A stretch of 64,000 nucleotides of DNA. Source: Bacteroidota bacterium (GTDB lineage Bacteria > Bacteroidota > Ignavibacteria > UBA10030 > JAZGDE01). The stretch covers positions 1,287-65,286 of the forward strand of contig JAZGDE010000015.1 in NCBI GenBank assembly GCA_036477295.1. The letters are read 5' to 3'. Below the pieces are notes generated by a model. The model ran no database searches and was not told the origin of the DNA. It was given only the letters and a program-made list of their open reading frames with translations. This document shows, piece after piece, positions 1 to 64,000 of this stretch. Position numbers and translations under genes: made by a program. Positions within the stretch are counted from its first letter, which is position 1; each line of letters begins with the position of its first letter.

Positions 1-258
1 CCTGATCCTGAGTTCCATCAGCACTCGGGATTGTTTGATGTCGCGAAGTGCGACAAGGATTGGGGTGGGCCATAGGTCGGTACCGAACCATCCCGCCATT
101 TGTTGACCGTCCAGGGAAACACGGGCTCAAGATATTCTTCAGTCAAGGTATTGCTAGTCGGTCGAATCAAAGAAACTACCTATGCCGTTTCCAATGACCT
201 CGCTCATGCTAGGCATTGTTGTAACCGATTGAGTCTTCGTCACCCCGCACAATCTACC

Positions 259-287
259 TTGCATTTTGAAGGCACCCTGGCTATATT
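259..287 (+). promoter_or_regulatory. sigma70-type promoter upstream of prmC
   Basis: -35 TTGCAT 259-264, 17-nt spacer, -10 TATATT 282-287. It lies ~20 nt before ATG 310. Motif match only. Confidence 0.5.
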
Positions 288-309
288 GCGCGTGATTTTA
301 CCTCACTGT

Positions 310-1209
310 ATGACTGAGCAACTTCAGGAAACCGAAAAGCGCGCGTGGACTATCCTCGACCTTCTCAACTGGGGCACTGACTATCTCGCCGGGCGAAAGT
401 TTGATAACCCGAGACTGAACGTTGAACTCCTGCTAGCGGCGGCCCTCGGCTGTGGTCGCGTCCAACTGTACACGAATTTTGACAAACCGCTCAGCCCGAG
501 CGAACTCTCGACATTCAAGAAGCTCTTCGAGCGTCGCCTCGCTCATGAGCCGATACAATACATCCGGGGCGAGACGGAATTTCTGTCGCACCGGTTTCTC
601 CTCACGCGCGACGTGCTGATCCCACGACCGGAGACCGAGATTCTGGTCGAGAAAGTTATCGAGCAGTGTAAGCAGAAATGTCAGGACAGGCGCGTAATAA
701 AAATCCTGGACTTCGGAACAGGTTGCGGCAACATCGCAATCAGCATCGCGAACCATGTGGAGAATGCTGAGGTGATCGGCTTCGACATCAGTGAGAACGC
801 GATCGCTGTCGCGCAGAAAAATCTCGGACTCCACGGGTTGAAGGGACGGGTGAAGTTTGCCGTCCTCGACCTCTTCGCGCCTCTGGAGGAAGGGTTTCGC
901 GCAAAGGTCGAGATGGTAGTGTCGAACCCGCCGTACATTTCGAAACAAGAGTTCGATCGCCTGATGCCCGAGGTTCGCGAATACGAGCCGAGAATTGCCA
1001 CTTGTGATGAGGATGATGGCTTCCGCTTCCACCGGCGAATTGCCGACCTGGCGAAAGCTCTCCTTGCACCGGGTGGTTGGCTGTTCCTCGAAGTTGGGTT
1101 CAATCAGGCCAAGGATGTAAGGGAAATTCTCCAGCAGCGGGGGCTGAAGAACATGGATACATTCACGGACTATGCCGGTATCGAACGAGTGATGCAAGCG
1201 CAGCGATGA
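310..1209 (+). CDS. prmC: peptide chain release factor N5-glutamine methyltransferase
   Basis: ORF track 100..1209. Has 'ILDFGTGCGNI' (SAM pocket) and 'VVSNPPYI' (NPPY). Start moved to ATG 310 because the promoter at 259-287 lies inside the longer ORF. The stop overlaps the dtd start (ATGA). Confidence 0.9.
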   Translation: MTEQLQETEKRAWTILDLLNWGTDYLAGRKFDNPRLNVELLLAAALGCGRVQLYTNFDKPLSPSELSTFKKLFERRLAHEPIQYIRGETEFLSHRFLLTRDVLIPRPETEILVEKVIEQCKQKCQDRRVIKILDFGTGCGNIAISIANHVENAEVIGFDISENAIAVAQKNLGLHGLKGRVKFAVLDLFAPLEEGFRAKVEMVVSNPPYISKQEFDRLMPEVREYEPRIATCDEDDGFRFHRRIADLAKALLAPGGWLFLEVGFNQAKDVREILQQRGLKNMDTFTDYAGIERVMQAQR

Positions 1210-1670
1210 AGGCTCTGATTCAGCGCGTGAAGCGGAGCAGGGTGACGGTCGACGGACGCGTGCTCAGCGAAATCGGAAACGGCATGCTGGTATTCTTGAG
1301 TGTGAAGCAAGGAGACTCCGAGGAGGACGCAAAATACTTGGCGGACCGATGTGCATCGCTCAGGATTTTTGAGGACGAGAACGGCAAAATGAATCGGTCG
1401 GTTCAGGACCTCGCGGGAAGTGCTCTGGTTGTGTCTCAATTTACGCTGCACGGCGATACGCGAAGAGGAAACCGGCCAAGCTTTGACAAGGCTGCACCCC
1501 CGGAGGTTGCCGAGCACCTCTATGAGGTATTCCTCGAAAAGCTGAAGACGCAGCTCGGCGAACACAGAGTTGCAGCCGGAGCCTTTCGGGCGATGATGGA
1601 CGTTGAGCTTGTGAACGACGGGCCCGTTACCATCATGATCCAGAGTAAGTCGGAGTACACCTCATCATAA
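1206..1670 (+). CDS. dtd: D-aminoacyl-tRNA deacylase
   Basis: 'MKALIQRVKRSRVTVDG...' and the 'VVSQFTLHGDTRRGNRPSF' signature. ATG 1206 lies inside ORF 1077..1670. Confidence 0.9.
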   Translation: MKALIQRVKRSRVTVDGRVLSEIGNGMLVFLSVKQGDSEEDAKYLADRCASLRIFEDENGKMNRSVQDLAGSALVVSQFTLHGDTRRGNRPSFDKAAPPEVAEHLYEVFLEKLKTQLGEHRVAAGAFRAMMDVELVNDGPVTIMIQSKSEYTSS

Positions 1671-1697
1671 CGTTCCATTGAGGGAAAAGATACCGCA

Positions 1698-2447
1698 ATG
1701 CGCGACCTTCTGTTCTTGATGTTTGTCTTGCTCCTCTCAGCAAGTGGCTTTGCACAACTTCTGGAACTGCGCGAAACGGCAAGCGCTCATTTCAAGATCC
1801 AGTTCGGGTCGGACTACGACGACGACGAAGTCGAGATGGTGGGGAGCGAGCTCGAATTGGCCTACCGTCTCCTGAATCAAAAATACGGCCTCAAGGTGCA
1901 GAAGAAGCTCCCCGTGTACCTGACCAGCTCCGAGGTTTCCTACAACCGCAAAGTTCCCGTTCGTGAGCGCTGGGGGGCGGCATACAGCAATCGGACGCTG
2001 TACTTTCAGCCAATGAGCTACATCCGGAAAAACGGTGGGCTGAGAATCACGGTTCGCCATGCCCTCGCTTTTGCGATGCTTCGACCGATCGTTGCGAGCG
2101 GTTGTCCGCCGTGGCTCGCAAGATCGTTTGCCGTGAACTTCTCGGGCGAGATGGAAATTCTGAGCAAACCGTCGCAAACCCGCATCAAATTCTTCACGGA
2201 CCTCAACGAGGTGCTCGAGGAGGCTCGGGGGCTGCCAGACCTCGAGACGAGTTACTACACAGCCGGTCTTGCCGTTCGCTATTTTGAAGAAAGGTTCGGA
2301 TCGCGAAAGGTGGCGGATCTGATCAAGAGTTTCGATGGTCGATCGCTCGACAACCAGGTGAAGGAGAAAGTTTTTGGTCTACCATTCAACGACCTGCAGT
2401 ATGAGTGGGTTCAATACGTCGACAGGCGGATCAATGCTAGCCAGTAA
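1698..2447 (+). CDS. secreted hypothetical protein, possibly peptidase-MA-like with a degenerate metal motif
   Basis: 249-aa ORF with N-terminal signal peptide 'LLFLMFVLLLSASGFAQ'. 'VRHALAFAM' sits where HExxH would be expected. The family assignment is weak. Confidence 0.55.
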   Translation: MRDLLFLMFVLLLSASGFAQLLELRETASAHFKIQFGSDYDDDEVEMVGSELELAYRLLNQKYGLKVQKKLPVYLTSSEVSYNRKVPVRERWGAAYSNRTLYFQPMSYIRKNGGLRITVRHALAFAMLRPIVASGCPPWLARSFAVNFSGEMEILSKPSQTRIKFFTDLNEVLEEARGLPDLETSYYTAGLAVRYFEERFGSRKVADLIKSFDGRSLDNQVKEKVFGLPFNDLQYEWVQYVDRRINASQ

Positions 2448-2464
2448 AGGACGCCCACGTGCGG

Positions 2465-3370
2465 ATGCTGATGATTTTTTGTGATGGAGTTGGTATCGGG
2501 AAGGCTGACCCTGCCATCAACCCCTTTTTTCATGCTGCCCTCCCGACTCTCTCCTCGTTGTTGGGTTCTCAATTACCCCACCTGTGTTGCCGGCATATCC
2601 AAACCAGTCAAGCAACTCTCATCCCGCTGAACGCCACTCTCGGAGTCTCCGGGTTACCGCAAAGCGGAACTGGACAGACGACCCTTTTGACGGGTGTGAA
2701 TGCGGCGCGCCTCATCGGCAAGCATTTTGGCCCGTATCCCTATTCGACGCTGCGACCGATCCTGAAAGACAAGAACATCTTCCGTCAGTTGATCGCACGG
2801 CGCAAACGGGTCTGCTTCGCGAACGCCTACCCCCGTCCGTTCTTCGAATATGTCCAGTCGGGAAAGACAAGGCTTACAGCCACGGTTCTCTCCTGTCTTT
2901 TCTCCGATGTTCAGCTTCGCGGCGAAGAAGAGCTGCGCGCAGAGGAAGCAGTGTCCTCCGACCTGACACGCACACGCTGGAAGGAACTTGGCCACGATCG
3001 AGTGGAGCCCATTGCTCCCGAGACGGCTGGCGAGCACTTGTACGAACTTTCTCAACAATCTGACTTCACGCTGTTCGATTTCTACCTCACCGACCACGCA
3101 GGACACAGCCAGTCGATGCAACAGGCTGCCGAGGTGCTCGAGCGGCTCGATGGATTCCTGTCAGGGATCCTTCGCCGATACGACGAAACGAAGACGCTCC
3201 TTCTCCTGACAAGCGACCACGGCAATATTGAAGACCTCTCGGCGAAATCACATACGCGGAATCCTGTGCCTCTCCTGCTCCTCGGACGATATCGTGAGGA
3301 TGTCGCGAGTCGGTTGACAAACCTGACCCATCTTACCCCATGCCTCGTGGATTTTCTGGCGAGGTCCTGA
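2465..3370 (+). CDS. metalloenzyme-superfamily protein (cofactor-independent PGM / phosphopentomutase-like)
   Basis: 'MIFCDGVGIG' at the N-terminus, plus 'DHAGH' and 'LLTSDHGNIED'. Alternative starts are GTG 2459 and ATG 2471. Confidence 0.7.
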   Translation: MLMIFCDGVGIGKADPAINPFFHAALPTLSSLLGSQLPHLCCRHIQTSQATLIPLNATLGVSGLPQSGTGQTTLLTGVNAARLIGKHFGPYPYSTLRPILKDKNIFRQLIARRKRVCFANAYPRPFFEYVQSGKTRLTATVLSCLFSDVQLRGEEELRAEEAVSSDLTRTRWKELGHDRVEPIAPETAGEHLYELSQQSDFTLFDFYLTDHAGHSQSMQQAAEVLERLDGFLSGILRRYDETKTLLLLTSDHGNIEDLSAKSHTRNPVPLLLLGRYREDVASRLTNLTHLTPCLVDFLARS

Positions 3371-5823
3371 AGGATCGGGAGGTCACACTTCGTACGCTCC
3401 TGCATCCTCGACCAGCGCTCAAGGTAGCCCTTTCCTACGTCGTTGGGGTTCTCGTCGGATGGTACGTTTCTCTTCCCGCTCTTCTCGTCTTCGCCAGTAT
3501 CCTGTTCTTGGGTGTAGCAGCCATTGTGGTTTCCCGGTCCTCCAGTCAATTCTGGAAATGTTTTCTTCCTCTCTTCCTGCTCATCGGAGTGACATGTGCC
3601 GGTGCGTTTAAGATTACGCTCGACAAGCGTGTGTTTCCAGCCTCCCACGTCGTTCACTTCGTCAATGATCGTGACTCGGTGGTGGTTCGGGGGAGCGTCG
3701 TCTCACAGCCGACGAGTCCTGGCGGTCGAGTTCGATTCTTGCTTCGAGCGGAACGGATCTACCGGCGTGGTAGCGTCTTCTCCACGGACGGCGATGTTCT
3801 GGTGTTCCTGAGCTCTCGAGCGGTTGAAAGCGATACGATGCGCGAGATCTCTTACGGCGATCGCTTGATACTCGTGGGGAGGTTGCAGAGTCCCTCGACA
3901 GCTCGGAATCCTGGGGACTTCGACTATCGGCGGTATCTGGAGGTGAACAACATCTATGCGACGATGTACATCTCCAAGGGTGAGGGGATACAGCGCGAAA
4001 GTGCCGGCAGAGGCGGCTGGCTCCAGCGCTCGGTGGTGGTTCCCCCTCGCCGGCGATTTGAGTTGCTCGTGGACAATGCGATCGGTGGAGATGAAGCGGA
4101 GTTTTTGAAAGGTCTCATCATTGGAGACAGGAGCGGGATCTCGACGGAAATTAAGAGCTCGTTCGTGAACGCAGGAGTCATGCACGTGCTCGCAGTGTCC
4201 GGATTGCACGTGGGGATCGTTGCGGGGATTTTCTTTGTGGTTCTCGGTCTTCTCAGGTTGCCACACCTCTGGAAAGTGATCGGCACAATCATTGGACTCG
4301 CTTGGTACGCGGCTCTTACCGGTCTTGCGCCTCCGGTCGTCCGCGCATCGATCATGGCGACCGTTGTACTGATAGGGTCACTGCTGGAACGCCGTGTCGA
4401 TTCGTACAATTCCCTCGCCGTCGCTGCACTGGCGATTCTCCTCGTCGATGCCAAACAGCTGTTCCATCCAGGCTTTCAACTATCCTTCGCCGCGGTGTTC
4501 GCGCTCATCTACACATATCCGAAGTGGATCCGGCTGAACTCCATGCTTCCGCCAGCGTTGAAGGAAAACGTGTTCGTGAAGGGTCTTCTCAGCTTGCTTG
4601 TGCTTTCGATGGCGGCTCAACTCGGCACGTTGCCGTTCAACGTTCTGTACTTCGGGAAAATATCGCTCGTTGCTCTCGCGGCAAATCTCGTCGTGATTCC
4701 ACTGGTCGGCATCTTGGTCCCTCTCGGATTTCTGACTCTTATTTGCAGCCTAATCTCCCCGTGGCTTGCTGGCATCTACGCTGAAGTTGCCCAGCTAATA
4801 CTCGCAGGTATGATCAAGCTGGTCAATTTGGTCGGTAACCTGCGATGGTCGGCTGTCGAGATTCCGCCTCTGGGCGCTGCTTCCATGGTCTGTTTTTACG
4901 GGATTTTCCTTTCTGCTGTTCACTGGAATCATCGTTTCGTGCGTCGTGTTGCAGTTTTTGTCGTATCGCTCAGCCTGACAGCTCTCATTTGGACGACTGA
5001 TGTCGGCGTTCTGAATCCTCGAGTGCTGAGAATCACGGTGCTTGACGTAGGTCAGGGGGATACGATATTTTTGGAATTTCCGGACGGAAAGACCATGTTG
5101 ATCGATGCCGGTCCGAGGACAATGCATTCGAACGCTGGGGAGAGAATGATTATCCCGTTTCTTAGAAAGCGAGGGATCAGTTCAATCGACGTGGTACTGA
5201 TCACCCATCCACATAGTGATCATATAGGCGGGCTCGAGCCTGTTCTGCAGGAATTTTCCGTCCGACGAGTGGTCGACACTGGTCACGAGGTCGGATCGAA
5301 TGTCTACAAGCGGTTCATGGCGTTTGTTGAGGCGGAGAATATCCCCTTGCAGAGAGTTCAAGCGGGGGATACGCTCGGTGGCTTCAAGGGGATCAGGTTA
5401 TATGTGCTTCATCCGCGGGTCGACCGGGGCCATCCAGCGAACGGTCTTCAAGTCAAAAACCTGAACGATGTCTCAGTCGTTCTCAAATTGGTCTACGGTG
5501 AAACGAGTTTCTTGTTCACGGGAGACGTCGAGAGGAATGGTGAACGGGAGCTCCAGCAAAATTTTGGAACGTTTCTTGATGCGGATGCCCTGAAAATCGG
5601 TCACCACGGAAGCAGCACGAGCAGTTCGCTTCCATTCTTACAGGAAGTGACACCCCGGATTGGCATCATCTCCGTCGGCAAGTTCAACAAGTTCAGCCAT
5701 CCTTCGGAAGAGGTCCTGGCGCGTTTGCATGAGCTTCAGATTGAGGTACACCGGACCGATGAGCAAGGTGCCGTGGTTCTCGAATCCGATGCCAAAAGAA
5801 TTTCGATCGTGGATTGGCGCTGA
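3340..5823 (+). CDS. comEC: DNA internalization-related competence protein ComEC/Rec2
   Basis: 827 aa with many TM helices, a ComEC core ('GVMHVLAVSGLHVG') and a C-terminal MBL domain ('LITHPHSDHIGG'). The 5' end overlaps the previous gene by 31 nt, so the start is uncertain. Confidence 0.88.
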   Translation: MPRGFSGEVLKDREVTLRTLLHPRPALKVALSYVVGVLVGWYVSLPALLVFASILFLGVAAIVVSRSSSQFWKCFLPLFLLIGVTCAGAFKITLDKRVFPASHVVHFVNDRDSVVVRGSVVSQPTSPGGRVRFLLRAERIYRRGSVFSTDGDVLVFLSSRAVESDTMREISYGDRLILVGRLQSPSTARNPGDFDYRRYLEVNNIYATMYISKGEGIQRESAGRGGWLQRSVVVPPRRRFELLVDNAIGGDEAEFLKGLIIGDRSGISTEIKSSFVNAGVMHVLAVSGLHVGIVAGIFFVVLGLLRLPHLWKVIGTIIGLAWYAALTGLAPPVVRASIMATVVLIGSLLERRVDSYNSLAVAALAILLVDAKQLFHPGFQLSFAAVFALIYTYPKWIRLNSMLPPALKENVFVKGLLSLLVLSMAAQLGTLPFNVLYFGKISLVALAANLVVIPLVGILVPLGFLTLICSLISPWLAGIYAEVAQLILAGMIKLVNLVGNLRWSAVEIPPLGAASMVCFYGIFLSAVHWNHRFVRRVAVFVVSLSLTALIWTTDVGVLNPRVLRITVLDVGQGDTIFLEFPDGKTMLIDAGPRTMHSNAGERMIIPFLRKRGISSIDVVLITHPHSDHIGGLEPVLQEFSVRRVVDTGHEVGSNVYKRFMAFVEAENIPLQRVQAGDTLGGFKGIRLYVLHPRVDRGHPANGLQVKNLNDVSVVLKLVYGETSFLFTGDVERNGERELQQNFGTFLDADALKIGHHGSSTSSSLPFLQEVTPRIGIISVGKFNKFSHPSEEVLARLHELQIEVHRTDEQGAVVLESDAKRISIVDWR

Positions 5824-5893
5824 GAGCGCTCGCGTCGGTCCTGTTGACATCACGCAAGAACGACCTGTGCAATCAATGATGCTGCTCGTAGAG

Positions 5894-5922
5894 TTGACAT
5901 TGCTTCTCCCGTAAAGTATTTT
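5894..5922 (+). promoter_or_regulatory. sigma70-type promoter upstream of the mutase gene
   Basis: TTGACA 5894-5899, 17-nt spacer, TATTTT 5917-5922. It argues for start ATG 5969 rather than 5921. Confidence 0.5.
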
Positions 5923-5968
5923 GTCTGCACGTTCCCTTACCACCAAGAAAACCAATCGCAAGGAAACC

Positions 5969-7618
5969 ATGAGCACTTTCGAACACCTGAAGCAGAAGAA
6001 ACTGTTGTGGGAGCGGAATAAGGTTCAGCCCGCACTCGAGAAATTTCCTGAGCGCCAACCGAGGTTTGTGTTGGATTCGGGGATAGAAGTCGAGCGACTC
6101 TCCCTACCTCGTGGATGTGATTACGAGCAGGCAGGGGGGTTCTCGGGCCAATATCCTTTTACCCGCGGCGTCTACCCGACGATGTACCGAGGGAAGTTCT
6201 GGACGATGCGGCAGTATGCCGGGTTCGGAACAGCCGAGGAGTCGAACGAGCGCTACCGGTACCTGCTCGAGCACGGCACGACGGGTCTTTCCGTCGCCTT
6301 CGACCTGCCGACTCAGATGGGCTATGACTCCGACCATCCTTTTGCGGAGGGGGAGGTCGGGAAAGCGGGTGTTGCGATCGATTCGCTACAAGACATGGAG
6401 ATGTTATTTGCCGGAGTTGACCTCGAGAAGATCACGGTTTCCATGACGATCAACGCGACTGCCCCGATCTTGTTATGCATGTACGTCGCACTGGCGAAAA
6501 AACAGGGTGCTGATCTGAAAAAAATTTCCGGCACTGTACAAAACGATATCTTGAAAGAGTTCGCGGCTCGGGGTACCCATATTTATCCACCGGAGCACTC
6601 ACTTCGACTCGTCACCGACACGATCTGCTGGTGTAGCGAAAACCTTCCGCGTTGGAATCCAATCTCGATCAGCGGATACCATATTCGTGAAGCGGGTTCG
6701 ACCGCTGTTCAGGAACTCACCTTCACGTTTGCCAACGCCGTAGCGTACGTGCAATCTGTGGTCGATGTGGGCTTGGAGATCGACCGGTTCGCTCCGAAAC
6801 TGTCGTTTTTCTTCAATGCGCACAACAATTTTTTCGAGGAGATTGCAAAATTCCGGGCAGCTCGCAGGATATGGGCGAAAATCATGAGAGAGCGATTCGG
6901 AGCTCGCGACGATGAATCCATGAAACTTCGATTCCATGCGCAGACTGGCGGGTCGACGCTGACGGCGCGGCAGATCGACAACAATGTCATCCGCGTGACC
7001 ATGCAGGCACTAGCGGCGGTACTCGGGGGATGTCAGTCGCTGCACACGAACGCGCGTGATGAAGCGCTGGCTTTGCCGACTGAGGAATCTGCCTGCTTGG
7101 CCCTTCGGACACAGCAGGTGATTGCGTACGAAAGCGGCGTGGCGGACGCTGTCGACCCCCTAGGAGGATCGTACTACGTCGAGTACCTCACGGACGAAGT
7201 CGAGAAACGCGTCTGGCAGTACTTGGAGAAGATCGACGCTATGGGGGGTGCAGTCAAGGCCATTGAGAACAACTTCTATCAGGATGAGATAGCACGAAGT
7301 GCCTACGAGCATCATCGTGCGATTGAGAAAAAGGCGAAGATCATCGTCGGAGTTAACAAATTCACCACTGAGGACACCGAGAGCAAGGAGGTCTCGCGCG
7401 TCGATGAGTCGGTGAGTGATCGCCAGGTCGATCGACTGAGAAACCTGAGAACAAGAAGAGATCAAAGTACAGTTGACAGCTGTCTTCGAAGTCTGAGGAG
7501 AGCAGCGGCATCAAAAGAGAATGTGATTTCCCATATGTTAAGTTGCGTTGAAGCAGACGCGACGTTGGGCGAAATATCGGATGCGTTGAGAGAAGTATGG
7601 GGTGAATGGAAACAGTAG
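5969..7618 (+). CDS. methylmalonyl-CoA (acyl-CoA) mutase, catalytic large-subunit domain only
   Basis: 'FTRGVYPTMYRGKFWTMRQYAGFGTAEESNERYRYLL' and 'ISISGYHIREAG'. No B12-binding domain is present in this ORF. Confidence 0.88.
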   Translation: MSTFEHLKQKKLLWERNKVQPALEKFPERQPRFVLDSGIEVERLSLPRGCDYEQAGGFSGQYPFTRGVYPTMYRGKFWTMRQYAGFGTAEESNERYRYLLEHGTTGLSVAFDLPTQMGYDSDHPFAEGEVGKAGVAIDSLQDMEMLFAGVDLEKITVSMTINATAPILLCMYVALAKKQGADLKKISGTVQNDILKEFAARGTHIYPPEHSLRLVTDTICWCSENLPRWNPISISGYHIREAGSTAVQELTFTFANAVAYVQSVVDVGLEIDRFAPKLSFFFNAHNNFFEEIAKFRAARRIWAKIMRERFGARDDESMKLRFHAQTGGSTLTARQIDNNVIRVTMQALAAVLGGCQSLHTNARDEALALPTEESACLALRTQQVIAYESGVADAVDPLGGSYYVEYLTDEVEKRVWQYLEKIDAMGGAVKAIENNFYQDEIARSAYEHHRAIEKKAKIIVGVNKFTTEDTESKEVSRVDESVSDRQVDRLRNLRTRRDQSTVDSCLRSLRRAAASKENVISHMLSCVEADATLGEISDALREVWGEWKQ

Positions 7619-7682
7619 GGGTTTCCGGTAGCCGGAACATTCTCTGCATTTCTCCTTCGTTTTCTCATAGAAACCATTCTAC

Positions 7683-8465
7683 GTGATCTCCAAGGCAGCA
7701 CTCAAACAGGTTCAAGCACTGAAGGAAAAGAAGTATCGTCAGGATCGGAAGGTATTTCTTGCCGAAGGGTTCCGACTTGTTCAAGAGGCAGTCTCGTCCG
7801 AATTTCCTGTCGAAATGGTCCTCTTCACTGCGGAGTTTTCAAAGTCGACCGACCACCAGAATTTTCTCGAGGCTCTTGCCAAGAAACGGCTGCGCCTCGA
7901 GGAGGTCTCCTCGAAAGAGATCAAAACCATCTCGGACACAGTGACGTCCCAGGGTGTTCTGGCAGTCGTTCATCAAAAAGTGTGGAGTCTGCAGAAAGTC
8001 TTTGAACAAGAGAAGGAGCATCAAATCGTTGTCGGTCTCGACGCGATCTCCGACCCTGGAAACCTCGGGACGCTCTTGCGAACTTGCGATTGGTTTGCGG
8101 CGGACCTCCTCCTCCTCGGTCGCGGTACGGTCGAAGTCTACAACCCGAAAGTTGTTCGCTCCTCCATGGGTGCTATCTTCCACGTGCCGCTGATCGAGAA
8201 TGTGGACCTCGATACGACACTTCCGGAGCTGCGGAAGCGCTCGTTTTCCATTCTTGTTACGGACCTGACCGGCGAAACATTTCATTACGACGTTCGTGTT
8301 CCCCCGAAGACGGTGGTGGTTCTCGGAAACGAAGCTTGGGGAGTCCGTACATCGCTGATGACAATGGCCGACGCGCGAGTTCGAATCAAGGGGTACGGTC
8401 GAGCTGAATCCCTGAACGTTTCCGTTGCGTGCGGAGTGATTCTGTCAGTGCTCCGAAGCTATTAA
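7683..8465 (+). CDS. TrmH/SpoU-family RNA 2'-O-methyltransferase
   Basis: GTG start. SpoU motifs 'LDAISDPGNLGTLLRT', 'VVLGNEAWGV' and 'ESLNVSVACGVIL'. Confidence 0.85.
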   Translation: MISKAALKQVQALKEKKYRQDRKVFLAEGFRLVQEAVSSEFPVEMVLFTAEFSKSTDHQNFLEALAKKRLRLEEVSSKEIKTISDTVTSQGVLAVVHQKVWSLQKVFEQEKEHQIVVGLDAISDPGNLGTLLRTCDWFAADLLLLGRGTVEVYNPKVVRSSMGAIFHVPLIENVDLDTTLPELRKRSFSILVTDLTGETFHYDVRVPPKTVVVLGNEAWGVRTSLMTMADARVRIKGYGRAESLNVSVACGVILSVLRSY

Positions 8466-8479
8466 GCCTCAATTTCTGC

Positions 8480-8508
8480 TTGACAATGAGTAGGGGAAAA
8501 ATTATCAT
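8480..8508 (+). promoter_or_regulatory. sigma70-type promoter in front of the decayed paralog
   Basis: TTGACA 8480-8485, 17-nt spacer, TATCAT 8503-8508. Confidence 0.5.
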
Positions 8509-8535
8509 AGGCCCAATATTTTCTTGTTCTTTACC

Positions 8536-9286
8536 ATGATTCCACTGGAATCGAGCGGGCGTGTGATCGAAGCTGGGTTGTTCCACCGTAGCTCCGGGGA
8601 GGCCGTGCACCAGGGAAACCCTCAACTTGCTCGAGAAATTCTTCGGAGCAACACCTCTCCGGCTTTCCGACCCCGAGACTAAGAAGGATCTTATTGGAGC
8701 ACAGCATCTGCTCGCAGCTGAAGCATGCGAAGAAGACAGCCGTCTTCGCGAATGCGTACTCGGCCGTGTACTTCGAGCAATTGGGAGACCGCGTTACCGC
8801 TACCACGTGGGCGGTCAGGGCGGCGGATATCCCGTTCCGTTGGGTCGAAGATCTGCGCAGTGAGCGGGCACTCGGACCAGACCTGACGAACCACCTGTTC
8901 GCGGACTTCGGCTACGACGTTCCCCTTTTTACTCCAGAGCAGGCGGGTGAAATCCTTGGTGCATTGATCCAAGATTTCGACTTTGTGTTGTATGGATACC
9001 CCTTTACTGATGCCGTTGGGCACGCCCAGGACATGGAAAGAGCAAGGAGACGATTGGTGAAATTGACCAGTTCCTAGGGAGTTTTCTCTCCTCCATTGAT
9101 TTATCTCGTGATGCAGTTATCCTGACGAGCGACCACGGCAACATTGAGGATCTCAGTACTTCGGTCCATACTCTGAACCCTGTTCCCACAATGTCCTGGG
9201 GAAGAAGCAAGCAGATTGTCGTGGGAAACGTTATGAGCATTCAAGAAACCACTCCAACGATTCTCAAAATCGCGTCCATGGCTTGA
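8536..9286 (+). pseudogene. decayed paralog of the metalloenzyme-superfamily gene at 2465..3370
   Basis: Homology to the 2465..3370 product runs through four frame segments. They are 8536-8682 ('IPLESSG...'), 8627-8863 ('LLEKFFGATPLRLSDPETKKDLIG'), 8694-9077 ('KKTAVFANAY...FTDAVGHAQDMERA') and ~9045-9286 ('EIDQFLGSFL...VILTSDHGNIEDLS...NPVP'). The first ~50 codons, including the DG metal site, are missing. Confidence 0.8.
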
Positions 9287-9287
9287 G

Positions 9288-10247
9288 ATGGTTAGCAGAA
9301 CAATGACGGACCTCCCCGGATTCCGTGTCGGTCACTGGACGAATCTTACGGCCATCACGGGTTGTACCGTAGTGCTCTGTCCTCCGCAAACAACGGCGGG
9401 GTGCGACGTCCGGGGAAATTCGCCGGGCAGCAGGGAATTGATGTTGCTCGGGTCGGAGAAGTCGATGCAGGAAGTGCACGCGGTTCTTCTTGCCGGCGGC
9501 AGCGCGTACGGGCTCGCAGCGGCGGATGGCATTATGAGGTACCTCGAAGAGAATGACATCGGCTATGAGACACCTTGGGCGAAAGTGCCGATCGTCCCCT
9601 CAGCGGTGATTTTTGACTTGAACGTTGGGGACAAGAAAATTCGACCTGACGCATCTGCCGGATACACAGCGTGCCAGGATGCCAAATCTCCAAACGACGA
9701 GCAGGGAAACGTCGGTGCGGGCACCGGTGCGAGCGTCGGTAAGTGGGCTGGTTCTGAATACAGGATGAAAGGTGGTCTCGGTACGACGAGTATCACGTTT
9801 GAGGAAATCAAGATGGGTGCGTTGGCAGTCGTGAATGCGGTCGGAGATGTTGTTGATGCTGACGGATCGATTCTCGCAGGCGCTCGCTTGCGGACGGGCG
9901 AATTCGTCGCGACGAAGGATAGGCGCAGTCGGTTCCGACAACCCATAGCACCTCTTGGCACAAACACAACGCTCGCCGTTTCGGCAACCAACGTTCGGCT
10001 GAGCAAACTGGATTGCAATCGTGTGGCGCAGCGGATGCACAATGGCTTGGCACGGGCTATCGTTCCGGTGCATACGCTCTACGATGGCGATACGACGATT
10101 TGTCTGGCGTCAGGACCGGTGGCCGCGTCGTTGGATGTGGTCGCGCAAATGGCGGTGGAAGCGACAGCCGAAGCGATCCGGAACGCAGTCCGTTCTGCAA
10201 AAAGCCTTGGAGGCGTCCCAGGACGACTCGACGAGTTTGAATCGTAG
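9288..10247 (+). CDS. P1/S58 (DmpA-type) aminopeptidase family protein
   Basis: 'GFRVGHWTN..TGCTVVLCP', 'VGAGTGASVGK' and 'PLGTNTTLAVSATN'. Confidence 0.8.
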   Translation: MVSRTMTDLPGFRVGHWTNLTAITGCTVVLCPPQTTAGCDVRGNSPGSRELMLLGSEKSMQEVHAVLLAGGSAYGLAAADGIMRYLEENDIGYETPWAKVPIVPSAVIFDLNVGDKKIRPDASAGYTACQDAKSPNDEQGNVGAGTGASVGKWAGSEYRMKGGLGTTSITFEEIKMGALAVVNAVGDVVDADGSILAGARLRTGEFVATKDRRSRFRQPIAPLGTNTTLAVSATNVRLSKLDCNRVAQRMHNGLARAIVPVHTLYDGDTTICLASGPVAASLDVVAQMAVEATAEAIRNAVRSAKSLGGVPGRLDEFES

Positions 10248-10321
10248 CTGGTAAATCGATACGTTCTTGATGACAACACGTACGTTGTTTCGGCTTCTGT
10301 GGGACGGCATACGGGCTCACA

Positions 10322-10948
10322 TTGAAGAAAGGAAGTTCCCGACGTTTGAACCCTCTTTTCAAGTGGCTTCGCCAGCTCAAGTCTTGGGTAGAGAATTTCG
10401 CAAACCGCCCCGGTGCCACATGGGCCTTGTTCTCCATAGCGTTTGCTGAATCCTCTTTTTTCCCGGTTCCTCCTGATGTGTTGCTGATTGCCCTGGCGGT
10501 GCTCGTCCCAGAACGTTCGCTACGATATGCACTGGTTTGCTCCATTGGCTCAATACTCGGAGGCATGTTCGGCTACTTGATTGGATACGGACTTTACGAA
10601 AGCATCGGTCAGCACATTATCGATTTCTATCGTGCGGGTGAATATTGGGAACGAGTTCGGAGCGCCTACCAGGGCGAAATCGGTGTGTGGTTTTTAGCCC
10701 TGGCAGCCTTCACGCCCATTCCCTACAAAGTGGCGACGATCGCCGCCGGAGCAACAGAGATGCCTTTTTCTGCGTTTGTGATCATATCTTCGATTGGTCG
10801 GTCCGCTCGTTTCTTCCTTGTCGGCGGGTTAATTTATCTGTTCGGACCGAAGGTCAAAACGTTCATCGACCGGTACTTTGAGGTTCTTTCTATCGTATTC
10901 TTCGTGCTGTTGATTCTTGGGATCCTCGCCATCAGCCATATTCTCTAA
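10322..10948 (+). CDS. YqaA/DedA-family membrane protein
   Basis: TTG start. 'ESSFFPVPPDVLLIALA' and multiple TM segments. Confidence 0.75.
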   Translation: MKKGSSRRLNPLFKWLRQLKSWVENFANRPGATWALFSIAFAESSFFPVPPDVLLIALAVLVPERSLRYALVCSIGSILGGMFGYLIGYGLYESIGQHIIDFYRAGEYWERVRSAYQGEIGVWFLALAAFTPIPYKVATIAAGATEMPFSAFVIISSIGRSARFFLVGGLIYLFGPKVKTFIDRYFEVLSIVFFVLLILGILAISHIL

Positions 10949-11007
10949 AGCGGAAGGAGAACCTCAAGACTTCAAAAGCCTATCTCCCACGAATTGCGTT
11001 GAGCCCG

Positions 11008-11496
11008 ATGTCTCAGGTTGCATGTCGCATCGTCGAGGTGTGTGTGTTCAAGTTTCGTCAGGATAAGCCTCTCTATCTATTGTTGCATCGTTCGAAAGAT
11101 GAGAAAATCTATCCCAGGATCTGGCAGCTCATCAGTGGATCGATAGAGGATGGGGAAAAAGCATACGAAGCGGCCTTCCGTGAACTCCAGGAGGAGACAG
11201 GTTTAAGACCGCTGCGGTTCTGGGTGGTTCCGTTTGCGAACACGTTCTACGACCCAGAGCACGATGCGGTGAACGTGAGTCCGATGTTTGCGGCACAGGT
11301 TGATGAAATGAGTAATCCCACGCTTTCCCGCGAACACGAGGAATCCGGTTGGTTTCCCGTGGATGAGGCATTGGCCATGCTCGTCTGGCCTGGACAACGA
11401 GGCGGACTGCAGATCGTCCATCAGTACATCACCCAGGGGGAAAAAGCAGCACGCTTGGTAGAACTGAAAGTTCCAACTGACAACGGAAGAAACTGA
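11008..11496 (+). CDS. NUDIX hydrolase
   Basis: Nudix box 'GSIEDGEKAYEAAFRELQEETGL'. ATG 11008 lies within ORF 10999..11496. Confidence 0.85.
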   Translation: MSQVACRIVEVCVFKFRQDKPLYLLLHRSKDEKIYPRIWQLISGSIEDGEKAYEAAFRELQEETGLRPLRFWVVPFANTFYDPEHDAVNVSPMFAAQVDEMSNPTLSREHEESGWFPVDEALAMLVWPGQRGGLQIVHQYITQGEKAARLVELKVPTDNGRN

Positions 11497-11528
11497 GGCG
11501 CTACGGTTTCGAGGTTTCTGGATACACC

Positions 11529-11557
11529 TTGCAATTCAGTCGACGTTTTCTTATCAT
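11529..11557 (+). promoter_or_regulatory. sigma70-type promoter upstream of the pfkB-family kinase
   Basis: TTGCAA 11529-11534, 17-nt spacer, TATCAT 11552-11557. A GAAGGAG SD precedes GTG 11620. Confidence 0.5.
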
Positions 11558-11619
11558 AGCGGTTGCCCAAAAATATTGCCTCGGGGAACGCGAATTCCCT
11601 TTCATGAAGGAGAAATTCC

Positions 11620-12546
11620 GTGAGTCTTCTCGTAGTCGGCTCTGTCGCGCTCGATACTATCGAGACACCCTTCGGTCGTGCGGATGATGCCTTGGGTGGT
11701 TCTGCCACCTACATCGCGGTGGCCGCCAGCTACCTGTATGCCCCCATTCGCGTCGTTGGGGTTGTCGGCGGAGATTTTCCTCGAAAAAGTATGGAGTTCC
11801 TAGAGAGCCGGGCCATAGACCTGGAGGGTCTGCAGTTGGTGGAGTCCGGGAAGACGTTCCGATGGGGTGGGAAATACCACTACGATTTAAACGTCCGCGA
11901 CACGCTGTTTACAGAGTTGAATGTCTTTGAAGCATTCAACCCGGTCGTACCAACGTCCTATCGAAGGAGTCGGTACGTTTGCCTCGGAAATATCGACCCG
12001 GTTCTCCAGCGGCGGGTCATCGAACAGGTGGAAAACCGTGCGCTGGTAGTCGGGGACACGATGAATTTCTGGATCGACCGAAAGAACAACGAGCTCAAGG
12101 AAACTCTGAAGGCCGTCAACGTTATCATCATCAACGACGCGGAGGCCCGATTAATCTCCCATGAACCGAACCTCATTCGGGCAGCGAAAATTATCAGCGA
12201 GTTGGGTCCGCAGGTCGTGATCATCAAAAAAGGTGAGCACGGGGCTCTGCTCGTGACGCAGAAATGTATCTTCGCCGCGCCCGCATATCCGCTGGAGGAT
12301 ATTCACGACCCCACGGGCGCCGGCGACGCGTTTGCTGGTGGATTCATCGGATGGATCGCAAAGACCGATGACCTTTCGGAGGAAAACCTCAAGCGAGCCG
12401 TCATCTATGGAAGTACACTCGCTTCGTTCTGTGTAGAAAAATTCGGCGTTGAAGGGCTTCGGGATTTGTCCTATCTCCAGATCCAGGATCGATATCGAGA
12501 ATTTCGAGAGCTGTCGCGTTTCGATGAAGAACTTTCGATCGTTTGA
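11620..12546 (+). CDS. PfkB-family sugar/nucleoside kinase
   Basis: 'VVGSVALDTIETPFG' at the N-terminus and 'DPTGAGDAFAGGF' at the C-terminus (ribokinase-family signature). Confidence 0.85.
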   Translation: MSLLVVGSVALDTIETPFGRADDALGGSATYIAVAASYLYAPIRVVGVVGGDFPRKSMEFLESRAIDLEGLQLVESGKTFRWGGKYHYDLNVRDTLFTELNVFEAFNPVVPTSYRRSRYVCLGNIDPVLQRRVIEQVENRALVVGDTMNFWIDRKNNELKETLKAVNVIIINDAEARLISHEPNLIRAAKIISELGPQVVIIKKGEHGALLVTQKCIFAAPAYPLEDIHDPTGAGDAFAGGFIGWIAKTDDLSEENLKRAVIYGSTLASFCVEKFGVEGLRDLSYLQIQDRYREFRELSRFDEELSIV

Positions 12547-12548
12547 GC

Positions 12549-13622
12549 ATGCGTGCGATAGAGTGGCTTCCCGGTGCGCCGGGTGAACCGTGGGGCAGAG
12601 TCCGCTTCATTGACCAGTCTAAACTTCCACTCGAGGAGGTTTTCATCGAGACGGAGGAGCTCGGGGTTATCGCCGATGCAATCCGGCAGCTCAGAATCCG
12701 TGGTGCGCCCGTGATCGGCATCGCTGCTGCCATCGGTCTTGTCCTGGCTGTGCGAAGGACACGCACAAACGACGAGTTGCGCACTGCATTTGACCGCGCT
12801 TCCAGCCTGCTTGCCGCAACACGACCCACGGCTGTAAACCTCTTCTGGTCACTCCGACGCATGCGCAATACCCTGGAGAACAGTTCCTCAAGTCCTCTCG
12901 AGTCGATCAAGCGGTTCCTCTCGGAGGAAGCTGAATCCATGATGAAGGAGGACGAAGATATTTGTCGGCGGATCGGGCAGCTTGGTGCTTCACTCGTGGC
13001 GGAGCGCGCAAGCATCCTGACGCACTGCAACACAGGAGCGCTAGCGACAGGCGGTGAGGGAACTGCACAGGCCGTCATCACGTGTGCAGCGAGTCAGGGA
13101 AAGCACGTGGTGGTATACGTGGACGAGACTCGTCCGTTACTTCAGGGAGCTCGGCTTGCAACCTGGGAGCTGATGAAAGCCGACATCGATGTCACGTTGA
13201 TTACGGATAACACGGCTGCGTTTCTGATGAAACGGAAAAAAATTGACCTGATTGTCGTTGGTGCGGACCGGATCGCCGCGAATGGAGACGTTGCGAACAA
13301 AATCGGCACCTACAATCTCGCCATTCTTGCAGAGAAGCACCGCATTCCGATGTACGTCGCAGCGCCCACCTCGTCGATCGACTTTGATCTCGCTTCGGGA
13401 GATTCCATTCCGATCGAGGAGCGGGATCCGAAAGAGGTGACGGAAGGATTTGGCAGAAGGATCGCACCGCACGGTGTCCGCGTGTATTCACCTGCCTTCG
13501 ATGTGACCCCTCACCAATTGATTACCGCCGTCATCACCGAGGCGGGGATTCTCCGCCCTCCGTATGTTCAATCGATTGCGGAGCTGAAAGAACAGCGAGA
13601 AGTCCCGAGTTCGACGAAGTGA
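12549..13622 (+). CDS. mtnA: S-methyl-5-thioribose-1-phosphate isomerase
   Basis: 'FIDQSKLPLEEVFIE', 'IRGAPVIGIAAA', 'LTHCNTGALAT' and 'VVGADRIAANGDVANKIGTY'. Confidence 0.88.
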   Translation: MRAIEWLPGAPGEPWGRVRFIDQSKLPLEEVFIETEELGVIADAIRQLRIRGAPVIGIAAAIGLVLAVRRTRTNDELRTAFDRASSLLAATRPTAVNLFWSLRRMRNTLENSSSSPLESIKRFLSEEAESMMKEDEDICRRIGQLGASLVAERASILTHCNTGALATGGEGTAQAVITCAASQGKHVVVYVDETRPLLQGARLATWELMKADIDVTLITDNTAAFLMKRKKIDLIVVGADRIAANGDVANKIGTYNLAILAEKHRIPMYVAAPTSSIDFDLASGDSIPIEERDPKEVTEGFGRRIAPHGVRVYSPAFDVTPHQLITAVITEAGILRPPYVQSIAELKEQREVPSSTK

Positions 13623-13635
13623 CTGAGCGAACGAC

Positions 13636-14406
13636 ATGATCGTCAAGTCTGACGCTGTGGTGTTGAAGTCCATGAAATACGGGGAGACGAGCAAGATCGT
13701 GACGCTCTATACCCGCCGGTATGGCAAGCTGCGGGTGGTTGCGAAAGGAGCCCGGCAGCCGAAGAGCAAGTTTGGTGGGTCGTTAGAGCCGATGACGCAT
13801 ATTACGGCGATTTTCTACAGAAGAGAGAACCGTGAGCTCCACACGCTCTCGCAGGCGGAGATTCGAAGCGGTTATTTTCGTATCCATTCGAACCTGGAGA
13901 AACTCTCCATCGGGTTGGCGATCGTGGACCTCGTGTATGCCTGCTTCCACGGCGAAGAGGAAAATGAATCCACGTTTCGTCTCTTGACTCAGACGCTACA
14001 GTTGCTCGATGTTGCGAACGAAAATACTCGGAATGTCCTGTTTGCGTTTGAGGGGAGGCTGGTCTCGCTGCTTGGGTTTCAACCTAATTTCAAATCCTGT
14101 GCAGTCTGCAGGGGTCAGTTGTCTTTGGATGGGGCGAAGAGGGAGGTTATTTTTGACCTTGCGAGGGGTGGATTGCTCTGTGCGCGCTGCGAGAAAGATG
14201 GTACGAGGAAGGTGAAGATGAGTAGGACAGCTTGCCGAGCGTTGGAGGTTTTCCTGAACGGCCCGCTCGATGCGGTCACGCAGCTGACTCTGGCCCGTAC
14301 CCTCGAGAAGGAAGTGAACGAGCTCCTGTCCAGTTTCTTCAGGTATCACGTCGGAGGTGTCAAGTTATTCAGATCAGAGGAAATGTTGTCCCGGATCCTG
14401 CAATGA
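13636..14406 (+). CDS. recO: DNA repair protein RecO
   Basis: 'SDAVVLKSMKYGETSKIVTLYTRRYGKLRVVAKGAR' and a C-terminal zinc motif 'CAVCRG...CARC'. Confidence 0.88.
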   Translation: MIVKSDAVVLKSMKYGETSKIVTLYTRRYGKLRVVAKGARQPKSKFGGSLEPMTHITAIFYRRENRELHTLSQAEIRSGYFRIHSNLEKLSIGLAIVDLVYACFHGEEENESTFRLLTQTLQLLDVANENTRNVLFAFEGRLVSLLGFQPNFKSCAVCRGQLSLDGAKREVIFDLARGGLLCARCEKDGTRKVKMSRTACRALEVFLNGPLDAVTQLTLARTLEKEVNELLSSFFRYHVGGVKLFRSEEMLSRILQ

Positions 14407-14421
14407 AACTTTATGCGGACC

Positions 14422-14449
14422 TTGAAAATGACCGAAAAAATCGTATCTT
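14422..14449 (+). promoter_or_regulatory. sigma70-type promoter upstream of the HtrA-family protease
   Basis: TTGAAA 14422-14427, 16-nt spacer, TATCTT 14444-14449. Confidence 0.45.
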
Positions 14450-14589
14450 ATGAATTTTGGATAACGATTAATCGAATTGCCGGGAGCTCGCTCTGGGATC
14501 CGAAACAAATCCCGGTGTCCGAAGTATCATTGATATGAACGATTAGGGATATTTTCGTGTTTGAGGATCAAACGGGAGGCACGAGGTCT

Positions 14590-16134
14590 ATGACATCTAA
14601 AAAGTCAGTTCTGGCGGCTATTTTTCTCATCAGTCTTGGGATCATTTTCGGCGGTGTCTTAGTTTCAAACTTGCAGCATGGAGTGGAGTTCGGTCTTGCG
14701 GGCGACCGCCCAGCGCAGGTCACACTCGGAGCTTCGCGGGCACCCGTCCAGGCAGATCCGGACCTCCAGATTGCCAGCAAGGCATTCGTCGAAGTCGCCA
14801 AAGCAGTGACGCCTACTGTCGTCAGCATTATAGTCCGAACAGCAGGGAGAGCTTCGTCGGAAGATTTCGAGGGTTTCCCATTCTTCTTTGGCCCCGATTT
14901 TCCGAAATTTGAGCATCCACCTCGGCAGGGGACAGGTTCCGGCGTCATCGTGACACAGGATGGTTATGTCATAACGAACAACCACGTTGTTAAGGATGCT
15001 GACGAAGGCGGAATCGAAGTGACGCTCTCGGATAAACGTCGGTTTCAGGCAAGTCTTGTCGGCACAGACCCGACGACTGATCTCGCGGTGGTCAAAATCG
15101 ACATCGATGGTCTGCCCGTTGCGGCACTAGGGAATTCAGATGAACTCGAGGTCGGTCAGTGGGTCCTCGCGATCGGTAACCCGCTCGGACTCAATTCGAC
15201 CGTCACGGCTGGGATCGTCAGCGCGCTTGGCCGAGGGCAGCTGAGAATTGTTGAACGCTCCAACTACGGGATTGAGAATTTCATTCAGACGGACGCTGCG
15301 ATCAACCCTGGAAACAGCGGTGGAGCTCTGGTCAACTTGCGAGGCGAGGTGGTCGGGATCAACACGGCGATCGCGACGACGAACGCTCGATTCCAGGGGT
15401 ATGGGTTTGCGATTCCGGTGAATCTCGCCAAGGTCGTCGTGCACGATCTTATTCTCTACGGGAAGGTAAGTCGTGGCTACATCGGAGTTCACATTAGCAC
15501 GATCGATGCCACGATGGCCGATGCGCTGGGGCTTCGGAGGGCGCAGGGTGTGCTCGTGAATAACGTAGTAAGCGGCAGTGCTGCCGATGATGCTGGGATA
15601 GAAGCGGGGGACGTGATATTAATGGTGGACGGAAGGGAAGTGAATGCTGCAAACGAACTGCAGACACTGATCGCAACCCACCACCCCGGCGATGTGGTCA
15701 CGCTGACGGTTTATCGAGATGGGAAGTCGTTCGACAAGAACCTGACATTGGGAGCTCGCGAGGAGCCAGCGATAACCAGGCGTGCATCGGACCGGACGAA
15801 AGAGAAGGCTGGGCCTGATCGGAAGGCGCCGGATTCGATCTCGTTCGAGAAGATCGGATTAACCTGCCGAAATTTGACGTCCGAGGAAAAAAAGCGATAC
15901 AAGGCTGAAGCTGGAGTTCTTGTATCCGACGTGAAGCGGTACAGCGAAGCGCATAATCGACAGCTTTTCAAGGATGACATCATTCTGAAGGCGGACAGAA
16001 AGGAAATTCGATCGGTAGGTGAGTTGCAGGAGATCTTCAACGAACATAAACCGGGAGATTCAGTCCTGCTTCGTGTGAAGACCGAGGAGACAGTGCGGTT
16101 TGTGGCTCTCCAGATGCCTCGCACAAAGAAGTGA
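14590..16134 (+). CDS. Do/HtrA-family periplasmic serine protease with two PDZ domains
   Basis: Catalytic triad context 'TNNHVV', 'DLAVVKI' and 'NPGNSGGALVN'. ATG 14590 follows GGGAGG. An N-terminal TM anchor is present. Confidence 0.9.
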   Translation: MTSKKSVLAAIFLISLGIIFGGVLVSNLQHGVEFGLAGDRPAQVTLGASRAPVQADPDLQIASKAFVEVAKAVTPTVVSIIVRTAGRASSEDFEGFPFFFGPDFPKFEHPPRQGTGSGVIVTQDGYVITNNHVVKDADEGGIEVTLSDKRRFQASLVGTDPTTDLAVVKIDIDGLPVAALGNSDELEVGQWVLAIGNPLGLNSTVTAGIVSALGRGQLRIVERSNYGIENFIQTDAAINPGNSGGALVNLRGEVVGINTAIATTNARFQGYGFAIPVNLAKVVVHDLILYGKVSRGYIGVHISTIDATMADALGLRRAQGVLVNNVVSGSAADDAGIEAGDVILMVDGREVNAANELQTLIATHHPGDVVTLTVYRDGKSFDKNLTLGAREEPAITRRASDRTKEKAGPDRKAPDSISFEKIGLTCRNLTSEEKKRYKAEAGVLVSDVKRYSEAHNRQLFKDDIILKADRKEIRSVGELQEIFNEHKPGDSVLLRVKTEETVRFVALQMPRTKK

Positions 16135-16276
16135 AAGCAAGACCAATCCCTGAATGCTCTCCCCCCTCATCGATGTTCAAGCTTGGATGAGAAAACTCGA
16201 CGGCCTGACTCAATGGGGGATTTTTGTATGCCCTGAGGCTACAATCCATAGATCGTAATCTGACGGAGAGACTAAA

Positions 16277-17461
16277 TTGATTCGCTACTTCACGGCTGGC
16301 GAATCACACGGCCAGGCTTTAGTTGGAATCGTCGAAGGCATCCCCGCGGGTCTATCGCTATCTGCCGCTTACATCAATCATCAGCTCTGGCGGCGGCAGC
16401 AAGGCTATGGCCGGGGTGGTAGAATGCGTATTGAAAAAGATGCAGTCGACATTCTCTCGGGCGTTCGCTTCGGAAAGACTCTCGGATCTCCAGTTGCTTT
16501 AGTGGTGAGAAATCGGGACTGGGAACACTGGAAGCAAAAAATGGCTGTCGAAGGCACCGGTCGCGGGGTCAAGAAAATCACCGTCCCACGCCCAGGTCAC
16601 GCCGACTACGTTGGCTTAATAAAGTATGGTTACGACGATATCAGAAACACGATCGAACGTGCGAGTGCCAGGGAGACCGCAATGCGGGTTGCCTGCTGTA
16701 CAGTTGTGCGCAAACTCCTCGAAGAACTTGGCATCTATATCGGGAGCCATGTCCTCAGCATTGGTCGTGCCGTTTATTCTGAGCGGACAGCGTTAGAGAA
16801 GCAGCTCAAGCGGCTGGCGAAGGCGCGCTGTGGCGCATATAAGATAGCAGAAGAGGCGGACAAATCCGAAGTGCGGATACTGGACAGAGAGGTTGCTGCC
16901 CAAGCCGTCGAAGCGATCAAGGGAGCCAAAGAGAACGGTGACACACTTGGGGGGATCTTTGAGATGATCGTGACGGGCTTACCGGTGGGACTGGGGAGCT
17001 ATGTGCACTTCGACCGAAAGCTCGACGGTCAGCTTTGCCAAGCACTGGGATCGATTCACGCAGTAAAGGGGGTCGAAGTTGGAGACGGCTTTGCGAATGC
17101 GCTCAAGCTCGGTTCTGAGGTTCAAGATGAAATATTTGTCGACAAGAGTGGGACAATTTATCGTAAGACAAATCGTGCAGGGGGCCTTGAGGGTGGTGTC
17201 ACTAACGGGGAGTGGCTGGTGCTCCGAGGAGCCATGAAGCCATTGTCGACTCTGATGAAACCCCTGCGGACAGTAGATTTAAAGACGAGAAACCCGGTCA
17301 AAGCACGTCGAGAGCGTTCCGATTACTGCGCAGTGCCCGCATGTTCTGTGATCGCCGAGGCTGTCATCGCACCAGTCATCGCGAACTCCTTCCTTGAGAA
17401 GTATGGGGGAGACTCCGTGCAGGAAATCAAGCATCGGTACAAGAGGGGAGTAAGAACATAA
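16277..17461 (+). CDS. aroC: chorismate synthase
   Basis: TTG start. 'FTAGESHGQALVGIVEGIPAG' and 'GRMRIEKD'. Confidence 0.92.
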   Translation: MIRYFTAGESHGQALVGIVEGIPAGLSLSAAYINHQLWRRQQGYGRGGRMRIEKDAVDILSGVRFGKTLGSPVALVVRNRDWEHWKQKMAVEGTGRGVKKITVPRPGHADYVGLIKYGYDDIRNTIERASARETAMRVACCTVVRKLLEELGIYIGSHVLSIGRAVYSERTALEKQLKRLAKARCGAYKIAEEADKSEVRILDREVAAQAVEAIKGAKENGDTLGGIFEMIVTGLPVGLGSYVHFDRKLDGQLCQALGSIHAVKGVEVGDGFANALKLGSEVQDEIFVDKSGTIYRKTNRAGGLEGGVTNGEWLVLRGAMKPLSTLMKPLRTVDLKTRNPVKARRERSDYCAVPACSVIAEAVIAPVIANSFLEKYGGDSVQEIKHRYKRGVRT

Positions 17462-17530
17462 ATGATGCCAAACCGGCTCAGATCGCAGGATTCGAAGAAG
17501 TTTGCACGGAGTCTGGCTCGATCTCTCTCC

Positions 17531-17559
17531 TTGACAAATGGTCGATTTTATGGTATATT
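17531..17559 (+). promoter_or_regulatory. near-consensus sigma70-type promoter
   Basis: TTGACA 17531-17536, 17-nt spacer, TATATT 17554-17559. Confidence 0.6.
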
Positions 17560-17565
17560 TTTGCA

Positions 17566-17741
17566 TTGTAGTTCAAGGAACTTGTTAGCGATGATCATCC
17601 AGCCGAATGCCCGTAAGGAGGTGTGGAGACTTCAGCTCGAAGTTCAAACAGTTCAGTGGTCGTCAAGCCGACCGGTTCGACGGGACCTTTGCAAGGAGGT
17701 TTGAGGGTCCTGGCGTGCAGTCATACGGCTCGAACGGGAAG
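17566..17741 (+). other. ~175-nt non-coding leader or candidate structured RNA 5' of the HNH gene
   Basis: No convincing ORF is present. AGCCGAATG 17601-17609 can pair with CATACGGCT 17722-17730 (one mismatch). A stem at 17681-17687/17706-17712 presents AAGGAGG in its loop. AGTTCA occurs at 17570, 17641 and 17650. Confidence 0.4.
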
Positions 17742-18245
17742 ATGAACAGCAAAGTGCTCGTTCTTAACCAGAACTACGAGCCACTGAGCGTCTGCCACGT
17801 CAAGAAGGCAGTTATCCTTTTGTACCTTGGCAAAGCCGAGTTGATAGAAGCGTGGGACGGAAAGGCCTTGCGTTCCGTCTCGATGTCCCTGCCCTTTCCC
17901 AGTATCGTACGCCTCTCTGTCTACATTCGTATTCCTTACAAAAAGATCATCCTTTCTCGGAAGAACATTCTCCGTCGTGACGGGCATCGCTGTCAATACT
18001 GCGGTCGGAACGATGTGCCGCTCACGGTCGATCATATCGTCGCGAAAGCTCGAGGTGGGGAGGATGCATGGGAGAACCTTGTGTGTGCCTGTATCGAGTG
18101 CAATAACAAGAAAGGCAATCGTACCCCGCAAGAATCACGGATGCCGCTTCTCCGAAAGCCGCTGAGGCCGACCCACGTAACATTTCTCCGGCACTTTGTC
18201 GGTCACATGGATGAACGGTGGAAGCCGTACTTGTTTATGAACTGA
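17742..18245 (+). CDS. compact HNH endonuclease with PLMP-like N-terminal domain (IshB-like architecture)
   Basis: 'KVLVLNQNYEPLSVCHVKKAVILLYLGKAELIE' is followed by 'CQYCG..LTVDHIVAKARGG..WENLVCACIECNNKKGNRTP'. ATG 17742 lies inside ORF 17607..18245; in-frame GTG 17715 is an alternative start. Confidence 0.8.
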   Translation: MNSKVLVLNQNYEPLSVCHVKKAVILLYLGKAELIEAWDGKALRSVSMSLPFPSIVRLSVYIRIPYKKIILSRKNILRRDGHRCQYCGRNDVPLTVDHIVAKARGGEDAWENLVCACIECNNKKGNRTPQESRMPLLRKPLRPTHVTFLRHFVGHMDERWKPYLFMN

Positions 18246-18271
18246 GCTCATGAAAGGATCTGTGGGCGTCT

Positions 18272-19279
18272 TTGACCAATAAGTCGGGAAGTCAGAATGG
18301 ACATAAGAAGGTCATTCTGAGCGGGATGCGTCCTACCGGCAAGCTTCACCTGGGCCATTTGGTAGGCGCACTGGAAAACTGGGTGGCGTTACAGAACGAG
18401 TATCAGAACTATCACCTGATCGCTGATTACCATGCGCTGACCACCGATCTTGATACGTCTCAGCTCTATAAGAATGTGATCGAGATGGTGATCGACTGGC
18501 TGGCCGCGGGTATTGACCCGAAGAGGAGTCCGATTTTCCGTCAGTCGCAGGTCAAGGAGCACGCGGAGCTTCATCTCATTCTGTCAATGCTCATCACGAC
18601 CGCTCGTCTTGAGCGTAACCCGACGCTCAAGGAGCAGGTTCGTGACTTGAAGATCGAAAACATCTCGTACGGACACCTCGGGTATCCTGTTCTCCAGGCA
18701 GCTGACATATTGCTGTACAAAGGTGAACTTGTGCCGGTCGGTGAGGATCAGGTTCCTCACGTCGAAATTACGCGGGAGATTGCGCGGAGATTCAATTCGA
18801 CCTACAGGAAGGTGTTCCCGATTCCGGAGGCGAAACTGACTGCGTTCAGACGTCTGCCGGGACTCGACGGAAACACGAAGATGAGCAAATCAGCGGGGAA
18901 CGCGATCTTGCTCGCCGATTCGCCGGACGAGATCGTGAAAAAAATGAGCAAGGCGATGACCGACCCGCTGAAGATCCGACGACATGATCCCGGCAGGCCG
19001 GAGATCTGCTTGGTGTTCACGCACCACAAGAAGTTCAACCCTGTCGAAGTCCCGCAGATCGAGCGAGACTGTCGAAGCGGTGCACTAGGATGCGTGGACT
19101 GCAAGGCAAACTGTGCGGATCATATCATCGAGTATCTTGCGCCTCTGCGAGAGAAACGTGCCCACTACGAGAAGCAAGTCTCGGAAGTGAAGGAAATCTT
19201 AAGCGATGGTGAGTCTCGCGCACGCACGGTGGCGCAGCGAACGATGGGGGAAGTTCGAGAAGCGCTCGGGGTAGGGTAA
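18272..19279 (+). CDS. trpS: tryptophan--tRNA ligase
   Basis: 'TGKLHLGH' (HIGH) and 'KMSKSAGN' (KMSKS). TTG start. Confidence 0.92.
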   Translation: MTNKSGSQNGHKKVILSGMRPTGKLHLGHLVGALENWVALQNEYQNYHLIADYHALTTDLDTSQLYKNVIEMVIDWLAAGIDPKRSPIFRQSQVKEHAELHLILSMLITTARLERNPTLKEQVRDLKIENISYGHLGYPVLQAADILLYKGELVPVGEDQVPHVEITREIARRFNSTYRKVFPIPEAKLTAFRRLPGLDGNTKMSKSAGNAILLADSPDEIVKKMSKAMTDPLKIRRHDPGRPEICLVFTHHKKFNPVEVPQIERDCRSGALGCVDCKANCADHIIEYLAPLREKRAHYEKQVSEVKEILSDGESRARTVAQRTMGEVREALGVG

Positions 19280-19327
19280 CACCGTGGGCTGCATTACTCC
19301 TAACACATAGATAAGGTTCTGAGCTGC

Positions 19328-20071
19328 ATGTACAAGGTCAAACTCGAATATTTTGAAGGTCCGCTCGACCTTCTCTTGTTTTTTCTCAAGAGGGATGAGC
19401 TCAACATCTATGACATCCCGATTGCGAAGATAACGAAGGACTTTCTCGACTACATCCACTACATGCAGATGTTAGACCTGGAGGTCGCCGGTGAGTTCAT
19501 CGTTATGGCAGCCACGCTGATGCAGATCAAAGTGAGCATGTTGCTGCCACGTGAAGAGGGTGGGGAGGAAGAAGAGGATCCGCGGGCTGAGCTTGTCCGT
19601 CGACTTTTGGACTATCGACGGTACAAGGAGCTGGCGGGGGAGCTGTCGGGCCTAGAAGGCGAAGCTCGAAAACTGTTTTATCGCCAGAATTTTCAGGCAG
19701 ATCCAAAGTTACAGCTTGTCGAGGACGACAACTCCGATTTGAAGGACATCTCGTTGTTTCACCTCATCTCCGCCTTCAAGCATGCTATGGGGCGAGTCCC
19801 GAAAAAGCTCTACCACGAAGTGGAACGCCTGACCGTCACCCTAGATGATCAGATCAGCTATTTGATGGACTTCTTCCGCCTGCGCCCGGAAGCCTCATTC
19901 AGTGAGTTGGTCGCACCCATGACCGAGAAAATTCGCATGATTGTGACGTTCCTCGCTATCCTTGAGTTGATCCAAGAGAAAAGTCTCGGTGTACGGCTCG
20001 ATGCGAAGGTCGATGACTTCATCGTCTATCGAGTATCCGGTGAACGAGCAGCAGCGATTGCCCATGGATGA
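19328..20071 (+). CDS. scpA: segregation and condensation protein A
   Basis: 'FEGPLDLLLFFLKRDELNIYDIPIAKIT'. Confidence 0.88.
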   Translation: MYKVKLEYFEGPLDLLLFFLKRDELNIYDIPIAKITKDFLDYIHYMQMLDLEVAGEFIVMAATLMQIKVSMLLPREEGGEEEEDPRAELVRRLLDYRRYKELAGELSGLEGEARKLFYRQNFQADPKLQLVEDDNSDLKDISLFHLISAFKHAMGRVPKKLYHEVERLTVTLDDQISYLMDFFRLRPEASFSELVAPMTEKIRMIVTFLAILELIQEKSLGVRLDAKVDDFIVYRVSGERAAAIAHG

Positions 20072-20978
20072 GACGCAACAGATGACAGCGGTCGACAGGA
20101 GTCTCAAGCATATTGTCGAAGCTTTGATTTTCGCCTCCAGCGACCCGATTTCGGTCGATTCGATCCGGGACATCTTCCAAGGACTCGGGGATAACGGGAA
20201 GGCGAGGCGGGTTGAAAGCGTAGAGATCGTGTCGTTGGTTGAAGAATTAAACCGAGAGTATGAGCAGAATGGAACGGCGTACCGGATTTCGAAGGTCGCG
20301 GGTGGGTTTCAATTTGCTACGCTTCCGCAGTATGCAGAGTGGGTGGGTCAAGTCTACGAGCAAAAGGCGCGTCGGAAACTCTCTCAGGCCGCACTCGAAA
20401 CACTGGCGATCATTGCCTACAAACAACCTGTGAGCAAGCCAGAAGTCGAAGCGATTCGCGGTGTGGACGCTGACTACGTCATTCGCACTCTTCTCGAGCG
20501 GAATCTGATCACCATTATTGGAAGAGCAGCGACAGTCGGTCGTCCGTTGCTCTACGGAACGACGAAAGAGTTTCTCAAATACTTCGGAATTAACGACCTG
20601 TCCGAGTTACCGAAACCTCGCGAAATCGATGAGATTCTGAGCGAACTGGACCTGGATTCGGACCCGCGATTCAGAATGCTCCAGGAAAAATTGGAGAAGG
20701 TGGAAGAACAGAAAAGTCCCGAAGTAACCCATCCGTTGGAGACGGAGAGAGCTTCGATTGAAGTTCAAGGTCAACCTACGGGACCACAGCGTGAACGGTC
20801 TGCGCATCTTGTGGCAACGGCAGTGTATCGTGATGAAGAAACCGCTCCTGAGAAACAAGAACAATCCCAGCAAGAGAGATCCCAAGATTCAACCCCCCCG
20901 GACAGACGGGCGTCTGACCCAGATGAGCACCCTCGTCGTGCGCAACCAGATCAAGCCGACACAGATTCGTCTGAATAA
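20064..20978 (+). CDS. scpB: segregation and condensation protein B with a long acidic/Pro-Gln-rich C-terminal tail
   Basis: 'LKHIVEALIFASSDPISVDSI' and 'LETLAIIAYKQPVSKPEVEAIRGV'. ATG 20064 overlaps the scpA stop. The last ~120 aa are low-complexity. Confidence 0.85.
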   Translation: MDETQQMTAVDRSLKHIVEALIFASSDPISVDSIRDIFQGLGDNGKARRVESVEIVSLVEELNREYEQNGTAYRISKVAGGFQFATLPQYAEWVGQVYEQKARRKLSQAALETLAIIAYKQPVSKPEVEAIRGVDADYVIRTLLERNLITIIGRAATVGRPLLYGTTKEFLKYFGINDLSELPKPREIDEILSELDLDSDPRFRMLQEKLEKVEEQKSPEVTHPLETERASIEVQGQPTGPQRERSAHLVATAVYRDEETAPEKQEQSQQERSQDSTPPDRRASDPDEHPRRAQPDQADTDSSE

Positions 20979-21678
20979 ATTCCTCGCCTCAGCCGGTGTT
21001 ACGTCTCGTCGCAAGAGTGATGAGTTGATTGCTGCGGGACGCGTGCGTGTCAACCTTCACGTGGTGAGGGACATGGGTATTCGTATCGATCCTCGTCGCG
21101 ATGCAGTCTCTGTCGATGGCCGACAGGTCACTCAAGTTGATGAACCTGTCTACATCGTCCTCCACAAACCCAAAGATTGCATCACAACTGCACAGGACGA
21201 AAAAGGACGGCGCACTGTCATGGATTACGTTCGTGTGCAAACACGCGTATTCCCTGTTGGCCGCCTTGACCGAAACACGACCGGGGTCTTGTTGTTGACG
21301 AACGATGGGGAGTTTGCGCATCGACTGATGCATCCGAAATTTGAGATTGCCAAAGCGTACGAAGTGACCCTTGTCGGATCCATCTCGGAAGAGGACCTCA
21401 AGAAACTCAGCGATGGGGTACGGCTCGAGGACGGATGGACCGTTCCGTGTGATGTGTTTCTCCTTCCCGGAGGGAAAGAAAAAAAAGTAGGAATCATCCT
21501 CCACGAGGGGAGAACCCATCAGGTGATGCGGATGTTCAAGGCCCTCGGATATGAGGTGAGACATCTGCACCGCGCTGCTTACGGGAACGTCAGCGTGGAA
21601 GGACTGGCACGCGGCGGATGGCGTTTTCTGACAAAGGCGGAAGTCACTCAACTGAAAAAGACTGTCAGTGTATCTTGA
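20923..21678 (+). CDS. RsuA/RluB-family pseudouridine synthase
   Basis: S4 domain '[30 protein letters not shown]' and catalytic '[18 protein letters not shown]'. Start is uncertain (ATG 20923 chosen). Confidence 0.85.
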
Positions 21679-23200
21679 AAGGGCTACTGTGGAAATCCCT
21701 TCGCATACCGAAGAACTGAATGAACTCATGCGTCGCAGACGCGAGGAGCTCGACCAACTGCGGAAGCGTGGGATCAATCCGTACCCGTACTCGTTTGAAC
21801 GAACTGACGCCTCGCGCGATATCCTCGAGAGTTTTAAGGAGAGTGCCCCACCGCGGGACGTCTCGGTCGCCGGACGTATCATGACCATCCGTCGGATGGG
21901 AAAAGCCTCATTTGCTCACATCCAAGATTTAAAAGGGAAGATTCAGATTTACTTGAAAAAGGACGATCTCGGCGATGTCTACGATGCCTTTCGATTGATG
22001 GATATCGGAGATATCGTCGGCATCAAGGGATTCGTTTTTCGAACGAAGATGGGGGAGATTTCTATCCACGTCCAGAGTCTGGAACTACTCGCCAAGGCGC
22101 TGCGGCCGCTTCCCGTGGTCAAAGAGAAGGTCGATGAACGGGGAACTAGAACTGTTTACGACCCCTTCGGAGACAAGGAGCTTCGATACCGAAGGCGATA
22201 CGTGGACTTGACCGTCAATCCACAGGTGCGGGAGGTGTTCGTCAAGCGAGCTAAGATCATCAAGACCATTCGTGATTTCTTTGACGACCGCAATTATTTG
22301 GAAGTGGAGACCCCGGTGCTCCAGCCGTTATATGGCGGTGCGTTCGCACGACCGTTCGTTGCGCACCACAACGCACTCGACATCGACCTGTACCTTCGGA
22401 TCGCGGATGAGCTGTACTTGAAGCGACTTGTCGTCGGCGGTTTTGACGGGGTCTACGAGATCTCCAAGGATTTCCGCAACGAGGGAATGGACCGGTTTCA
22501 TAACCCTGAGTTTACGATGCTCGAGCTGTACGTGGCGTACAAGGATTATCAGTGGATGATGGGTCTCGTCGAAGAACTGATCAGTCGGGTCTCGCTCGCC
22601 GTGAATGGGTCCATGAAGTGCGTTGTGGGAGACCGGCAGATCGACTTCACCCCCCCTTGGAAGCGCATGACCATGTTCCTTGCCATTCAAGAGTATACGG
22701 GAAAGAACCTCCGAGGCAAGAGCGAATCGGATCTTCGAGCAGTAGCGAAAGAAATCCAGGTCGAGCTGGAAACGACCGATGGAGTAAGGGAGATCATCGA
22801 CGAGATTTTCCGTTCACTCGTCCAGCCGCACTTGATTCAGCCGACTTTCATCATGGACTATCCGATTGAGATGTCACCGCTTGCCAAAGAGCATCGCACC
22901 GAAGCTGGCCTCGTGGAGCGATTCGAAGCGTTCGCGGGCGGACAGGAACTCTGCAACGCGTTCAGCGAGTTGAACGATCCACTCGACCAGAGGGCGCGAT
23001 TTGAAGAACAGATGAAGCTTCGTGCGCGTGGGCACGCGGAAGCACAGGTCCTCGATGAGGATTTTCTCCGTGCACTCGAGTACGGTATGCCCCCGGCGGC
23101 TGGTCTTGGCCTCGGTATCGATCGGTTGGTGATGGTCCTGACGAATCAGGATTCAATCCGGGATGTCATTCTGTTTCCACAGATGAGGCCGAAGAAGTAA
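21668..23200 (+). CDS. lysS: lysine--tRNA ligase (class II)
   Basis: '[10 protein letters not shown]', '[11 protein letters not shown]' and '[11 protein letters not shown]'. GTG start; GTG 21686 is an alternative. Confidence 0.92.
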
Positions 23201-23206
23201 CGTACC

Positions 23207-23500
23207 ATGGGTGGAGAGAAAACGGTGAACTTCAAGCTCCTTGCACTGTTCTCCTGCGTCATCGTTTTGAGCGTCGGCGCACGCGGTGGAGTAACTGGAA
23301 TCCTCGAAGGGACGGTACAGGAGATGGGTACAAATCAGCCGGTTGTCGGCGCGAATGTGCTCATCGTCGGAACCGAGCGTGGTGGCGTGACGGATCTGGA
23401 GGGGTACTTTCAGATCCCCAACGTTCGTGCAGGCACGTACAAAGTGCGCGTGACGATGGTGGGCTACAGAACGGTGACGTTCGAGAAGGGGTTCTTCTGA
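23207..23500 (+). pseudogene. N-terminal remnant of a TonB-dependent receptor (signal peptide plus carboxypeptidase-regulatory-like domain only)
   Basis: 'GILEGTVQEMGTNQPVVGANVLIVGTERGGVTDLEGYFQIPNVRAGTYKVRVTMVGYRT'. It ends at an in-frame TGA, and the next gene starts 100 nt later. No plug or barrel domain is present. Confidence 0.7.
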
Positions 23501-23600
23501 ACTGTGACTGCGGACTCTTCGATCGCGGATCGAACAGATGCATCAGAAGCAGTTTTCCGGTGAACGAGATCGAATGCGTTCAATGATCTAGCAGAATTCC

Positions 23601-25739
23601 ATGAAGAAAACGATCACCCTTGCGCTTGGCTTTCATAGCCACCAACCGGTTGGAAACTTTGACCACGTATTCGAGAAGTCCTACGAACGGGCATACGGGC
23701 CATTTCTCGACCTCATCGTTCAACATCCAAAGGTGAAGTTCGCGATCCATAATTCCGGCCCTTTGCTGGAGTGGATCCATGATCATCATCCGGAATACTT
23801 CACGCAACTTAGAGCAGTGGTTCAAACGGGCCAGGTGGAGATCATGACTGGCGCTTTCTATGAAGCGATTCTCCCGATCATCCCGGACGTCGATAAGCTC
23901 GGTCAAATCCAGAAAATGAGCAAGTACGTCAAGAGTCACTTCGGGTACGAGCCGACCGGGATGTGGCTTGCCGAACGGGTGTGGGAACAGCACATCACGA
24001 AGCCGATCGCTGACGCAGGTGTACGGTATGTGATTGTTGACGACACCCACTTTAAGTACGCGGGTCTTCAGCAAGACCAGCTTTTCGGTTATTACGTCAC
24101 GGAGGAAGAGGGGGAATCCGTCAACGTCTTCCCGATCAGCAGGATGCTTCGATACATGATTCCGTTCCAACCGGTGGAGAAGACGATCGAGTATCTGCGG
24201 AGTGTGGCGACGGAGGATGGGAAGCGGGTTGTTGTATATGCCGACGATGGAGAAAAGTTTGGCTCTTGGCCGCACACATACGAGCAGGTGTATGAAAGAG
24301 GCTGGCTGAAGGAATTCCTGCAAGCGCTCGAAGAGAACAGCGACTGGATTCGTATCTTGCATTTCTCTGAGACGATCAAAGCGATCGAGCCCGCTGGGCG
24401 TGTCTACTTGCCGGATGCGGCATATCCAGAAATGCTTCAGTGGGCACTGCCGGCAAAAGCGTTCGTGGAGTTCGGGGAGTTCGAAAACTTCCTGAAAAAC
24501 GAAGGGATGCCTTCTCGCTACGAGGTGTTCGTCAAGGCTGGTTTCTGGCGGAATTTTTTGGTGAAGTATCCGGAATCCAACAACATGCACAAGAAAATGC
24601 TGCGCGTCTCGCGGAAAGCGCAGGAGGCAAAGGCAAGGGGAAAAAAAGTCGAGAAGACCCTCGATCGAGTCTGGGCAGCCCAGTGCAACGACGCGTACTG
24701 GCATGGTGTGTTTGGGGGGCTCTACTTGCCGAATCTGAGATTTGCAATCTATCGTAATCTCCTTGAAGCGGAAAAGGAACTGGAGAAAGTGGCACAGCAG
24801 CATGGATTCCGGCACGAGTTCACGGACTTCGACCGCGACGGGAAAGAGGAAGTTTTGGTGGAATCGCCTCACCTCAACGTATATTTCAAACCAGACCTCG
24901 GTGGATCCATCTTCGAACTCGACGTCAAGAAGATTTCGTACAATCTGATCGACGTCGTTGCGCGAAGAGAAGAAGGCTACCACCACAAATTGAAGGCATT
25001 GCGGGGGCATCAATCCCAGCCAGGGGCAATTGGGAGCATCCATGACATCATGAGGTCGAAGGAGGGTAACCTGGACCAGCACCTCCAGTACGACTGGTAT
25101 CGCCGGCACGCGCTCCTCGACCACTTTTTCGGACCGAGGACGACGTTCGATGATTTTACGCAGTGCACGTATCCGGAGCTGGGCGATTTCGTCGACCAGC
25201 CGTACGCCTGCAGAGTTACTTCGAGGAACGGAAATCTCCAGGTCCAGCTTTGGCGGGACGGTGCGCTCTGGTTCGGATCGTCCAAACACCGATTGCGTGT
25301 GACGAAGACCGTGACACTGAAACGAGGTTCATTAGACCTCCACGTAGGCTATCGGGTCGAAAACCAGGAACCCAAACCTCTCGACATATGGTTTGGTGTG
25401 GAGTTCGTCTGCGGATTACTTGCCGGCGATGCGGAGGATCGATACTATGTATCGAATAGCCGACGACTCGAGGATGGGACATTGCGGAGTCGAGGGATCA
25501 TTGAAGGCGCGCACGATATAAGCTTAGTGGACGAATGGATGGGCGTGGAAGTGCAGCTAGTGCCCCAATGCTGTAACGCCATCTGGAGGTTTCCGGTCGA
25601 GACAGTCTCGCTCTCCGAATCTGGCTTTGAGCGAATCTATCAAGGAGCAGTTGTCGTTCCAAACTGGAAGGTGCATCTCGAGAAGGTCTGGTCCACGGAG
25701 ATTGAGTACAGGATTCGGCTGCACAGAAGTGAGCGATAG
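23601..25739 (+). CDS. GH57-family alpha-amylase / 4-alpha-glucanotransferase
   Basis: 'LALGFHSHQPVGNF', 'GQVEIMTGAFYEAILP' and 'MWLAERVWE'. 712 aa. Confidence 0.88.
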   Translation: MKKTITLALGFHSHQPVGNFDHVFEKSYERAYGPFLDLIVQHPKVKFAIHNSGPLLEWIHDHHPEYFTQLRAVVQTGQVEIMTGAFYEAILPIIPDVDKLGQIQKMSKYVKSHFGYEPTGMWLAERVWEQHITKPIADAGVRYVIVDDTHFKYAGLQQDQLFGYYVTEEEGESVNVFPISRMLRYMIPFQPVEKTIEYLRSVATEDGKRVVVYADDGEKFGSWPHTYEQVYERGWLKEFLQALEENSDWIRILHFSETIKAIEPAGRVYLPDAAYPEMLQWALPAKAFVEFGEFENFLKNEGMPSRYEVFVKAGFWRNFLVKYPESNNMHKKMLRVSRKAQEAKARGKKVEKTLDRVWAAQCNDAYWHGVFGGLYLPNLRFAIYRNLLEAEKELEKVAQQHGFRHEFTDFDRDGKEEVLVESPHLNVYFKPDLGGSIFELDVKKISYNLIDVVARREEGYHHKLKALRGHQSQPGAIGSIHDIMRSKEGNLDQHLQYDWYRRHALLDHFFGPRTTFDDFTQCTYPELGDFVDQPYACRVTSRNGNLQVQLWRDGALWFGSSKHRLRVTKTVTLKRGSLDLHVGYRVENQEPKPLDIWFGVEFVCGLLAGDAEDRYYVSNSRRLEDGTLRSRGIIEGAHDISLVDEWMGVEVQLVPQCCNAIWRFPVETVSLSESGFERIYQGAVVVPNWKVHLEKVWSTEIEYRIRLHRSER

Positions 25740-25803
25740 AGGAACTCGTATACTCGGTCATAAGTTGGGAGAGCCTCTCTGGTCAGGATATCTGAGGCGA
25801 CAT

Positions 25804-25832
25804 TTGCTAATCACTCCGAATTCGACTATATT
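25804..25832 (+). promoter_or_regulatory. sigma70-type promoter upstream of the S41 protease
   Basis: TTGCTA 25804-25809, 17-nt spacer, TATATT 25827-25832. Confidence 0.45.
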
Positions 25833-25955
25833 GGCGCGAAGTTTCGTGAAGGGTAATTCAGACCCACGTGTGTTGCTTGGAGTTTCTCCAGTGAACGGTA
25901 AAACACGTTGGCGTGTTGATTCTCAATCTCTTCCGGTGATAAGGGAATTGGAAAT

Positions 25956-27578
25956 ATGATGAAGCGACTTTCTTTGCCCGCTGCGCTCGCGCTGCTGATC
26001 CTCGGGATACTTGTGGGATCTCAAGTCAACAGCGTCATCTCCGGCGATAATATCTACGAGCAGCTCTCAAAGTTCAAGGATGTCTTGAGTCTAACGGAAA
26101 AGCACTACGTTGACGATGTCGACACACAGAAGCTCGTTGAGGCGGCCATCCGTGGAATGCTGACCCCCCTGGATCCTCATTCAGTGTACATACCACCGTC
26201 GCAGTTACCGAAAATCAAAGAGGAATTTCGCGGCACGTTCGAAGGTATCGGAATCCAGTTTCAGGTTTTGAACGATACACTGCTGGTCATTGCTCCGATC
26301 AGTGGGGGGCCGAGTGAAGCGGTCGGCATAATGGCCGGAGATAAAATCATAAAAATCGACGGTGAGTCCGCTGTCGGAATCACGACGGAAGGAGTTTTCC
26401 AGAAGCTGCGCGGACAAAAGGGAACAAAGGTAACGGTGACGATCAAGCGCGCCTTCGTGAAGGAACTTCTCAATTTTGAGATCACCCGAGACAAGATTCC
26501 CATCTACAGTGTCAACGTGTCATTCATGATCGACGGAGAGATTGGCTACATCTCGGTTAACCGTTTTGCCCAGACCACGCACAGCGAAGTCACCAAGGCT
26601 TTGAAGAAGCTCAAGGCACAAGGGATGAAAAAGCTTCTCCTTGACCTCCGGAGCAACCCAGGTGGGTATTTGGATCAGGCGGTCAAGATGGCTGACGAGT
26701 TCTTGTCGGCGAGCAAGAAGATCGTGTACACGAAGGGCCGGCGGGGGGACTTCGATGAGGAAGAGGTTTCCACGGGCGGAGGATTATTTGAGCGCGGTTC
26801 TCTTGTGATTCTCGTGAACAGAGGCTCTGCTTCGGCGAGCGAAATCGTATCGGGCGCGGTTCAAGATTGGGATCGTGGATTGATTGTTGGAGAGACAACC
26901 TTCGGGAAGGGACTGGTTCAGCGACAATTTGACCTCCGCGACGGCTCAGCGCTCCGACTTACGACGGCTCGGTATTACACGCCGAGTGGTCGGCTCATTC
27001 AACGTCCGTATTCAGAAAAGGATCGCAAAGAATACCAGCGGGAGGTGTACCTCCGTGAGGAGGAAGAAGGGGAGAACATCGACCATCAGGTGGAAAAAGA
27101 CACTTCGAAGGCGATCTATCACACGGCGGGAGGTCGAGCGGTGTACGGTGGAGGGGGAATTACGCCGGATTACATAGTGAAGCAAAGAATGTGGACGGAC
27201 TTCACAGTTCAGCTTCGAGCTCGACTGATATTTCGCGAGTACGCATTCAGCTATCTTGAGCAACACGGCAATGAACTGCGAAGTAGGTATGGAGGGGATT
27301 ATCGGAAGTTCCAGAAGGAATTTGCAATCAGCGACGGAATCCTGAATCAGATGCTGACGCTCGCGAAGAGTAAAGGAGTGGTCTTCAAGAAGGAAGAATA
27401 TGAGAACGACTTGAGTCTTGTCAAAGCGCTGACGAAGGCACACATCGCGCGCACACTCTGGGGCAACGAGGGCTACTATCCGATCGTTCTCGTCGAAGAT
27501 GAACAGGTTGGGAAGGCAATCTCACTCTTCTCGGAAGCAGAAAAAATTGCTGCAACATATTACGGCAAGGCAGAATGA
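25956..27578 (+). CDS. S41 carboxy-terminal processing peptidase
   Basis: PDZ domain plus 'NRGSASASEIVSGA' and 'GETTFGKGLVQ'. N-terminal signal/anchor present. Confidence 0.9.
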   Translation: MMKRLSLPAALALLILGILVGSQVNSVISGDNIYEQLSKFKDVLSLTEKHYVDDVDTQKLVEAAIRGMLTPLDPHSVYIPPSQLPKIKEEFRGTFEGIGIQFQVLNDTLLVIAPISGGPSEAVGIMAGDKIIKIDGESAVGITTEGVFQKLRGQKGTKVTVTIKRAFVKELLNFEITRDKIPIYSVNVSFMIDGEIGYISVNRFAQTTHSEVTKALKKLKAQGMKKLLLDLRSNPGGYLDQAVKMADEFLSASKKIVYTKGRRGDFDEEEVSTGGGLFERGSLVILVNRGSASASEIVSGAVQDWDRGLIVGETTFGKGLVQRQFDLRDGSALRLTTARYYTPSGRLIQRPYSEKDRKEYQREVYLREEEEGENIDHQVEKDTSKAIYHTAGGRAVYGGGGITPDYIVKQRMWTDFTVQLRARLIFREYAFSYLEQHGNELRSRYGGDYRKFQKEFAISDGILNQMLTLAKSKGVVFKKEEYENDLSLVKALTKAHIARTLWGNEGYYPIVLVEDEQVGKAISLFSEAEKIAATYYGKAE

Positions 27579-28135
27579 CCAAGCCGGACTGCAATTCTCC
27601 ATCGAGTTCAATCGATGAACCACCTCCTGGGGGGTTTCTCCATTCTTGTTCGTGTGCTTTCCGTGGTGTTTCCACTGCTCGCGCTCCGTCCTGGGAGTGA
27701 TGGATATCACCAAGAGCTATCGGGCAACGTCGTATCATCGCAAACAAGGGCAGGAATCCTCGAAGGTGGACGAACATACAGGACGGTTGTCTCCTCAATG
27801 TCACCCACAAGGAATATCCACTGACGATCGGCTCAAACGTCACGGTCGGACATGGTGCGATCGTCCACGGAGCGATAGTTAAGGATTATTGTCTGATTGG
27901 TATGGGTGCCAGGATTCTCGACAATGCGCAAGTCGGACCGTATACGCTGGTCGCTGCAGGATCGGTTGTTCTCGAGAATTCTGTTATACCCGAGAGAGCA
28001 CTTGTCGTTGGAGTGCTGGCCAGGGTCGTCCGTCCTCTCACGGAAGAAGAAAAACGGAAGATCGAGCTATCTGCTCAAGACTACGTCGATTACGTGCGCA
28101 CATATCGGGACCTGGACGAGAGGGCAGCTACATGA
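27575..28135 (+). pseudogene. gamma-carbonic-anhydrase/LbH-family gene with a scrambled 5' third
   Basis: From ~27770 it reads a clean 'TNIQDGCLLNVTHKEYPLTIGSNVTVGHGAIVHGAIVKDYCLIGMGARILDNAQVG...'. Upstream, family-like pieces are spread over three frames with stops (TGA at 27698). ATG 27575 overlaps the S41 protease stop, and the 3' stop overlaps the next ATG. Confidence 0.6.
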
Positions 28136-29028
28136 AACTCAAATTTTGGGGGACGCGGGGGTCCATCCCTACTCCTGGGAGGCACACCGTTCGGTACGGT
28201 GGGAATACTCCCTGTGTGGAGTTGCGCCTTAATAAGGACGATCTGATTATTCTCGACGCGGGAACGGGGATTCGGAACCTCGGTGATAGCATTATGGAAA
28301 GTGGTGCATCGATCAAGGCGTACGTCCTGATCACTCACCCCCATTGGGATCATATCCAAGGATTCCCGTTCTTCAAACCAGCGTTTATCTCGGGAAACGA
28401 ACTTACCCTCATGGGAAGTGAGAGCGAAAAAATCACACTGAGACGGATCGTATCCGACCAGATGAACAAGATCTATTTCCCGATCCAGCTCAATGAGCTC
28501 AAGGCGACGCTTAAGTTTCATCCGATTGATGAAGAAGAGGTTCAGGTATTTGACGCGAAGGTTCAGACGATCCACGTGAACCATGCTGCCTTCTGTCTCG
28601 GATTTCGGGTGAACCGCGGGGGGAAATCGGTCGTCTACATCAGCGATAATGAACCGTTTGACCGCCAAAACGCTGAAATGATGACCAACGTCGAGCCTCC
28701 TGTCGTCGAAAAATTTAAGAACACGAAGGGTGATCCAAATCAGCGCATCTTCGATTTCGTGAAGAATTGTGACGTTCTCATTCATGATGCGACCTACACA
28801 CCCGAGGAGTACGTGGATCGTGTTGGCTGGGGTCACTCCCACTACCTGTTCTCGCTCAAGGTCGCGGCAGAGGGAAACGTGAATCAGCTGATTCTGTTCC
28901 ATCATGAACCGTCGCACGGTGACAGCAAAGTGGACGACATCGTCGCCAAGTGCCGAAAAGAAATCAAACACCGCGGCTACGGATTTGAGTGTTTTGCGGC
29001 AGCGGAAGGGATGGAGATCGAGTTCTGA
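28132..29028 (+). CDS. MBL-fold metallo-hydrolase
   Basis: 'MKLKFWGTRGSIPTPG' and 'LITHPHWDHIQGFPFF'. ATG 28132 lies inside ORF 27889..29028. Confidence 0.85.
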   Translation: MKLKFWGTRGSIPTPGRHTVRYGGNTPCVELRLNKDDLIILDAGTGIRNLGDSIMESGASIKAYVLITHPHWDHIQGFPFFKPAFISGNELTLMGSESEKITLRRIVSDQMNKIYFPIQLNELKATLKFHPIDEEEVQVFDAKVQTIHVNHAAFCLGFRVNRGGKSVVYISDNEPFDRQNAEMMTNVEPPVVEKFKNTKGDPNQRIFDFVKNCDVLIHDATYTPEEYVDRVGWGHSHYLFSLKVAAEGNVNQLILFHHEPSHGDSKVDDIVAKCRKEIKHRGYGFECFAAAEGMEIEF

Positions 29029-29076
29029 CAATCCCAAGGCATACTTGGGGTTCCATCGAGCGGTTGAAAAAGTTAC

Positions 29077-29105
29077 TTGACAATATGCGGGGGCGTGATT
29101 ATATT
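29077..29105 (+). promoter_or_regulatory. near-consensus sigma70-type promoter of the cold-shock gene
   Basis: TTGACA 29077-29082, 17-nt spacer, TATATT 29100-29105. This leaves a ~130-nt 5' UTR before ATG 29243. Confidence 0.6.
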
Positions 29106-29242
29106 TCGCTGATTTTTTGTTGTCCTGACCAGCCCCTGACAGCTGAGGGAAAATACAGACCGTCAGACGACTCATTTGGTTTGGGTCTATGATTTTTGTG
29201 TCTGAGCGTCGGCGCCTACTTTCATGAAGGAGTAGTGTTTAC

Positions 29243-29446
29243 ATGCCACGTGGTCGAGTCAAGTGGTTTGATGGCAAGAAAGGCTACGGATTTATTGAAC
29301 GGGAAGAGGGCGGAGATGTCTTCGTCCACTATTCCGCAATCAAGTCGGACAAAGAGTACAAAACCTTGGAGGAGGGGGCGGTCGTGGAGTTTGATGTCGT
29401 CGAAGGGAAAAAGGGTCTTCAAGCAATCAACGTGACTGTTGTATGA
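29243..29446 (+). CDS. cold-shock protein (CspA family)
   Basis: RNP1 'KGYGFI' and RNP2 'VFVHY'. A GAAGGAG SD is present. Confidence 0.93.
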
Positions 29447-29465
29447 AGACCCACGCGTTCAGTCT

Positions 29466-29520
29466 AACCCCGATTGTGAACGCCAGGCAACGGAAACTCG
29501 CAATCGGGGTTTCATTATTT
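29466..29520 (+). terminator. putative intrinsic terminator after csp
   Basis: AACCCCGATTG 29466-29476 pairs with CAATCGGGGTT 29501-29511, followed by TCATTATTTT. The loop is long (24 nt). Confidence 0.5.
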
Positions 29521-29548
29521 TAGGTCTGGGTTGGGAACGAGGTTCCCC

Positions 29549-30004
29549 ATGGCGTTTGATTTCAAACCGGTGGACATACGGCGGATCGCGAGAATTCTGG
29601 GCGTGACGGCGAAGCACAAGGGCAATAACTTCCGGTTCGAGATCGATAACAAATTGCTGAAGCGCAAACTGGCTCTGGAAATCTACCCGAACATCCCCAT
29701 CGGCAACAAAAGGGGAAACCTGGTGTCGGTGTACACGCCCAACGCGCATCTTCAGCTCCACTTTTGTTCGGGATACGTCATCAGTGAAATGCTTGGCGAG
29801 GTCACGTTCGTTGGTGAACATGATGGCAAACTCTGCGGGTTGATTATCGAGAAAGAAGGTGGCTGTTCCCTCTATGCCAACGTCAACCGGACGATCCTCT
29901 CGGGTGATTTCACAAAACTGGGTCCGGAAGTTATGCTTTCGGGAATCGCTCTGTCGCTGACGGAGGCGATTCTCCCCGAAGGAACCAAGAAGAAGAAACG
30001 GTAG
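29549..30004 (+). CDS. hypothetical protein
   Basis: ORF 29531..30004. No motif recognised. It ends in a KKKKR tail and sits 6 nt upstream of ybeY. Confidence 0.55.
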   Translation: MAFDFKPVDIRRIARILGVTAKHKGNNFRFEIDNKLLKRKLALEIYPNIPIGNKRGNLVSVYTPNAHLQLHFCSGYVISEMLGEVTFVGEHDGKLCGLIIEKEGGCSLYANVNRTILSGDFTKLGPEVMLSGIALSLTEAILPEGTKKKKR

Positions 30005-30010
30005 CCTTTG

Positions 30011-30445
30011 ATGCGGGTTGAGGTTGCGAGTAGCCATCGAAAGTACGCGGTCGACGAAGGGGAAGTGCGTCGGCTCGCCAGAGGCGTCTCCCGGCACGAG
30101 AAGGCGGGACTCAGGTTTGTTAGTATTGTGGCGGTGGGTCATGGTTGGATGCGAAAGCTCAACCGTCAGTTCTTGCGTCGAGATGAAACGACCGATGTGC
30201 TGGCGTTTTCCCTCGGTGACAATCCCGAGGTGGAAGGAGAAATCTACGTCAATCTCGATCAGGCCTGTCGACAAGCAAGACACTACGGGGTATCTCTGAC
30301 GAACGAAGTGACTCGATTGGTTATCCACGGACTACTTCACTTGATCGGGTACAGAGATAAGAAGCTTTCGGAGCGCCGAGTGATGAGGGCAAGGGAGGAA
30401 GAGCTCGTCCGAATCTTGGACCGAGGGAAGACCTTGCGGTCTTGA
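30011..30445 (+). CDS. ybeY: rRNA maturation RNase YbeY
   Basis: 'LVIHGLLHLIGY' metal-binding signature. Confidence 0.9.
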   Translation: MRVEVASSHRKYAVDEGEVRRLARGVSRHEKAGLRFVSIVAVGHGWMRKLNRQFLRRDETTDVLAFSLGDNPEVEGEIYVNLDQACRQARHYGVSLTNEVTRLVIHGLLHLIGYRDKKLSERRVMRAREEELVRILDRGKTLRS

Positions 30446-30512
30446 TTTTGGCGTGGTCCCTGTCTTATATTACAAGGCGCTGGTCATTCTTCGTTGAGGT
30501 GAAGGACTCATC

Positions 30513-30971
30513 ATGTACGAAAAAGTAGTTGAAATCATCGTTTATCTCATGAATGAGATGCGTCAGAACAAGCGGCTGGGGGAGATTGACCTTGACGCGC
30601 TGACCCAGAACGGTTACACGGAAACAGAAATCAGCACAGCACTCAGCTGGCTTTTCGACAAGTTCTCCGTTGGAGGTGTTCAGGCGGCGGAAGCTGCTCC
30701 TGCTTCACCCGAGTCACATCGCGTATTTCACGAAGCGGAGAAAATGTCGATGTCGGTCGAAGCACAAGGACATTTGATTCAGCTTCGTGCGTTGAATCTC
30801 TTGACCGAACCCGACTTCGAGTTGGTGATCGATCGCGTCATGAGAGCTGGTTTCTTGAAAGCCGGGCTATCGGAGGTCAAATCCATCGTAGCATCAGTAC
30901 TCTTCAATAGCGAGGAATCGCCCAACGCGGCGAGCCGATCCCTGTTGTACAGCAGTGACACGATCCAGTAA
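30513..30971 (+). CDS. smg: Smg (DUF494) family protein
   Basis: 'VVEIIVYLMNEM....GYTETEISTALSWL'. It occupies the usual position upstream of topA. Confidence 0.75.
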   Translation: MYEKVVEIIVYLMNEMRQNKRLGEIDLDALTQNGYTETEISTALSWLFDKFSVGGVQAAEAAPASPESHRVFHEAEKMSMSVEAQGHLIQLRALNLLTEPDFELVIDRVMRAGFLKAGLSEVKSIVASVLFNSEESPNAASRSLLYSSDTIQ

Positions 30972-31016
30972 CAGTTAGTTTGGTACAATCATCGTCGAGA
31001 GATACAGTGGGGGGAA

Positions 31017-33284
31017 ATGGATAAATCACTCATTATCGTGGAGTCTCCTTCAAAAGCGAGGACGATTACCAGATACCTAGATAAGAGTTTCATCGTTGAG
31101 GCGACGGTTGGGCATATCAAGAACTTGCCGAAAAGCAAAATTGGCATATTGATTGACGACGGATATCAGCCGATCTACGAAACGATCAAGGGGAAGGAAG
31201 AAGTTATCCGGCATCTGAAGTCCCTTGCCCGCAAGGTTAATCAGGTGTACATCGCAACGGATCCGGACCGCGAGGGAGAGGCGATCGCTTGGCACATCGC
31301 CCAGGAAATCGAATCCGAGAACAGGAACATTTTTCGCGTTCTGTTTCACGAGATCACCGAGTCGGGCATCGCGGAGGCGATGTCAATTCCACAGAAGATC
31401 GACAAGAAGTTGGTCAACTCGCAGCAGGCCCGACGGGTGATGGACAGGATTGTAGGGTACAAGATTAGCCCTTTTGTCTGGAAGACCGTGTTCTACGGCC
31501 TTTCCGCAGGGCGTGTGCAGTCAGTTGCGCTCCGGCTCATCTGCGAGCGGGAAGTCGAGATCAGGAACTTCGTTCCGCAGGAGTACTGGTCGATCACCGG
31601 TGACTTCAAAGGGGAACGTACCGATTCTTTCTTCGCGAAGCTGATTAAGATCAACGACGAAGGTCCGGACATTCGGAACGAGCGCGTTGCGCAGGAATAT
31701 GTGCTGGACGTTGAAAGAAAGTCCTTCGTCGTTGCCGACACCCAGCGCAAGCAGATCAAGCGAAACCCTCCTCCGCCGTTCATCACGAGCTCCCTGCAGC
31801 AAGAGGCATCTGCGAGACTCAGATTCTCCACGAAGAAAACGATGACGCTCGCCCAGAGGCTCTACGAGGGTATCGAATTGGGCCCCGCTGGAGGCGTTGG
31901 CCTTATCACGTACATGCGGACGGATTCCACGAGGTTGAGCAAGGAAGCCGTCGCCGCGGTTCGCGAATATATCTACTCCACCTACGGTGGCGACTATCTG
32001 CCCCGGGAACCGCGACATTTCAAGAAACGAAAGTCCTCGCAGGACGCGCACGAGGCAATCCGTCCCACGTCGATGAAGTATGTGCCAAAGACGGTCAAGA
32101 AATATCTCGAGAAGAACCTCTACGACCTGTACGAATTAATCTGGAATCGCTTCGTGGCGTGTCAGATGGCAGAGGCGAAGTTTGAACAGCTCACGGTCGA
32201 TGTTCGCGGTGATGAGTATCTCTTCCGGGGGAGCAGCACGAGTCCGAGATTTCGCGGCTTCTTACAGGTGTACGACGATATCGTAGAAGAGAACGGCAAA
32301 ATGGAAGATGAGGATCCGACCTCCAAACTCCCGGACAACCTTGCGGTCGGGGATCCGGTCCAGCTCTTGATGCTCCTCCCGAAGCAGCACTTCACAAAAC
32401 CGCCGTGGCGATACGCGGAGAGCAGCCTTGTGCGGGAACTGGAATCCTGCGGCATCGGTCGGCCAAGCACCTATGCACTCATCGTCAGTACGATTCAGGA
32501 GCGAGGGTATGTGAACCAGGAAAACAGGAAGCTCTATGCGACGCCGCTCGGTTTGGACGTGAGCAAGATCCTCGTCCAAAATTTCCCCAACATCTTCAAC
32601 GTCAAGTTCACGAAGAAGATGGAGGAAGAGCTCGATACGATCGCGTCCGGCAAGCGTTCCTACAAGAGGGTCCTGGATGACTTTTACAAGCCGTTCATGG
32701 AATCTCTGAAGAAGGTCGAAAAGAATACTCACGAAATCAAGAAATCATTGCAGGAGACGACAGACCACACATGTGATCTGTGTGGAAAACCGATGATCAT
32801 CAAGTGGGGGCGCAACGGGCGATTTATGGCCTGCAGTGGCTATCCGGAATGCCGGAACACGAGGCCGCTGGTCGAGGACCAGGAAAAACATCAGCATCTC
32901 GCCGGTATGAAGTGTGAGCTGTGCGGCGGTGAAATGGTTATCAGGGGCGGCCGATTTGGAGTTTTCCTCGGATGCTCAAACTATCCAGAATGCAAGAACA
33001 CGAAATCCATCACGATTGGCATCAAATGTCCGAAGTGTGGTGAAGGCGATCTTGTGTCTCGAAAGACGAAACGAAAGCGAGTGTTCTACGGCTGTTCGCG
33101 GTATCCGGAATGTGACTTTGCGTCGTGGGATAAGCCGGTGAATAAGAGCTGCCTGAATTGCGCCAACACATTCCTTGTCGAGAAGTATTCTGAAAAGAAA
33201 GGTGCCTACCTCAAATGCCCACAGTGTAAAGAAGAATACCTGAAGGAGGAAGTGGCTGTGGTCGACGAGCAAGCGTCAGCATGA
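31017..33284 (+). CDS. topA: DNA topoisomerase I
   Basis: TOPRIM 'LIIVESPSKA', 'ATDPDREGEAIAWH', catalytic region 'ITYMRTDST', and C-terminal CxxC zinc ribbons. Confidence 0.95.
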   Translation: MDKSLIIVESPSKARTITRYLDKSFIVEATVGHIKNLPKSKIGILIDDGYQPIYETIKGKEEVIRHLKSLARKVNQVYIATDPDREGEAIAWHIAQEIESENRNIFRVLFHEITESGIAEAMSIPQKIDKKLVNSQQARRVMDRIVGYKISPFVWKTVFYGLSAGRVQSVALRLICEREVEIRNFVPQEYWSITGDFKGERTDSFFAKLIKINDEGPDIRNERVAQEYVLDVERKSFVVADTQRKQIKRNPPPPFITSSLQQEASARLRFSTKKTMTLAQRLYEGIELGPAGGVGLITYMRTDSTRLSKEAVAAVREYIYSTYGGDYLPREPRHFKKRKSSQDAHEAIRPTSMKYVPKTVKKYLEKNLYDLYELIWNRFVACQMAEAKFEQLTVDVRGDEYLFRGSSTSPRFRGFLQVYDDIVEENGKMEDEDPTSKLPDNLAVGDPVQLLMLLPKQHFTKPPWRYAESSLVRELESCGIGRPSTYALIVSTIQERGYVNQENRKLYATPLGLDVSKILVQNFPNIFNVKFTKKMEEELDTIASGKRSYKRVLDDFYKPFMESLKKVEKNTHEIKKSLQETTDHTCDLCGKPMIIKWGRNGRFMACSGYPECRNTRPLVEDQEKHQHLAGMKCELCGGEMVIRGGRFGVFLGCSNYPECKNTKSITIGIKCPKCGEGDLVSRKTKRKRVFYGCSRYPECDFASWDKPVNKSCLNCANTFLVEKYSEKKGAYLKCPQCKEEYLKEEVAVVDEQASA

Positions 33285-34186
33285 AGCCCCTCATCCGTAA
33301 ATATCTGACGTACCTTGCCGAGGAACGCCAGTATTCATCGCACACCGTCAAGGCCTACCAGAACGACCTGCACCAATTTTCGAAATTTTTGCACCTTCAC
33401 TTCAAGGGGAGCCGATATCACCTCCGTTCCATCGATAACGTCACCATCCGTTTCTTTCTCGGGGATCTGCTCGACCGAGGTTTGACAAAGAAAAGCATCG
33501 CGCGGAAGCTCGCAGCGGTGCGATCGTTCTTTACCTACCTTGTTCGTCAAGACGTCGCTCGCTACAACCCAGCCGAGATCATCGTCACGCCAAAGTTGGA
33601 GAAACGGCTCCCAGTGTTCCTCGACGAGGCAAGCATGGTGAGGATACTTGAGGCGCCCGACCGGTCGACGCGGGACGGACTCCGCGACGCTGCAGTGATC
33701 GAGCTGCTCTACAGCACCGGAATCCGACTTGGCGAGCTGATCCGACTGAACGTGGAGGATCTCGATTTTACCAACGGCACGATCAAGGTGTTCGGTAAGG
33801 GGAGCAAGCATCGGGTCGTCCCCTGCGGGAAAAAAGCGTATGATGTGCTTCGCGCGTATTTGAGTCGGCGCCAGGAATTCGTCAGCCAGGAGACTCCTGC
33901 AGACGGCCGACGGGCACTGTTCCTGAGCGTAGCAGGAAAGAGGATTTATCCGAAAGCTGTCCACCTGATCGTAAAGAAATACATCGCGAAGGTCTCGGAA
34001 GTTGAAAAGAAGAGTCCACACGTCATCCGTCATACGTTCGCGACGCATCTTCTCAATCGCGGTGCGGACTTGCGTGCTGTGATGGAACTTCTCGGCCATG
34101 AGTCACTTTCAACAACCCAACTCTACACTCACGTCACGGTAGACCATCTCAAGAAAATCTACCGTCAGGCACATCCGAAAGCATAG
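33281..34186 (+). CDS. tyrosine recombinase XerC/XerD
   Basis: 'YSTGIRLGELIRL', 'HVIRHTFATHLL' and 'LGHESLSTTQLYTHV'. ATGA overlap with topA. Confidence 0.88.
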   Translation: MKPLIRKYLTYLAEERQYSSHTVKAYQNDLHQFSKFLHLHFKGSRYHLRSIDNVTIRFFLGDLLDRGLTKKSIARKLAAVRSFFTYLVRQDVARYNPAEIIVTPKLEKRLPVFLDEASMVRILEAPDRSTRDGLRDAAVIELLYSTGIRLGELIRLNVEDLDFTNGTIKVFGKGSKHRVVPCGKKAYDVLRAYLSRRQEFVSQETPADGRRALFLSVAGKRIYPKAVHLIVKKYIAKVSEVEKKSPHVIRHTFATHLLNRGADLRAVMELLGHESLSTTQLYTHVTVDHLKKIYRQAHPKA

Positions 34187-34265
34187 AAATGGCATGCAAT
34201 CGATGGCGAGCGAGCTCGAATCTGATCGCATACGGAGCGGGCGTCCGCAGTGAAGGAGGGTAACG

Positions 34266-34351
34266 ATGAACATAAGCATTACCGCTCGGCATTTTGAGCT
34301 CAGCGCCTGAAGGACAAGTGCTTCGTGCGGCGAGTGCAAGCCAAGGTATAG
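34266..34351 (+). pseudogene. hpf: stub of ribosome hibernation-promoting factor (first ~29 codons, frameshifted; remainder deleted)
   Basis: SD GAAGGAGGG 34252-34260 precedes ATG 34266, which encodes 'MNISITARHFELSA' then TGA. The next frame continues 'LKDKCFVRRVQAKV' then stops. hprK starts at 34390, so about 70 codons are absent. Confidence 0.65.
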
Positions 34352-34389
34352 GCATGATGCACAGGCGAATCGCTTAAGGGGAAGCGGAT

Positions 34390-35406
34390 ATGATCAACGT
34401 CGATAAGACTAGAGAGATTCGGAAGAAGAGCATCACGGTTGGATACTTTTATGGGTGCAATAAGGACCGATTGAAACTCACGACGCTCAACGGAGAGGTT
34501 GGGTTTGAGAACGAAATCACGGATAAGAACATCCACCGACCGGGGCTTGCGCTGGCGGGGTATGTCGAGCTGTTCACGTACCACCGCATTCAAATCTTTG
34601 GAAATACTGAAATCAAGTACCTCAAGCACCTGAAACGACAAGAATGCATCCATTCCCTTAACACCATCTTTCAATTCCCAATCCCCTGTATCATCATCAC
34701 GAACAGCAATGAGGTTGACCAGGCCTTACTGGAGATCGCTACGCAGCATCACTGTCCGGTGTTCCAGACCCCGTTCGAGACGACGAAGTTCGTGTACTTC
34801 GTGAGCGACTTCCTCGACGACCAATTCTCTCCGCAGAAGCAGGTCCATGGGTCGTTCGTGGACGTGTACGGGATCGGGGTGTTATTCACGGGACGTTCGG
34901 GTATCGGCAAGAGCGAGATCGCGCTCGATTTGGTGGAGCGTGGTCACCGACTAGTTGCAGACGACGTGGTGATGATCACTCGGAAGGGGGAAGGAATTCT
35001 CATGGGGTCGGGCACGGACTTGGTGAAACACTTTATGGAGATTCGAGGTCTAGGACTTCTTGACATCCGGAGCATGTTCGGAATTCGCGCCATCCGATTC
35101 CAGAAACGCGTAGAAGTTGTTGTCGAACTCCAAGAACGTAGCCCGGACGAAGACTATACGCGTACAGGTTTAGATGATCAGTCCGTCACCATCCTCGACG
35201 TCGAATTGCCACTCATCAAGCTGCCGATCTTCCCCGGGAAGAACGTCACCGTGATCGCTGAGGTGATCGCTCTCAACTATCTCCTGAAGCATTACGGTTA
35301 CGACGCTGCGAAGGAGTTCACCAAAGGCTTGCAGGCCGCCATTAACGAAAAAAAGAAGGGGACCGGGAGCCGGGTGATCGACTATTTCGAGCACGACTTC
35401 GAGTGA
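34390..35406 (+). CDS. hprK: HPr kinase/phosphorylase
   Basis: 'GVLFTGRSGIGKSEIALDLVERGHRLVADD' and 'MEIRGLGLLDIRSMFG'. Confidence 0.92.
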   Translation: MINVDKTREIRKKSITVGYFYGCNKDRLKLTTLNGEVGFENEITDKNIHRPGLALAGYVELFTYHRIQIFGNTEIKYLKHLKRQECIHSLNTIFQFPIPCIIITNSNEVDQALLEIATQHHCPVFQTPFETTKFVYFVSDFLDDQFSPQKQVHGSFVDVYGIGVLFTGRSGIGKSEIALDLVERGHRLVADDVVMITRKGEGILMGSGTDLVKHFMEIRGLGLLDIRSMFGIRAIRFQKRVEVVVELQERSPDEDYTRTGLDDQSVTILDVELPLIKLPIFPGKNVTVIAEVIALNYLLKHYGYDAAKEFTKGLQAAINEKKKGTGSRVIDYFEHDFE

Positions 35407-35496
35407 GACAACACCACTTCTCCTTGAGGCATTGCGAAATACTATTGTCCTGCGTCACAAATCGGAACGAAACCTGGCAGAATCTAAAAAAACTTC

Positions 35497-35525
35497 TTGA
35501 CAAAGACTCACGTTTTTTTTATTTT
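35497..35525 (+). promoter_or_regulatory. sigma70-type promoter upstream of the M23 peptidase
   Basis: TTGACA 35497-35502, 17-nt spacer, TATTTT 35520-35525. The resulting ~150-nt leader contains an 8-bp inverted repeat GTCAGAGT/ACTCTGAC. Confidence 0.55.
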
Positions 35526-35678
35526 CGACAGGTTCCCCTTTTCGTTTGGGAGCGTCCGATTGCCTTGGATCCAGCCTCGGTGAGTTAGTCAGAGTCCACG
35601 CTGACCAAAAACTCTGACACGACGAGCGAGCAACAAATCGACTAATTTCTTCTGTTCTGTAATTTCCACGAAGAGAGT

Positions 35679-36638
35679 ATGCGAAGAAAGCTCAGGTTTA
35701 TCTACTTTTCTGATGAGAGGTTGGAAATTCGCGAAATTCGCGGGTTCCGAACCAAGTTCACGGCATTTGTGTTCGGTGCTCTCCTCGTTGCTCTCGGCGC
35801 CATCATTGCGTTCAACGAATTGTACATCGACTTTCTTGGGTTTGGACACAACAAGATTACGCTCCTCACAAACGAGAATAGGATTTTGAAGGACCAGTTG
35901 CGAAAGGCAAACCGTAAGATGCGGGAGATCGGGCGGACGCTCGATCAACTGGCGGAACGTGACAATCATCTTCGTCTGCTTGTTGACCTTCCGAGAATTG
36001 ATCCCGACACCAGGGTGGCCGGCATTGGAGGGAGTAGCGACGAGCATTACGACTTTGGTTTGCAGACGAAGGAGGCTGGCGAAATCCTCCGGATGACACA
36101 AGCGACGCTCGAAAAAGTTGAACGCGAGGTCCTTTTCCAGCGGCAGAGTTATGAGGATATCGTAACGAATTTCGAATACAACAAGTCGCTGTTTGCGAGT
36201 GTCCCCGCAATCAAGCCGATGGATGGTTTCTACAGCGTGAATAGCTTTGGAGTGCGACGGCATCCCGTTTTGGGGATCTATAAGAGCCATGGCGGTCTCG
36301 ACATTGTGAATGACCCCGGGACACCCGTCTTTGCGACTGGAGATGGGATCGTCCGCTTAGCCGGGAGAACGGCCGGAGGGTATGGCATCGCTCTTGTCAT
36401 CAAGCACGGACATGGGTACAAAACGCTCTACGCTCATCTTTCCAAGGTTTTCGTCAAAGCCAGGCAGGAAGTAAAACGGGGCGACAAAATTGCGCTCTCT
36501 GGCCGAACTGGATTGGTCAGCGGTCCACACCTCCATTATGAAGTGCGATACCGCGGTATGAAAAAGAATCCCGTCGACTACTTCTTCGATGACGTCCTAC
36601 CAAGCTCGTACCAAACGCTTCTGCCGAGCGCTGATTGA
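35679..36638 (+). CDS. M23-family peptidoglycan metalloendopeptidase
   Basis: 'HGGLDI', 'DGIV' and 'GPHLHYEV'. N-terminal TM anchor and coiled coil. Confidence 0.88.
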   Translation: MRRKLRFIYFSDERLEIREIRGFRTKFTAFVFGALLVALGAIIAFNELYIDFLGFGHNKITLLTNENRILKDQLRKANRKMREIGRTLDQLAERDNHLRLLVDLPRIDPDTRVAGIGGSSDEHYDFGLQTKEAGEILRMTQATLEKVEREVLFQRQSYEDIVTNFEYNKSLFASVPAIKPMDGFYSVNSFGVRRHPVLGIYKSHGGLDIVNDPGTPVFATGDGIVRLAGRTAGGYGIALVIKHGHGYKTLYAHLSKVFVKARQEVKRGDKIALSGRTGLVSGPHLHYEVRYRGMKKNPVDYFFDDVLPSSYQTLLPSAD

Positions 36639-36651
36639 TCCCTGAATCCTC

Positions 36652-36679
36652 TTGACTTGAAATTTTTTTTTCATATCTT
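36652..36679 (+). promoter_or_regulatory. possible promoter (TTGACT-16-TATCTT)
   Basis: TTGACT 36652-36657 and TATCTT 36674-36679. It lies immediately before the hairpin at 36683, so it may be fortuitous. Confidence 0.3.
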
Positions 36680-36682
36680 TGC

Positions 36683-36716
36683 GCCACTGGAAATACAAAT
36701 CTTCAGTGGCTTTTTT
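36683..36716 (+). terminator. intrinsic terminator
   Basis: GCCACTGGA 36683-36691 pairs with TTCAGTGGC 36702-36710 (one G-U), with a 10-nt loop, then TTTTTT 36711-36716. Confidence 0.7.
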
Positions 36717-36749
36717 GTGATGCGCGCTTTCTGAAAGGAGGAATGCGCG

Positions 36750-36974
36750 ATGATCTGGACTCTTGAATTGGCTTCGTACCTTGACGACGCACCATGGCCG
36801 GCGACCAAAGATGAATTGATCGATTACGCTGTACGAACTGGCGCGCCAGTGGAAGTCATCGAAAACTTGCAAGAACTCGAAGACAATGACGAGCCATACG
36901 AGAGTATGGAGGAAATCTGGCCCGACTACCCTTCGGACGAGGACTTTTTCTCCGAAAACGAGAATGAGTACTAA
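36750..36974 (+). CDS. DUF2795-family small acidic protein
   Basis: 'LDDAPWPATKDELIDYAVRTGAPVEVIENL'. SD AAAGGAGG lies 8 nt upstream. Confidence 0.7.
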   Translation: MIWTLELASYLDDAPWPATKDELIDYAVRTGAPVEVIENLQELEDNDEPYESMEEIWPDYPSDEDFFSENENEY

Positions 36975-37044
36975 CTTCCAGCCCAGCGAGCTTAGGGGTT
37001 CGGAGTAATTCCATCAAACCAGAATCCATTCACCCTTCACACGT

Positions 37045-37080
37045 ACCCATCCTGCCATTTAGCGGGATGGGTTTTTGTTT
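37045..37080 (+). terminator. intrinsic terminator
   Basis: ACCCATCC 37045-37052 pairs with GGATGGGT 37065-37072, followed by TTTTGTTT. Confidence 0.65.
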
Positions 37081-37119
37081 CATGGTTTTTTATTGGTGAA
37101 TTTTGTATATTTTTTTTCG

Positions 37120-39225
37120 ATGCGCCATGATCCCCTCTATAGAAGGATTCTCTCACTTCCGATTTTCATTCTCTTCTTGATCGTTTTCCCGGACCTCAGC
37201 CTCGTTGCGCAAGATCACGACTCCGCTCGCGAACGAACGTACGAAGTAAAGAAAGTAGAATTCGAGGGGAACAAGACGTTCGACGATGATTTACTCGTGG
37301 GCCTTCTTCAGACCAAGGAAAGTCCCGGCTGGTTCCCCAAATTCCTGCACAAGAAAATCAGTCGGAAACTGGGTTCTCCTCCTGAGTTGTATAACCCTGC
37401 TGCCCTTCAGGCAGACGTGGCGCGCTTGCGACAATTCTACTGGGACAACGGGTTCGTCAACGCGAGGGTCACAACGAGCGCTCCGTTCGACACCTCGAGC
37501 CGATCGGTCAAGTTAACGTTCTTCATCGAGGAGAATCGACGCTCGCTGATCGATTCTGTCGGATACATCGGCATTGAGAATGTTGCCGATGATGTGCGGC
37601 CGCAAATTCATAGAGACTCATTCATCAAGCTTGAGGATTCATACAGTCAGGACAACGTCGACCGTGAGATCCTCAGAATCCTCAACGTCCTCCACGACAA
37701 CGGATATCCGGAAGCCCACTTTGTGCAAGAACAATCGGAAATTCACCATAGCCTTCAGACGAACAATGTCACGTTGATCATAGCCTTCGATCAAGGCAGG
37801 AGGTTTGCCTTCGGTGACATCTCTTTGCGTGTGGAGGGAAAGGAGCGACCCGATATTGAAGATCGGATCGTACTCCGTTCTCTCGAGTACCAGTCGGGCG
37901 AAGTGTACAGCCAGAGAAAAGAGCTCGACAGTGAGCGGCACCTCAATCGACTCGGATTGTTTGAGACAGCGCGAATCGAGTTGAACATCCCTTCGGAAGA
38001 AGATACCTCAACCTCGATCCCAACAACCGTCGTCGTTCGGCCGAAGGACAAGCACGAACTCAACCCAGAGGTCGCCCTCCTCGAGGAGAACAATGCACTC
38101 AACGTCGGACTCGGGTTTGGGTATACGAACCTGAATTTCTTCGGCGAGGCACGGGTCTTCACGACAGCGCTGCAATTTCGGATTCAAGACCTCGGCAAAC
38201 GTAATTTCCCCTTTGGAAGTTCATGGCTAAAGGACACGACTACTGTCGGGCTCGTGGAGCTGAGCACTCAAGTGACGCAACCGTACTTTTTTTCCTCGAG
38301 GCTGAGTGGACTTTGGATCTTTTCACTCATAAAAGATAAGCAAGAGCCGTTTGTGTTGACGACGATGCGGAATCGTTTCGGCTTGCGGTACGAGTTTGAT
38401 CCAAAGACAAGCGGATTCCTGGACTGGAATCTTGAGACGGTAGACCTTGATCTACTCGACACCACAAGGACGGAATTGTTACCCGAGCGTCTTGAAGAAG
38501 AGCGGCAGTTCAACTCGATCGTTTCGGTGACACTCCAACTTGATCGTACCAACGATATATTTTCACCTTCCCATGGATACTCATGGGGAGTGAGCGTTGA
38601 AGAAGCGGGGTTGCTCCCCGCCATTGCTGGGTTGGGTTCTCGGCTTCGTTTCTCACAGTTTTACAAGGTGTCGCTTTCCGGGCGGTACTTTACGGATCTG
38701 ACAAGCGACCGCTACACGATCTTGGCCGCAAAGGCCAAGTTTGGCTTTGCGAAGAGATTTGTCATTCGCGCGACCTCGGACGTAAGTGATACGACCCTTC
38801 GCATTCCATTAAACCGGCGGTTCTTCGCTGGAGGAAGCGGGAGCGTGCGCGGGTGGAAAACGCGTGAGCTCGGCGCGGTTGACGATCCTCAATTTGGCGG
38901 AAATGCACTGTTCGAACTCAGCATGGAGACGCGAATTAACTTCACTCGCGGACTGGGAAAGGTCTGGGTGATCGAGTTCGATAACATCAGCGCGGTGCTG
39001 TTTGCGGACGCTGGAAACATATGGTCCGATGTCAAAAAGATTCGGCTAAGCGAGGTAGCGCTCACCATTGGATTTGGTTTTCGGTACGATGCCATCTTCG
39101 GTCCGTTCCGCGTTGATTTTGGCTTCCGAGTGTACGATCCGGGCAAACCGCGCGGACAGAAATGGATTTTCGAGAGAAAATTGCGGAGAGAAGCCTTGCA
39201 TTTCGGGATCGGTCATGCGTTCTAG
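37120..39225 (+). CDS. bamA: outer-membrane protein assembly factor BamA (Omp85 family)
   Basis: Signal peptide, POTRA repeats ('YEVKKVEFEGNKTF', 'YWDNGFVNARV') and a C-terminal barrel ending 'HFGIGHAF'. ATG 37120 lies after the terminator. Confidence 0.88.
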   Translation: MRHDPLYRRILSLPIFILFLIVFPDLSLVAQDHDSARERTYEVKKVEFEGNKTFDDDLLVGLLQTKESPGWFPKFLHKKISRKLGSPPELYNPAALQADVARLRQFYWDNGFVNARVTTSAPFDTSSRSVKLTFFIEENRRSLIDSVGYIGIENVADDVRPQIHRDSFIKLEDSYSQDNVDREILRILNVLHDNGYPEAHFVQEQSEIHHSLQTNNVTLIIAFDQGRRFAFGDISLRVEGKERPDIEDRIVLRSLEYQSGEVYSQRKELDSERHLNRLGLFETARIELNIPSEEDTSTSIPTTVVVRPKDKHELNPEVALLEENNALNVGLGFGYTNLNFFGEARVFTTALQFRIQDLGKRNFPFGSSWLKDTTTVGLVELSTQVTQPYFFSSRLSGLWIFSLIKDKQEPFVLTTMRNRFGLRYEFDPKTSGFLDWNLETVDLDLLDTTRTELLPERLEEERQFNSIVSVTLQLDRTNDIFSPSHGYSWGVSVEEAGLLPAIAGLGSRLRFSQFYKVSLSGRYFTDLTSDRYTILAAKAKFGFAKRFVIRATSDVSDTTLRIPLNRRFFAGGSGSVRGWKTRELGAVDDPQFGGNALFELSMETRINFTRGLGKVWVIEFDNISAVLFADAGNIWSDVKKIRLSEVALTIGFGFRYDAIFGPFRVDFGFRVYDPGKPRGQKWIFERKLRREALHFGIGHAF

Positions 39226-39234
39226 GGGAATTCT

Positions 39235-40356
39235 ATGTCGTGGAAAGCAGTCATAGGACAGGAACGGATCAAAGGAATTCTGCAGCGGTCCATCTCAGCG
39301 AATCGAGTTGCACATGCATACTTGTTCTACGGACCGGAGGGCGTCGGAAAGGATGCCATGGCGATCGAGATGGCAAAGGTGCTGAACTGTGAGCGCAGTG
39401 GTATCGACGCGTGCGACGAGTGTCGGACTTGTCAGCGGCTAAGCTCTTTTCAGCATCCGAACATTAAATTTGTGTTCGCCCTGCCGGTCGGAAAGAGCGA
39501 GAAGGTTGGTGATCCCCCTCTCTTTCGCTTAAGCAATGAAGAGATCAGACTCATTCAAGAGCAACTTCGACTGAAGGGAGAGAATCCGTATCATAATTTC
39601 GCGATTCCGCGCGCGACCTTCATCAAAATCAACAGCATTCGTGACCTCAAGCGGGAGGTCGCATTGACGGCGGTTGGGTCCGGGAGAAAAGTCTTCATCA
39701 TCTCGGACGCCCAAAACATGAACGATGAGGCATCAAATTCACTCCTGAAATCTCTTGAGGAGCCTACCGCGAGCACGGTGTTCATTCTCACCAGTGCGAA
39801 TCGGGAAAAGCTCTTACCGACAATCGTTTCACGGTGTCAGGCCGTCCAGTTCGATTTGCTCCGGGATGAAGATATTTGCGAAGCGTTGATCGAGCGTAAG
39901 CGATGGAGCGAGTCTGAAGCTTCTGTGATCGCCCGACTTGCTCACGGCAGTTACGCGCGGGCACTCGAGCTCCTGAACACTGAAGTCCGCGAACGTAGGG
40001 AGCTAGTAGTCAACTTTATCCGGGCAGCGGTGGGTATTCCTCCGTTCGAATTGACGGAAGAGGTTGAGCGGATCGCCTCGGAGCATGACCGTACCTCGGT
40101 CGAGCAGTTTCTGGGCCTGATGCTCATCTGGTTTCGAGATGCATTGATCTTGCAGCAGCGGGGAGTCGAGGGCATCGTCAACGTTGATGATTCTGAGACG
40201 CTGATGAGGTTTTCGAAGTATTTTCCGCATGCAGACATTTGTGCATTGATGCAGCGTGTCGAGAGGTCCCTTTCGCTTCTGGGAAAAAATGTGTATATTC
40301 GCCTTGTGCTGATGAATCTCGGTTTGGAATTGCGCCGCATCGTTGCAGCGAAATGA
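39235..40356 (+). CDS. holB: DNA polymerase III subunit delta'
   Basis: 'RVAHAYLFYGPEGVGKDAMA', a zinc module 'CDECRTCQR' and 'TIVSRCQ'. Confidence 0.88.
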   Translation: MSWKAVIGQERIKGILQRSISANRVAHAYLFYGPEGVGKDAMAIEMAKVLNCERSGIDACDECRTCQRLSSFQHPNIKFVFALPVGKSEKVGDPPLFRLSNEEIRLIQEQLRLKGENPYHNFAIPRATFIKINSIRDLKREVALTAVGSGRKVFIISDAQNMNDEASNSLLKSLEEPTASTVFILTSANREKLLPTIVSRCQAVQFDLLRDEDICEALIERKRWSESEASVIARLAHGSYARALELLNTEVRERRELVVNFIRAAVGIPPFELTEEVERIASEHDRTSVEQFLGLMLIWFRDALILQQRGVEGIVNVDDSETLMRFSKYFPHADICALMQRVERSLSLLGKNVYIRLVLMNLGLELRRIVAAK

Positions 40357-40506
40357 CTGTGCATTCAACGTCATAAAAGGAAATGCCATCGTGGAGTCTC
40401 GGGAAAAAGAACCCCGTGAAAGTACGTCGCAGTCCTCTGACGGCCAGTTTGTGTTGTTCGGCGAGTTTTCCGAGTTTGAAGAATCTGAGTGGAATACGCT
40501 GATTAA

Positions 40507-41445
40507 GGAAGGACGCTTCTCGGAGCAGGAACAGAAGGCCTGCGAGCGACGTTGGACTGGTACGTTCTCCCAACCCCCCGAAGAGAGTTGATGGCAACTC
40601 AAGAACGTCGTCGAGGGACAATTTAAAGGAACTCGACGTGGGTTTTATGAGAACAAGGAGAACCTGGATGTAGCAAAGGGTGATGCCGTGTTCGTGGAGG
40701 CGGAAAAAGGGATCGACTTGGGAATCGTCCATCTGATCGGCGAGCTGGTTCGTGTGAAGCGACGGGCAAAGGGCATCTTGTACCGAGAGGAAAAAAAGCT
40801 CCTTCGGAAAGCATCAGCAGCAGAGAGGGGTGTCCTCGATCTGCTCCGCCTGAGGGAGAAAGAGGCTTTTGGAAAGTGTCGAGATCGAATCTGCCAGCAC
40901 GGCCGGCCGATGAGGTTGGTCGACGTTGAGTATCAGTTCGACGGAAACCGAGTGACGTTTTACTATACAGCGGACCGGACCGCCGGGTGGATTTTCGCGG
41001 GCTCGTAAAAGACCTTGCATCGATCTTTCGGACGCGTATCGAGATGCGTCAGATCGGGGCGCGTCAAGGAGCCAAGTCGTGTGGGAGGGTGGGGATCTGC
41101 GGACGAGAGCTCTGTTGCGCGTCCTGGATCTCCTGCCCGAGGCGGATTACCCTCTGGCATGCGAAGGCGCAGAATCTCTCGACCAATCCTGCAAGGCTTA
41201 CAGGACAATGCGGGCGACTGAAGTGCTGCCTGGCGTTTAAGGTCGACACCTCTGTCGATGTATTGAAGGAGTTCCCCGCGATTCGCAGTATTGTCCGGAC
41301 GGCCCGGGGAGCCGCTCGAGTAGAAAAGGTGGACATCTACGGACAGATGGTCTGCGTTCATTGTCTCGAGACGGGCTACCACGAGAAGCTTACGCTTGAC
41401 GAAGTGAATCGATACTTGAGGAGAGCAAGTCTACAGGACAGCTAA
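40507..41445 (+). pseudogene. ricT: PSP1-domain protein RicT/YaaT, interrupted by at least two frameshifts
   Basis: Three family-like segments lie in different frames. They are 40507-40626 ('ATLDWYVLPTPRRELMATQE'), 40592-41010 ('NVVEGQFKGTRRGFYENKENLDVAKGDAVFVEAEKGIDLGIV...FYYTAD') and 40987-41445 ('VDFRGLVKDLASIFRTRIEMRQIG...CGRLKCCL'). The second shift coincides with the tandem GGACC GGACC at 40972-40981. The decayed N-terminus may extend up to ATG 40383. Confidence 0.8.
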
Positions 41446-41450
41446 GACCC

Positions 41451-43526
41451 GTGTCGGCGCCGCAGTTTCAACGCATACTTGTCACGGCTGCCTTACCGTA
41501 CGCGAACGGACACATTCACCTAGGCCATCTGGCGGGGGCATATCTACCTGCCGACATCTACGTACGGTACCAGAGGCTCCAGAAATGCGCTGTGCTGTTC
41601 ATTTGCGGTTCGGATGAGCACGGGGTTCCGATCATGATCACGGCCGACCAGGAAAGGACAACCCCTCAGGCAGTGGTCGACCGATACCACGTGGCCAATC
41701 GAGATGCGTTCAATCGATTCGGCATGAGCTTCGATAATTACTCTCGGACGTCCCTCCCGCTGCATCATAGGACAGCACAGGAATTTTTCTTGAAGCTGTA
41801 TGAATCCGGCGTGTTGGTTGAAAAGACTGAACTACAGCTTTACGACGAGAAGGCTCAGATGTTCTTACCCGATCGCTATGTGGAAGGCACATGTCCGGCT
41901 TGTGGATACGCCGAAGCGAAGGGTGATCAGTGTGAACAGTGTGGAACGTATCTCACACCGACCGAACTGAAAAGCCCGAAAAGCAAGATCACGGGCGATA
42001 CGCCGATAGTACGGAAGACGACTCACTGGTACTTCCCCCTTGGGCGATACCAGAAGCCCCTTGAGGAGTATATTGCGGAGCGGAGCAAGCGCAGTCGCTG
42101 GCGGGAGAACGTTCTCCGCTACTGCGATTCTTGGTTCAAGGAAGGACTCAGGGATCGTGCCGTGACGCGGGACCTAACGTGGGGGGTGTCGGTGCCCATC
42201 GACGGCTATGAAAAAAAGGTTCTCTACGTTTGGTTCGATGCTGTGCTCGGTTACATCTCGAGCGCGAAGGAGTGGGCAGTCCAACAGGGTAAGCCGGACC
42301 AATGGCGGGACTATTGGTTCGATAAAAGGACGAAATACGTCGCGTTTATTGGGAAGGATAATGTTGTATTCCACTGTATCTTTTTTCCCGCGATGTTGAT
42401 GTCATGGAACGATGCGAGCGAGGAAAAGTTCATCTATCCAGAGAACGTCCCGGCAAACGAATTTCTGAATTACGAAGGACAGAAATTCTCGAAGAGTCGC
42501 GGCTGGGGGGTCGACCTGAAGGATTATCTCCAGATTTTTCCGCCGGATCCGCTTCGCTACGCATTGGCGGTGAACCTGCCCGAGACACGCGACACGGATT
42601 TCTACTGGAAGGATTTCCAGGCCCGAAATAACAACGAACTCGCAGATATCGTTGGCAATTTCATTAATCGCACGCTGACGTTCACTGAAAAGAATTTCAA
42701 CAACAGGGTCCCCCCGCGCCACCTTCTGGAGAAGCTCGATCAAGAGATGATACGATCGCTCTCCGAAGCGCCAGCCCGTGTAGGAGAATGTTTCGACGGA
42801 TTCCAATTTCGGGACGGTGTTCAAGAGATTATGAATCTCGCCAGGGCAGCCAATAAGTATTTCAACGACAGCGAACCCTGGAGATCACTGAAGGAAAACC
42901 GAAAGCGCTGTGAAACCGCGCTCAACATCTGCGTCCAGACGATTCGCGCTCTGGCGATTCTCCTCCACCCAGTGCTGCCATTCTCAACCGAGAGAGTCTG
43001 GAGCATGCTTGCCCTGGACGGTAAGGTGAGTGGCGAAATCTGGGGCAGCGCGGGCGAACTCGCAGTTCCGGAGGGTCATCGGCTCGGAAAACCGGAGATC
43101 CTTTTTACCAAGATCGATGACGAAACGATCAACGCGAAGTTGAATCAGTTGCGCACACTGGAGGAAGCTCAAACACAACGACGAGTCAAGGCCATGAAAC
43201 CTACCATTACGAGCGAAGAATTCAGTAAAGTTGATCTCCGCGTCGCGAAGGTGCTGAGGTGCGAGAAGGTTCCGCGATCGGAAAAGCTCCTCAAATTGCT
43301 GGTCGACCTTGGGGGAGAACAGCGCGAGGTCGTCGCTGGGATTGCTCAACATTATCAGCCTCAGGACCTCATCGGCCGGGCAATCGTCGTGGTTGCCAAT
43401 TTGAAGCCCGCAAGACTGATGGGCCTAGAATCGCACGGAATGCTCTTGGCGGCGACGGGAAGCGATGGGAAGCTCGTAGTGCTTACGGTAGCGGGAGACA
43501 TTGAGGCTGGAAGTATCGTGAAGTGA
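41451..43526 (+). CDS. metG: methionine--tRNA ligase with C-terminal tRNA-binding domain
   Basis: 'PYANGHIHLGH' and 'KFSKSRG', a Zn knuckle 'CPACG...CEQCG', and a C-terminal 'VAKVLRCEKVPRSEKLLKLLVDLG'. GTG start. Confidence 0.93.
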   Translation: MSAPQFQRILVTAALPYANGHIHLGHLAGAYLPADIYVRYQRLQKCAVLFICGSDEHGVPIMITADQERTTPQAVVDRYHVANRDAFNRFGMSFDNYSRTSLPLHHRTAQEFFLKLYESGVLVEKTELQLYDEKAQMFLPDRYVEGTCPACGYAEAKGDQCEQCGTYLTPTELKSPKSKITGDTPIVRKTTHWYFPLGRYQKPLEEYIAERSKRSRWRENVLRYCDSWFKEGLRDRAVTRDLTWGVSVPIDGYEKKVLYVWFDAVLGYISSAKEWAVQQGKPDQWRDYWFDKRTKYVAFIGKDNVVFHCIFFPAMLMSWNDASEEKFIYPENVPANEFLNYEGQKFSKSRGWGVDLKDYLQIFPPDPLRYALAVNLPETRDTDFYWKDFQARNNNELADIVGNFINRTLTFTEKNFNNRVPPRHLLEKLDQEMIRSLSEAPARVGECFDGFQFRDGVQEIMNLARAANKYFNDSEPWRSLKENRKRCETALNICVQTIRALAILLHPVLPFSTERVWSMLALDGKVSGEIWGSAGELAVPEGHRLGKPEILFTKIDDETINAKLNQLRTLEEAQTQRRVKAMKPTITSEEFSKVDLRVAKVLRCEKVPRSEKLLKLLVDLGGEQREVVAGIAQHYQPQDLIGRAIVVVANLKPARLMGLESHGMLLAATGSDGKLVVLTVAGDIEAGSIVK

Positions 43527-43578
43527 AGAGACGATACATCGGAGGCCAAACATTCAAACGATCATAAGGAGACATGCT

Positions 43579-44856
43579 ATGAAGCAAGCGGCTGTGTCTG
43601 AAGTAGTCGATCACCATCGGTCAGCTCTGGACTTTGCTGTCGAGAACTTTGACCGCGCTGCAGATGTGCTGGAGCTAGATCCAGACATACGTGAAATGAT
43701 CCGATATCCCGAGCGATGTTTGGTGGTGCACATTCCGATCCGGATCGATAACGGCCACATCAAGCGATTCGAGGGCTATCGCGTTCATTGGAATACTGCA
43801 CGGGGTCCGGCGAAAGGGGGAATCCGATACCATCCCAATGTGACGCTTGAGGAAGTGAAGGCGCTCGCGTGCTGGATGACGTGGAAATGCGCTATTGTGA
43901 ATATCCCCTATGGTGGCGGCAAGGGCGGCGTTGCCTGCAATACTAAGGAGCTTTCGATGACGGAACTGGAGCGTATCACGCGCCGGTATACGAGCGCCAT
44001 TCTTCCCATCATCGGTCCGAAAATTGACATCCCCGCCCCTGACATGTACACGAACGCTCAAACCATGGCCTGGATGATGGATACCTACAGCATGACGAAG
44101 GGGTATCCAGTCCTCGGTGTGGTGACGGGTAAACCGATCAGCCTCGGGGGGTCCCTCGGCCGGGATCAGGCGACCGGTCGGGGAGTTTATTACACAATCC
44201 TCAGCACATTCGAGCACCTCAAGAGTCCGATTCGTGGTGCGACGGCCGCCGTCCAGGGATTCGGAAACGCCGGCTCGGCGGCGGCAAAGCTGCTGCATCG
44301 AGCAGGGACTAAGGTCATTGCCGTCAGCGATTCGCGTGGCTCTATTCACAACGAGAAAGGGCTCGACATCGAAAAACTCGTCCGGCACAAAGAACAGACC
44401 GGCACGATCGTAGGCTTCAGTGGTTCGGAGCACATACGAAACCAGGAGTTGCTTGCCCTGGAATGTGGCGTGTTGATCCCCGCAGCTTTGGAGAGCACAA
44501 TTCACAGAGGGAATGCGGGTAGCGTGAGGGCCAAGGTCATCGCCGAGGCGGCTAACGGTCCCGTGACACCTGAAGCGGATGCGATTTTGGAGGACAAGGG
44601 AGTATTTATCATTCCCGACATCCTGTGCAATGCTGGCGGTGTCACGGTATCGTACTTCGAATGGGTTCAGGACGAGCAGCACATGTTCTGGACTGAGGAA
44701 AACGTGTTCGAGAAGCTGGAACACATAATGAAAAACGCTTTCAAGGATGTAATGAACACTCACGTCCGGCGAAATGTGAGTATGCGTGTGGCCGCGAATA
44801 TGGTTGGCATCAGCCGCGTTGCAGAGGCGACAAAGTTGCGCGGACTATATCCCTGA
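43579..44856 (+). CDS. gdhA: glutamate dehydrogenase
   Basis: 'KGGIRYHP', 'PYGGGKGGV' and 'GFGNAGS'. Confidence 0.92.
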   Translation: MKQAAVSEVVDHHRSALDFAVENFDRAADVLELDPDIREMIRYPERCLVVHIPIRIDNGHIKRFEGYRVHWNTARGPAKGGIRYHPNVTLEEVKALACWMTWKCAIVNIPYGGGKGGVACNTKELSMTELERITRRYTSAILPIIGPKIDIPAPDMYTNAQTMAWMMDTYSMTKGYPVLGVVTGKPISLGGSLGRDQATGRGVYYTILSTFEHLKSPIRGATAAVQGFGNAGSAAAKLLHRAGTKVIAVSDSRGSIHNEKGLDIEKLVRHKEQTGTIVGFSGSEHIRNQELLALECGVLIPAALESTIHRGNAGSVRAKVIAEAANGPVTPEADAILEDKGVFIIPDILCNAGGVTVSYFEWVQDEQHMFWTEENVFEKLEHIMKNAFKDVMNTHVRRNVSMRVAANMVGISRVAEATKLRGLYP

Positions 44857-44907
44857 CAGCGATTCGTCGATTGGGCGCTTCTCTGCATTGACAAGTTTTT
44901 AGGTCGG

Positions 44908-45632
44908 ATGGCCTCGGCTTGTTGTTTTCGTTTCCCTGCTTTTTGTCGCTAACTCCTCAGCTGCACAATGGACAGTTTCTCTCTATAGTCGGCAAATCTC
45001 GCACGTCGCCATCCGACCTTGAAATTGTTCAACCGTCGCTCCTGAACTACGTCACGTTTCACAATCTCTCCTATTCGGCCGAATCTTTCAAAACTCCTTT
45101 CTATTACGGCGTTCGGGTTGGATATTTCTTTCAGGAGCCGAAATTCATCGGCTTGGAAGTTGAGTTCGTTCACCTCAAGGTTCTCACCAATCCTGAGGAG
45201 ATCGTTCACATGACTGGTAAATGCAAGGGGCAGCCGGAGGATCGAATCGTTCGCTTCGGTGATGTTGTTGAATCGTTTTCCATGACTCATGGTTTGAACC
45301 TGCTGATGGCTAATGCCCCATTCCGACACCACCTGCTTGAAAACCTTGGAAGTTATGCGAGACTTTCGATGGTGGGCCGCATTGGTTTCGGACCAATCAT
45401 TCCCCACGCAGTAAGCCAGATCGGGGGAGTCTCGCAAGAACAGTATGAGGTAACCGGCCGTGCACTGCAAGTCGGCGTAGGCAGCGAAGTTCGGTTACTT
45501 TCTATCTTTTATTTTCTGCTCGAATACAAATTCACACGCAGCTTCTTTGACAACGCCTCTGTCGTCAACGGCGCGGCGAAGGTGTCTTTTCGAACTCATC
45601 ACTTCATCTTCGGTATGAGTGTTCATCGGTAG
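44908..45632 (+). pseudogene. small outer-membrane beta-barrel protein with its 5' end split across three frames
   Basis: ATG 44908 opens one frame. The signal peptide and cleavage site 'LVVFVSLLFVANSSAAQWTVSLY' are in a second frame (44918-45010). The barrel body 'GKSRTSPSDLEI...FYYGVRVGYFF...' is in a third (ORF 44919..45632). That third frame has a TTG start but no signal peptide. Confidence 0.5.
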
Positions 45633-45641
45633 CCTGCTAAT

Positions 45642-46351
45642 ATGAAGACTTTGTATCGTCTTCTATTTGTCGTGATTCTCTCTTCACTCTGAGGCAGGGA
45701 TTTTCTTTCGGATCCTCTCACAACACTGCTTCCAGGCTGGAACCGCGATGGAATTGCCCGGCTTGTCATCGAGCGGTAATCCAACGCATCGGTCTACGAT
45801 CCTTTTCTTGCAATTCCTCACTCGTTTTGCTAATTTTCGGGTGGTCATATGACGGGAGGGTTAATCCGAAGTTCGGGGAGTCTATCGATATTCGGTTTGA
45901 GAACATTACACGCGCGCGCATCCAAGGAGGAGAGGTCTCGATCAAGAGTGACCGGTTTGAAAGACTCCTCCTTGCGGAGGTCAGCTATACCTACGTCTGG
46001 CCGCGCGACTTGATCGAAGATGACTTCCTCCGCTTTCGCTCTCGTCATCTGCTCTACGGTAATTTGCAGCTCCGCGGAGGTTTTCTTACGTTTGGTATTG
46101 ACGGTCGGTACGTCAGCAGGATGGAACGAATCGATGAGCGCCTCGTGCAGCTGGCTCCGATACCGGATGGGCATCGACGCGTGTCGATAAAAGTGGTGGA
46201 TGTCCGGGCGCTTTTCGACCTGAATAAGTTCGGTGTCCCACTCCGGATCGGTTTCAACGTAAATAACGTCACACATTACAACTACGTAGAGCTGATCGGC
46301 AACATCGCTCCGACCCGAAATTATGTGCTTACCGTCGAAGTGTCGCTGTAG
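45642..46351 (+). pseudogene. remnant of a second TonB-dependent receptor (signal-peptide mini-ORF plus C-terminal barrel strands)
   Basis: 'MKTLYRLLFVVILSSL' then a stop at 45642-45692. ORF 45827..46351 reads like the last ~170 aa of a TBDR barrel ('AEVSYTYVW...NVNNVTHYNY...RNYVLTVEVSL'). The plug and most of the barrel are absent. Confidence 0.65.
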
Positions 46352-46384
46352 GAGGAGTCCCTCCACCGAAATCGATTGCGATCA

Positions 46385-47788
46385 ATGTATATAGATTCAC
46401 ACGCACATCTCAATGCACCCGAGTTTCTCGACGATCTTGCAGAGGTAGTCGAGCGGGCTAAGCAGGCGGGTGTCGAGTCGATCATCGTGCCAGGGACGGA
46501 CGTTGAATCCAGTCGTAAGGCCGTCGAGCTCGCAGACCGATTCAGCGCTGTCTATGCGTGTGTCGGCATTCATCCGCACGACGCATCCAAAGCCGATGGC
46601 CAGTTTCTACAGGAGATCGAAGAGTTAAGTGCTCATCCGAAGGTCGTCGCGATCGGAGAAATCGGACTGGATTTTTTCAAGAATTTTTCTCCTCGCGGAG
46701 CTCAAGTAGAGGCGTTGAAGAATCAGCTCGATATTGCTCGACGCCGGAACCTCCCGATTGTTGTGCACAACCGCGATGCTCATGCAGAACTCTTGGATAT
46801 TATGGAGGAGACCATTCGTGCTGGCGGTTCTTGGCGCAGCAATCTCACTACTCCGTACAGTCGATTTCCGGCTCTGAAAGGTGTTTTCCACGCCTTCTCC
46901 GGTGACGCAGCGATGGCGTGGAAACTGATCAACATGGGATTCTACGTATCGATTCCGGGAACGATTACCTTTAAGAATTCTTCTGTTCGTCAGGTTGTCC
47001 AAGAAGTCTCGGTCGAACACTGGCTGCTCGAGACGGACTCCCCCTACCTGACTCCGGTGCCTTTCCGTGGGAAGCGGAACGAACCGTCCTACCTTGCCTT
47101 CATCGCGAAGCGGCTTGCGGAAATTCGGAGTCTCTCTGTTGAAGACGTCAGTCGCACGACTAACTATAACATCTTTAAGTTGTTCGGCATCGGTGAACCT
47201 GAACCCCCTAAGATTGCCTATACATTGAATGATACCCTCTACCTGAACATCACCATCCGGTGCAACGCGGACTGTGTATTCTGTGACCGTAAAGGGGAGG
47301 CTGTGATCAAAGGACACAATCTCAGAATCGAGCGCGAACCGACCTCTCAGGAAGTGATCGAAGCGATCGGGGATCCTACACGCTACAGCGAGATCGCGTT
47401 CTGTGGCTACGGGGAACCGACAATTCGACTAGACGTGATCAAGGAAGTGGCTCGATGGGTGAAGGGTTGTGGGGGGAAAGTTCGTCTCAACACGGACGGT
47501 CATGGCAATGTCATCAACCGGAGGAACATTGTTCCCGAACTCGTGGGACTGGTCGACAGTGTTTCAATCAGCCTGAACTCCATCGACCCCAAACAGTACG
47601 GCGAGTTGATGCGAATCGACGGCCAGCGATTTTTTTCCGCGATGGTGAAATTTGCTAAGGAATGTGTACGGCATTTCCCCGAAGTCGTGATGACGATCGT
47701 CGACCTGTGCGAGGTAGAACAGGAAAAAGCACGGCGCTTTGTTGAGCAGGAGATCGGCGCCAAATTCAAGGTCAGACCCTTCTTTTGA
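46385..47788 (+). CDS. TatD-family hydrolase fused to a small radical-SAM domain
   Basis: N-terminal part: 'MYIDSHAHL', 'AIGEIGLDF', 'VVHNRDA' and 'LLETDSPYL'. C-terminal part: CxxxCxxC 'CNADCVFC' (nt 47261-47284) and 'FCGYGEPT'. Confidence 0.85.
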   Translation: MYIDSHAHLNAPEFLDDLAEVVERAKQAGVESIIVPGTDVESSRKAVELADRFSAVYACVGIHPHDASKADGQFLQEIEELSAHPKVVAIGEIGLDFFKNFSPRGAQVEALKNQLDIARRRNLPIVVHNRDAHAELLDIMEETIRAGGSWRSNLTTPYSRFPALKGVFHAFSGDAAMAWKLINMGFYVSIPGTITFKNSSVRQVVQEVSVEHWLLETDSPYLTPVPFRGKRNEPSYLAFIAKRLAEIRSLSVEDVSRTTNYNIFKLFGIGEPEPPKIAYTLNDTLYLNITIRCNADCVFCDRKGEAVIKGHNLRIEREPTSQEVIEAIGDPTRYSEIAFCGYGEPTIRLDVIKEVARWVKGCGGKVRLNTDGHGNVINRRNIVPELVGLVDSVSISLNSIDPKQYGELMRIDGQRFFSAMVKFAKECVRHFPEVVMTIVDLCEVEQEKARRFVEQEIGAKFKVRPFF

Positions 47789-48103
47789 GTCAGAAACCCC
47801 TTCCTGATCCTCCGAACCCTACTCACCCTCATTCACTTCCTTCCACTGTTCAGCTTTCATCAGGAGGTTCAACGGTCGAAGCTCAAGGACATCCTCTGGC
47901 TTCAGTAGAATGATTGCAGGATGGTCAGCATAGCAAGCTCGGGGAAGGATACTGAGGGCTCTCAATATTACCCACTCTCCTCAGCTACACCTCGACGGCT
48001 GATACACCATTCTCGGACGGGTGATCGATGGAATGCGTGAGGTCCGATCAGATTCAGGTTGGAGACGTCCTCGATGCCGTTCTTGTCAAGAATTAAGCCT
48101 TGA

Positions 48104-49015
48104 CTACGGCACCTTGTCTTTGTATTCTTGGTACGTTGACTGGTGGGTCGGGTCGATTTCGCCTAATCGCTCAAACACGCTTCTGTCCACGTACCCGGCA
48201 AGAACTTCCGCAATTTCCTGGTACTTCATGTCGAAGAATATCTTCAGCGCCAGGCTGCGCTCGTTCAATTGTTTCCTGACCTTGATGAGATCTTCCATTA
48301 CTCGAGCGATGTTTTTCCGTGCCCGGTCCGGGTCGCTGTTTAGTAGATCGAGACCTTCAACGTGATAGCGGAACAAGCCCCCACGAAACAACTGGAACTT
48401 CGCGCTGAGCAATTCGTCGATGAAGACGGCTCGACTGTACACTCCGGATGTCGCTCGTTTCCAACCTCTAGATCCCGTTCCGGACTGGCCCAGACGGACG
48501 ATGTACAGTGCTTTGTCGTAGAAAGGTGTCCCGGCCATGGGTTCATATGTATCGTAGTCGTACCCTAGAATCACGTAGCCGTAGAAATCGAGGAAGCTCG
48601 CAATTGGATCAAATTCGAAGAGGTCGTGGTAGATCGGCTGATCCTCGGTGTACGTGAAGTTCCATTTGTCATCAAAAATGCGCACGACTCCAGTGCTTCG
48701 TTCTGTCCTGTAAATTGGACGCTGGCTGCCGATGAACACCTGCGCGGAGTAGCTATTGTCCCCCGAGACGCTCAGAAAGAAGATATTGAACGTACATTGA
48801 ATCCGTTCGTCCCCGAACTCGTCATCCGTCCAGCGATGATCGTTCATGTACTTCTTGACGACATCAGCGAATTCGACGAGGTACTCGCGGTGGGTCGTGG
48901 GGATTGACTCGTAGTTGACTGTAACCTCGCAATCGAGCTCTTGCCCGAACACAGCGGAAGAGAACCAGATAAGCAGCGACAGGAAGGAAGCGGTGGAGGA
49001 TGGCTTCACCATCAT
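48104..49015 (-). CDS. porD: DUF4835-family protein (T9SS-associated PorD type)
   Basis: Signal peptide followed by 'QELDCEVTVNYESIP...HRWTDDEF..ERIQC' and 'FYGYVILGYDYD'. Confidence 0.8.
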   Translation of the reverse strand: MMVKPSSTASFLSLLIWFSSAVFGQELDCEVTVNYESIPTTHREYLVEFADVVKKYMNDHRWTDDEFGDERIQCTFNIFFLSVSGDNSYSAQVFIGSQRPIYRTERSTGVVRIFDDKWNFTYTEDQPIYHDLFEFDPIASFLDFYGYVILGYDYDTYEPMAGTPFYDKALYIVRLGQSGTGSRGWKRATSGVYSRAVFIDELLSAKFQLFRGGLFRYHVEGLDLLNSDPDRARKNIARVMEDLIKVRKQLNERSLALKIFFDMKYQEIAEVLAGYVDRSVFERLGEIDPTHQSTYQEYKDKVP

Positions 49016-49088
49016 GGGATAGAGTTATTCGCTCGATAACCAGTTTAATATAGACATTTTCAGTCAGCAGGTCAAGTGATTTTTGCCG

Positions 49089-49922
49089 ATGACGAATGCT
49101 GCCTGCATTCTTCTTGTTTTCCTCAGTCTCAGAGGAGCATTGTTCGCTGCTTTTGAGCCGCGGGAAATTGGTGCACGGGTCGCCGGGATAGGCGGCGCGT
49201 TCGTCGGAGTTGCGAGGGATGCCTGGTCCACGTTCCGTAATCCATGCGGTCTCTCACAACTTGGGACGAGGGAGCTATCTGTCTCTCATTCTCCAGCGTT
49301 GTTCGGTCTGAGAGAATTGGCTTTCGGCGCTTTTGTTTACGCTCACCCGACTAGAGTAGGGTTCTTCGCACTCTCGGCCAGTCGGTTTGGATTTGAGCTG
49401 TACAACGAAACGACCGTCTCTGTTTCCTATTCCAACTCCTATCATCGAACCGTTGCTTTGGGCTTCACTCTGCGATATCATCATCTTGAGATCGAGCGCT
49501 ACGGTTCGGCTGTGGCGTTTGGGTTCGATGCGGGAATCCTGATTGGACTCTCGGAACAGCTGCACGCTGGATTTTTCGTGAGAAACATCAACGCTCCGAC
49601 GATCGGCTTGGCGAAAGAACGACTACCCCAGGTGTACTCGACAGGCATCAGTTACATGCCTGTCAACAGACTCATCATTCTTGTCGACCTCGAAAAGGAT
49701 GTGCGCTTTCCGGCGTCTGTGAAGGCGGGCGTGGAATATCGGCCTCTTGAATTCCTCGCCTTTCGCACTGGACTCGCCACGGTACCATCCAGAGGAACAG
49801 CAGGCGTAGGAATTCAATATTCACGTTTCGCTTTCGACTACGCTGTGCAGGCCCATCCTGAACTCGGTCTCACCCATCAATTTTCTGTCTCCGTGTCATT
49901 TGATTCACTCAGAGATTCATGA
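49089..49922 (+). CDS. PorV/PorQ-like outer-membrane beta-barrel protein
   Basis: Signal peptide, then 'IGARVAGIGGAFVGVARDAWSTFRNPCGL'. The pattern is recalled for the PorV/PorQ family. Confidence 0.55.
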   Translation: MTNAACILLVFLSLRGALFAAFEPREIGARVAGIGGAFVGVARDAWSTFRNPCGLSQLGTRELSVSHSPALFGLRELAFGAFVYAHPTRVGFFALSASRFGFELYNETTVSVSYSNSYHRTVALGFTLRYHHLEIERYGSAVAFGFDAGILIGLSEQLHAGFFVRNINAPTIGLAKERLPQVYSTGISYMPVNRLIILVDLEKDVRFPASVKAGVEYRPLEFLAFRTGLATVPSRGTAGVGIQYSRFAFDYAVQAHPELGLTHQFSVSVSFDSLRDS

Positions 49923-51934
49923 TGCGATGGTTGCTTACTTGGATCCTGTTGAGCATCTGCTCGTTGTACACCAGTTCCGCACAGGAGGAATTCGGGAGCG
50001 ACCCGGGCTTTGAGGCATCCTCCGAGATGGAAAGACTTCTTGAAGGGGGGACACAAGACGAGGAAGAAATCGAGCTTGCTGATCTCGTCGGCGGTTTGGA
50101 GCATCAAGCTCTTGAGCTCAATGAAGCGGGCGTGCAGGAGCTGGAGATCCTTCCGGGCATGAGTCCATTTCTTGCCAGAGAGATTGTCCTCCAGAGAAGC
50201 CGCTCGGCCGGATTCCGGTTAGTGGATGACCTGCTTGCCGTTCCGGGGATGAGCCGTGAGGTTTTTCGTTCGATACGACCGTTCGTCTTTGTTCGTGAGA
50301 ATCCCGTCCGTCGCGTTCCGCCGAACAGCCTTTGGAAGAGACTATCCGTTCGCGCTCGGATTCGCATCTCCCATGACCTGCAGAAGAAAAGGGGTTTTCA
50401 GGACGGCAGGTATCAGGGATCGCGTCCGAGGGTGTATCAACGATTTATGCTCTCTTCTCCACGTCGATTGGAAGCTGGCCTCCTTTTGGAGAAAGACCAG
50501 GGAGAACGTGAAGCGAACGATTTTCTGTCCGGGTACCTGCAGTTGCAGGGTCTGCTCAGATTTTCCAGTCTCGTCCTTGGCGATTATCAAATCGAAGCGG
50601 GGCAGGGCGTTGTTCTGTGGGGAAGGGCTGGCATATCCAGAGGTGGCGATCCGATTGCGTTTGCGAAAAAATCCTCTCGTGGAATCATCCCCTACCGATC
50701 TGTCGACGAGAATAGATTTCTTCGAGGTCTTGCGGGAACTTTCAAATTCGGCAACTTTGAGATGATGGGATTCTACTCGTACAACCGTCTCGATGCTCTC
50801 GTGAGAGAAGGCGTTATCTTCGGATTTCCGACCACGGGCTATCACCGTACGCCGAACGAAATGTCTCAGAGGAGAGCGGCTCGAGAGAGGGTCCTCGGTG
50901 GGAGAGTGATCTACTGGTTCAACGAGCAATCTCATCTTGGGGTGACGGCCTACACTGCCGAGTTCGATAGGCCCATCTCGCCCGACAAACTTCACCGGGG
51001 CCTGGCCCGGCGGTCCAGCGTGATCGGCGTCGATTTTGAGAGTTCAGGCGAAACTCTAAGCCTGTTCGGAGAGTGGGCTCGCGCTCGGAACGGAGCTTCC
51101 GGAGGGGTGACCGGGGTGATTCTCGGACTCGAACACGTGGTAGCGGTATCACTTCTATTTCGGTCAAATCCGAAAATGTTGCTCAGCAGTCACGGGTTAG
51201 TAGCTCGTCAGAGCAGTGGTGACGCGAACAATGACTGGGGTGTGTATTTTGGCCTTCGGGTGAGACCGACGAACTCCGTTGTGCTATCAGCATATTTCGA
51301 TTTATTCAGGCCTCGTAAGACAGGATCTAGGAGTCCGTTTCCGAGTTGGGGACATGAATCATTCCTGCAGGGAGACATTAGTCTGCGAAGATATATCCGG
51401 ATGTCGGTACGCTATGATTTCGACTCGCAAGTGGACAGCTATCCCACCATCGATGATCACGGGCGAGAATCCCGTGTGCTCGTCGACCGTTCGAAGCGAA
51501 ACCTCAGGCTTACGTTTGTCTATGAGGTAGGACGGCAGCTCATGATCCGAAGCCGCGCGGAGCTTGTGCAAGTCACTCTTGGCCGTGCATTGTCAAATGA
51601 GAGTGGTATGCTATTTTATCACGAGGTAAAGTTCAGGCCTGACCAACGAACCGCTCTGCAAGCAAGGGTGATCTTTTTTGATACTGACTCATTCGATTCG
51701 CGACTGTATGAATTTGAGAGTGACGTGCGCGGAGCTTTTTCCAACCCGGGGCTCTTCGGTCGAGGGAGGCGTTGGTATGTGCTTGTTCGCTACAAAATTA
51801 CCGGGTTCCTTGAGCTTTCCGCGAAGTACGCCGAGACCTATCGCGACGATGTGAAGACAATAGGCTCTGGCGCTGCGGAAATTCTTAGCAACATCAAGAG
51901 CCGAGCAAATTTCCAGCTAGACGTGAAATTATAG
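49919..51934 (+). CDS. helix-hairpin-helix (ComEA-type) domain fused to a large predicted outer-membrane beta-barrel
   Basis: Signal peptide 'LLTWILLSICSLYTSSAQ'. HhH pair 'LNEAGVQELEILPGMSPFLAREIV...LLAVPGMSREVFRSIRPFV' (about nt 50110-50290). About 540 aa of alternating beta-strand-like sequence follow, ending 'ANFQLDVKL'. ATGA overlap with the upstream gene. Confidence 0.7.
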   Translation: MMRWLLTWILLSICSLYTSSAQEEFGSDPGFEASSEMERLLEGGTQDEEEIELADLVGGLEHQALELNEAGVQELEILPGMSPFLAREIVLQRSRSAGFRLVDDLLAVPGMSREVFRSIRPFVFVRENPVRRVPPNSLWKRLSVRARIRISHDLQKKRGFQDGRYQGSRPRVYQRFMLSSPRRLEAGLLLEKDQGEREANDFLSGYLQLQGLLRFSSLVLGDYQIEAGQGVVLWGRAGISRGGDPIAFAKKSSRGIIPYRSVDENRFLRGLAGTFKFGNFEMMGFYSYNRLDALVREGVIFGFPTTGYHRTPNEMSQRRAARERVLGGRVIYWFNEQSHLGVTAYTAEFDRPISPDKLHRGLARRSSVIGVDFESSGETLSLFGEWARARNGASGGVTGVILGLEHVVAVSLLFRSNPKMLLSSHGLVARQSSGDANNDWGVYFGLRVRPTNSVVLSAYFDLFRPRKTGSRSPFPSWGHESFLQGDISLRRYIRMSVRYDFDSQVDSYPTIDDHGRESRVLVDRSKRNLRLTFVYEVGRQLMIRSRAELVQVTLGRALSNESGMLFYHEVKFRPDQRTALQARVIFFDTDSFDSRLYEFESDVRGAFSNPGLFGRGRRWYVLVRYKITGFLELSAKYAETYRDDVKTIGSGAAEILSNIKSRANFQLDVKL

Positions 51935-51935
51935 C

Positions 51936-51994
51936 AACCGACCCGTCCCGACGACTTACGGTCTCGAAGAGAAATCGGGATCACCAGATCGGAT
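51936..51994 (+). repeat. 59-nt nested-hairpin element, copy A (degenerate)
   Basis: 53/59 identical, with no gaps, to 61411-61469. It starts 2 nt after the TAG stop at 51932-51934. Confidence 0.8.
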
Positions 51995-52306
51995 TTCGAC
52001 CTTATAGTCAACTTGGGTTAACCTTTCGCCATCCCCCCAGATTCAACCTGGGCCAGTGGCCTGCCAAAATGATTCGTCCGTCTGTCCCCGTGGACTCGCG
52101 CTCCGGGGAGCGGCGGATCCCACGATCAGGCTGAACTACCAGCGATCAGATTTGATCTGATGGCTGGCTTCGTCATCAAGACCAACACCCCATTGAATAC
52201 CCTCCGTTGGCCTGCGCGTCGACCATGTCCGTCTCCATACTAATGTCTACAATAAGCGGGATCCCGTAAAGCGGGACTCGGTCGAGGTGTTGATAACGCA
52301 TCTTCA

Positions 52307-52335
52307 TTGAATATCCCCGGATTTTTTGATATCTT
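52307..52335 (+). promoter_or_regulatory. sigma70-type promoter (extended -10) upstream of mnmA
   Basis: TTGAAT 52307-52312, 17-nt spacer ending in TGa, TATCTT 52330-52335. This supports ATG 52356 as the start. Confidence 0.5.
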
Positions 52336-52355
52336 CATGTTGTTTGAGAATAAAC

Positions 52356-53465
52356 ATGGTTGAGAATCACTCAGATACGACTGTCATTGTTGGAATGAGC
52401 GGTGGCGTGGATTCCTCCGTTGCCGCTGCATTACTCCTTGAGCAGGGCTACAGGGTCATTGGTGTGACGATGAAGACGTACGCCTTTGACGAGGTGGGCG
52501 GAAACATCGGCAACGAAACGAGCTGCTGCGGCCTGGATGCGATCAATGATGCACGGATGGTTGCAGCGAAGCTTGGCATACCGCACTATGTTCTGGATTT
52601 CACTGAACAATTCCGGCGTGAAGTCATCAATAATTTCATCGAAGAGTACATCCATGGCAGAACACCGAACCCGTGTGTTATCTGTAATCGTGAGATTAAG
52701 TGGGGGGAACTGATTCAGAAGGCTGAAGCTCTGGGAGCTGATTTCTTGGCAACAGGGCACTACGCTCGTGTACGATTTGACGAGTCGCGAAACCGGTACA
52801 TCATTTCGCGGGCCAAGTATGCAAGCAAAGACCAGTCGTATGCGCTGTGGGGGTTGTCGCAGCATGCCATCAGCAAGACGATCTTTCCGCTCGGTAGGTT
52901 AACGAAGCCAGAAGTCCGCAAGATAGCTGAAGAGCTTGGGCTAAAAACTGCGGCGAAGCAGGAGAGTTACGAGATTTGTTTCGTGGCCGATGATAATTAC
53001 GAGCGCTTCCTCATGGAGCAAGTCCCGAATCTCAAGGCAGGAGTCGTCGGTGGCGATCTCGTTTTTGATGGGAAGGTCGTTGGCAAGCATCGTGGGTTTC
53101 CATTCTACACTATTGGTCAGCGCAGGGGGATGGGTGCTTTCGGTGAGCGTGCCTATGTCACGCGGATTGACAGCGAAACCAATACGATCTACGTTGGTCG
53201 TGAATCCGACCTGATGCATCGCGGTCTGATCGCATCAAACGTGAATCTGATAGCGCTCGAGGGACTTCGTGAGCCGCTCCGCGTTACCGCCAAGGTGCGC
53301 TACAAGGATACCCTGAGTTTCGCTACCTTGAATCCGGAGGGAGATGGCAAGATTCGTGTTGTTTTCGATGAGCCGAAGCGTGCGATTACCCCAGGACAGT
53401 CGGTCGTGTTCTATGACGGTGACGATGTGGTGGGAGGTGGGGTGATTGACACAGTTATTGCCTAG
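52356..53465 (+). CDS. mnmA: tRNA 2-thiouridine(34) synthase
   Basis: PP-loop 'VGMSGGVDSSVAA' and 'NPCVICN'. Confidence 0.92.
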   Translation: MVENHSDTTVIVGMSGGVDSSVAAALLLEQGYRVIGVTMKTYAFDEVGGNIGNETSCCGLDAINDARMVAAKLGIPHYVLDFTEQFRREVINNFIEEYIHGRTPNPCVICNREIKWGELIQKAEALGADFLATGHYARVRFDESRNRYIISRAKYASKDQSYALWGLSQHAISKTIFPLGRLTKPEVRKIAEELGLKTAAKQESYEICFVADDNYERFLMEQVPNLKAGVVGGDLVFDGKVVGKHRGFPFYTIGQRRGMGAFGERAYVTRIDSETNTIYVGRESDLMHRGLIASNVNLIALEGLREPLRVTAKVRYKDTLSFATLNPEGDGKIRVVFDEPKRAITPGQSVVFYDGDDVVGGGVIDTVIA

Positions 53466-53634
53466 TTATCAACAGCCCAGAGTGCGGCGCGTAACAGGTG
53501 CAAGAACGGTAAGTCCTGCCCTTGTGGGATGGATGCCCAAATGGCGCTAAAGGCCCGACTTCGTTTTCGCTGGAACGATATACGATATCAATAGTGAACG
53601 TGCGTTAGGGACATTTGCAAGAAAGGCCTCGTCC

Positions 53635-53799
53635 ATGACAGTTGCGGCAGCAACCTTTGGAATCCTGGGATTCACCTTTGGATTGCTAGCATTTGCTCAA
53701 GTTTCTTCGGTCAGGAAAGACCTGGAGCAATTGAAAGCGGAGATTCAAAAAGCAAAGAGACCAGCGCACCCTGTCAAGAAGGGGCGTAGTGCCCTATAA
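53635..53799 (+). CDS. possible 54-aa single-pass membrane protein (below the ORF-track size cutoff)
   Basis: 'MTVAAATFGILGFTFGLLAFAQVSSVRKDLEQLKAEIQKAKRPAHPVKKGRSAL'. One TM helix plus a basic tail; GAAAGG lies 8 nt upstream. No homology evidence. Confidence 0.35.
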   Translation: MTVAAATFGILGFTFGLLAFAQVSSVRKDLEQLKAEIQKAKRPAHPVKKGRSAL

Positions 53800-53928
53800 G
53801 CTGAATCTTCCGCCTAGTGTGGATTACTCGTCCGAATGCATGAGTCGTGGTGAAGTGTGATTAGTTCGAAGTCGACTTTGGACATGGAGGATGAGCGTGG
53901 GATTTCCAACATCGAGGGCACGATACCA

Positions 53929-54377
53929 ATGATCCGGCCACAAATGATCGGACATGTTCATCTCAAGGTCCGGGACCTCAAGCGCTGGGAAAGGTTTTAT
54001 ACCGAAGTGCTCGGCTTCGCTATTTCAGAGCGCGTCGGAGGCTTCCTGTCACTTACGTGCAGTAGTCGTCATCATGACGTAGCTCTTCAGGAAATTGGTC
54101 ATGATGCGGAGGCCCCATTGGTCATGCCGTCGGACTCTACCATTTCGCTATAGAGCTTGAAGACCTTCACGCATTGGCGGATGCGTACGTGCGACTTGAG
54201 GAAGCCGGTGTCGATTTTTCCCCAGTCGACCACGGGATCAGTCAAGCGCTTTACTTCTCGAATCCGGATGGAAACGGCATAGAGCTCTACGTGGACACGC
54301 GCTCCGTACGGAAAGAGTGGCGCGGCATCTCAACCCCGATCGATACCGACAAACTGCTTGCCTTACGAATGGGGTGA
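53929..54377 (+). pseudogene. VOC (glyoxalase/extradiol dioxygenase-like) family gene with one frameshift
   Basis: 'MIGHVHLKVRDLKRWERFYTEVLGF' (ORF 53857..54153) continues in another frame as 'GLYHFAIELEDLHALADAYVRLEEAGV...GNGIELYVD' (ORF 54174..54377 and upstream). The shift is at the GGCCCC run, 54111-54116. Confidence 0.7.
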
Positions 54378-54435
54378 GATAGCGTTTAAAGAGATTCGAG
54401 CGGACAAGCTCGCAATTCAAAATACCAGACGCTCT

Positions 54436-54813
54436 ATGGATCGGTTCTTTTTCGTCCTCGGGTCAATCTCGGCATTCATCGGGGTTGGTGTCGGTGCATT
54501 TGGTGCTCACGCGCTCCGCGAAAAACTCTCACCCGAGCTGCTCAATGCGTTCGAAGTGGGGGTGAGGTACCAGATCTACCACGCCTTGGCGATGCTGGCC
54601 GTTGCATGGGCGGCGTCGCACTGGCCTTCCTCGAACGTAGCCGTCGCTGGATGGCTCTTTTTCGCCGGCACTGTTTTGTTCTCCGGAAGTCTGTATGCTC
54701 TGAGTCTCACCGGTCTGCGGTGGTTAGGATTGGTGACCCCGGTGGGTGGATTAATGTTCCTCGCGGGCTGGTTATATGCGGCTTGGGTCATTTTCCGTAC
54801 CACAGTCACATGA
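54436..54813 (+). CDS. DUF423-family membrane protein
   Basis: 'GVGVGAFGAHAL' and 'RYQIYHALA', with four TM helices. ATG 54436 lies in ORF 54358..54813. Confidence 0.8.
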   Translation: MDRFFFVLGSISAFIGVGVGAFGAHALREKLSPELLNAFEVGVRYQIYHALAMLAVAWAASHWPSSNVAVAGWLFFAGTVLFSGSLYALSLTGLRWLGLVTPVGGLMFLAGWLYAAWVIFRTTVT

Positions 54814-54854
54814 GCAACCGGTCGTAATAACTGACTAAAGGAGGTAGCGCCTAC

Positions 54855-55316
54855 ATGTTAGACCTGATTAAGCAGTTTTTCGGGACGAGTATGGCTGTTG
54901 TTGAGGACTCGCAGAGAGAGGAGAATATCGAGGACAGACTCCCACTTGCGACGTGTGCACTCCTTCTTGAAATGGCGCACGCTGATCAGGAATTCAGTGA
55001 AGTGGAAAAGAACACCATTATCTCTCTCCTGGCAGCGCAATTCCATCTGTCAGACGAAGTGGTGAATGATCTCATGAGGGTGGCGGAGAAAGAGCGACGG
55101 GAGAGCACAGACCTCTGGGGGTTCACGCATTTGATCGACGCGCGTTACTCCGAAAAACAGAAGGTCAAGGTGGTGGAAATCCTCTGGAGAGTCGTCTACT
55201 CAGACGGTAAAGTCGATATGCATGAAGAATACCTCGTCCGGAAGCTCTCCTACCTTCTTGGTCTCAAGCACGAACAGCTGATCGAGGCGAAGCTGAGAGC
55301 AATGGGTAAAGCCTGA
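54855..55316 (+). CDS. TerB-like (tellurite-resistance TerB family) protein
   Basis: 'ALLLEMAHADQEFSEVEK' and 'ILWRVVYSDGKVDMHEEYLVRKLSYLLGL'. Confidence 0.7.
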   Translation: MLDLIKQFFGTSMAVVEDSQREENIEDRLPLATCALLLEMAHADQEFSEVEKNTIISLLAAQFHLSDEVVNDLMRVAEKERRESTDLWGFTHLIDARYSEKQKVKVVEILWRVVYSDGKVDMHEEYLVRKLSYLLGLKHEQLIEAKLRAMGKA

Positions 55317-55344
55317 GGGCTCCTAATCCCGCGATCGAACTTTC

Positions 55345-55743
55345 ATGGTTTCCATCCGCAGGATAATCGAAACCTGCATCTACGTCGCCGACCTCGATCG
55401 GTCGGAACGCTTCTATCGTGACGTTATCGGTCTTCGGGTTGTGCAGAAAAATGAAGGCCGGGATCTCTTCTTTGCAGCGGGGACTTCAATGCTCATGGTG
55501 TTCTACGCGCCGGAGACGCGCAAGGGAGGATTCTTACCACCGCACGGCACGGAAGGGTCGTCTCATTTTGCGTTTGAAATCGATCCAGGGGATCTTGATG
55601 CATGGAAGCGTCATCTTTTGGATTTTGCTGTTTCGATCGAGAGCGAGGTCACCTGGCCCCATTCACAGCACCGATCGATCTACATTCGTGACCCCGACGG
55701 AAATCTTGTTGAATTCATTGCGCGGGGCGTTTGGCCAGTTTGA
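55345..55743 (+). CDS. VOC-family (glyoxalase/bleomycin-resistance) protein
   Basis: 'IETCIYVADLDRSERFYRDVIGL' and 'SIYIRDPDGNLVEF'. Confidence 0.8.
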   Translation: MVSIRRIIETCIYVADLDRSERFYRDVIGLRVVQKNEGRDLFFAAGTSMLMVFYAPETRKGGFLPPHGTEGSSHFAFEIDPGDLDAWKRHLLDFAVSIESEVTWPHSQHRSIYIRDPDGNLVEFIARGVWPV

Positions 55744-55771
55744 ATCCTCACTCAATCATCAACAGTGTAGC

Positions 55772-55789
55772 CGCAACCTTTAGGTTGCG
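55772..55789 (+). terminator. short hairpin after the VOC gene (no U-tract)
   Basis: CGCAACC 55772-55778, loop TTTA, GGTTGCG 55783-55789. Confidence 0.3.
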
Positions 55790-56015
55790 TAGTTGCTGAG
55801 TGGTTCATCAATAACAAAGAGAGCGTTCAGCCGACAACACATTTTTTCCTGCGAGCCGGTGACTTTGCTGATGAACACCAAGAAAGCGCAATACAACAGC
55901 TGTGGCCTTCAGGTACAGCCTGTTTCTTTGATTCTCTAGCCCTCTTTCTCTATATTGACGATCAGAGGACTCCCGGACTCGATTCTCACCTATCACATTC
56001 TGAAATTTTTTCCCT

Positions 56016-57563
56016 ATGTCGAAAGACAAACTGCAACAACTTCGCGAGCTGAAGAAGCAAGCTCAGCTCGGCGGTGGAAAGGAACGAATCGAAGAGCAGC
56101 ATAAGAAGGGAAAACTTACCGCTCGCGAACGATTGGACGTGCTGCTGGATGAGAGGAGCTTTGAAGAAATCGATGCTCTCGTAAAACATCGATCCCGCGA
56201 TTTCGGCCTGGAGAAGCAGCATTATCTCGGCGACGGTGTGGTGACAGGGAGCGGAACAATCGACGGTCGGCTCGTCTTCGTCTTCAGCCAGGATTTCACG
56301 GTGTTTGGCGGTTCGCTATCAGAAGCCCACGCGGAAAAAATCTGCAAGATCATGGACATGGCGATGAAGGTCGGTGCGCCGGTCATCGGTCTCAATGATT
56401 CCGGCGGTGCTCGGATTCAGGAAGGTGTAGCCAGCCTTGGAGGCTACGCAAATATCTTCTTGAGAAACACGCTTGCCTCCGGGGTTGTACCTCAGATATC
56501 CGCCATCATGGGACCCTGTGCTGGTGGGGCCGTTTATTCGCCGGCAATCACCGATTTCGTCTTCATGGTGAAGAACACAAGCTACATGTTTGTGACCGGG
56601 CCACATGTCGTGAAGACCGTGACGCATGAAGACGTGTCGTTCGAGGATCTCGGTGGAGCCTTGACCCATGCCACGAAGAGCGGCGTGGCCCATTTTGCAT
56701 CCGAGAACGAGATCGACTGCCTTCAAATGGTCAGAACCCTCTTCAGCTATATCCCGTCCAATAATCTTGATGACCCGCCCTACGTCAAGTCAGATGATGA
56801 CCCGAATCGCGTGGAGTCGCGGTTAAGTTCCATCGTTCCGGATAATCCGATAAAACCGTACGATATGAAAGAGATTATCAAGCTCGTGGTTGACGACGGC
56901 AAATTTTTCGAGGTTCATGAACTCCACGCGCAAAATCTCGTCGTCGGATTTGCCCGACTCGGTGGAAAGTCTGTGGGGATTGTTGCTAACCAGCCTTCGG
57001 TGCTTGCCGGCGTCCTGGACATTGACTCTTCCATCAAGGGAGCACGGTTTATCCGCTTTTGCGACGCGTTCAATATTCCCCTGGTGGTCTTTGAAGATGT
57101 CCCCGGGTTCTTGCCCGGAACGGATCAGGAGTGGCGCGGAATCATCAAAAATGGCGCGAAGCTGCTCTACGCCTTCTGCGAGGCGACGGTGCCGAAGATT
57201 ACAGTGATCACGCGAAAGGCTTACGGGGGCGCGTATGACGTGATGAACTCGAAGCATATTCGCGGCGACTTTAACTTTGCGTGGCCGTCAGCGGAGATCG
57301 CCGTCATGGGTCCCAAAGGGGCGGTGGAGGTCATCTTCCGCAAGGAAATCGAAAAAGCAGCGGACAGGGAAAAATCGATCCAAGAAAGAGAGCTTGAGTA
57401 TCGCGAAAAATTTGCCAATCCGTACATTGCAGCCGAGCGGGGGTACATCGACGACGTCATCGAGCCTAGCGAGACGCGGCCCCGGCTGATTCGTTCCCTC
57501 CAAGTTCTTGAGAACAAAGTCGACAGGAATCCCAAGAAGAAACACGGCAATATGCCGTTATGA
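56016..57563 (+). CDS. acyl-CoA carboxylase carboxyltransferase (beta) subunit, methylmalonyl/propionyl-CoA type
   Basis: '[14 protein letters not shown]', '[14 protein letters not shown]' and '[15 protein letters not shown]'. Confidence 0.9.
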
Positions 57564-57771
57564 GTTGCGCCTTCCCCCGCCAATATGCCGCGAGGTCTGC
57601 CAGGAAGTCTGGAGGATTGTCCGGAACTTACCGTCGGAGTCCAACCCTTATCGGGTCGGTACTCTGCTGAACTCGGAGACGAAGTCCTGCGCAAAGTGCC
57701 TCTCAGCGACATAATTTTTCTCGTAATCGCTTCAATAGCTGCAACTTTCCGCGTCCAGCTTAAGAATTTCC

Positions 57772-57799
57772 TTGACTTTCCCTACTAAACCTCTATATT
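57772..57799 (+). promoter_or_regulatory. sigma70-type promoter upstream of the lytic transglycosylase
   Basis: TTGACT 57772-57777, 16-nt spacer, TATATT 57794-57799. Confidence 0.5.
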
Positions 57800-57842
57800 T
57801 GATGGCTAATTGTATCCTTATTCACTCAGTACAACGTGATAG

Positions 57843-60050
57843 ATGGATAAGAAAATACGGCTTCTTCTTCTCATACTACCTCCCTTCATTCTGTTCGGTT
57901 GCTCCTCACACCAGTCAGCAAAGATTTCCTCATCATCCCCAGTCAATCCTCCTCTTGATTCCACCGCGGAGCAGCAAGCGCCGGCAAGTGTTGTCCCGGA
58001 CTCTGTGGTAGAGAATCTCGAACCGGACACCGCATTGACCGTTCGGGAAGTGATCACGCAGAAAATGGAAGAAGCACGTCTTCACTACCGTGCGGCCCTG
58101 GATGCACAAGCTGCCGGGGACTCGATGCTTTCCTCGCAGGAGTTCGAAGAGGCGATCGAAGTTCTCAACGCGCTCAGCTACTATCCGGAAGCGGAGGAGA
58201 ATGAGGAATTTGACGACCTGATCCAGAGCGTTATCGAGGATTACGAACGGTACATCGCTTCCATCGACGAACTGGGTCCGGAAAGCTCTGTATTTGCACT
58301 ACGAGAAAAATTGAATCAGATCGTTGAATTGATCGATATCAGCGGGATTAGGATTCCGAAGAGAATCTTCAAGGGAACGCAGGTTCCCTTCGTCGTGAAT
58401 GAGCATGTGGAGCGCAACGTTGCTTTCTACCTGACAAAAGGGAAGGAGCATTTGGAGCTGTGGTTGTACCGCTCCGGTAAGTACTTTCCGCATATGAAAA
58501 GGATTTTTCAAGAAGAAGGAGTGCCCGAAGAGTTAGTGCATCTCTCGATGATGGAAAGCGGGCTGAATCCTGCTGCCCGATCCTGGATGAGGGCGGTGGG
58601 CCAATGGCAGTTCATGAGAGGAACAGGACGACTTTACGGATTGAAAGGAAATTGGTGGTATGATGAACGGAGGGACTTTGAGAAGTCGACCCGAGCGGCA
58701 GCTCGACTCCTGAAGGATCTCTACGAGCGCTTCGACGACTGGTATCTTGCCATCGCGGCGTACAATTCTGGAGCCGGGCGGATCAACAGGGCAATCCGGC
58801 GCAGCGGCTCGAAGGATTTCTGGACCATGCGTCGATACCTACCACGTCAAACTCGAAACTTCGTCCCACAATACCTGGCTGTCGCCATGATGGCGATGAG
58901 TCCAGAGGAGTTCGGGTTCCAAGGAATTACGCCCGCACCTGCTCTCGAGTTCGACATGGTCACGATCGATGACTGCGTTGATCTGACTGTGCTTGCAAAG
59001 GCCGCAGAAACAGACGTTGAAACGATCCACGAGCTGAATCCGGAGCTCCTCCGGTGGTCCACGCCACCCGGATACAGAGGCTACGGTTTGAGGATTCCAA
59101 AGGGGAAAGCGGATATTTTTGCTTCCAATTATGCCGAGATTCCCGACGATCAGAAGCGAGACTGGGTGGTCCATCGCGTCCGGCGAGGCGAAACGTTGAG
59201 CGGGATCTCCAAGAAGTACGGCATCTTAATGGGGTTGATCCTCGAAACGAACAAGATAAGAAATAAACATCGGCTTTCTGTGGGACAGACGATTGTGATT
59301 CCCGTGCCAGTGGGCTCTGCCCGATATGCTGGGCGGGTCAGTAGAGCGAAGCCAGAGCGTCGAAGGGCGAAGGCGAGAACCGTGTCCAGAAAGGCCTCCT
59401 CAAAGCAGCTGGCGTATGCGGACAAAGCGAAAGTGCTCTACCGCATCCGTCGGGGTGACACCATTGGGCACATCGCTGAGTGGTTTGACACCCGCGCCAG
59501 CCGAATCCGGATGTGGAACGACATCCCGTACGGGAGTATTATTCGAGAAAATGAGCAGCTTGTCATCTGGGTGCCAGAGAGGAAACATTCGGACTATGAG
59601 AAGCTGAACGACTTCTCATTCGAGGAAAAGCAGCGTCTCGAGAGCGGGGAAGTTGCTGAACAGCGGTCGAATGCGTCAAAGTCTCGATCGGGTCATTGGG
59701 TGGACTACAAGGTGCGATGGGGTGACACGCTTGGCGAAATCGCGGCGATGTTTGGGAGTAGTGTTGACGACCTGAAATCGTGGAACGGGCTCCGTTCGAA
59801 CAAGATCAAAGCGGGCCAAACGTTGCTTGTCTTGGTTGGTGAAAAAGAGTCGAATGGCACTGTCGCCACAAACGGAAGAGACAGTTCAGAGCATTCGTAT
59901 GTTCTCCACAAGGTCCGAAAGGGAGAATCATTGTACACGATCGCAAGACTGCACGGTGTCTCGATCCGGGAGGTTCAGGACTGGAACCAATTGCGGAGTT
60001 CACGCATCTACGCAGGGCAGGAATTACGAATCTACAACGTCCGCGGGTGA
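57843..60050 (+). CDS. MltD-like lytic transglycosylase lipoprotein with four LysM domains
   Basis: Lipobox 'ILFGCSS' and SLT core 'MMESGLNPAARSWMRAVGQWQFM'. LysM repeats begin 'HRVRRGETLSGIS', 'YRIRRGDTIGHIA', 'YKVRWGDTLGEIA' and 'HKVRKGESLYTIA'. Confidence 0.88.
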   Translation: MDKKIRLLLLILPPFILFGCSSHQSAKISSSSPVNPPLDSTAEQQAPASVVPDSVVENLEPDTALTVREVITQKMEEARLHYRAALDAQAAGDSMLSSQEFEEAIEVLNALSYYPEAEENEEFDDLIQSVIEDYERYIASIDELGPESSVFALREKLNQIVELIDISGIRIPKRIFKGTQVPFVVNEHVERNVAFYLTKGKEHLELWLYRSGKYFPHMKRIFQEEGVPEELVHLSMMESGLNPAARSWMRAVGQWQFMRGTGRLYGLKGNWWYDERRDFEKSTRAAARLLKDLYERFDDWYLAIAAYNSGAGRINRAIRRSGSKDFWTMRRYLPRQTRNFVPQYLAVAMMAMSPEEFGFQGITPAPALEFDMVTIDDCVDLTVLAKAAETDVETIHELNPELLRWSTPPGYRGYGLRIPKGKADIFASNYAEIPDDQKRDWVVHRVRRGETLSGISKKYGILMGLILETNKIRNKHRLSVGQTIVIPVPVGSARYAGRVSRAKPERRRAKARTVSRKASSKQLAYADKAKVLYRIRRGDTIGHIAEWFDTRASRIRMWNDIPYGSIIRENEQLVIWVPERKHSDYEKLNDFSFEEKQRLESGEVAEQRSNASKSRSGHWVDYKVRWGDTLGEIAAMFGSSVDDLKSWNGLRSNKIKAGQTLLVLVGEKESNGTVATNGRDSSEHSYVLHKVRKGESLYTIARLHGVSIREVQDWNQLRSSRIYAGQELRIYNVRG

Positions 60051-60194
60051 GACCGCTCGACGAACGCTCTTTCGCAGCCGGGAACGAAAGATCCAGCCAC
60101 TTTCTAGCGGAACTTTCCTTCTACTAGAAGACATCGAGACGTTTCAGGACCTCATAGAGCTTTGCCTTCGCTGTCGAGACTCTTGTTGGATGTG

Positions 60195-60221
60195 GCCTCG
60201 TTTCTTTTTGACGGGGCTTTA
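60195..60221 (+). terminator. putative intrinsic terminator
   Basis: GCCTCGT 60195-60201 pairs with ACGGGGC 60211-60217 (one G-U), followed by TTTATT. Confidence 0.45.
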
Positions 60222-60262
60222 TTGTCTGCATGAAAGGGGACAACAATTTCAAAGTCTAGGGG

Positions 60263-60688
60263 ATGCGCTTCAACGAAGGTCGGGAAGTAACGCCGTTCGA
60301 ACCGGACCGCTCACTTGCGACGATTGATACCTCCCAGGGATGGAGGTTTCTCTACGACGGCAATCCCTTTGACGGTATTATTCGTTCTGGCTTCAAGCAG
60401 CCACAGGACCTGACCTACTCTTCGAACAGCCGCTACATCTTTGTGGTCGACTCGGGGACCGACAGTCTCTACCAGTTTACCTCGATCGGCGTCGAGGGAA
60501 TCAGTCCGCCCGTATTCTCCCAGGAGCAAAAGAATATCATCGTGTCATTCGGCGGGGAAGGGGACGGGAATAAGCAGTTCCCTGATCCTTTCGGCGTGGC
60601 GTACTATGAGCCCGATAAGATCGTGCTGGTCGCAGACCGGGGCAACAACCGGATCGTTCGCTTCAAGCTCTCCACAGATTTTCAGTAA
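60263..60688 (+). CDS. short NHL-repeat-like protein, possibly a fragment of a beta-propeller gene
   Basis: Two NHL-like units: 'FKQPQDLTYSSNSRYIFVVDSGTDSLYQF' and 'FPDPFGVAYYEPDKIVLVADRGNNRIVRF'. There is no signal peptide, and there are too few blades for a propeller. Confidence 0.5.
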   Translation: MRFNEGREVTPFEPDRSLATIDTSQGWRFLYDGNPFDGIIRSGFKQPQDLTYSSNSRYIFVVDSGTDSLYQFTSIGVEGISPPVFSQEQKNIIVSFGGEGDGNKQFPDPFGVAYYEPDKIVLVADRGNNRIVRFKLSTDFQ

Positions 60689-60833
60689 TAGTCAAAGGCA
60701 TAGTCACGCTGAAGGTAGCGAAGGATCTAATCCATTTCAAGAGGTAGATTCTTCGTTAGTGGGTTATACCTTCCTCCAAGAGGTGCGTCGTTGAAGATGA
60801 CGTCTCCAGTATTGCCGGGATGTTCGACGAGAA

Positions 60834-61361
60834 TCACGCGGGATACTTCTTCGAGCTGACGATAGACACCCGATACCAGTACTCACGGTGGATGTAGTGC
60901 GTAATGAGCGCAGTTAGTGATTGGACAAGCGAGGATGGCACAACGATGTAGAGGCGGTGTGGCTCATTATTCTCTTTGTTTTCTAAGTCAAGGTACAAGT
61001 TGTATTGTGTAAGGGCATCTTCAGTATCAAGCTCTTTCTCAGTTGCTCGCACGACTCCGATGGCGTAGCGGTGCGCTTTTGGGTCGAAACCCACGACGTC
61101 TGGGTACTTGTTCTCCTGATCGCCGAACCCCGTGTTTTTGATCACCGTCGGACGCTGATATCCTTCGAGGGCTGTCGCGGATTTAATCTCAAAGCCTTCG
61201 CGAGATAAGCAGTCGGCGAGTTCCTGCAGAAGGCCAACATACTTTGGATCTTGAAGACGATCTGCGTGCAGCATGTGAAAGTAGTTTTCCGTACCGATTC
61301 TTACCGAGAGGCCCCGAGAGAAATTAGGTAAACTCTGAGGGAAAATCAAGGTCGCCGCCAC
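60834..61361 (-). CDS. hypothetical protein
   Basis: 175-aa ORF with a GTG start. No firm motif. 'YPDVVGFD..(17)..VVRATEKE' is only faintly PD-(D/E)xK-like. Confidence 0.5.
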   Translation of the reverse strand: MAATLIFPQSLPNFSRGLSVRIGTENYFHMLHADRLQDPKYVGLLQELADCLSREGFEIKSATALEGYQRPTVIKNTGFGDQENKYPDVVGFDPKAHRYAIGVVRATEKELDTEDALTQYNLYLDLENKENNEPHRLYIVVPSSLVQSLTALITHYIHREYWYRVSIVSSKKYPA

Positions 61362-61410
61362 AGGCGGCAGGAGCCTTGCGTCGCACGAATATGAATGGAG
61401 TGCCTGTAGT

Positions 61411-61469
61411 AACCGACCCGTCCCGACGAACTACGGTCTCGTAGAGAAGTCGGGACCACCAGATCGGTT
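61411..61469 (+). repeat. 59-nt nested-hairpin element, copy B (fully paired)
   Basis: Three nested stems: AACCGA/TCGGTT (6 bp), GTCCCGAC/GTCGGGAC (8 bp) and CTACG/CGTAG (5 bp). TTTTT follows at 61476-61480. It lies between divergent ORFs. Confidence 0.8.
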
Positions 61470-61522
61470 GGATGGTTTTTGTGTCTCCTGGCTAGACGTG
61501 ACGTTGTCGAGGCGGAGTCCGC

Positions 61523-62017
61523 ATGTCCAGTTTTCAAGGAAGAATCATGGCCAAGGTCTCCAGAAAGCGAGGTGGGGAGGTCGCAGATGAGCAGAAGACT
61601 CGTGGTGAAATCGAAAGAATACTTGCTGGTAGGCATCACCTGAATGCCCAAACGTTAACCGTCCTTCAAGACCTCCGTCAGGCAAAGCGTCTCAGCGAAG
61701 CGCAATGGCAGAGGCTGGGGTCTGAAGTGTACGAAAAGAAGTTGCTCGAACATCTCGAAGACGCATGCCTCATGGAGCTAGAGCGGAACTTCCTCGACGA
61801 CCTGGCGAAACCCTTTCACTTATCGCACGAAGAGGTACCGCGGATTCGACGAGCGAATGCTCCGGAAGCCATCAAGAAATTGTTCCGGCATGCCTTCGAG
61901 GACCGCTATTTGAGCTTACAAGAAAAAAGTGAGTTGTTTCAACGGGGCGAATGTATGGGCTTGACGGCAGAATTCGTGGAAACATTTCTTGCCGCTCAAA
62001 GCAAAGCGCGCGAATGA
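61523..62017 (+). CDS. hypothetical helical protein
   Basis: 164-aa ORF with charged, helix-prone sequence. No motif recognised. Confidence 0.5.
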   Translation: MSSFQGRIMAKVSRKRGGEVADEQKTRGEIERILAGRHHLNAQTLTVLQDLRQAKRLSEAQWQRLGSEVYEKKLLEHLEDACLMELERNFLDDLAKPFHLSHEEVPRIRRANAPEAIKKLFRHAFEDRYLSLQEKSELFQRGECMGLTAEFVETFLAAQSKARE

Positions 62018-62044
62018 TACTATCGCGAACGGCGACGTCTCTCC

Positions 62045-62073
62045 TTGACATTCTTCAGTCAAATCTCTACTTT
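62045..62073 (+). promoter_or_regulatory. sigma70-type promoter upstream of the receiver-domain gene
   Basis: TTGACA 62045-62050, 17-nt spacer, TACTTT 62068-62073. Confidence 0.45.
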
Positions 62074-62090
62074 AATCAGGTTCTTTTGTC

Positions 62091-62513
62091 ATGCAGCTAG
62101 AGTCTGGAGCGTCACGGGAGGACAGCTTGACACAAGGGAAGAGAATTCTCCTCGTAGAGGATGAACAGTCGATTGCGCTGGTCTTGAAGGGAGTGATCAC
62201 GGAGCTAGGATACGATGTCCGTGTTGCTTATTCGGGAGAAGAGGCGCTCGATACATTGAAGGAATTGGAAGTGGACCTGGTGATCACTGACATCAAGATG
62301 CCGGGGATGGACGGGTTCGAGTTGATTCAGACGTTGCAAGAGAATGCCAAGTACGCGAGAATGAATTTCGTGATCCTAACTGCCTTCAACGACGAGGAAG
62401 CGATCGCCAAAGCGAAGAAAGACTATGGGATCGAGTATTATATCACCAAACCGTTCGATTTGCGCAATCTCGAAGCTGCGGTTGTAGACATCATGAAGTC
62501 GCTATCGACGTAG
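62091..62513 (+). CDS. stand-alone response-regulator receiver domain (CheY-like)
   Basis: 'ILLVEDE', 'DLVITDIKMPGMDG', 'ILTAF' and 'YITKPF'. No output domain. Confidence 0.88.
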   Translation: MQLESGASREDSLTQGKRILLVEDEQSIALVLKGVITELGYDVRVAYSGEEALDTLKELEVDLVITDIKMPGMDGFELIQTLQENAKYARMNFVILTAFNDEEAIAKAKKDYGIEYYITKPFDLRNLEAAVVDIMKSLST

Positions 62514-62599
62514 CTGTTGGACTGGACTGAGGGGAAGCTCCCGTCAGTACCTCTCCTTGCGTAACCTGCTCACCACCTCGCATCAGGAGCACTCCGAGT

Positions 62600-62911
62600 T
62601 CATCTCAGAGAGTGGGCGCACTGGGGGCAAGAAGCCTCCAGGTTGATCAAAGCGTTCATACTATTCCGCGTCGGCGCTGAAAAGAGATTGATTCCCTGAA
62701 GCAAACTTGCCTTCGCAGGATTGACAAATGGGTCAGCGAGTGGGTCGTCGAATGCAATCGCGAGATTCCCCATGCCCCGAGCAAGCGACGGATGAAACTC
62801 CGATTGATTGCTCGCGATCACCGGCACGGTCCGTAGATGGATCGACTGTGCGATAAGTAAACACGTAAATGTCAGGAATAGGAATGCAAAGAAAAGGCTG
62901 TTCGTTTTCAT
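62600..62911 (-). pseudogene. N-terminal fragment of a secreted/outer-membrane protein
   Basis: Signal peptide 'MKTNSLFFAFLFLTFTCLLIAQS', then ~80 aa ('GNLAIAFDDPLADPFVNPAKASLL'). The ORF ends 86 nt from the convergent gene, leaving no room for a full-size barrel. Confidence 0.4.
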
Positions 62912-63035
62912 TGGAGCCTCCACAAGAAATGGGACTTACAAACATCCAACAGACTTTCCATGCCTTGTTTTTTTCCCAGCAAGTAACGTGCTGGCAAGAT
63001 GGGTTGCTGGTTCAGCGGCCTTTCGATGGTACGCT

Positions 63036-63443
63036 TTATTTCGCACCTAATGCTTCGGCAGCTCTCTCGACGTTCGAAGCGTCAACCCAGAGAATAGATC
63101 CGTAACTTCCCGCAACCGTAATGGCGTGGATAGCACGGATATTGATGCCAGCTTGCGAAAGGGCTTCCAAAGGCTTTAGAAACGCGCCGGTGCGGTCTGC
63201 GCCCTTGACAAGAAAGCCTGTACCTTCTTCGGCAAGCAGCCCGGATGCTCTCCAGGAATTTCTCAACTTGTCCGGATTCTTGGCCACCACATACAGTTGT
63301 GCCCTTCCCTCCTGAGTTGCAAATCCCCAAAGTCCCGTCAGACCGAGGCTGTTCGCTTTCAGGTCTTGCATGACCTTCAGCAGAGCACCCGGCTGATCTT
63401 CGAGGTTTGCGACGAAATACGTAACGCGACCGACTTTCGGCAT
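63036..63443 (-). CDS. tandem ACT-domain (ligand-binding) protein
   Basis: 'YFVANLEDQPGALLKVMQDL' and 'FLVKGADRTGAFLKPLEALSQAGINI' form two ACT-like beta-alpha-beta-beta-alpha-beta units. Confidence 0.65.
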   Translation of the reverse strand: MPKVGRVTYFVANLEDQPGALLKVMQDLKANSLGLTGLWGFATQEGRAQLYVVAKNPDKLRNSWRASGLLAEEGTGFLVKGADRTGAFLKPLEALSQAGINIRAIHAITVAGSYGSILWVDASNVERAAEALGAK

Positions 63444-63496
63444 ACGAACCTCCTTTTCGAACAGTGGTAAATGTTGGGATTTGTTTCTTATCTGTT

Positions 63497-64000: not shown

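What the first reader, a model, noticed from the sequence alone, without database searches (positions are those of the whole stretch)
61411..61469. 59-nt triple-nested hairpin element in a divergent intergenic region (intact copy)
**Seen in sequence.** The element reads AACCGA-ccc-GTCCCGAC-gaa-CTACG-gtct-CGTAG-agaa-GTCGGGAC-caccaga-TCGGTT. This gives 19 Watson-Crick pairs in three coaxial stems with asymmetric internal loops. TTTTT follows 7 nt downstream. A second copy lies 9.4 kb away at 51936-51994 and is 53/59 identical without gaps.

**Context.** The element sits between the divergently oriented hypothetical genes 60834..61361(-) and 61523..62017(+). I could not find a convincing promoter for it.

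**Inference.** It does not resemble any RNA family I can name from memory. Candidates are a REP/MITE-like palindromic unit, a protein-binding operator, a small RNA, or a terminator/5'-UTR module.
Basis: seen in the sequence. Interest (0 to 1): 0.6.

Follow-up and report, generated by a model that had tools for sequence, protein, structure and literature searches.

The report
REP-like palindromic repeat of Ignavibacteria
The 59-base nested hairpin is one copy of a small, GTAG-tagged palindromic repeat scattered through this Ignavibacteria genome and its relatives, best read as an ordinary "selfish" repeat of the REP kind rather than a dedicated regulatory RNA, although this particular family has not been described before.

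Summary
The 59-nt element (61411-61469) has three nested stems, and a 53/59-identical copy lies at 51936-51994. It is not a two-copy oddity. The genome (an Ignavibacteriales MAG) holds about 10-14 copies and a sister species holds 13.

All copies carry a G(T/C)AG(T/C) head next to a conserved outer stem. The interior hairpin can be swapped, even between orthologous sites of the two species. The interior holds a 21-nt core, TCTCTACGAGACCGTAGGTCG on the minus strand. This core occurs patchily in 30 of 277 genomes of the order, usually inside palindromes. It also sits in frame inside real genes (PolB, MutY/Nth, MiaB-like, and here an M6-like peptidase).

Covariation is not significant, and Rfam has no match. 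The ortholog of the finding's copy in the sister species carries stem-breaking changes.

In a related genome, a frameshifted IS200-like Y1 transposase gene is flanked by hairpins with the same CTGTAGTA head. This genome keeps only a truncated Y1 frame.

Best reading: a decaying, non-autonomous GTAG-type REP/BIME-like repeat. A secondary role as a 5'-leader hairpin is possible, because 10 of 12 sites point toward the downstream gene, but it is unproven.

The parts
61406..61410 (+). GTAGT head (the GTAG tag of the repeat), unpaired, directly 5' of the outer stem
   Evidence: G000 heads are GTAG(T/C) at 5 sites (C20a, C65, C70a, C54, C106b), GCAG at 2 (C70b, C111), and CTAG and ATAG at 1 each. 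G001 heads: GTAGT at C96:1353, C2, C79, C389 x2; GCAG at 3; one each of CTAG, GTAA and GCTG.
61411..61469 (-). The 59-nt nested palindrome (intact copy). The minus strand is the better-folding strand: 9+8+5 pairs including G-U.
   Evidence: -31.6 vs -25.6 kcal/mol; covariance-model hit of 88.4 bits at G000:C20:62689-62758(-)
61411..61419 (.). Outer-stem arm (pairs with 61461-61469). Together with the head it forms the conserved 'shell' of the repeat.
   Evidence: The shell is kept while the interior is swapped at three orthologous sites.
61461..61469 (.). Outer-stem arm (partner of 61411-61419)
61420..61456 (.). Exchangeable interior: middle stem GTCCCGAC/GTCGGGAC around the inner hairpin
   Evidence: module swaps between G000 and G001; A-U to C-G double changes at one pair of the middle stem in 4 sequences
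61427..61447 (-). 21-nt core TCTCTACGAGACCGTAGtTCG (1 mismatch to the order-wide core TCTCTACGAGACCGTAGGTCG). It contains the CTACG-N4-CGTAG mini-hairpin.
   Evidence: G000:C20:62713-62733, 1 mismatch
61476..61480 (+). TTTTT run after this copy only; not part of the repeat
   Evidence: absent after all other copies
51931..51994 (-). Second, decayed copy. Its head ATAGC overlaps the TAG stop codon of the 671-aa frame 49919..51934. Its core at 51952-51972 has 2 mismatches.
   Evidence: The G001 ortholog keeps the head and right end but has an unrelated interior.
60834..61361 (-). Downstream open frame on the strand on which the element folds best (hypothetical protein; the true start is possibly the ATG near 61275)
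61523..62017 (+). Divergent neighbour (hypothetical protein; the ortholog in G001 starts at MAKVSRKRG, i.e. 61548)

Best explanation
The element is one copy of a non-autonomous, GTAG-headed palindromic DNA repeat of the REP/BIME kind, specific to Ignavibacteriales.

**Architecture (shown).** It has two layers.
- A conserved shell: the head CTGTAGTA plus the outer stem AACCGA...TCGGTT.
- An exchangeable interior hairpin. In this copy the interior carries a 21-nt core (TCTCTACGAGACCGTAGGTCG on the minus strand) that is spread patchily through the order.

**Proposed mechanism (inferred).** In single-stranded DNA, the hairpin and its adjacent GTAG head are recognised by a Y1 (HUH) transposase of the IS200/RAYT superfamily. 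This enzyme cuts and rejoins at the hairpin foot. That would account for:
- dispersal to unrelated sites;
- nested insertions;
- replacement of the interior within a fixed shell;
- occasional in-frame landings inside genes.

**State in this genome.** The only Y1 frame is truncated, so the copies are fossils that drift. The copy at 61411 is still intact. The copy at 51936 and the sister-species ortholog of 61411 have stem-breaking changes.

**What is shown:** multi-copy family, head, shell/interior architecture, module swaps, patchy distribution, in-frame intragenic copies, no significant covariation.

**What is inferred:** the Y1 enzyme as the mover; the absence of any dedicated cellular function. 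When co-transcribed, the minus-strand hairpin may incidentally influence the neighbouring mRNA.
For: **Copy number.**
- 8 full plus 2-3 partial copies in the 1.7-Mb genome, plus 4 head+stem copies with other interiors.
- 13 hits in the same-genus genome G001.

**Head.** G(T/C)AG(T/C) lies directly before the stem in nearly all copies.

**Unrelated neighbours.** The adjacent genes include cinA, prmA, an M28 peptidase, pcm, an EF-G-like gene and hypothetical genes.

**Module swaps between orthologous sites of G000 and G001, with flanks 93-100% identical.**
- C70a, C70b.
- Window copy 2.
- A 25-nt hairpin indel at C54.
- A second repeat family is nested in the internal loop at C65 and C70a/b.

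**Gain or loss.**
- The G001:C79 copy lies in an intergenic stretch that G000 fills with unrelated sequence.
- The C111 copy corresponds to a 14-aa in-frame insertion in a conserved ~1040-aa peptidase. It is absent in 8 other genera.

**The core across the order.**
- 59 exact stretches, all but two in MAGs whose submitters labelled them Ignavibacteria or Bacteroidota; two stretches are in one MAG labelled Chitinophagales.
- Present in 30 of 277 genomes and 17 of 110 genera, 1-14 copies each. The reversed-pattern control gave 0 everywhere.
- Flanks are not conserved beyond about 24 nt, but they are self-complementary more than mismatched flanks (p = 7e-5).
- The core lies in frame inside PolB, a MiaB-like gene, MutY/Nth, TolC-like and rhodanese genes.

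**Link to a Y1 transposase.**
- G171:C355 has a frameshifted IS200-like Y1 gene flanked on both sides by hairpin clusters headed CTGTAGTA/TACTACAG.
- One reads GTAGTATGCGACCCCG, 13/16 identical to GTAGTAACCGACCCGT here. A near-core lies 10 nt away.
- G266:C377 is similar.
- All 10 core-bearing genomes among 41 relatives have Y1_Tnp, against 21 of 31 without the core.

**No sign of selection on structure at this copy.**
- Covariation does not exceed shuffles.
- The G001 ortholog is 83% identical with broken pairs, while flanks are 87-94% identical.

**Published description of the kind.** The GTAG super-family is defined by a GTAG tag, complex self-complementary loops, G-T pairing, intragenic copies in replication and repair genes, and RAYT genes flanked by GTAG repeats (PMC3733652).
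Against: - Copy number (10-14) is far below the usual >100 for REPs, and the unit (59-70 nt) is longer than the classical 20-40 nt.
- No REP dimers were seen.
- In this genome and G001 the only Y1 frame is truncated and has no copy of the element next to it.
- In 9 core-rich genomes, no core lies on the same contig as a Y1 gene, apart from G171:C355. No Y1 gene lies next to the 59 core loci. The enzyme link therefore rests on one or two loci and on head similarity.
- The Y1 proteins hit only the generic IS200 model, below its cut-off. They have not been shown to be RAYTs.
- In 10 of 12 scorable sites the better-folding strand points toward the downstream gene, often 9-70 nt from its start. This hints at selection or insertion bias that a purely selfish model does not explain.
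- Classical REPs sit mostly downstream of genes (PMC3733652).
Confidence: 0.65

Rival explanations
1. It is a cis-acting RNA hairpin in the 5' leader, read on the minus strand. It would stabilise the downstream mRNA or tune its translation. In this reading the element is a (possibly exapted) regulatory module, not junk.
For: - The minus strand folds better (-31.6 vs -25.6 kcal/mol), because several pairs are G-U on that strand and C-A on the other.
- In 10 of 12 scorable sites in G000 and G001, this strand is co-oriented with the downstream gene (one-sided binomial about 0.02). At cinA, prmA and pcm the head lies only 9-26 nt before the start codon.
- Seven sites are retained between the two species.
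Against: - The downstream genes are functionally unrelated.
- Covariation is not above shuffles.
- The ortholog of this very copy has stem-breaking changes and is less conserved than its flanks.
- The interior is replaced by unrelated hairpins at three orthologous sites.
- Two copies are antisense to both neighbours and one is translated in frame.
- The order-wide core shows no orientation bias (18 vs 14) and is patchy.
- No promoter could be placed, and no RNA data were available.
Confidence: 0.15
2. It is a binding site (operator or recombination site) for a DNA-binding protein. Examples would be a regulon operator built on the CTACG-N4-CGTAG inverted repeat, or an attC/att-like site for the tyrosine recombinase whose gene starts at 63464.
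For: - The 5-4-5 inverted repeat in the core is invariant over many genomes.
- The sites are few per genome and often upstream of genes.
- The 3' end of this copy reads GTTGGAT, which fits the attC R' consensus GTTRRRY (own knowledge of attC; sequence).
- A Phage_integrase-family frame lies 2 kb away.
Against: - The conserved block is asymmetric and 21-24 nt long.
- It occurs in frame inside coding sequences.
- It is absent from most genomes of the order, and even from congeners.
- The GTTGGAT end is present in this copy only.
- Copies are scattered next to housekeeping genes, not in cassette arrays.
- The two window copies bracket housekeeping genes (mnmA, a carboxyltransferase, an LysM/SLT-domain lytic transglycosylase).
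Confidence: 0.07
3. It is a small RNA gene or an intrinsic terminator on the plus strand, as drawn by the first reader: a hairpin followed by a T-run.
For: A stable hairpin (-25.6 kcal/mol) with TTTTT starting 7 nt downstream.
Against: - The T-run follows no other copy, and it is separated from the stem by 6 nt.
- The scan for terminator-like sites did not call it.
- No gene ends upstream on the plus strand, and no promoter-like site was found.
- The plus strand is the weaker folder.
- Rfam has no match.
Confidence: 0.03

Closest known systems
GTAG-tagged REPs / BIMEs / REPINs with RAYT (Y1) transposases (Nunvar 2010, PMC2817692; Di Nocera 2013, PMC3733652; Bertels & Rainey REPINs from own knowledge)
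   Same: - An unpaired G(T/Y)AG head at one end of an imperfect palindrome.
- Sub-families with compensating stem changes and G-T pairs.
- Long, self-complementary 'loops'.
- Mosaic association with other repeats.
- Mostly extragenic, with some in-frame intragenic copies in replication and repair genes.
- In a relative, a Y1 gene flanked by hairpins with the same head.
   Different: - Only 10-14 copies per genome, and a unit of 59-70 nt.
- No dimers.
- Mostly upstream of genes rather than downstream.
- The interior carries a 21-nt core that is identical across families of an order, whereas REP sequences are usually species- or genus-specific.
- No intact partner enzyme in this genome.
- The Y1 proteins have not been shown to be RAYTs.
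Rickettsia palindromic elements (RPE; Ogata et al. 2000, own knowledge)
   Same: Palindromic selfish repeats that survive in frame inside protein-coding genes and add a short peptide. No transposase is encoded by the element itself.
   Different: RPEs are about 100-150 bp and confined to Rickettsia, with no sequence relation to this family. This family is mostly intergenic and carries a GTAG head.
Correia/NEMIS elements and ERIC/IRU-type MITEs (own knowledge)
   Same: Small palindromic repeats that sit next to gene starts, are co-transcribed, and form hairpins in leaders.
   Different: Those have defined terminal inverted repeats and target-site duplications (TA for Correia). No duplication or long terminal inverted repeats were seen here.
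Palindrome-associated transposable elements (PATEs) derived from IS200/IS605 ends (own knowledge)
   Same: Non-autonomous hairpin elements thought to be moved in trans by a Y1 transposase as single-stranded DNA, without target duplication.
   Different: PATEs keep both subterminal hairpins of a specific IS. No parent IS with these ends was found.

Membership tests
GTAG-type REP (Di Nocera 2013; Nunvar 2010) | Unpaired GTAG (or GYAG/GTRG) motif at one end of the stem-loop | tested here: met
   GTAG, GCAG, CTAG or ATAG lies directly 5' of the outer stem in all G000 copies and most G001 copies. Window coordinates 61406-61409.
GTAG-type REP (Di Nocera 2013; Nunvar 2010) | Short (20-40 bp) imperfect palindrome, stems of 6-13 bp | tested here: inconclusive
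   The stems (6-9, 8 and 5 bp) are in range, but the whole unit is 59-70 nt. It fits only if the interior counts as a long, self-complementary loop, as described for families GTAG-3 and GTAG-14 (PMC3733652).
GTAG-type REP (Di Nocera 2013; Nunvar 2010) | High copy number (usually >100 per genome) | tested here: not met
   10-14 copies in G000 (88.8% complete MAG) and 13 in G001.
GTAG-type REP (Di Nocera 2013; Nunvar 2010) | A RAYT/Y1 transposase gene flanked by the same repeats (REPtron) | tested here: inconclusive
   Own genome: only a truncated 97-aa Y1 frame, with no element beside it. Relative G171:C355: a frameshifted Y1 gene flanked by hairpins with the same CTGTAGTA head, 13/16 identical in head+stem, with a near-core adjacent. 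G266:C377 is similar. Not seen at 57 other Y1 loci.
GTAG-type REP (Di Nocera 2013; Nunvar 2010) | Frequent arrangement as inverted dimers or clusters (BIME/REPIN) | tested here: not met
   Copies in G000 are single; the nearest pair is 1.2 kb apart. Mosaics with another repeat family do occur. In other genomes the core lies in CGTAG/CTACG-rich clusters.
Rickettsia palindromic elements (RPE) | In-frame insertion in protein-coding genes | tested here: met
   A 14-aa insertion in the peptidase of G000 and G001. The core lies in frame in PolB, MiaB-like, MutY/Nth, TolC-like and rhodanese genes of other MAGs.
Rickettsia palindromic elements (RPE) | Sequence homology to the RPE families of Rickettsia | not tested
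   No RPE sequences were compared. The exact core is confined to Ignavibacteria-type MAGs among 185,579 species genomes, so membership is not claimed.
Any Rfam RNA family | Match to a curated covariance model | tested here: not met
   cmscan of 50000-64000 at E<=1 gave no hit on either copy.
Structured cis-regulatory RNA | Covariation supporting the helices | tested here: not met
   18 distinct sequences; 70.9% of cells paired versus 70.3% in shuffles; covariation score reached by 354 of 500 shuffles.
Integron attC site | R''/R' core sites (RYYYAAC...GTTRRRY) in cassette arrays next to an integron integrase | tested here: not met
   GTTGGAT occurs at the 3' end of this copy only; TAGTAAC at the 5' end does not fit RYYYAAC; copies are scattered by housekeeping genes.

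The most novel reading that the evidence does not exclude
The 21-24-nt core is the recognition module of an undescribed mobile hairpin cassette of Ignavibacteriales. This cassette would insert site-specifically into the loops of resident GTAG-headed hairpins, replacing their interior while leaving head and outer stem untouched. It would also insert in frame into genes such as PolB and MutY. The mover would be an enzyme not yet identified, not necessarily a RAYT. That would be a nested 'repeat within a repeat' mobility system, with a sequence conserved across a whole order.
Probability: 0.2. Interest if true: 0.6.

Novelty: new member of a known kind. Interest (0 to 1): 0.33.

Why it matters
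For annotating this window, it removes a candidate regulatory RNA. The hairpin, its decayed twin at 51936, and several intergenic oddities in this genome are copies of mosaic palindromic repeats.

More widely, REP-type repeats have been catalogued mainly in Proteobacteria, with a few examples in deeper phyla (PMC3733652). This is an undescribed family in Ignavibacteria. Three traits are useful for studying how such repeats move:
- a 21-nt core identical across families of an order but patchily distributed;
- clean replacement of the hairpin interior between sister species;
- tolerated in-frame copies in replication and repair genes.

These repeats also break MAG assemblies (one copy ends contig C106) and create spurious or extended open frames. 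This matters for automatic annotation of such genomes.

Tried and rejected
- **Rfam.** A scan at E<=1 gave no family on either copy.
- **Metagenome scan.** The tail pattern TCGGGRCGGGTCGGWTRCT gave 36 hits. All are chance matches in GC-rich DNA without the core.
- **REPtron in the own genome.** The only Y1_Tnp match over the Pfam cut-off (C50:10614-10823; two weaker sub-cut-off matches at C46 and C53) is truncated, and the element does not flank it.
- **Core next to Y1 genes.** None at 29 loci of relatives. None among the 59 core loci within a few hundred bases. No shared contigs in 9 core-rich genomes except G171:C355.
- **Autonomous partner gene.** Clustering the ORFs around the 59 core loci found only large paralogous families (secreted proteins, histidine kinases).
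- **Covariation test.** Not significant.
- **Promoter and terminator scans.** Nothing on the element. There is a minus-strand terminator-like hairpin at 61369-61353.
- **Empty site for the finding's own locus.** The third congener G002 has no match to the region. G002's pcm upstream region holds a different mosaic bounded by inverted GTAGTA heads.
- **Clean empty site for the G001:C79 copy.** G000 has unrelated sequence there, not a precise excision.
- **attC reading.** Rejected; see the membership test.
- **Literature.** Searches for the core sequence, and for Ignavibacteria palindromic repeats, found nothing specific.

Full report
**1. The observation**

The sequence at 61411-61469 is as described: three nested stems of 6, 8 and 5 Watson-Crick pairs, separated by asymmetric internal loops.
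- TTTTT lies at 61476-61480.
- The copy at 51936-51994 is 53/59 identical.
- The flanking open frames are 60834..61361(-) and 61523..62017(+).
- As RNA, the plus strand folds at -25.6 kcal/mol (z = -2.95).
- The minus strand folds at -31.6 kcal/mol (z = -3.97; no shuffle out of 200 is as good). Two C-A mismatches of the plus strand become U-G pairs, which gives a 9-pair outer stem.
- Copy 2 folds poorly on the plus strand (z = +0.5) and only moderately on the minus strand.

**2. It is a repeat family, not a pair**

The window is contig C20 of a 1.7-Mb, 112-contig MAG with 53% G+C. Titles of relatives' records place it in Ignavibacteria/Ignavibacteriales.

Copy number:
- BLAST and a covariance model built from the copies find eight full copies: C20 x2, C65, C70 x2, C54, C106 and C111.
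- There is also a copy cut by the end of contig C106, and a partial one on C29.
- Four more places carry the head and the start of the stem with a different interior.
- A genome of the same genus (G001) has 13 model hits.

Variants are GCAG, CTAG and ATAG.

**3. Architecture: a conserved shell and an exchangeable interior**

The constant parts are:
- the head plus the first arm, CTGTAGTAACCGACCC;
- the matching last arm, which read on the minus strand is ACCGAT...GGGTCGGTTACTAC.

Between them lie alternative hairpins.
- At C65, C70a and C70b, a hairpin of another repeat family is nested in the internal loop. That family (TCACGAAGTGACCGCTTCGCGG) has at least 13 copies in the genome. The outer arm ACCGATT therefore sits 55-75 nt further away.
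- G000 and G001 compared at orthologous sites (gene identity about 85-98%) show that the element is retained at seven sites.
- At C70a, C70b and window copy 2, the interior is replaced by an unrelated hairpin, although the flanks are 93-100% identical.
- At C54 a 25-nt hairpin is present in one species only.
- The G001 copy on C79 lies in an intergenic stretch that G000 fills with unrelated sequence.

**4. The finding's own copy is not under visible constraint**

Its G001 ortholog is 83% identical. The flanks are 87-94% identical. The ortholog has changes that break pairs in the middle and inner stems.

Over 18 distinct sequences:
- 70.9% of cells are paired, against 70.3% in column shuffles;
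- the covariation score is reached by 354 of 500 shuffles.

A few A-U to C-G double changes exist in the middle stem. They come with the alternative interiors.

**5. A 21-nt core with an order-wide but patchy distribution**

The inner part, read on the minus strand, is TCTCTACGAGACCGTAGGTCG. The finding's copy has one mismatch at 61427-61447.

- An exact 20-mer scan of one genome for each of 185,579 species gave 59 stretches. All but two are in MAGs labelled Ignavibacteria or Bacteroidota; two are in one MAG labelled Chitinophagales.
- Conservation ends abruptly outside about 24 nt.
- The two flanks of each copy are more complementary to each other than to the flanks of other copies (-13.9 vs -10.7 kcal/mol, p = 7e-5). 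Many copies lie in clusters rich in CGTAG/CTACG units.
- With up to two mismatches, the core is in 30 of 277 genomes of the order and 17 of 110 genera, at 1-14 copies. It is often present in one species and absent in a congener. The reversed-pattern control gave zero everywhere.
- Orientation relative to neighbouring genes is unbiased in this wider set.

**6. Copies inside genes**

In other MAGs the core lies in frame inside real genes:
- a family-B DNA polymerase;
- a MiaB-like radical-SAM enzyme;
- a MutY/Nth glycosylase;
- a TolC-like protein;
- a rhodanese.

It uses four of the six frames, the ones without a stop.

In this genome the C111 copy is translated (...SRVLYETAGRGDT...). It corresponds to a 14-residue insertion in a conserved ~1040-aa peptidase. 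Only G000 and G001 have this insertion; eight other genera lack it.

Window copy 2 and the copy at the end of C106 supply or overlap the TAG stop codon of the upstream gene.

**7. Link to a transposase**

- Y1_Tnp (PF01797) genes are common in the order: 31 of 41 relatives, up to 10 per genome.
- All 10 core-bearing genomes among those 41 have one, against 21 of 31 without the core (hypergeometric about 0.04, my calculation).
- G000 and G001 retain only a truncated 97-aa frame with the HUH motif and no catalytic C-terminal part. The element does not flank it.
- Core copies are generally not near Y1 genes.

There are two exceptions.
- At G171:C355, a frameshifted IS200-like Y1 gene is flanked on both sides by clusters of small hairpins headed CTGTAGTA / TACTACAG. 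One reads GTAGTATGCGACCCCG, 13/16 identical to GTAGTAACCGACCCGT here. A near-core (3 mismatches) lies 10 nt from it.
- At G266:C377, a Y1 gene is flanked by G(T/C)AGTA-headed hairpins.

This is the REPtron arrangement described for RAYTs (PMC2817692, PMC3733652). The evidence is thin: it rests on two loci.

**8. Possible RNA role**

In G000 and G001, 10 of 12 scorable sites have the better-folding minus-strand version co-oriented with the downstream gene. At cinA, prmA and pcm the head is only 9-26 nt from the start codon. This could reflect insertion bias, survival bias, or a mild benefit as a leader hairpin.

It cannot be settled here:
- no promoter could be placed;
- the genes concerned are functionally unrelated.

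**9. Verdict**

The element is a copy of a GTAG-headed, mosaic palindromic repeat of the REP/BIME kind, with RPE-like behaviour inside genes.

It meets the defining head and palindrome features. It fails the usual copy-number and dimer features. The transposase association is only partly shown.

I file it as working like a REP, and as a new member of that kind, in a phylum where such repeats have not been described.

The plus-strand small-RNA/terminator reading and the operator/att-site reading are not supported.

Noticed in passing
G000 contigs C5, C6, C8, C11, C24, C28, C36, C56, C66, C70 (x2), C80, C81 (x2): A second repeat family, TCACGAAGTGACCGCTTCGCGG, has at least 13 copies with <=2 mismatches. 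It is embedded in CTTCG/CGAAG-rich hairpin mosaics, and a copy is nested inside the internal loop of the element at C65, C70a and C70b.
   Followed up: partly
window 51916-51926 and 61491-61501: The 11-mer GCTAGACGTGA occurs exactly twice in the window: 20 nt before copy 2 and 22 nt after copy 1. That places it on opposite sides of the two copies. It may be chance or a rearranged piece of a larger unit.
   Followed up: no
window about 52213-52290 (gene-free gap before mnmA): A 70-80-nt stretch has four further 77-85% identical copies in G001 (C589, C5, C381, C2). This is another dispersed repeat in the same intergenic gap.
   Followed up: no
window 61353-61369, minus strand: A GC-rich hairpin TGCCGCCTGTGGCGGCG, followed by ACCTTGATTT, overlaps the GTG start of frame 60834..61361. 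The real start of that gene is more likely the ATG near 61275 (MLHADRL...).
   Followed up: partly
G000:C50:10614-10823 and G001:C545:1003-1215: A truncated IS200-like Y1 transposase frame (97 aa; HUH motif present, catalytic tyrosine region missing) is conserved in both species. It is followed by the perfect mini-hairpin AACCGATGAATCGGTT, whose stem equals the outer stem of the element. The same hairpin occurs at C94:30883, and the loop variant AACCGATTCATCGGTT at C74:18262.
   Followed up: partly
L121, L108, L099, L096, L075 (other Ignavibacteria MAGs): The 20-nt core lies in frame inside family-B DNA polymerase, MutY/Nth, MiaB-like, TolC-like and rhodanese genes. There it encodes LYETVGR, SLRDRRS, STYGLVEK or DLRSRRE. 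The MutY copy is part of an insertion of more than 100 residues that also contains the common 'cattgcgag' repeat.
   Followed up: partly
L135 (G002:C158) 1590-1735: In the third congener, the region upstream of pcm has no core. It has a ~150-nt mosaic bounded by inverted heads, CTGTAGTAACC ... GCTACTACGCG: a head-outside dimer of the same head type.
   Followed up: no
G000:C106:19852-19873 and C26:5982: Contigs end inside or just after copies of the head+stem. These repeats contribute to the fragmentation of the MAG.
   Followed up: no
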